Part shown: piece by piece, positions 1 through 18,717 of the stretch
Numbering within the stretch: position 1 is the first letter of the stretch
Layout: every line of letters starts with the position of its first letter
NCBI GenBank assembly: GCA_013416795.1
Contig: RQSC01000499.1
Coordinates: forward strand, 1 to 18,717
DNA length: 18,717 bases
Reading direction: 5' to 3'
Origin: Prasinococcaceae sp. CCMP 1430
Lineage: Eukaryota; Plantae; Prasinodermophyta
Made by a program: the position numbers and the translations under genes
The notes under the pieces: generated by a model
What the model was told of the DNA's origin: nothing
The model's input: only the letters and a program-made list of their open reading frames with translations
Databases searched by the model: none

Positions 1-543
1 CGCCGCGCGCGCCGTGAGGCCAGGCCCTCGTGCGCCGGCCGCACGTGCGAGGTTGCGCGGCGCCCCGACCGATCGATAATACAGGCGTTCTAATCGCCGG
101 GTGTGTGCGTGCCCCTCCATCCGTGCCGCTCGCGCGCTGCTCGGCCGCGGCGCGCACGCGCGCGCCGTGCTAACTACTAAATGGCGCGCCGCGGGCCCCC
201 CCGCCCGCTGCTCCTTCGGCCTGACTGATGGATGACCAACCATAAAAAAAACGACCGACCCACCGACCGACGGTCCGACCCAGGCCCCAACTCGATCGAT
301 ACAGATTTCCCGCCACATTCCGGCCGTTCCCTCTCGGGCGCGGAGTCGGCGCGCGCGCGCGCCCGGCCCGGCCGACCGCCCGGCCGACCGACAAAGGGCC
401 CCGCTGCGGGGCGTAAGAGCCGGGAGCGCGGGGCGCGGCGCTCGCGGCGGCCGCGCGGCGCTCTGGGTAGACGCCGGGCAACGCCCAGGGGCGGGAAGGC
501 GTGTGGGTGGGTGCGAAAGGGAGGAGAAGGTGGCGAGCATTGC

Positions 544-2385
544 ATGGCCAGCGCGCAGCGACGCGCACGCGCACGCGCCATGGCACGCCTGGCCGACCTC
601 GAGTCGGACGCGGCGTGGAGCGGTCTCGTCGCCGACATGCGCGCGTCGCGTGCGCTGCAGCGGGAGACGCACGAGCGCGGCCGCCTGAGCGCGCGCAAGG
701 CCGAGCGCAGCACCAAGGGTGGAGGCATCGCGCTGCGACAGGAGTACCCCGACAGCGCGCGCGAGGCCGAGGGTCTGGACGCCGCCCCTGCCTCCCCAAC
801 CGCCATGGTGACGGCGCTCCCTGCGCTGGCGGGCGTGACGCCGTCGACGGCGCTCGGGACCCCAACGACGCCCTCCAAGCTCCCCCCGCCACCGCCCGCA
901 GCTGTGGTGTGCCTGCGCGCGCATCCGTCTGGTCGCGTGCTGTGCGCGGCGTGGGACGGCGCGCAGTGGGCGCTCCAGGCACCCGGAAACGGCGCGCGCG
1001 GTGGCGCGGGCTCCCGCTCGTGCGAGCTCGACCCGGCGGCTCACCTGGTCGTCCTGCGATGCAAGTCGGGCACAGTCGCGCTGCGCTCCGGACTCGCGCA
1101 CGGCAGGCTGCTGGTGGCCACGCCCACGGGCGAGCTGGCCTTTCGGGGAGCCAGCGCGGCGGACCCTGAGGCGCAGTGGGCGCCGGTGGACGCGGGCGAC
1201 GCCGATACGGCCAGCGAGGGGGGCGAAGACGAATGGAGCGGCAGCGAGAGCAGCACGGACGGCGAGAGCGACGACGGCAACCAGCTTACTCCGCGCACGG
1301 CGCGCCGCAGCCTGAGCGCCTCGCTGGCTGCCGAGCGCGGAGGGACGCAGCGCGAGCGGCCACAGCTGACGACGCTGGTGAACAGTGCCCATCCGCTTAT
1401 CCTGCTGACCGCCGAGCTCATCGAGATAGCGGTGCCACAAGGCGAGTGCCTGGAAACGCGCCTCACGCCGGAGGCTAAAAAACTGGCGACGGTTCTCGGC
1501 GAGCGTGAGCTGCGCTCGCGCGCGGCGTCGGCGGAAAGACGGAGGGACGCGGCCGGGGCGCTCGTCGCGGAAGCCGAACAGAGGGAAAGGGCGGCGAGCT
1601 TCGCAGCCGAGGCAGGTGAGTGGCGGAGGGGTGCGCGCGCGCGCGCGCGCCCTTTCCCCCGTTTTTAGCGCGGCACGCTCGACGCCGTAGCCGCAGCTCA
1701 AGCTCAAGCGGTGCCTGACGCCTCGTCGCCTCGCCTGCGCGGCGTCCGCGTGCCCACCGCGCATGCGTGTCGCGCCCCAGCCATCGAAAACTCGCTGCGT
1801 GAGAGCGACGCGCGAGCCGAGGCCGAGGCCCGCGCGGCTGCGCTCTCGAAGGCGCTCGCCGCGGCGCGCGAGGAATGTCGCAGCGCTCGCGCTCGGGCGG
1901 AGCAGGAGGCTACCGCGCGCGACGCCGCAGAGGGCCGCGCCCGCAAGGTGCTCTGGGAGCTGGAGCGAGCGAAGGAGGCGCTTCAGTTGCACGTTGAGGA
2001 GCTCAACACGGAGCTTCACGCGACTAGGCAGGAGCTCAGGGAGAAGCGGCCGCGCGACTCGCCGGCACGCGCACGCGGACGGGGAGGCGACCGCGCCGGT
2101 CGTGCGAGCGGGCTCTCGGCGCTGTGGGTGCAGCCCGCGGCAGCCTATTGCGCCTTGTATCGCGCGTGCCTGCGCGCCACCGACTCGAAGGCAGCTGCGT
2201 TGGCGGCAACGGCTTTGGCGTCCGCAACGGCTGGGGCTACGGCAGGTTGGGCGGCGCGCACGAGGGGCAGGCGGCGAAGGGGCGGCGCAGCGTCAGGAGT
2301 GGCGCTCGGCGCCGCGGTCGGCGCCGCGGCCGCCGTGGTCGCCGTCGCGAAGGAGATCGCCGATGGCCCAGTCGGCGACGGATGA
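544..2385 (+). CDS. Uncharacterised protein (~558 aa), join(544..1615,1781..2385): possible fascin-like beta region, acidic linker, coiled coil, two C-terminal hydrophobic segments
   Basis: ATG at 544. Donor GCAG|GTGAGT at 1616, branch-like CTGAC at 1715-1719, first downstream AG (CCCCAG) at 1780. The phase-1 splice joins ORF 232..1668 to ORF 1711..2385, and the spliced length of 1677 nt is divisible by 3. A heptad-like A/E/R-rich stretch follows the junction (IENSLRESDARAEAEARAAALSKALAAAREE...ELNTELHATRQELREK). Alternative acceptors at 1690 and 1696 are also in frame. Confidence 0.6.
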
Positions 2386-2565
2386 GCTGCAGGCGCATCT
2401 TCGCTCATCGCCGTGCCCGAGGAAGCTTTTGTACACTATCGAGCAGCGCGCGCAGCGCGCGCGCGCGCGCGCTCGCAATCTGTAGTCTGAAGGAACCGAT
2501 TGTGCCGACCCACGCGTTTGCGGCAAGACGGGTTCCGCCGGCGCCAGCGAGCGTGGCAGCTGTCG

Positions 2566-4014
2566 TCACGCCGACGCGTCCTCGCTCTCCTGATGCATGA
2601 GCGACTCCCTGGAGTCGTACGCCCAGAAGCCCGCCACGTCCGAGAGGATGTTAATCACCACGTCGGAATTGCCGCAGCGCATCAGATCGCCGAGCGTTAT
2701 GCGGTGTGTGTCCCGGGGTGCGATGATGTCCACTACCTCGTCCTCCACGTCATCGGCGTTGATGTCATAGTTGCCCGCCTCCGTCCACTTGACGAGCACC
2801 TCGCGGAAGAAGGTATGCAGGTCCTCGCGGGTGAGGTAGCCCTTTGATCCCACGTCGAGCACGCGGAAGAAGTACGCAGCGGCGTTCGGGTGCTTCTTGT
2901 GCGACATGGCCAGCTCAAACTCCACGAACGCCGGGAATTCCATCTCGGCCGTCGAGTAGCGCCCCTGCTGAGCGCGGCGCTTGCTCACGTGCACCTCAAA
3001 TATGCGCTTCACGAAAACCTGCGTGAGGTTCCCACCACCATATTGCAGCAGCTCTCTGACCGCCAGCGTGCCGTTCATGTCCCTGTCGAGATCCATGAAC
3101 TTCTGCTGGAGCCTCTGCGTGCTCTGCATGCTGAACCAGTTGCGCCCCAGCGCCTCCTGCGGCGGCGCCTCCCCTCCGTCGCCGCCGCGCAGCTCGAAGA
3201 ACTCATTAAGCGCGGGCGAGGCCACCAGTTCCGCAATGCGCACGCGGCCGCGCAAGTGCGCGTCGTGCAGGAAGAGCAGCTTGGCCATGGCGATGTCCAG
3301 CCATGTGGAGCGGAAGCTCTCCTCCATGCCGGACAGCGCGGGGATGGCAGACGCCAGCGTGTCCAGGTAGTCACGCAGCTGCGCCGCGCTGATGTACCGC
3401 GCGTCGTCCGCGTGGAATGTCAGGTGGATGCGGGTCTGCGTGGCGCTCACGGAGCGCATGGCGTATGAGAAGATTGCGAGCGAGGACACGCGCCCGAATC
3501 CGTCCGCAGGGAACTTGAGGAAGGTGGAGGGCGCTAGCAGCGCGCTGCACTTGGCGCCCCACAGCTCGGCCGCGCGAGCGGCGACCTCGCAGTACGCGTC
3601 GTAATCGAGCACCTCCTGGTCGGGCGCGGGCGGCGCTTGCGTGCCGTCGGGCCCCGGGGGCGGCACCTCGCCCGCGACGACGACGCTGTGCTCCTTGAGA
3701 AGGAACCACAAGGACTCCACCTCCTCCGAGTCCAGCAGAAGCTCGTTGCGCAGGCGCAGTGCGCGCATGCGAGCGTCGCGGGAGAACAAGTCGGCCAGGC
3801 TGCCAGCCTCGGCCTTGGGGGTGAAGAGTGCCGGCAGCGACGCGCTGGCGCTCGTGCTCGCGCCGCTGCTCCTCCCTTCATCGGTGCGCAGCCGTTCCAT
3901 CTCGCGTGTGCACAGCTCGGCGATGGCATCCTCCTCGGCGACCTGGTCCGGGGGCGGAAGCGCGTCTGCTATCTCTGCCAGCGCGTGCGCCCAGCCACGC
4001 ACGGTGGTCGTCAT
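2566..4014 (-). CDS. PPP2R3C: Serine/threonine phosphatase 2A regulatory subunit B'' gamma (PPP2R3C / TONNEAU2-FASS family), EF-hand protein, ~482 aa, apparently intronless
   Basis: ATG at 4014 (MTTTVRGW) is in frame with ORF 2566..4290. Family-typical segments: LRNELLLDSEEVESLWFLL, FPADGFGRVS, NWFSMQSTQRLQQKFMDLDRDMNGTL (EF-hand), LTQVFVKRIFE, YFFRVLDVGSKGYLT (EF-hand), DEVVDIIAP...ITLGDL, LSDVAGFWAYDSRE. Confidence 0.9.
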   Translation of the reverse strand: MTTTVRGWAHALAEIADALPPPDQVAEEDAIAELCTREMERLRTDEGRSSGASTSASASLPALFTPKAEAGSLADLFSRDARMRALRLRNELLLDSEEVESLWFLLKEHSVVVAGEVPPPGPDGTQAPPAPDQEVLDYDAYCEVAARAAELWGAKCSALLAPSTFLKFPADGFGRVSSLAIFSYAMRSVSATQTRIHLTFHADDARYISAAQLRDYLDTLASAIPALSGMEESFRSTWLDIAMAKLLFLHDAHLRGRVRIAELVASPALNEFFELRGGDGGEAPPQEALGRNWFSMQSTQRLQQKFMDLDRDMNGTLAVRELLQYGGGNLTQVFVKRIFEVHVSKRRAQQGRYSTAEMEFPAFVEFELAMSHKKHPNAAAYFFRVLDVGSKGYLTREDLHTFFREVLVKWTEAGNYDINADDVEDEVVDIIAPRDTHRITLGDLMRCGNSDVVINILSDVAGFWAYDSRESLMHQESEDASA

Positions 4015-4337
4015 CGCGCGCGGGCCGCCGTCGCACACGGTGTGCCGGCCATGCGACGCGTGTTGGCCTTCCTCCCGCCCGCGCTCACCACCCGCCCGCC
4101 CCTGTGCATCGCGCCCGCGACCACGAGCGCATTTCGAATCCGCGGATGGTCGCTGCGGCGTTTGGGGGAACGCGCGACGTCGTCGCTGTGACTTTGATTT
4201 CCATTGGATGAGCGAAAGGGACCCTTCCGAGGAACCGAGCACGAGCTGCGCCACTCGCAACCCGAATGAAATGGAGGTCGAGTGCGCCAATTGCGAGTAA
4301 CGTCAGATTTACGGGCACGAGCGGCTCGGCATGCGCA

Positions 4338-6136
4338 TCAATCGGGTGTGGCAGGGTCCTCCTGCCCGCCACCACCGCTTGCGTCCGCCGGAGCAGCAGG
4401 GGCAGCCGACGGCCGGGGTTGTTGCCCTGCGGCGGCCGCCACCAGGAGCTCGGCTGCTTGGGCCATCGTGCGTTGGAGCGCCTCACGGCGTGTCTCTGCG
4501 GCGGCGGCGCGCGCCTCTGCGGCGGCAGCAGCGTGCTCAGCGGCGGTGGAGCGCTCCGCCGACGCAATTGACGCCTGGTCACATTCGCGCTGACGCGCGG
4601 ACGCTGCACACGCCACACTCTCGGCTGCCTTGCGCTCAGCCATGGCTTCTTCCTTGGCCGCCCTCTCTTCGCGCAGCGCCACCTCGAGCTCCTCGCACCG
4701 GTCCTTGAGTCGTGCCACCGCGCTCGCTCGCGCCTCGGCGCTGCACGCGTGCCGAGCCGCAGCGCGCTTCTCTGCCTCGGCCTCTTCGCGAGCCTCTCGG
4801 GCATCGGCAGTGGCGCGCTCGGCCGTCGAGCTCGCCCGGTCACGTGACGCTTCAGCCTCGGCGCTGGCAGCCTCAGCGCTGGTCCGCGCGGCCTCGGCGG
4901 CGGCCAACGCGATCTGCATCTCGTTCACACGATGCGCCGTCTCGGCAGCGCTGCGCTCCGCCTCGACCTGCGACTCGTGCGCCTGCGCCACCGACGCAAC
5001 CGCGGCGGAAAGGAGTGGTTGGTTTGGTTTGGTTTGGTTTGGGTCAGCTAAGGGGTCGGCGCACAGGGCGCGCGCGCATGAGGGCGGCGCGAGGTCGCGC
5101 GCGCGGTTCAGCCGAGGTCAGCCCATCCCTCGGCGAGATGGACGAAGGTGTCGGCCAGCACGCGCCTGCGCGTCGCGAACAACTTCACCTTGAACGCTGC
5201 TTCCTCTGCCTGATCTGCTCGGTGCTCTGCGTGCTCGGCGCGCTCTGCGGCGTCGCGCGCCTCCGCTCGTGCCGCCTCGAGCGCTGCTTCGAGCACGTTC
5301 GCCCTGCGCTCCGCGCGTGCGGCGAGCGCCTCACAAAGGGCGGCTTCCACCGTGCGATCGCCCGACGCGCGCGCGGCGTCGAGGGCGCTCTCCCCGCCAC
5401 TGCCGCCACCTGCCCGCGTGGCATGCACAGGAGCACGCGGCTCCGCCCCTGCTGCCACGAGCGTGCCGATGGTGTTCCCGCGCCCCCACTTGGCCGCCTC
5501 CCACAGAGCAAGGTCCAGATGCTCTTGCGCGTGAACGCCGCTGACAAGAAGCGCGCGCACCACGTCGCCAACGCCGAGCTTCGCGGCCGACGCGAGCGCG
5601 GTCAGTCCGCGCGCGTCCCCGAGAGCGGCGAGCGCGCTCGAGTCGTCGCCCGCACGCTGGAGCACCTCGCGCACGACGACAGCGGCACCCTCAGGGAAGG
5701 GCGAGAGCGCGGCGGCGTGCAGAGCGCTCTCGCCGAAGGCGCTGCGCGAAAGCGGGTCGGCGCCGGCGCAGAGCAGCACGAGCACTGTCTCGGCGCTTCC
5801 TGCGCGCGCAGCGGCGCAGAGGGCTGGCTCGCCGCCGGCGTCGACGGCATCGGCGGGGGCTGCGCCGGCCTCGAGCAGAGCGAGCACTTGGAGCGTGTCC
5901 CCCGCGGCGGCGCGCTCAACGAGCACGTCGCCGCCGGCGACGGAAACGAAGGTGTCCTCGTCCGAGGCCGGCTCGGACTCCGCAGCTGATGCTGCCAGCG
6001 CGGCGCGTCGGGGCACGGCGCGCGCGCGCCTCAGGAGGTCAGAGATCGTGTCGTCGGAGCTCGTATTGGGACCGTGCTCGGCAGCGGCGACGGTGGCCTC
6101 GGCAGCGGCGGGTGGGGCGGGGCGGCGCCGCGACAT
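4338..6136 (-). CDS. Ankyrin-repeat protein with long C-terminal coiled coil (~530 aa), join(complement 5189..6136, 4338..4982)
   Basis: ATG at 6136 (MSRRRPAP). Ankyrin-like repeats: GEPALCAAARAGSAETVLVLLCAGAD, GESALHAAA, GLTALASAAKLGVGDVVRALLVSG, GESALDAARASGDRTVEAAL. Phase-0 intron 4983..5188 has donor AAG|GTGAAG, CTGAC (plus-strand GTCAG at 5043-5047) and first-AG acceptor GCGCAG|. It joins in frame to the A/E/R-rich coiled-coil ORF 4338..4991. Confidence 0.75.
5021..5040. repeat. (GGTTT)4 pentanucleotide microsatellite inside the ankyrin-gene intron
   Basis: ggtttggtttggtttggttt read directly, preceded by a partial GGTT. On the transcribed strand it reads (AAACC)4 and lies between the branch site and the acceptor. 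Confidence 0.9.
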
Positions 6137-6435
6137 GGAGCTCGCAGCGGGCCGGCGGGGGCCACCTCTCGCGCCCTTCGGGCGCGTGCGCGCGGAGTGC
6201 CGCCGCCCTCGCGCCGCGCCGCGAGCGCGGGGTCCCCTGTCAGCACCCCCCACTCTGCCACTCCAAAGGCGCCCACCCGTTTTCGAACGAGGGATGGATG
6301 ATGTTCGAACCGCCGCGATGCGCGAGCCGCGGCGTTGACCCGCGCACTGACTCGCCTGCGTGCGCGAGGCGGCAGAGGTCGCGTGAGCGGCGCGGCGCGG
6401 TGGCCCATTGCCAAGACTGGGCGGGCCGCGCGAGC
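6137..6435. promoter_or_regulatory. Putative bidirectional promoter / shared 5' region between the divergent ankyrin and kinesin genes
   Basis: 299 bp between head-to-head ATGs at 6136 (-) and 6436 (+). Inferred from gene orientation only; no specific motif recognised. Confidence 0.4.
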
Positions 6436-8880
6436 ATGGAGCCGGCGAGCGCGGCCTGCCAGCCATGCGGCGCGGGTGGCCGCGCGGAGGGGGCAGGGGC
6501 AGGCGGCGCGAACGGCGGGCCGCCGCTGTGGGTCTTTGCTGTGCTGCGCCACGCCGGCTGGCGCGAGCGCGCACACGTGGGTGCGCTGTGCCGCGAGTGG
6601 CGCGCCGGGCTCAGCGCGGACGGACGGAGTATTTACTGGCGCGTGCTCTGCGAGGCGCTCGCCGACTCAACAGGCGTGTACATCGACACCAAGCGGGAAG
6701 ACGCGGTCGACTGGCGGGAGGCCTTCCGCGGCATGTGGCGGATGAGAACCAGGTTTGCAGGGCGCGCCAAGGGGGTGCGCGAGCGCGAGGGATGGGGTGA
6801 GCGCGAGGACGTGGACGGACATGGATGTATGGGCGCGGAAGAGGACGCGGATGGTAGCGGCGGCGAGCCGGCCGCCGAGTCGACGACTTTCTCCATCCGC
6901 GTGTGTGCGCGGTTCCGTCCGCTGCGCGCGCCGGCTGCTGGAGCGGCGGGCACGGCCGGGGCGCGGCGCGTCATCCTACCGCTTCACCAGCGCCTGGCGA
7001 TGATCCGCGCGCGCGGCGTCGTCGAAGGCGAGAAGGCTGTCAGCCAGTCGGATGCGCTGCGCACGCTGTGGGCCGAGGTCGGCAGGCGGAACGACAGCGA
7101 GGCCGGGCCGTGGAGGGACCAGCGCGCGGTGCCCGAGGAGGCGCCGCGCGCAGGAAGCCACGACGGGCGGGAAGGCCAGGGCGGCGCCCCGGAAGAGGCG
7201 GCCGACGCAGAACAGCCGGAGCAGGGCGCTGCCTCCGACTTAGCCGCCTCAGTGGTGAGCGTTGACGAGGAGAGCGGCGCTGTGCTCACGGTCGCCCCGC
7301 CGCTCGGACTGCGCGAATGGAAGTTTGACGCGGCACTACCCAGTGGCGCTGGGCAAGCGCGCGTGTACGCGGCCACCGCCAAGGCCATCGTCGCGGACTT
7401 CATCAACGGACGCGACGGTTGCGTCTTCGCGTACGGCCAGACGGGCTCGGGCAAGACACACTCAATGGTCGGCCCTGATGGAGCGCTGCGCTCCGAGCGC
7501 GAGGCGGACAACCGCGGCATTATCCCGCGCGCGCTCGATGAGGCCGTCGCTGCGGTCGAGTGGCGCAGGCGCTGGCTGGCCGAGCGCGGCGCGGGGTCGG
7601 ACGCGATCGGGCTCACGCTGTCGTACGTTGAGGTCTTTGGTGACGAGGTGACCGACTTGCTCAAGGCGGGCAGGAGGGTGGGTCAGAACAAGGTCGCGGC
7701 GCAGCGATACGTCCTCGAAGGTGTGTGCACGCGCGAACGAGCTAGGCCGGGGCGCCGCGCCGCACGATCGATCGTGCTCGCGCTCGCACGCTGATCCACG
7801 GACGCCACTGTGCTCGCGGCTGCCCCCAACGCGCGAGCGCAGGCGCGGCGGCCCAGCGCGTCTCGTCCCTGGAGGACGCACTCCGCCTGGTGATGCTAGG
7901 GCTGTCACAGCGCAGGGTCGCCGCGACGCGCATGAACGAGCGCTCCTCGCGCGCTCACGCGCTGCTGACGCTCACGCTCGAGCAACCCGATGCCGCGAGC
8001 GAGTCAGCGCCGCCGCTCGTATCGCGCCTCATCCTGGCCGATCTGGGCGGCTCAGAGAAGGTGGACAAGTCGGGCGCAAACGCTGGTCTTGCCGCCCCGG
8101 GCGCGGCCAACTGGCACGAATACTACGCGAGTAGGGAGCGCCTCGTAGAAGGTGTGTTCTGCGCGCCATTGCAGGTCAAGGGACGGTGCGAGTCGCCCCG
8201 ATTAGCCATACAGCGCACTGGCCACCTCACTGCATCGCTGAGCGATGGCGGTGGCGCGGACGACCGCTGACCGGCCGCGCTCGGCCCTCCTCACCAACTC
8301 TCGCCCGCCCGAAATCCTCGCAGCCGCCAACATCAACAGTGGCCTGTTCGCGCTCAAGCGCGTGATCGCCGCCCTGAACGATCGGCAGCGGCTGAGCGCA
8401 GAGGGCGACGCGCGCGGCGCCGCTCGGGTGCACGTCCCCCACCAAGACAGCCGGTTGACGCTCATCCTGTCGTCTGCGCTGACGGGCGGGGCGCGCTGCT
8501 CCGTGTGCGTGACGTGCGCCTCCGAGGCCGAGCACGTGTCCGAGACCCTACAGACCCTGCGCTTTGGCGAGTCAACGCGGCAGGTGGCGCACACGAGCAT
8601 CGACCTCTCAGACGTGGCGCGATCCGCCCTGCGTGCCGCGCTAGCCACGCTTGACGCGGGCATTGCGCGCTGCGAAGAGGAGATCCGAGTGCGCGAGCGC
8701 TGGGAGACAAAGGAGGTGCGGCGCGTGGACAAGATGACGCAGGAGGTTGAGCTCCTTCGCGTGACGGCTCCTGTTGGAGCGGAAGAGTCGCGCGAGCGCC
8801 TCGAGGCGCTTCTGGTCAAGAGGCGAACGCTGCTCGGCCACGGCAGCGGCGCGCAGCCAGAGGGGGGCGCGGGCGGTTGA
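6436..8880 (+). CDS. Kinesin motor protein with N-terminal F-box-like domain (~716 aa), join(6436..7720,7843..8151,8324..8880)
   Basis: Motor motifs: IRVCARFRP (6895), FAYGQTGSGKTHSM P-loop (7435-7458), RGIIPRA, LSYVEVFGDEVTDLL, TRMNERSSRAH switch I, LILADLGGSEK switch II, RLVEAANINSGLFALKRVIAAL (rebuilt across intron 2), HVPHQDSRLT, ETLQTLRFG. Both phase-1 introns (7721..7842 and 8152..8323) begin GAAG|GTGTGT, contain CTGAT/CTGAC and end in CAG. The spliced length of 2151 nt is 717 codons. Confidence 0.92.
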
Positions 8881-8919
8881 AGCGCTCGGCGACACGTCCA
8901 GGTGCGCGAGCCGGTGCCG

Positions 8920-8975
8920 TCATTGTATTGTTGAGTCGATCGACTGATTTGTACTGATTATTTAAAAATAGTGTT
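8920..8975. terminator. AT-rich 3'-end/polyadenylation region shared by the convergent kinesin and NSF-like genes
   Basis: CATTGTATTGTTGAG...TTTGTACTGATTATTTAAAAATAGTGTT is one of the most AT-rich tracts in the window and lies in the 145-bp gap between two convergent stop codons. Its function is inferred. Confidence 0.4.
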
Positions 8976-9025
8976 CTCCGATGCCGTTTGCGCGACAGGC
9001 GGCGGCCGCGCCAAACGCCCCGCAC

Positions 9026-11884
9026 TCAAAGCTCCCCGGTGCTCCACGTACGCCCCGCGCCCCACCGCTGTGGCAGCAGGTCACCGCCGCTGTCGGCAGC
9101 ACTCGTGGCAAGCAGCGAAAGCACCTCAGCGAACCGCGCAGAATCGCGTACGCTAACCAGCTTCGCAGCCTTCTGCACATGCCTGAGCCCCGCGCCGCTC
9201 GGCCCTGATTCGCCGATCCCCACTCCCGCCCCGCCCCGCGTGCGCTCGCTCGCTGCGCAGCCCTGAAGCGCCTTGCTTGCGGCCTGCCCCGCCGCTTTGG
9301 CCTCCTTGGTGGTGGTGTTTGCCGCTGAAGCTGCGACCACCGCAATGTGCTCGGCCGCGCAGAGGGAAGGCATCACCACGCGCGCGTCGAACGCCCCCTC
9401 GAGCAACCCCACTTGATCGGAGGTGCCCACTATGAGCAGCCTGCCGGCGCCGGGCTCCGGCCTGTTGGCCGCTTGGATGGCTGCCGCCAACACGCCGCCC
9501 AGGCCGGCGCGCACGTACGTCTCCACCGACTCGATGAGCACAGCGCCCGCCGCCCCACCGCGCCGCGCGCCTCCGAGCCCCTCGGCGAGCGCAGCCGCCG
9601 CCTGGTCGGACGTCAGACCTGTCAGCTGGCTGGCAGGCAGCAGCCCCACGCGCGAGAAGGCACCAGCGTGCTCGAGGAGCGCAGCAGACGCAACTTGCAT
9701 CGCGCCGCTACCCGCGGCGCCCTCGACTGACACAGACAGCGTGAGGGCCTGCCCGTCCGCCTCGGCGAGCATGGCCACGAGCCGCGAGGCCTCGTCCAGC
9801 TGGGCCTCGAACGGCGCGCGGGCGCTCTGCGGGAGCGCCTGCGCTGCCACATAGTCAATGCTCATCACGTGGTCCCCGGCCACGTCCCTCACCGCGCTGC
9901 GCAGGTCCGACATTGTGATGTGAGCGAGCGAGTGCGTCGCGCCGTCCTCGTCGCCATCGGCAGCCTGCCCGCCGTCCGCCTCAGGCATGACGCCGATCCA
10001 CACCGACTCCGCGACCGCCGCGTAGCGCTCGAACGCGCGCGCCGACGCCGCCTTGACTGTCGCCGCGAGGTCCGCGCCAGTGAAGCCAGCGGTCTGCGCA
10101 GCGAGAGCGTCCAGGTCCACGTCAGAGGCGAGCAGCCCGGCGCCGCCCAGCCTGTCGGTGTGCACGGCTAGGATCTCCCTCCGCCCCTCGAGGTCCGGCG
10201 GCGCTACCTCGATCTGCACGTCGAATCGGCCGGAACGCAGCAGCGCGGGGTCTATGAGCTCCCTCCTGTTGGTCGTGCCCACGACGAGCACGTTCGATTG
10301 CGCCTCCAGGCCATCCATCTTTGCGAGCAGCGTCGCCACCGCGCCTTCGTACGGCAGCGCCGCAGCGTCGTTGCCCATGAGACCGCGCGCCTTGAACATC
10401 GAGTCGACCTCGTCAAACACGAGCACGTGCAGCTCGGCGTCGTCGCCGTTCTGCTCGGCGTCTTCCTCGGCGGCGGCGAAGAGCTGGCGGATGCGCGCCT
10501 CGCTCTCGCCCGGCGAGCGGTTGATGAGCTCGGGCCCAGACACGAAAGTGGTGTGGCGCGTGCCCATGAACTTTGCCAGCTGTCTGCTCAGCAGCGTCTT
10601 GCCGGTGCCCGGCGGGCCGTAGAGCAGCAGGCCCTTGACGTGGCCCAGCGCGAAGCCCTCGCGGATGTTCCGTGGCAGCAGGCGGCTCGCCAGCACGCGG
10701 CGCATGATCTCCTGCATGGGGCCGGCGAGGCCGCCGATGCCCAGGCGGCTCGCGTTGAGCTCGGGTCGCAGCGCACCGTCGGCGTACCCGACTGCTTCCT
10801 CGAGGGAGCCGGTGAGCCCGCCGGCCGTCGTCACGAGGACGCGCGCACTGCTGCCTCCGCGCCCAGCTGGCAGGCGGCAGTACAGCAGCGAGTGGGGGGA
10901 CTCGACGTCGTGCGCGACGCCCTTGCAGGCGCGTCCGCCCACGTGTACGGTGGCGCCCTCGTCGCCAAAGTTACGCCCCTCCACCGCCAGGAGCACGCCT
11001 CCGCCGCGCGGACACAGCACGGTGACCGCCGCGTCCGCGTCGCTCGCGTTGCAGCCGCTGACGCGCTCGACCACGGGCGTCGCGTACGACAGACCGCAGC
11101 CGCCGTAGCGCGCGCCACCGGAGCGGATCCACTGCTCTCGCGCGTGCTCCTGCTCCTCGGTGAGCTCCGCCTGCGCGACGCAAGTGCCATGCATGGCCTC
11201 GCCGTTTGGCGGCCGGTGGCTCACGATGACGGGGACGTCGAGGCCCGTGCCCGGAGGCAGCGTGCAAGCGATCTCGCGGTATGCCTGCCGATAGCGCACG
11301 CTGGCGCACTCGCGCCCGCCGACGGTCACGCTTGCGCCATCCAGTCCGAAGTCCTCGCCTTTGATCACTATTGTGGCGCCGCCCGCGCTGGGGCACTCGT
11401 ACGTGTGCCCCGTGCCGTCGCAGCCCGAGATGCCCGTGATCGACGGTCCGGCATACGACAGGCCGGCCTCGAGGGTCACGCGCTCGCCTGACTGCGACAC
11501 GGTGACGTCGAGGCCTGCGCCCACTCCCGGCGGCAGGCGGCACGTCAGCGTGTCGTTGCCTCCGGGCGCGGACGCGCCAATGAAGCTCACGCCAGAGCAC
11601 GGCTTCGTGCCCACGCTCACGCGCGCCTGGGCACCGAACCCGAGTCCATTGACGTGGAGCTGCGTGCCACCAGAGGTCGCGCAGCGGCGCGTCGCTGGTC
11701 CGTCCTTCTCGGGGCATCCGCGAACCGAGAGGATGATCGCGTCGCTGCCTGTCGCCAGCGCGGGCGGGGGCGAGGCGCTCACCAGCAGCACTGCGAGCGA
11801 CGCGGCGATCCACTGCGGCGCGCGCCCCTCCGGGCGCGTTCGCTCTCTCCTTCGTGGTGCAGTCGTCCGGCCAGGGCGCGCCGC
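9026..11884 (-). CDS. NSF/Sec18-family AAA+ ATPase (intact D1, degenerate D2) fused behind a signal-like hydrophobic segment and three IPT/TIG-like repeats; 5' end unresolved
   Basis: D1 follows NSF closely: LGIGGL..MQEIMRRVLASRLLP, HVKGLLLYGPPGTGKTLLSRQLAK, SGPELIN..GESEARIRQLFAAAEED, LHVLVFDEVDSMFKARG, LLAKMDGLEAQSNVLVVGTTNRRELIDPALLRSGRFDVQIEVAPPDLEGRREILAVHT, DVDLDALAAQTAGFTGADL. Upstream are three repeats of the form (P)xI/VxxV/IxGC..C...GG..L/IxV/IxGxxFG...VxVG...C...L/IxCxLPxGxG...VxV...L/VS/GY. The hydrophobic segment WIAASLAVLLVSASPPPALA starts at 11812. There is no credible in-frame ATG just upstream. Confidence 0.88.
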   Translation of the reverse strand, partial: AARPGRTTAPRRRERTRPEGRAPQWIAASLAVLLVSASPPPALATGSDAIILSVRGCPEKDGPATRRCATSGGTQLHVNGLGFGAQARVSVGTKPCSGVSFIGASAPGGNDTLTCRLPPGVGAGLDVTVSQSGERVTLEAGLSYAGPSITGISGCDGTGHTYECPSAGGATIVIKGEDFGLDGASVTVGGRECASVRYRQAYREIACTLPPGTGLDVPVIVSHRPPNGEAMHGTCVAQAELTEEQEHAREQWIRSGGARYGGCGLSYATPVVERVSGCNASDADAAVTVLCPRGGGVLLAVEGRNFGDEGATVHVGGRACKGVAHDVESPHSLLYCRLPAGRGGSSARVLVTTAGGLTGSLEEAVGYADGALRPELNASRLGIGGLAGPMQEIMRRVLASRLLPRNIREGFALGHVKGLLLYGPPGTGKTLLSRQLAKFMGTRHTTFVSGPELINRSPGESEARIRQLFAAAEEDAEQNGDDAELHVLVFDEVDSMFKARGLMGNDAAALPYEGAVATLLAKMDGLEAQSNVLVVGTTNRRELIDPALLRSGRFDVQIEVAPPDLEGRREILAVHTDRLGGAGLLASDVDLDALAAQTAGFTGADLAATVKAASARAFERYAAVAESVWIGVMPEADGGQAADGDEDGATHSLAHITMSDLRSAVRDVAGDHVMSIDYVAAQALPQSARAPFEAQLDEASRLVAMLAEADGQALTLSVSVEGAAGSGAMQVASAALLEHAGAFSRVGLLPASQLTGLTSDQAAAALAEGLGGARRGGAAGAVLIESVETYVRAGLGGVLAAAIQAANRPEPGAGRLLIVGTSDQVGLLEGAFDARVVMPSLCAAEHIAVVAASAANTTTKEAKAAGQAASKALQGCAASERTRGGAGVGIGESGPSGAGLRHVQKAAKLVSVRDSARFAEVLSLLATSAADSGGDLLPQRWGAGRTWSTGEL

Positions 11885-11885
11885 G

Positions 11886-12283
11886 CGCGGCAGCACAGTC
11901 TGCCCACGTCTTATTGTACGCCAGCCGCAGCGCGCCCACCTCGAGCACCACGTTGTCGTCGGACAGGGACTGCTCAACACCACGCACGAAAGTCTCCTTA
12001 ACCTCCGAGAGGAAGAGCGCGTCCTCGTCGTCTGACTCGACATCCGATTCATCCTCGTCGTCGTCGCCGAAACCTGCCCCGCCCTCCTCGTCGCTCGTGT
12101 CGCAGCGCTCCTCGTCGGCGACGTCCACCAAGGAGCGCTGCGGCGGCGGAGCAAGGCTTGCGAAGGCAGCCTCCTGGTCGACCTTCCACAGCAGCCCCCG
12201 CCCCCCAGCCCCCACCTCGCTCGCACTCTCCGTGCCGGCGCTTCCCTGCATGCCGCCGTCATCTACGCCGCCGCCGCCACGTA
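11886..12283 (-). CDS. EIF2B5: Partial translation initiation factor eIF2B epsilon (linker plus start of W2 domain), truncated at both ends
   Basis: EVGAGGRGLLW...acidic linker...DALFLSEVKETFVRGVEQSLSDDNVVLEVGALRLAYNKTWADCAAA matches the recalled eIF2B-epsilon signature F..EV..T..RG.EE....DN..LE(I/V)..L(K/R).AYN....ADC. It is bounded upstream by the N at 12284, and similarity stops abruptly after DCAAA. Confidence 0.8.
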
Positions 12284-12284
12284 N
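12284..12284. other. Single ambiguous base (n), probably an assembly gap or contig join
   Basis: The only N in the window. It sits where the eIF2B-epsilon frame loses similarity and 59 nt before the divergent GTF3C6 start. Confidence 0.6.
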
Positions 12285-12342
12285 CGCCGCGCCGCGCGCC
12301 TGGCGCCCCCCGCGCGCGATCCGCGCAACGGGCGACGCGGCG

Positions 12343-12828
12343 ATGGACGTCGACACGGCCACGGCGTCGGCGGGGGGCACCGATGCGCCCCCCGAGGACG
12401 ATGAGTACGAATTTGAGGTAGTCGAGGAGCTCGTGCTGCTGCGTGCATCGGAGACGGCGCTCAGCATCGAGCCGGACGACATGCTGCGCATCGAGGGCCT
12501 CGGCACCGACACACCGGAGCTCATCGTGAACGGCGGTGCCCGAGGCGAGCAGAAACTGCGCGGACAGTACGAGCACGTGGTGGGCACCAGCGTGCTGGTC
12601 GGCGGCGATGGACCCAGCGGCCCGGAGGGGCTGCAGCGCGAGCTTCTCAGGCGCAAGGACGCGGGCGAGTCCCTGGCAGACGCCACCACCGTGCTGCGCG
12701 CCCAGGAGGGCGCGCAGCCCATCGTGCTTGGCGTGGCGGACAGCAGGGTAACGCTCACCGGCTATGGGCCGGGGCGCGCGAGCGGGACGGCGCCCTCCAA
12801 GAAGCAGGCAAAGAAAAAGAAGAAGTAA
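12343..12828 (+). CDS. GTF3C6: TFIIIC subunit 6-like protein (TFIIIC_sub6 domain), 161 aa
   Basis: An acidic N-terminus followed by EELVLL...LRIEGLGTDTPELIV...LRGQYEHVVGTSVLV matches the recalled GTF3C6/Sfc7 pattern (ExxLVLVEL...GlDTexPxLxv...GeYexxvGTxvif). The basic NLS-like tail PSKKQAKKKKK ends the protein. Confidence 0.72.
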   Translation: MDVDTATASAGGTDAPPEDDEYEFEVVEELVLLRASETALSIEPDDMLRIEGLGTDTPELIVNGGARGEQKLRGQYEHVVGTSVLVGGDGPSGPEGLQRELLRRKDAGESLADATTVLRAQEGAQPIVLGVADSRVTLTGYGPGRASGTAPSKKQAKKKKK

Positions 12829-12875
12829 ACGGCGACACCTTACGTTCGAGCGCGCGCGAGCGGAGCGGCCGCACC

Positions 12876-15388
12876 TTAGGTGTGCGCGTGCTGCGCCGAC
12901 CCCGCCTTGGCCGACGCCGCCCCGCGCCTCGTGCCCAGCGCCGTGCCTGCCACGGGATGCGACGTCGACGAGCTGCAGTGCACCTCGTGCACCTCGTCCA
13001 TGTCGGAGCTTGCGGCGACCTGTGCGTGCGTCTGGCGCGTGAGCACCGCCGACGCGAGCAGCACGATCAGCGTCGCGGTGCTCACGCGCACGAAGACCTC
13101 GGACGCGCGCGCACCGCGCCTGCGCGCGCCAGTGTCCACCCCCCCGAGCGTGAGGTGCGCGACCATCGCAGCTCCGTCCGAGCGCTCCGTCGCTTGAGCC
13201 GCGAGCGCGCCGACGTCCATCGCCGCCGCAGGCCGTCCGGCCGCGTCGAACGCCGAGCTAAGCCCGGTCGCCTCCGCCCCGACCGTCGAGTGGCGCAGCA
13301 CAGCAGCGCCAAGCTCGACGGAGCGCAGGCGCGCGACGTGCGTCGCGTGCGGCTCGCGCCCCACGAGGTCGGCCGAGGGCGCCACGATAAGCTCGGCACC
13401 CGCGCGGGCGGCCTGGTACGCGCGGTCGTCGAACTCGATGTCGCTGCCAACGAGCGCCGCCACGGCTCCCAGCGGCGTGAGGGCCACGGGCACTACCTCC
13501 GCGTCGCCGGCCTCGTCGGGGACGGCCGCGCGGGCTTCGCCACCGGGGGCCGGGTAGCGCTTGGCGGCCACCAGCAGCGGCTCGGTGCTCGAGGGCGAGA
13601 GCAGCAGCACCTTGTTCATCACCTGCGCGCGACCGGTCGGCCCGCGGTACACAGCCCCGATGGACATCGCCAGCATCGGGACACCGGGCGTTTGAGGAGC
13701 GGAGGGCGCGCCCTCGTCCTTGCCGACCGCTGCGGCGGCCCCGGCGTCGCCGTCGCGCGCCGCGTCCCAGTCTTCGTCGCCGCCGTCGCCGTCGTCGCCG
13801 CCGCCGCTCCCGCCGCCGACGTCCGCGCTGTCTCCCCTGCTCGCGCTGGCCGCTGCGCCCCTACCGCCCGCCTGGACGCCGGCCTGCCGCCGCTGCTCGG
13901 CGAGGTCTGCCGCCACGTCCGCCAGAAAGGCCGTGGCTCGGTCCACGAGCGCGCTCTCGTTGCTGCCACCCATGACTGGCAATGCGAGCTCTGGCCAGAT
14001 CACCAGCTCGGCGCCCGCCTGCATCTCCCTCCAGGTGCGCACCATCAGCCTGCGCTCCATCTCGGACAGATCGCGGTCGAGCCAGGCCATTTCCTCGGCC
14101 GAGGTCAGCTCTCCGGGAAGGAAGGGGCGCACGCGGCGCCCCACGTCCAACGCGCGGTACGCCCGTTCCTCGGCCTCGCGCCGCTCAAACAGCGAGGATT
14201 CTGCGGCGCGGACTGCGGCGGCCGCCTGCGACGCGCGTGACGCGGCCTCGTCCACGGCGGCCAGAGCGGCCCGGGCGTCCGCGGCCGAGCGCGAGCGCGC
14301 GCCCCCTCGGCCGTCGCCTTCCTCCGACGTTTCTTGCGAGCCGGCTCCGACCGCCTCGCCGCCGACCTCACCGGCACCCTCACCGACGCAGCGCTCGTCG
14401 GCGCCCTCGAGGCGCTCGGCGCCGGGCGCCAGTGCGCATGCGCCGTCCGCTGAAGCGCGGCCGCCGGCGTCCGCGCCGGCGCTCGCGTCCAACCCAGCGA
14501 GCAGCTCGTCCGCCGCTGCCTGCGCGTCGGCAGCCGCCTGCGCCGCCACCTCCATTTCGCCGCGCGCACGCTCGAGCGCCTCGGCCGCCTCGGCGACGGC
14601 AGAGGCGGCGCGGCGCGCCTCCTCCTCGACCTGGCTCGCGTTCTGGTCGCCAGCGTCGCCGCCCTCGGCGGCCCGCCCCGCCCCGGCCTGCGCGCGCCCC
14701 CTTCTTTTCCGTGGCGTTTCGGAGGGCCGCGGGGCGTTTTCCGCCGCACGCGCGCGAAATCCGCCCCGCGGCGGCCCCTCGAGCATGCGCCCCGCCCTCG
14801 GCGACGCGCGACGGCGGCGGCGGCGGCGCGCTCTCGGCGCGCGCGCTTGCGGCGCGCGCCCGCAACGAGCGTCGCCAACGCCGACGCGAGCCACACGAGC
14901 GAAAAGCCCACGAGCTGCGCGCCCGCGAGAGCCGCGAGCTGCACGAGGCTCCCCACGCCGGAGGCGTACCCGATGCGCGTGGCGTTCCCGCCGAAGCCCG
15001 GCGCCAGGCGCGCGCGCACCTCGTCGACGAGCACGACGGCGCACGGCAGGCAGAGCGTCACGGCCAGCGCGACCCACGCCCGCGGGGCGGCGCGGCGCTC
15101 GAGCACGCGCGTGACGACCACAGCGTGTAGCACCGGGGGCAGCGCCGCGGCGAGCGCCGTCCAGCCCACCGCGGCCGCAGCGCCGAGCGGTCCGTTGTCA
15201 TCGACCGCCTCGTTGTTGAGGATGCCGCGCTGGGCGCGCGCGCCCGCCGCTGGGCCGTGGCGCACCACAATCGCGAGCGCGGCGACGGCCGCAGCGGCGA
15301 GCGACCCACCGAGCTCAACAGCGAGCGCGGGCGCCGCCGAGGCCGCGACCACGCCCAGCGCGGACTGCGCGGGCACCACGAGCACCAT
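12876..15388 (-). CDS. Apolipoprotein N-acyltransferase (Lnt)-like membrane protein with carbon-nitrogen hydrolase domain, probably join(complement 14750..15388, 12876..14687); 5' end and frame junction uncertain
   Basis: N-terminal multi-TM region ending IGYASGVGSLVQLAALAGAQLVGFSLVWLASAL (Lnt-like GY..L.Q.A...G...F). Nitrilase-fold motifs: GAELVIWPE (Glu), NKVLLL...AAKRYPAPGGE (Lys), TPLGAVAALVGSDIEF, GAELIVAPSAD, HVARLRSVELGAAVLR...GLSSAFDAAGR. A final TM segment reads VSTATLIVLLASAVL. The two halves are in different frames, which a 62-nt GT-AG intron (14688..14749) or a single indel would reconcile. Confidence 0.75.
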
Positions 15389-15900
15389 CGCGGCCGCGCC
15401 GACGAGCGCGCGGCCGACGCCCCTCGACGCACGCGCGAGCGGAAGGGGGGGGATAGGTTGAAGGACGGGGAAGAGGGAGAGAGGCGGGGGAGGGGGCTGC
15501 GGCCGCACGCCTGCCCCCCTGGCGTTGGTGGACGCCCCGCACGCCTCCGCGCCTGCGAGCGCGGGGGCGCTGCTCCTTCGCCTGCTGCGCCTGGCCTGGG
15601 CAGGCGAACGAGAGGTCGCCGAGGGGCGAGCGCGCTCCGCAGCTTCCAGGCGTCGCAAAGGTCACTCGCCCTCCCAGCGCAGCACCCCTCGGCCTCCTGC
15701 GCCACGTCCGCCCTCTGCGCGCCCAGCCGCCCGCGCCCGCGGCCCGCCTGTGGCGCCCGCGCAGGTGGGCGGAGCGGGCGCGGCGGGCATCGCCTGCAGG
15801 GTGCAGCGCGCGGCCGCGGGCGCCCGAGGCGTTGCCGCGGTGGGGCTGAGGGTGCGCGAGGACGAGGGGGCGCGCCCGACGCCGCTGGACGCAATGCGGC

Positions 15901-15902
<2 letters not shown>

Positions 15903-15942
<40 letters not shown>
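15903..15942. repeat. G40 homopolymer
   Basis: 40 consecutive G counted directly, between the desaturase stop and the Lnt-like gene 5' region. Confidence 0.9.
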
Positions 15943-16121
15943 CGCGGAGAGGCCTTGCTTGGTACATTTACCTCGGAATGGGTGGCAGTCTGGTGCCGTG
16001 CGGGATCGGGGAGGCCGGGGGTGCGGGGTGGTAATGTGTGTGTGGGGGGGGATGGGGAGGCCGAGCAGCGCGCGGCGCGGCACGCTGGGGCGCGCGCACC
16101 GGCCGCGTCAGCCGCACGCGC

Positions 16122-17648
16122 TCACGCGGCCTTGGCGGCGGTGGCGCGTTGCGGGTTGCCCATCTTGTGGAGGTGCCTGAGGTGGCTCATGATGGCGTCG
16201 CCGGCCCCCGGCAGGCAGCGGTACGGCACGCCGTGGTCCGCGCAGCACTTCGCGATGATGGGCTGGATGCTCGGGTAGTGGAACTGCGAGACGCCCGGCA
16301 GCAGGTGGTGCACGACCTGGTAGTTGAGCCCGCCGGTCATCAGGTAGGTCAGCAGCGAGCCGTGACCGTAGTCCTGCGTGGTGGCCACCTGCTCCTCCGC
16401 CCACTTCCCCCCGACGTGCTTCCCCGTGGCGACGCCGTCGGCGACGTGCGAGCACTGGAAGCAGCTCGCCAGGTACATGCCGCCAAGCCAGTCCGCGGCC
16501 ACGAATTGCAGCGCCACGCGCGCCGGGCTGAAGCCCAGCGCGAGCGGCACGCCGAGCTGCATGGCGAGGAAGGCCGCCTTGCCGCCCCAGAAGGCGAGCC
16601 GGTCGACGGCGCGGGGCGGCCGAAGCCGGCAGGCGCCCTTGAAGCCCGACAGGAAGCAGGCGACGTCCCTGGCGCGCGTCACGAGGCCCATGGCGCCGTA
16701 CAGCGGCACCGCGTACAGCGCCTGGAAGCGGTGAAACCACCGCAGCTGCTGGCCCTCGTGGAAGCGCAGCATCGGCTCGCTGTCCATGTCGTCGTCCACG
16801 CCCGGCACGTTGCAGTACAGGTGGTGCACGAGCAGGTGCTGGTGCTGCCACATGTAGAAGGACGTGCCGTTGATGACGTCGTTGCCCACCACGCCCACCA
16901 CGTGCCACCAGCGCGGATCCTTGCCCAGCGAGCCGTGCGAGGCGTCGTGCAGGACGTGCACGCCGCTCAGCGCGCGCGACACGCCCGCCAGCGCGGCGAA
17001 CGCCACCGCCGCGGCCGCGCTGGGCGCCGACAGGCTGGCGTACATGAAGCCGACGATGAGCGCCACGATGGCCGCCAGCCGCAGGGCCTGCGTGGGACCG
17101 TCGTGCCACTGCTGGCAGTACCGCGACTCGGTCGCGATGTACGAGTGCACGCGCCGCTTCAGGTCGACGTAGAACGGCGTCGCGATGTCGTCGCGGACGT
17201 ACTGGGGGAGCCCCTGGAGGAGGGGGTCGCTTCTGCTGTCGGGAGCGCTTGGGTCCCCTGCCTGGTGGAGAGGGGGAGCTTGAAACGTGCCCACCTCGTA
17301 CTTGGCCAGCAGGGGCTCGACCTTGGCCGTGTTCGGGTGGTAGCTCTCGAAGAGCGCGGTCGCGTCGCGGCCCGCCGCCAGCAGCAGCATGATGCGCCCG
17401 CCCGGGTGCCGCGAGAGAAAGGAGGTCAGGTCGTACACCTTGCCGCGCACGGCGACCTTGAGGGAGCTCGCGGTGTTGTGGCGCTCGAGCTCGGCGAGGG
17501 TGTACACCTGGCTTCTTTGCGCGTGTGGCTGGTCCGGGCCGGGCGGTGACGCGTGTGGTCGCTGCGGCGGTGGGGGGCGAGCGAGCGCGGAGGGAGGCGA
17601 CGCGGCGCAGTTGGGGGGCGGCGAAACGCCCCTGCGGCTACGCAGCAT
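16122..17648 (-). CDS. Front-end fatty acid desaturase with N-terminal cytochrome b5 domain, Delta-5-like (~508 aa; alternative start 17672), intronless
   Basis: Cyt b5 domain YTLAELERHN...KVYDLTSFLSRHPGGRIMLLLAAGRDATALFESYH. His boxes: HDASH, HQHLLVHH and QVVHH (third box begins with Q, diagnostic of front-end desaturases). FWGGKA, QVATTQDY, TGGLNYQ.VHHL.P.VSQ.HYP and HLRHL resemble the Mortierella-type Delta-5 desaturases as I recall them. Confidence 0.93.
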   Translation of the reverse strand: MLRSRRGVSPPPNCAASPPSALARPPPPQRPHASPPGPDQPHAQRSQVYTLAELERHNTASSLKVAVRGKVYDLTSFLSRHPGGRIMLLLAAGRDATALFESYHPNTAKVEPLLAKYEVGTFQAPPLHQAGDPSAPDSRSDPLLQGLPQYVRDDIATPFYVDLKRRVHSYIATESRYCQQWHDGPTQALRLAAIVALIVGFMYASLSAPSAAAAVAFAALAGVSRALSGVHVLHDASHGSLGKDPRWWHVVGVVGNDVINGTSFYMWQHQHLLVHHLYCNVPGVDDDMDSEPMLRFHEGQQLRWFHRFQALYAVPLYGAMGLVTRARDVACFLSGFKGACRLRPPRAVDRLAFWGGKAAFLAMQLGVPLALGFSPARVALQFVAADWLGGMYLASCFQCSHVADGVATGKHVGGKWAEEQVATTQDYGHGSLLTYLMTGGLNYQVVHHLLPGVSQFHYPSIQPIIAKCCADHGVPYRCLPGAGDAIMSHLRHLHKMGNPQRATAAKAA

Positions 17649-17981
17649 GCTCCCTCCCCCCGGGACGCACATGCTTCGTTTTCTTTTGTGCGTGCGTTGG
17701 GTGGTGCGCCGACCTGAGACGGCGGGCTGCGCGCCGTGGTCGGCGCGCGTGCACGCGCGCGCCGGCGGGAGGGGGGGGGGGGCGCTGCGTCGCGTCTGGC
17801 GCGCTCCACGGCCATCCAAAATCGTGACGTGAGGGCGCGCACGCGCGGTGCGCACCACCAACTGACGCGGACGGGGGGTGCGTCGTGGGAACGAGAAGAT
17901 CTTTTCGGTGAGCATTCAAGATATCCGGAAAATCGGGGCCCGCGGCAGGATTTCAAGTCAAAACGAACTGAGCAAAAAAGA

Positions 17982-18455
17982 ATGCCTCGTGCGTGCGCGT
18001 CTGGCTGCGACAGAGCCCGACACTTTACCCGCGCCGCGCGCCGCCGCCGCCGCGGACTCGTCGCAACGGCGCGGCCGAAGCGCCGCGGATCCGCAGCGCA
18101 CCCGAGGTCAAACGGGTCGCGGCCGCGCGCGCGCGCGAGACGAGGACATCTGTCGTATACTCACCTCGTGTATGTCCCCGATGAGCATCGTGATCTGATC
18201 AAGCAGGCGCTCAAAACGCGAGGGGCGCCTCCGCCGACACCGAAGCTCCCGAGGATCAACTCGCCGACTGCGCAGATGTACGAGATCTACTACGCCGCCT
18301 CGCTGCGTCGTAGAGCGTTGAGGCTCGCCCTACGCTCGATGAACACGTCGGAAGGCGACTTCATGGTAGAGAACTGCCTCGCGACGGCCGAGCAGGAGCG
18401 TCATCGAGAGCGTATGATGCGATACGAAGCAAGAGCAGAGCTGGCGGCCGTGTAA
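17982..18455 (+). CDS. Hypothetical protein (up to 157 aa; the ~100-aa C-terminal part from ~18140 looks most protein-like)
   Basis: ATG at 17982 follows an A-rich leader and is in frame with ORF 17736..18455. The C-terminal part (HLSYTHLVYVPDEHRDLIKQALK...MYEIYYAASLRRRALRLALRSM...) has ordinary amino-acid complexity and more A/T-ending codons than neighbouring genes. No family recognised. Confidence 0.35.
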   Translation: MPRACASGCDRARHFTRAARRRRRGLVATARPKRRGSAAHPRSNGSRPRARARRGHLSYTHLVYVPDEHRDLIKQALKTRGAPPPTPKLPRINSPTAQMYEIYYAASLRRRALRLALRSMNTSEGDFMVENCLATAEQERHRERMMRYEARAELAAV

Positions 18456-18691
18456 TGGTACGTCCAGTGTGCATACCAACATGCCTCCGCATGCCCGTCA
18501 ATGACAAACCGCCGCCTTGCGTCGAGTGTCCGGCGAACAGCCACCGAGCATTCCGACGCTGCCTCCAAGCTCCAACAGCGCCATCCATCATCCTCTCGCC
18601 CCTCATGATCCCCTCGGTCTGCCTCAGCGCTCTCCCACCTGCCCCCTACGCCTCCCTCACCCCACATGGCTGCCTCGCGAGTCGACCCTGA
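18455..18691 (+). CDS. Small Cys-rich ORF (78 aa) with zinc-knuckle-like CX2CX4HX5C, starting in a TAATG overlap
   Basis: ATG 18455-18457 overlaps TAA 18453-18455 of the preceding ORF. It contains CVECPANSHRAFRRC. It is short, so it may be a chance ORF. Confidence 0.25.
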   Translation: MVRPVCIPTCLRMPVNDKPPPCVECPANSHRAFRRCLQAPTAPSIILSPLMIPSVCLSALPPAPYASLTPHGCLASRP

Positions 18692-18717
18692 AAAACCCTA
18701 ACCCTGAAAAATCGAAA
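18686..18717. repeat. Telomere-like / telo-box repeats CCCTGAAAAA-CCCTAA-CCCTGAAAAA
   Basis: Read directly. It includes AAACCCTAA (telo-box core) at 18693-18701. The window ends 6 nt after the second CCCTGAAAAA. Confidence 0.5.

Follow-up and report, generated by a model that had tools for sequence, protein, structure and literature searches.

F-boxes and kinesins are each textbook modules, the F-box being the module that links proteins to the SCF ubiquitin ligase via Skp1. We asked whether the two are joined in a single protein encoded by an 18,717-nucleotide stretch of DNA from the alga Prasinococcaceae sp. CCMP 1430 (contig RQSC01000499.1; this whole stretch is the window, ~72% GC across its length). 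The original prediction, made from the letters alone, had proposed that an F-box-like domain is fused to the N-terminus of a kinesin motor and that the motor might carry SCF.

The gene has three exons (window 6436-8880, plus strand), all of which are a 100% match to P0122, the 716-amino acid EukProt entry PRCOL_00004049-RA from Prasinoderma coloniale, which starts at 6436. Exon borders were read from the sequence, with P0122 as the reference for the spliced product:

6436-7720, plus strand: exon 1, stop-free, ending in phase 1 with a GT donor at 7721 and 100% identical to P0122 residues 1-429; from the ATG on, it encodes a leader rich in Gly and Ala, then the F-box-like domain, a linker and the opening two fifths of the motor.
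7721-7842, plus strand: intron 1 (GT..AG).
7843-8151, plus strand: exon 2, which carries switch I and switch II.
8152-8323, plus strand: intron 2 (GT..AG).
8324-8880, plus strand: exon 3, encoding the last part of the motor, the neck region and the conserved tail, and closed by a TGA stop (8878-8880).

Alignment with P0002, a 47%-identical relative, fell into three blocks whose edges coincide with these exon borders. Metatranscriptome pieces that were ~97-98% identical to the gene lay inside exons (7279-7459, 8000-8150 and 8600-8853). Within these short pieces, which come from assembled contigs only, neither a splice joint nor the 5′ end was seen.

To place the motor, we compared it with Pfam models, solved structures and the other members of its family. 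The Pfam kinesin motor (PF00225) was found in each exon and scored 228 bits in the full protein, P0122. The motor and the regions specific to this family are:

6889-6921, plus strand: motor strand β1, FSIRVCARFRP (residues 152-162), kinesin-1-like; the strand in the model spans 154-160.
6976-6996, plus strand: LPLHQRL motif (residues 181-187), in a ~120-residue family-specific insertion between β1 and the remaining motor.
7435-7458, plus strand: P-loop GQTGSGKT (residues 334-341), invariant in the family.
7935-7958, plus strand: switch I NERSSRAH, in exon 2, invariant in the family (41 relatives).
8040-8057, plus strand: switch II DLGGSE, in exon 2, invariant in the family (41 relatives).
8605-8835, plus strand: conserved tail (residues 626-702), predicted to form a helix, a β-hairpin and a helix, with ERWE and VGAE..R..LE.LL motifs.

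Within β1, residues V156, R159 and P162 are invariant or nearly invariant in the family. The protein qualifies as a member of the kinesin superfamily, with intact ATPase motifs in its motor. Its place within the superfamily is less clear. Among solved motors, kinesin-1 was best at 134.7 bits, with KIF15 (129) and KIF7 (125) next, so that kinesin-12 and KIF7 come close to kinesin-1; for the P0002 motor, kinesin-5 ranked first. Since KIF15 and KIF7 score near kinesin-1 and kinesin-5 is top for P0002, we regard the motor as kinesin-1-like but ungrouped, as similarity to solved motors points to no clear family. Membership in kinesin-1 was rejected because of these close scores and because the tail is just ~95 residues, with no long coiled-coil stalk. 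The RFRP signature of β1 and the intact P-loop and switch motifs are common to the window protein and the kinesin-1 heavy chain (KIF5/KHC). Unlike KIF5/KHC, the window protein has ~150 residues ahead of the motor, the ~120-residue insertion with LPLHQRL after β1 and, where KIF5/KHC has its long stalk, a short tail of ~95 residues consisting of helix, hairpin and helix.

Both the insertion and the tail are well conserved. In LPLHQRL, all of 41 sequences have P182, H184 and Q185, while conservation of L181 and of L183 exceeds 90%. In the full-length model, two confident helices (183-196 and 204-215) flank a disordered stretch of the insertion. The motif may be where a partner or a substrate binds. 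The tail is modeled with pLDDT 85-92; it has no Pfam match, and the prediction is not a long coiled coil. The full-length model reached a pTM of 0.77 despite disordered linkers, and a Foldseek search with it returned kinesin motors only.

The N-terminal segment lies where the original prediction had placed it, with P29 encoded at 6520 and the last base of the F107 codon at 6756, and it is read in frame with the ATG at 6436. As also foreseen, the segment and the motor share an exon and a reading frame, since β1 is encoded in exon 1 as well. Ahead of the motor we distinguish three parts:

6520-6651, plus strand: F-box core (residues 29-72), with PP at the canonical LP site, three short helices, and CREW and YWRVLC elements.
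6652-6756, plus strand: helical extension (residues 73-107) behind the F-box, marked by a conserved LY..P......W+..F..L...R..W pattern.
6757-6888, plus strand: linker (residues 108-151), acidic, Gly-rich, poorly conserved (alignment gaps) and predicted to be disordered.

For the linker, pLDDT in the full-length model is below 50 at residues 113-146.

Taken by itself, the window segment did not identify itself as an F-box. Five cuts of it gave no match to the Pfam F-box models (PF00646 and PF12937), even at E 10, and a single-sequence PDB search with the segment returned no F-box protein. A weak PDB match to the mitoribosomal protein mL119 (E 0.016) was taken as chance. In contrast, profiles built from the family matched F-box proteins almost exclusively when searched against 177,635 distinct solved sequences. 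With a 29-member profile of the N-terminal domain that included the window, 33 of 34 PDB matches were F-box proteins (best E 2.1e-7); with a 46-member profile from which the window was left out, all 35 were (best E 1.6e-7). These matches, which fall on the F-box itself of the matched proteins, include the FBXW12 family, FBXO3, GID2/SLY1, Skp2, FBXW7, FBXW8 and beta-TrCP, as well as FBXL3/5/17, FBXO4/31, Cdc4 and TIR1. Nine of the 29 family members matched Pfam F-box-like individually (best E 5.9e-4), and the Pelagococcus and Cymbomonas members also match it. The relatives' scores (14-15 bits) all fall below the gathering score of 24.3, which accounts for the lack of an F-box annotation in every source. 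The F-box-like call of the original prediction therefore holds for the family profiles and fails for the window segment alone. The best PDB alignments extended beyond the F-box into the LY...W+..F region, in agreement with the later W..F element that had been pointed out; here the extension corresponds, by alignment, to the stretch that follows the F-box in FBXW12-family proteins and to linker helices in Cdc4 and beta-TrCP. At helix 1, where Leu-Pro is canonical, the window has Pro-Pro, and the relatives have Ile, Met or Pro followed by Pro, with many keeping I/M-P.

Structure prediction gave a similar picture. The AlphaFold (AF2) model of residues 25-112 (pLDDT 89.6) contains three short helices (model residues 8-15, 18-25 and 29-36) and then three more. 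When this model was compared with the PDB using Foldseek, ranks 1-5 were all F-box proteins, although the best E of 1.5 is not significant. Re-alignment of the Foldseek matches placed F-box proteins in all of the top 14 positions (Z 4-5), aligned over the F-box and linker helices. In a search of 48,161 chains that was independent of Foldseek, FBXO31 came first (Z 5.4) and Cdc4, FBXW8, Fbs2, beta-TrCP and FBXO3 were within the top 13, with unrelated helical proteins at Z 3.5-4.5; Z scores of 4-5.4 do not rise above the noise for small helical models. In the ESM Atlas, F-box clusters made up four of the ten best rows (TM 0.46-0.57). A language-model search for look-alikes of the P0002 N-terminus gave an F-box cluster as best match, with a score of 0.86 that is below the trust level and serves as a lead only. 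Structure comparison thus favored the original prediction in its rankings, which F-box proteins head, and not in its scores, which lack significance. The modeled fold is consistent with an F-box and the matches are enriched for F-box proteins, which is not decisive alone. Together with the profile matches, it supports assignment of residues 29-72 as a divergent but homologous F-box, an identity that is established at the level of the family. As in canonical F-box proteins (Skp2, FBXW7/Cdc4, beta-TrCP, FBXO3 and the mouse FBXW12 family), the putative F-box is N-terminal and, as modeled, would form three helices over ~40 residues ahead of a helical extension. Canonical F-box proteins carry a C-terminal WD40, LRR or other substrate-binding domain, while the window protein carries a kinesin motor; it also differs from them in having PP for LP and in scoring below the Pfam thresholds.

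We determined how widely the N-terminal domain occurs with a kinesin motor. A word-index search with exon 1 retrieved 235 kinesins, many of which align from about residue 29 on. A leave-out profile, made without the window, P0002 and P0087, scored window residues 29-109 at E 3.4e-24. This profile found the domain in at least 68 kinesins (68 of the 120 listed), always at the N-terminus. Named members are the green algae Prasinoderma coloniale and Cymbomonas tetramitiformis; Pelagococcus subviridis, Rhizochromulina marina and Ochromonadaceae sp. CCMP2298; diatoms of the genus Cylindrotheca; and the labyrinthulomycete Hondaea fermentalgiana. Triparma strigata gave a partial match. Since the kinesins that bear the domain include transcript-derived open reading frames marked complete (MMETSP, EukProt), the fusion is expressed as a single reading frame in relatives. 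These comparisons show that the F-box-like domain and the motor are truly fused and that at least 68 relatives, in stramenopiles and two green algal lineages, share the fusion. In a quick tree of 41 members, the Prasinoderma copy paired with the metagenomic P0002, apart from the copy of the green alga Cymbomonas. Because the deep branches of this tree are poorly separated, we make no claim as to vertical descent or transfer. The named sources label these proteins as plain kinesin or hypothetical protein.

In one relative, P0087, a U-box (residues 153-224, E 2.8e-12) separates the F-box-like domain from the motor; against the leave-out profile, P0087 scored E 3e-9. Its U-box ties the family to ubiquitin ligation a second time and independently, in one sequence. 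A different kinesin, P0094, has its motor at the N-terminus and a U-box (residues 467-532) at the C-terminus and is without the N-terminal domain. What the U-box kinesins P0087 and P0094 have in common with the window protein is a motor fused to a domain of ubiquitin-ligase type. The two kinds of domain differ in that a U-box binds E2 directly, while an F-box requires Skp1-Cul1-Rbx1.

Two alternative explanations concern the N-terminal segment itself. One is that the segment is a small helical domain that arose separately and resembles F-boxes by chance or through its composition. The missing match for the single sequence and the weak fold scores are what this explanation would account for. 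It does not sit well with two profiles whose PDB matches are F-box proteins (33/34 and 35/35), hit on the F-box with E values as low as 1.6e-7, with independent Pfam matches in nine members, or with the enrichment of F-box proteins in the fold searches. We consider a chance match very unlikely, and this reading is disfavored. The other is that the segment is untranslated in Prasinoderma, with the true start at the in-frame Met100 or Met103, which lie inside the segment, or further downstream, such that the F-box would be a relic in the 5′ leader and the protein would be made without it. In its favor, further in-frame ATGs upstream (6298 and 6301) show that sequence alone does not fix the start, although starting there would only make the leader longer. 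Against a downstream start, the segment, read in this frame, scores E 3.4e-24 with the family profile, and its GC content at the three codon positions (0.67/0.57/0.85 for 6520-6756) matches the motor exons, while upstream of 6436 the position-2 GC is intron-like. Moreover, the curated model begins at 6436, and the N-termini of homologues lie 1-30 residues ahead of the domain. Because the curated model, conservation and codon composition agree, we take ATG 6436 as the start, rather than one past 6756, a start that would have removed the segment on which the original prediction depends. Translation from 6436 would include the F-box, and conservation argues against Met100 and Met103. That the segment is an untranslated relic is, in our view, the most improbable of the explanations considered here.

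What might an F-box do on a kinesin? The reading we favor, with moderate confidence, is that the protein is an ungrouped kinesin that carries a divergent F-box with its extension, followed by a disordered linker, and that it functions as a Skp1-docking, microtubule-localized SCF receptor or as a Skp1-regulated motor. The ~40-residue disordered linker would tether the F-box domain to the motor. If the F-box docks Skp1, as expected from established knowledge of F-boxes, the motor would put Skp1 on microtubules, with or without Cul1-Rbx1, and the kinesin could act either as a microtubule-localized SCF receptor or as a motor that Skp1 regulates. Substrates might be held by the conserved tail or by the invariant LPLHQRL insert. 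A more specific proposal is that the family consists of motor-coupled SCF receptors, in which the motor replaces the substrate-binding domain, Skp1-Cul1-Rbx1 is carried or parked on microtubules to ubiquitinate microtubule-bound proteins, and a U-box was added in one member. We put this forward tentatively, as it is rather doubtful in this full form. A ciliary role, also raised in the original prediction, received no support from anything seen.

The main rival to a Skp1-docking kinesin is a descendant of an F-box that does not bind Skp1 and serves instead as a lineage-specific regulatory, autoinhibitory or cargo/partner-binding head, with no role in ubiquitin ligation. In favor of this explanation are the altered Leu-Pro, which is Pro-Pro in the window, and the degree of divergence, which is enough to drop the domain below the Pfam thresholds. 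Some F-box proteins have non-SCF roles, and the pTM of 0.77 for the full-length model may mean that the domains pack together. However, the most conserved columns of the domain are those of the F-box profile (hydrophobic helix 1, L.K.W in helix 3 and the next W), the hydrophobic-Pro start is retained as I/M-P in many members, and one member has a U-box inserted, all of which speak against loss of Skp1 binding. We judge such a loss unlikely and prefer the Skp1-docking kinesin.

Across ~8.4 million full-text papers and preprints, a set from which many subscription-journal papers are absent, we found no description of an F-box and a kinesin in one protein, and a 2010 survey of kinesins mentions neither F-box nor U-box (PMC2867816). 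What is new is an F-box protein with a kinesin motor as its C-terminal module, in a conserved family so far annotated only as kinesin; standard Pfam annotation does not pick up the F-box of these kinesins. Should the F-box bind Skp1, the family would physically couple a motor of the cytoskeleton with the main ubiquitin ligase of the cell cycle and offer a direct route by which protein degradation could be brought to the spindle or to microtubules of the cytoplasm. This idea is testable, because members of the family are present in diatoms (Cylindrotheca), some species of which can be transformed.

Copies of the locus that are ~98% identical (P0001 and its cluster members, covering window 6301-7791) were present in marine metagenome assemblies (ENA, Logan), so a close relative of the Prasinoderma alga occurs in seawater samples. 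P0001 and its cluster members were called as unspliced open reading frames of 497-498 amino acids, from the upstream ATG at 6301.

The window also contains other genes. A divergent ankyrin-repeat gene (5108-6136, minus strand) starts ~300 bases upstream of the kinesin ATG, and the interval between them (6137-6435) probably serves both genes as a bidirectional promoter region. Further away, an open reading frame at 2566-4290 (minus strand) encodes pairs of EF-hands, the EF-hand_13 type included, and another at 16122-17915 (minus strand) encodes a fusion of cytochrome b5 with a fatty-acid desaturase, arranged as in front-end desaturases, which looks ordinary.

Follow-up and report, generated by a model that had tools for sequence, protein, structure and literature searches.

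A TIG-bearing NSF/Sec18-type AAA+ ATPase of Prasinoderma coloniale, candidate member of an undescribed family with a predicted luminal location

A gene on the reverse strand of the window, by which we mean the whole stretch of 18,717 nucleotides analysed here, encodes an NSF-type ATPase carrying TIG domains, and the gene is real in this alga. Based on its domains, its relatives and its predicted export signal, we place slightly better than even confidence in the reading that the protein is the Prasinoderma coloniale member of an undescribed NSF/Sec18-derived family, in which a signal peptide and disulfide-type TIG sequence replace the SNAP-binding N-domain and whose predicted location is luminal.

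The gene and its domains

The window is Prasinoderma coloniale-like: it matches the public model PRCOL_00004050 (72% GC). The open reading frame at 9026..12262(-) is free of interruption over the whole span, and, as the preliminary description had read it, the part that codes for recognizable domains, at window positions 9026-11812 (-), begins with the hydrophobic segment and continues through three Pfam TIG domains and a linker to NSF-type D1 and D2 (Table 1). Five TARA contigs (L001 and L007-L010) align with the window, at 98-99.6% identity, between positions 11891 and 416. The TIG-ATPase fusion, for which the preliminary description had sought confirmation, recurs in these five independent assemblies and in the PRCOL model, and a sister species has it too (73% identity). 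Among the population variants, 24 of 28 polymorphisms in codons 79-983 fall at third positions, which indicates purifying selection.

Table 1. Positions of the gene's features in the window
Feature	Position	Strand	Basis or remark
Upstream portion of mechanical ORF, outside gene	11892..12262	-	break vs all other assemblies at 11891/11892
Hydrophobic signal-like segment WIAASLAVLLVSASPPPALA	11753..11812	-	A-L-A ahead of predicted cleavage site
TIG domain 1, 4 Cys, NDT sequon	11450..11740	-	Pfam PF01833; alignment with family
TIG domain 2, 4 Cys	11213..11446	-	Pfam PF01833 best stretch; alignment with family
TIG2-TIG3 insert, with predicted helix and an additional Cys pair	11078..11212	-	sequence; AF2
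TIG domain 3, 4 invariant Cys, NAS sequon	10781..11077	-	counterpart of wider family's single TIG
Short hydrophilic linker DGALRPELNASR, sequon kept in sister species	10745..10780	-	sequence
NSF-type D1 ATPase, from LGIGGL...RRxxASR motif	9920..10744	-	Pfam AAA, AAA_lid_3
D1 Walker A GPPGTGKT	10595-10618	-	motif comparison
D1 pore loop NRSPG	10508-10522	-	motif comparison
D1 Walker B VFDEVD	10403-10426	-	motif comparison
D1 sensor-1 TTNR	10265-10282	-	motif comparison
D1 arginines RSGRFD	10220-10237	-	motif comparison
Degenerate D2 and C-terminal tail ending GEL	9029..9919	-	colinear with NSF D2
D2 Walker A GAAGSGAM, no Lys	9698-9721	-	motif comparison
D2 without Walker-B Asp	9521-9544	-	motif comparison
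Stop codon	9026..9028	-	ORF reading

Pfam PF01833 matches the protein in three stretches (E 2.9e-24; 85.3 bits against a cut-off of 20.9), and all three repeats carry four cysteines at aligned positions; the Cys-bearing IPT/TIG-like repeats and the linker proposed from the sequence stand. The fold of TIG3 was modelled by AF2 with a pLDDT of 94.5, and its best Foldseek match was the IPT domain of plexin A1 (TMq 0.69), with the IPT domains of MET and EBF also among the matches; the alignment contained no rows for TIG1 and TIG2, whose confidence in the full-length AF2 model is low as a result. With a 19-residue stretch of KD >= 1.6 as the criterion for a membrane segment, the segment upstream of TIG1 is the sole hydrophobic one, in agreement with the earlier observation that no transmembrane helix lies between the repeats and the ATPase. 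The mature part holds five N-x-S/T sequons (NDT, NAS, NAS, NRS and NTT) rather than the three (NDT, NAS, NAS) first counted.

The assignment to the NSF type was borne out. Pfam recognizes AAA (E 5.7e-32) and AAA_lid_3, giving the domain order TIG x3, AAA, lid; NSF chains of the PDB align colinearly over D1 and D2 (E 1e-57); Cdc48, by contrast, aligns twice, each time with D1 alone; and the best 50 Foldseek matches of the AF2 model are all Sec18/NSF. Pfam detects neither PF02359 nor PF02933 (the CDC48_N and CDC48_2 N-domain), both of which canonical NSFs carry. In D1, the Walker A, Walker B and sensor-1 motifs and the arginines align with their NSF counterparts, and 17 of 17 members of the family described below have all of them intact, both arginines included. 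The D1 pore loop, however, reads NRSPG in both Prasinoderma species, the aromatic residue having been lost in the change from KYVG to RSPG, while K[FY]VG is found in all 15 other family members and in 20/20 NSFs. The D2 of NSF binds ATP through a Walker A of the form GK[TS] and so holds the hexamer together; the Walker-A lysine of D2 is kept in 19/20 canonical NSFs and absent from 17/17 family rows, and since this lysine has been lost, D2 is not NSF-like in function, although AF2 still returns an AAA domain there (pLDDT about 85-91). The preliminary description of D1 and D2 as NSF-like thus stands for the D1 motifs and requires amendment for the degenerate D2 and for the pore loop.

A wider family and its phylogenetic position

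An exhaustive search recovered at least 15 environmental eukaryotic proteins with a signal peptide, one TIG, an NSF-like D1 and a D2 devoid of the lysine (P0043, P0143, P0145, P0147, P0151, P0152, P0160, P0167, P0175, P0189 and P0296-P0300), encoded on contigs of 55-66% GC. They share with the Prasinoderma protein the domain order, the four invariant TIG cysteines, the lysine-less D2 and a C-terminal tail after D2, as well as family-specific D1 residues, namely the Y of a Y-D/E-G motif and GRF-E/D-VQ; the invariant D1 alignment columns of the family include Y344 and F386. The two differ in that the environmental proteins have one TIG, keep K[FY]VG and are depleted of sequons, whereas Prasinoderma has three TIGs, RSPG and an excess of sequons. 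TIG3 is 24-40% identical to the N-domains of the 15 family members, and C13, C26, C55 and C71 are invariant across 19 TIG alignment rows, directly upstream of the LG(I/V)GGL junction. Pfam recognizes no TIG in the one-TIG members, whose TIG homology rests on this alignment and on an AF2 model built from it. With the TIG region by itself as query, a word-based search gave no matches beyond the two Prasinoderma proteins and TIG arrays of bacterial type, the latter without the C1-C2 pair.

The suggestion that the architecture was undescribed is upheld as regards publication, our literature searches having found no description of a signal peptide-TIG-NSF-type protein, but the protein is not a one-off. 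Many annotated homologues had been named as a finding that would speak against the proposal, and half of this was encountered: homologues are numerous, and none of the at least 15 environmental ones carries an annotation.

In a tree of D1-D2, such as the preliminary description had proposed, canonical NSFs form a clade (SH-aLRT 98) without Prasinoderma or family members. This separates the protein from canonical NSF, but its own placement is less sharp: Prasinoderma, whose branch is very long, belongs to a basal trichotomy and is not itself joined to the family. A single clade of Prasinoderma and the family was not rejected (AU p 0.32), whereas grouping of Prasinoderma with green-lineage NSFs was (AU p 0.03). 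The view, already advanced from the window's sequence, that an NSF paralogue has exchanged its N-domain for TIG is supported.

Compartment and rival readings

An N-terminal hydrophobic segment with no other membrane segment occurs in 15 of 17 family members, whose start positions come mostly from metagenome gene callers, and by inspection the residues ahead of the predicted cleavage sites are small among family members. The ATPase part of the family (n=15 proteins) holds 12 sequons where 36.9 are expected, with none in 9/15 proteins, as against 81 observed and 97.5 expected in cytosolic NSFs (n=39), where 0/39 lack them; the Prasinoderma proteins are enriched (5 observed, 2.0 expected). Both counts, of sequons and of signal peptides, come from proteins that share ancestry and so do not represent independent observations. 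The TIG cysteines of the family are of the extracellular type. A KDEL-type C-terminus was sought, and no consistent retrieval signal was found across Prasinoderma and its relatives: the last residues are GEL in Prasinoderma, or TEEL in some TARA alleles, LDL, KDL or LFL in several relatives, and HW, SSF, VHA and so on in others. Taken together, the signal peptides, the four invariant cysteines, the lack of any other membrane segment and the depletion of sequons in the ATPase part point to translocation across the ER membrane. The relocation to the secretory pathway envisaged in the preliminary description draws indirect support from the relatives' signal peptides, cysteines and sequon depletion; against it, the P. 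coloniale gene model splices the segment out.

That model, PRCOL_00004050 (P0121, 925 aa), removes the hydrophobic segment within a 174-nt GT..AG intron (GTGCGC...GGCAG) of exactly 58 codons, and on this basis the protein could be a cytosolic TIG-NSF paralogue whose segment is intronic or untranslated, with the sequence MASRPAKADRPPPAEEAAAL-DAIILSV... at its start and TIG as a new adaptor-binding domain. The exon-2 start so modelled coincides with that of the sister species, nuclear and cytosolic TIG domains do exist (EBF is among the fold matches), and no ATG adjoins the segment, which is not N-terminal in any ATG-started ORF of P. coloniale. The nearest in-frame ATG in P. coloniale lies 55 codons upstream, is polymorphic (GTG in L010) and is absent from the window; among other 3' splice sites by which the MASRP exon would come to lie near the segment there is one in-frame option, but the CAG directly ahead of the segment is polymorphic, reading CCG in L001 and L010. 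The segment nevertheless behaves unlike the 3' half of an intron, as 0 of its 69 nt vary among 6 population variants, against 11/165 directly upstream. It lies in frame, and its position corresponds by homology to that of the sister species' exon 1, which encodes a canonical signal peptide and ends at a GTACGC donor, and by inspection the introns of the P. coloniale model and the sister species differ in phase. Considering also the hydrophobic start in most relatives, the four invariant cysteines per TIG and the family's sequon depletion, we regard a cytosolic protein as unlikely, if far from negligible. The same upstream stretch has suggested a P. coloniale-specific bipartite presequence for the chloroplast or thylakoid lumen, made of a 55-residue Ala/Arg/Pro-rich extension, a hydrophobic core and A-L-A, in keeping with a 983-aa TARA ORF that begins MASRPAKADRPPPAEE...RRRERTRPEGRAPP and then enters the core ending ALA. 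L010 has lost the upstream ATG and gained an in-frame one 21 nt farther upstream, so that a start in frame at that place seems to matter. The 165 nt of the extension, however, vary without codon-position bias, as non-coding DNA does, no twin arginine adjoins the core, and the sister species and one-TIG relatives have a plain N-terminal signal peptide and no presequence, so that targeting to an organelle seems the least probable of the readings considered here.

If the protein does enter the secretory pathway, it might pass on to the ATP-free cell surface or wall as a structural or adhesive TIG protein with a vestigial ATPase. Surface proteins typically carry TIG arrays that have the C3-C4 cysteine pair (P0139, P0140; plexin, MET), the C-terminus gives no consistent retrieval signal, and in Prasinoderma the pore-loop aromatic is lost, D2 is degenerate and five sequons are present. 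Set against this, D1 is the most conserved part of the protein, at 85% identity between the two Prasinoderma species and 65-76% elsewhere, its polymorphisms are 5 synonymous to 1 non-synonymous, and its motifs are intact throughout the family, all of which would be surprising in an ATPase with no access to ATP; we consider such an export improbable. A slightly smaller chance still attaches to the window copy being a product of misassembly, or an allele that is truncated at its 5' end and not expressed. Upstream of 11891 the window departs from the PRCOL model and is unrelated to the five TARA contigs, the gene abutting an unrelated acidic ORF that is cut mid-way; the peptide MASRPAKAD... of PRCOL and TARA is found in none of the window's six frames, and no credible ATG precedes the hydrophobic segment, the native start codon being missing there. 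A single N lies at 12284, 390 nt from the 11891/11892 break, and L001 also departs from L007-L009 farther upstream, which indicates that the region is hard to assemble or structurally variable. The idea that the ORF at 11892-12206 (-) is the start of an eIF2B-epsilon W2 domain was dropped, as Pfam returned nothing even at E 5. Between 11891 and 9026, however, the frame is intact, with 99.6% identity to alleles that look expressed and are under purifying selection; the gene is therefore real, regardless of how its 5' join stands.

Returning to the luminal reading, we propose, with confidence a little short of even, that these proteins form an NSF-derived double-ring AAA+ family of the ER or secretory lumen, a substrate-threading unfoldase or remodeller aimed by TIG and independent of torsins, of which Prasinoderma would represent a side branch with three TIGs and a modified pore loop. 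The hydrophobic N-terminal segment would direct the entire polypeptide across the ER membrane, and in the secretory lumen the protein would form a hexamer of two rings, as NSF does. The TIG domain or domains, on a flexible linker, may bind a substrate or adaptor; D1, with all ATPase motifs intact, would be the motor, and D2, without its Walker-A lysine, a nucleotide-independent assembly ring. The K[FY]VG pore loop is retained in most members, for which threading or unfolding of a protein substrate in the lumen is therefore probable; RSPG makes it more likely that the Prasinoderma branch remodels or holds partners without classical threading.

Comparison with known systems

NSF is a cytosolic, SNARE-disassembling AAA+ hexamer whose N-domain, a double-psi barrel and an alpha/beta roll, binds SNAPs. 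The Prasinoderma protein resembles NSF/Sec18 in its tandem D1-D2, in the NSF-specific N-D1 junction motif LG(I/V)GGL...RRxxxSR and in its intact D1 motifs. It differs in having a signal-like segment and TIG where CDC48_N/CDC48_2 would be, in the lost D2 Walker-A lysine, in the RSPG pore loop, in its position outside the canonical NSF clade and in a predicted luminal compartment, where no SNAP or SNARE bundle is exposed. If that prediction is true, the N-domain swap would show how a conserved motor gets re-aimed; the family provides more than 15 natural variants, including a lineage that has naturally lost the pore-loop aromatic.

We know of no classical substrate-threading AAA+ unfoldase on the luminal side, and for ERAD the cell depends on Cdc48 in the cytosol; if real, an NSF relative of the lumen whose motor motifs are intact would raise a new question about unfolding, disaggregation and complex disassembly in the secretory pathway. 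Torsins, found in the ER lumen and perinuclear space, are described as the sole AAA+ proteins known from that lumen; each possesses one AAA domain, in which the Walker A is non-canonical and an arginine finger is missing, and depends on LAP1/LULL1 (PMC7140721). The Prasinoderma protein is like them an AAA+ protein whose signal sequence and luminal location are known or, here, predicted; unlike them it has two AAA domains, a canonical D1 Walker A, the arginines and a classical-clade build. Torsins are atypical, weak ATPases, and they matched the Prasinoderma protein in none of our searches; a luminal location would make it an invention independent of torsins.

The symbiont-specific Cdc48 (sCdc48) of complex plastids is a Cdc48/NSF-family ATPase with a signal peptide (PMC5070193). 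It keeps its N-domain, has a bipartite signal and ends in the periplastidial compartment, a reduced cytosol, whereas no transit-peptide-like stretch follows the predicted signal in the Prasinoderma protein. The plastid of P. coloniale is primary.

With the IPT/TIG domains of plexins and MET and with bacterial surface TIG arrays the protein shares the fold, and with P0139 and P0140 the C3-C4 cysteine pair around a 'C.LP.G.G' motif; the extra C1-C2 pair ('GC...C') is seen only in the TIG-NSF family. To our knowledge, none of the known IPT/TIG proteins combines the domain with an AAA+ ATPase. Even if the protein should prove cytosolic, the replacement of the N-domain by TIG and a D2 that has abandoned ATP binding would be new to the surveyed range of Cdc48/NSF proteins (PMC5070193).

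Domain layout and the 5′ end of the gene

The gene and the architecture in the window are both real. In this sequence of 72% GC, a single long open frame occupies the minus strand (9026..12262), and the translation of 9029-11884 matches Pfam TIG in three stretches (E 2.9e-24), AAA once (E 5.7e-32) and the AAA lid. The preliminary description had proposed a hydrophobic segment, three cysteine-bearing IPT/TIG-like repeats, a linker and NSF-like D1 and D2; Pfam and the coordinates agree, and we consider it correct on the basis of the domain order, the lone hydrophobic segment and the four cysteines per TIG, which occupy aligned positions across TIG1-TIG3. A second hydrophobic segment was sought along the window protein and none was found besides the N-terminal one, in keeping with the earlier statement that no transmembrane helix separates the repeats from the ATPase. 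The likeness to NSF held for D1, in which the motif alignment shows Walker A, Walker B, sensor 1 and the two arginines intact, but not for the D1 pore loop, which reads NRSPG, nor for the D2 Walker A, from which the lysine is absent.

Features of the window
Feature	Position	Strand	Remarks
Hydrophobic segment WIAASLAVLLVSASPPPALA	11812-11753	-	sole hydrophobic segment of the protein
TIG1	11740-11450	-	Pfam TIG; 4 aligned Cys
TIG2	11446-11213	-	Pfam TIG; 4 aligned Cys
Insert, 45 residues	between TIG2 and TIG3	-	one further cysteine pair
TIG3	11077-10781	-	Pfam TIG; 4 aligned Cys
Linker, 12 residues	between TIG3 and D1	-
D1	10744-9920	-	NSF-type ATPase domain
D2 + tail	9919-9029	-	without Walker-A lysine
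Cytochrome b5 + fatty-acid desaturase fusion	16122-17915	-	Pfam E 2e-20 and 5e-29; ordinary front-end desaturase build

The 90% cluster of the window protein includes EukProt EP00793 Prasinoderma coloniale PRCOL_00004050-RA, together with about 13 near-identical proteins of TARA, ENA and Logan assemblies. Five TARA contigs are collinear with the window over 11.5 kb, at 98-99.6% identity from 11891 down to 416; upstream of 11891 the window is unrelated to all five (break 11891/11892). In these contigs and in the PRCOL model the ATG (MASRPAKADRPPPAEEAAAL...) lies 86 nt upstream of the break, and none of the window's six frames contains this peptide. At the break, the gene adjoins an unrelated acidic ORF that has no Pfam match, and a single N stands at 12284, 390 nt away. 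Because the window lacks the ATG-bearing 5′ region and joins an unrelated ORF, either the assembly is mis-joined here or the 5′ end has truly been rearranged; the mechanical ORF upstream of 11891 is not gene sequence. TARA contig L001 also diverges from L007-L009 further upstream. Gene order differs too: the ankyrin gene is located upstream of the TIG-AAA gene in the sister Prasinoderma species and beyond a kinesin gene in P. coloniale. The whole region seems unstable.

In the public model (P0121, 925 aa) a GT..AG intron takes out 58 codons, the hydrophobic segment among them; metagenome gene calls read through the segment (983 aa). In six population sequences, 11 of the 165 nt of codons 1-55 vary, without preference for any codon position, a pattern typical of non-coding DNA. 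The stretch with the hydrophobic segment (codons 56-78; 69 nt) has no variable site, and the remaining codons have roughly one every 100 nt, 24 of the 28 falling on third positions. The gene of the sister species (P0002; 73% identical) is intron-bearing, with four introns in its 5′ third as against at most one in P. coloniale. Its exon 1 (5505-5597 of contig L002), with the sequence MLSRARALVVLLVFFFASLATRCADAGELE, runs up to a GTACGC donor, and exon 2 starts AVILSVRGC, homologous to DAIILSVRGC of the window protein. As the hydrophobic segment is constrained, in frame and homologous to the canonical signal-peptide exon of the sister species, we read it as probably coding. In TARA contig L010, GTG replaces the ATG of the gene, and 21 nt upstream another in-frame ATG has arisen (GGCGGC to GGCGAT; L010:22-45 vs L001:253-276), which looks like a compensatory pair keeping an in-frame start. 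Elsewhere in the gene, the D1 Walker A is polymorphic for GKT/GKS in natural populations (TARA alleles P0122, P0124, P0126 and P0134; equivalent to window 10595-10618), and some TARA alleles end in TEEL rather than TGEL.

A family of TIG-bearing NSF paralogues

A profile of D2 and tail was searched against 1.8 billion cluster representatives, and a profile search returning names followed. Together they identified at least 15 more proteins (P0043, P0143, P0145, P0147, P0151, P0152, P0160, P0167, P0175, P0189, P0296-P0300), scoring 670-1125 bits vs 597 or less for canonical NSFs. Each consists of a hydrophobic signal-like segment, a short variable stretch, a single TIG-like domain whose four invariant cysteines match those of the window protein, a hydrophilic linker, an NSF-like D1 with K[FY]VG, a D2 without the Walker-A lysine, and a C-terminal tail. 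The preliminary description had held that many annotated homologues of the same build would speak against it; homologues do exist, but none is annotated beyond a generic AAA+ label. TIG3 of the window protein is the counterpart of the family's single TIG (24-40% identity), and TIG1 and TIG2, with the same cysteine pattern as TIG3, look like internal duplicates.

PDB NSF chains align with the window protein as one stretch across D1 and D2 (query 455-895 vs NSF 264-696, E 1e-57); Cdc48/p97 matches cover D1 only, twice. The protein carries the NSF-specific junction motif LGIGGL...RRxxASR, its AF2 model is confident for TIG3, D1 and D2 (pLDDT 85-95), and the best 50 Foldseek matches of that model are all Sec18/NSF. 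By sequence and predicted structure, the window protein is NSF-derived. In a D1-D2 tree rooted with Cdc48, canonical NSFs form one clade (SH-aLRT 98), the 1-TIG proteins another (SH-aLRT 98), and the Prasinoderma pair a long branch within a basal trichotomy. Constraining the pair to the green-lineage NSFs was rejected (AU p 0.03), and joining it to the 1-TIG family was not (AU p 0.32). Because the architecture is common to both and both lack the D2 lysine, we file the Prasinoderma protein as a divergent member of the 1-TIG family; the window gene belongs to an undescribed family of NSF paralogues.

Several relatives deserve separate mention. P0301, a longer protein (1294 aa) grouping with the 1-TIG family, has lysine-bearing P-loops after D1 (GEGSDGKS and GPRGSGKT, from pattern matching outside the motif alignment); the loss of the D2 lysine may not extend to this protein. 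On one contig of the 1-TIG family, the TIG-NSF-like gene is followed 1.1 kb downstream, on the same strand, by a Cdc48-like AAA gene with two domains (L012:9644-11839), an arrangement that may be coincidence. P0155 (MMETSP Transcript_34153; 810 aa), a canonical NSF by its normal N-domain, KYVG pore loop, intact D2 GKS and tree position, begins with a signal-peptide-like segment (MFNDKLIRTLLLLVLQTCIACHG) and could be an NSF whose destination, in a complex-plastid alga, lies behind the ER. In the Tetraselmis canonical NSF P0306, the D2 Walker A reads GAGTT without lysine, the sole case among 20 aligned canonical NSFs.

Location, mechanism and known systems

The evidence for the side of the membrane is indirect throughout. 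In 15 of 17 members the sole hydrophobic segment is N-terminal; by our reading, small residues come after it at -1 and -3. The C3-C4 pair of the TIG also occurs in bacterial surface arrays, plexin and MET, and the C1-C2 pair is family-specific; by its cysteines, the domain is of extracellular type. Although the counts are not independent, the sequences being related to one another, N-x-S/T sequons in the ATPase part of the family number 12 vs 36.9 expected, with zero in 9 of 15 proteins, while cytosolic NSFs are not depleted (81 observed vs 97.5 expected; zero in 0 of 39). Such depletion would be expected if a luminal enzyme were selected to avoid unwanted glycosylation. Prasinoderma shows the opposite, with five sequons (three in the preliminary description) vs 1.7 expected (p about 0.02), four of them conserved in the sister species, an excess in keeping with glycosylation of the protein. 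Two observations speak against residence in the ER: no consistent C-terminal retrieval motif was found among family members, and the P. coloniale gene start is doubtful. The luminal candidate proposed earlier gains from the signal segment, the TIG type and the sequon depletion but not from retrieval motifs, and we lean slightly towards a luminal location as plausible.

D1 is better conserved between the two Prasinoderma species than any other part (85% identity vs 65-76% elsewhere), which suggests that the ATPase is in use. In the mechanism we propose, the protein would assemble within the secretory lumen into a hexamer like that of NSF. The TIG on its flexible linker would bind substrate or adaptor, D1 would act as motor, and D2 would serve as an assembly ring free of nucleotide. 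Threading of substrates would be expected of members with K[FY]VG; the RSPG loop of Prasinoderma would suit remodelling without classical threading.

The preliminary description named no earlier account of this architecture; our literature search likewise found no description of TIG-AAA or a signal-peptide NSF paralogue, and a broad survey of the Cdc48/NSF family mentions neither (PMC5070193). Torsins are described as the sole AAA+ proteins so far known from the ER lumen (PMC7140721).
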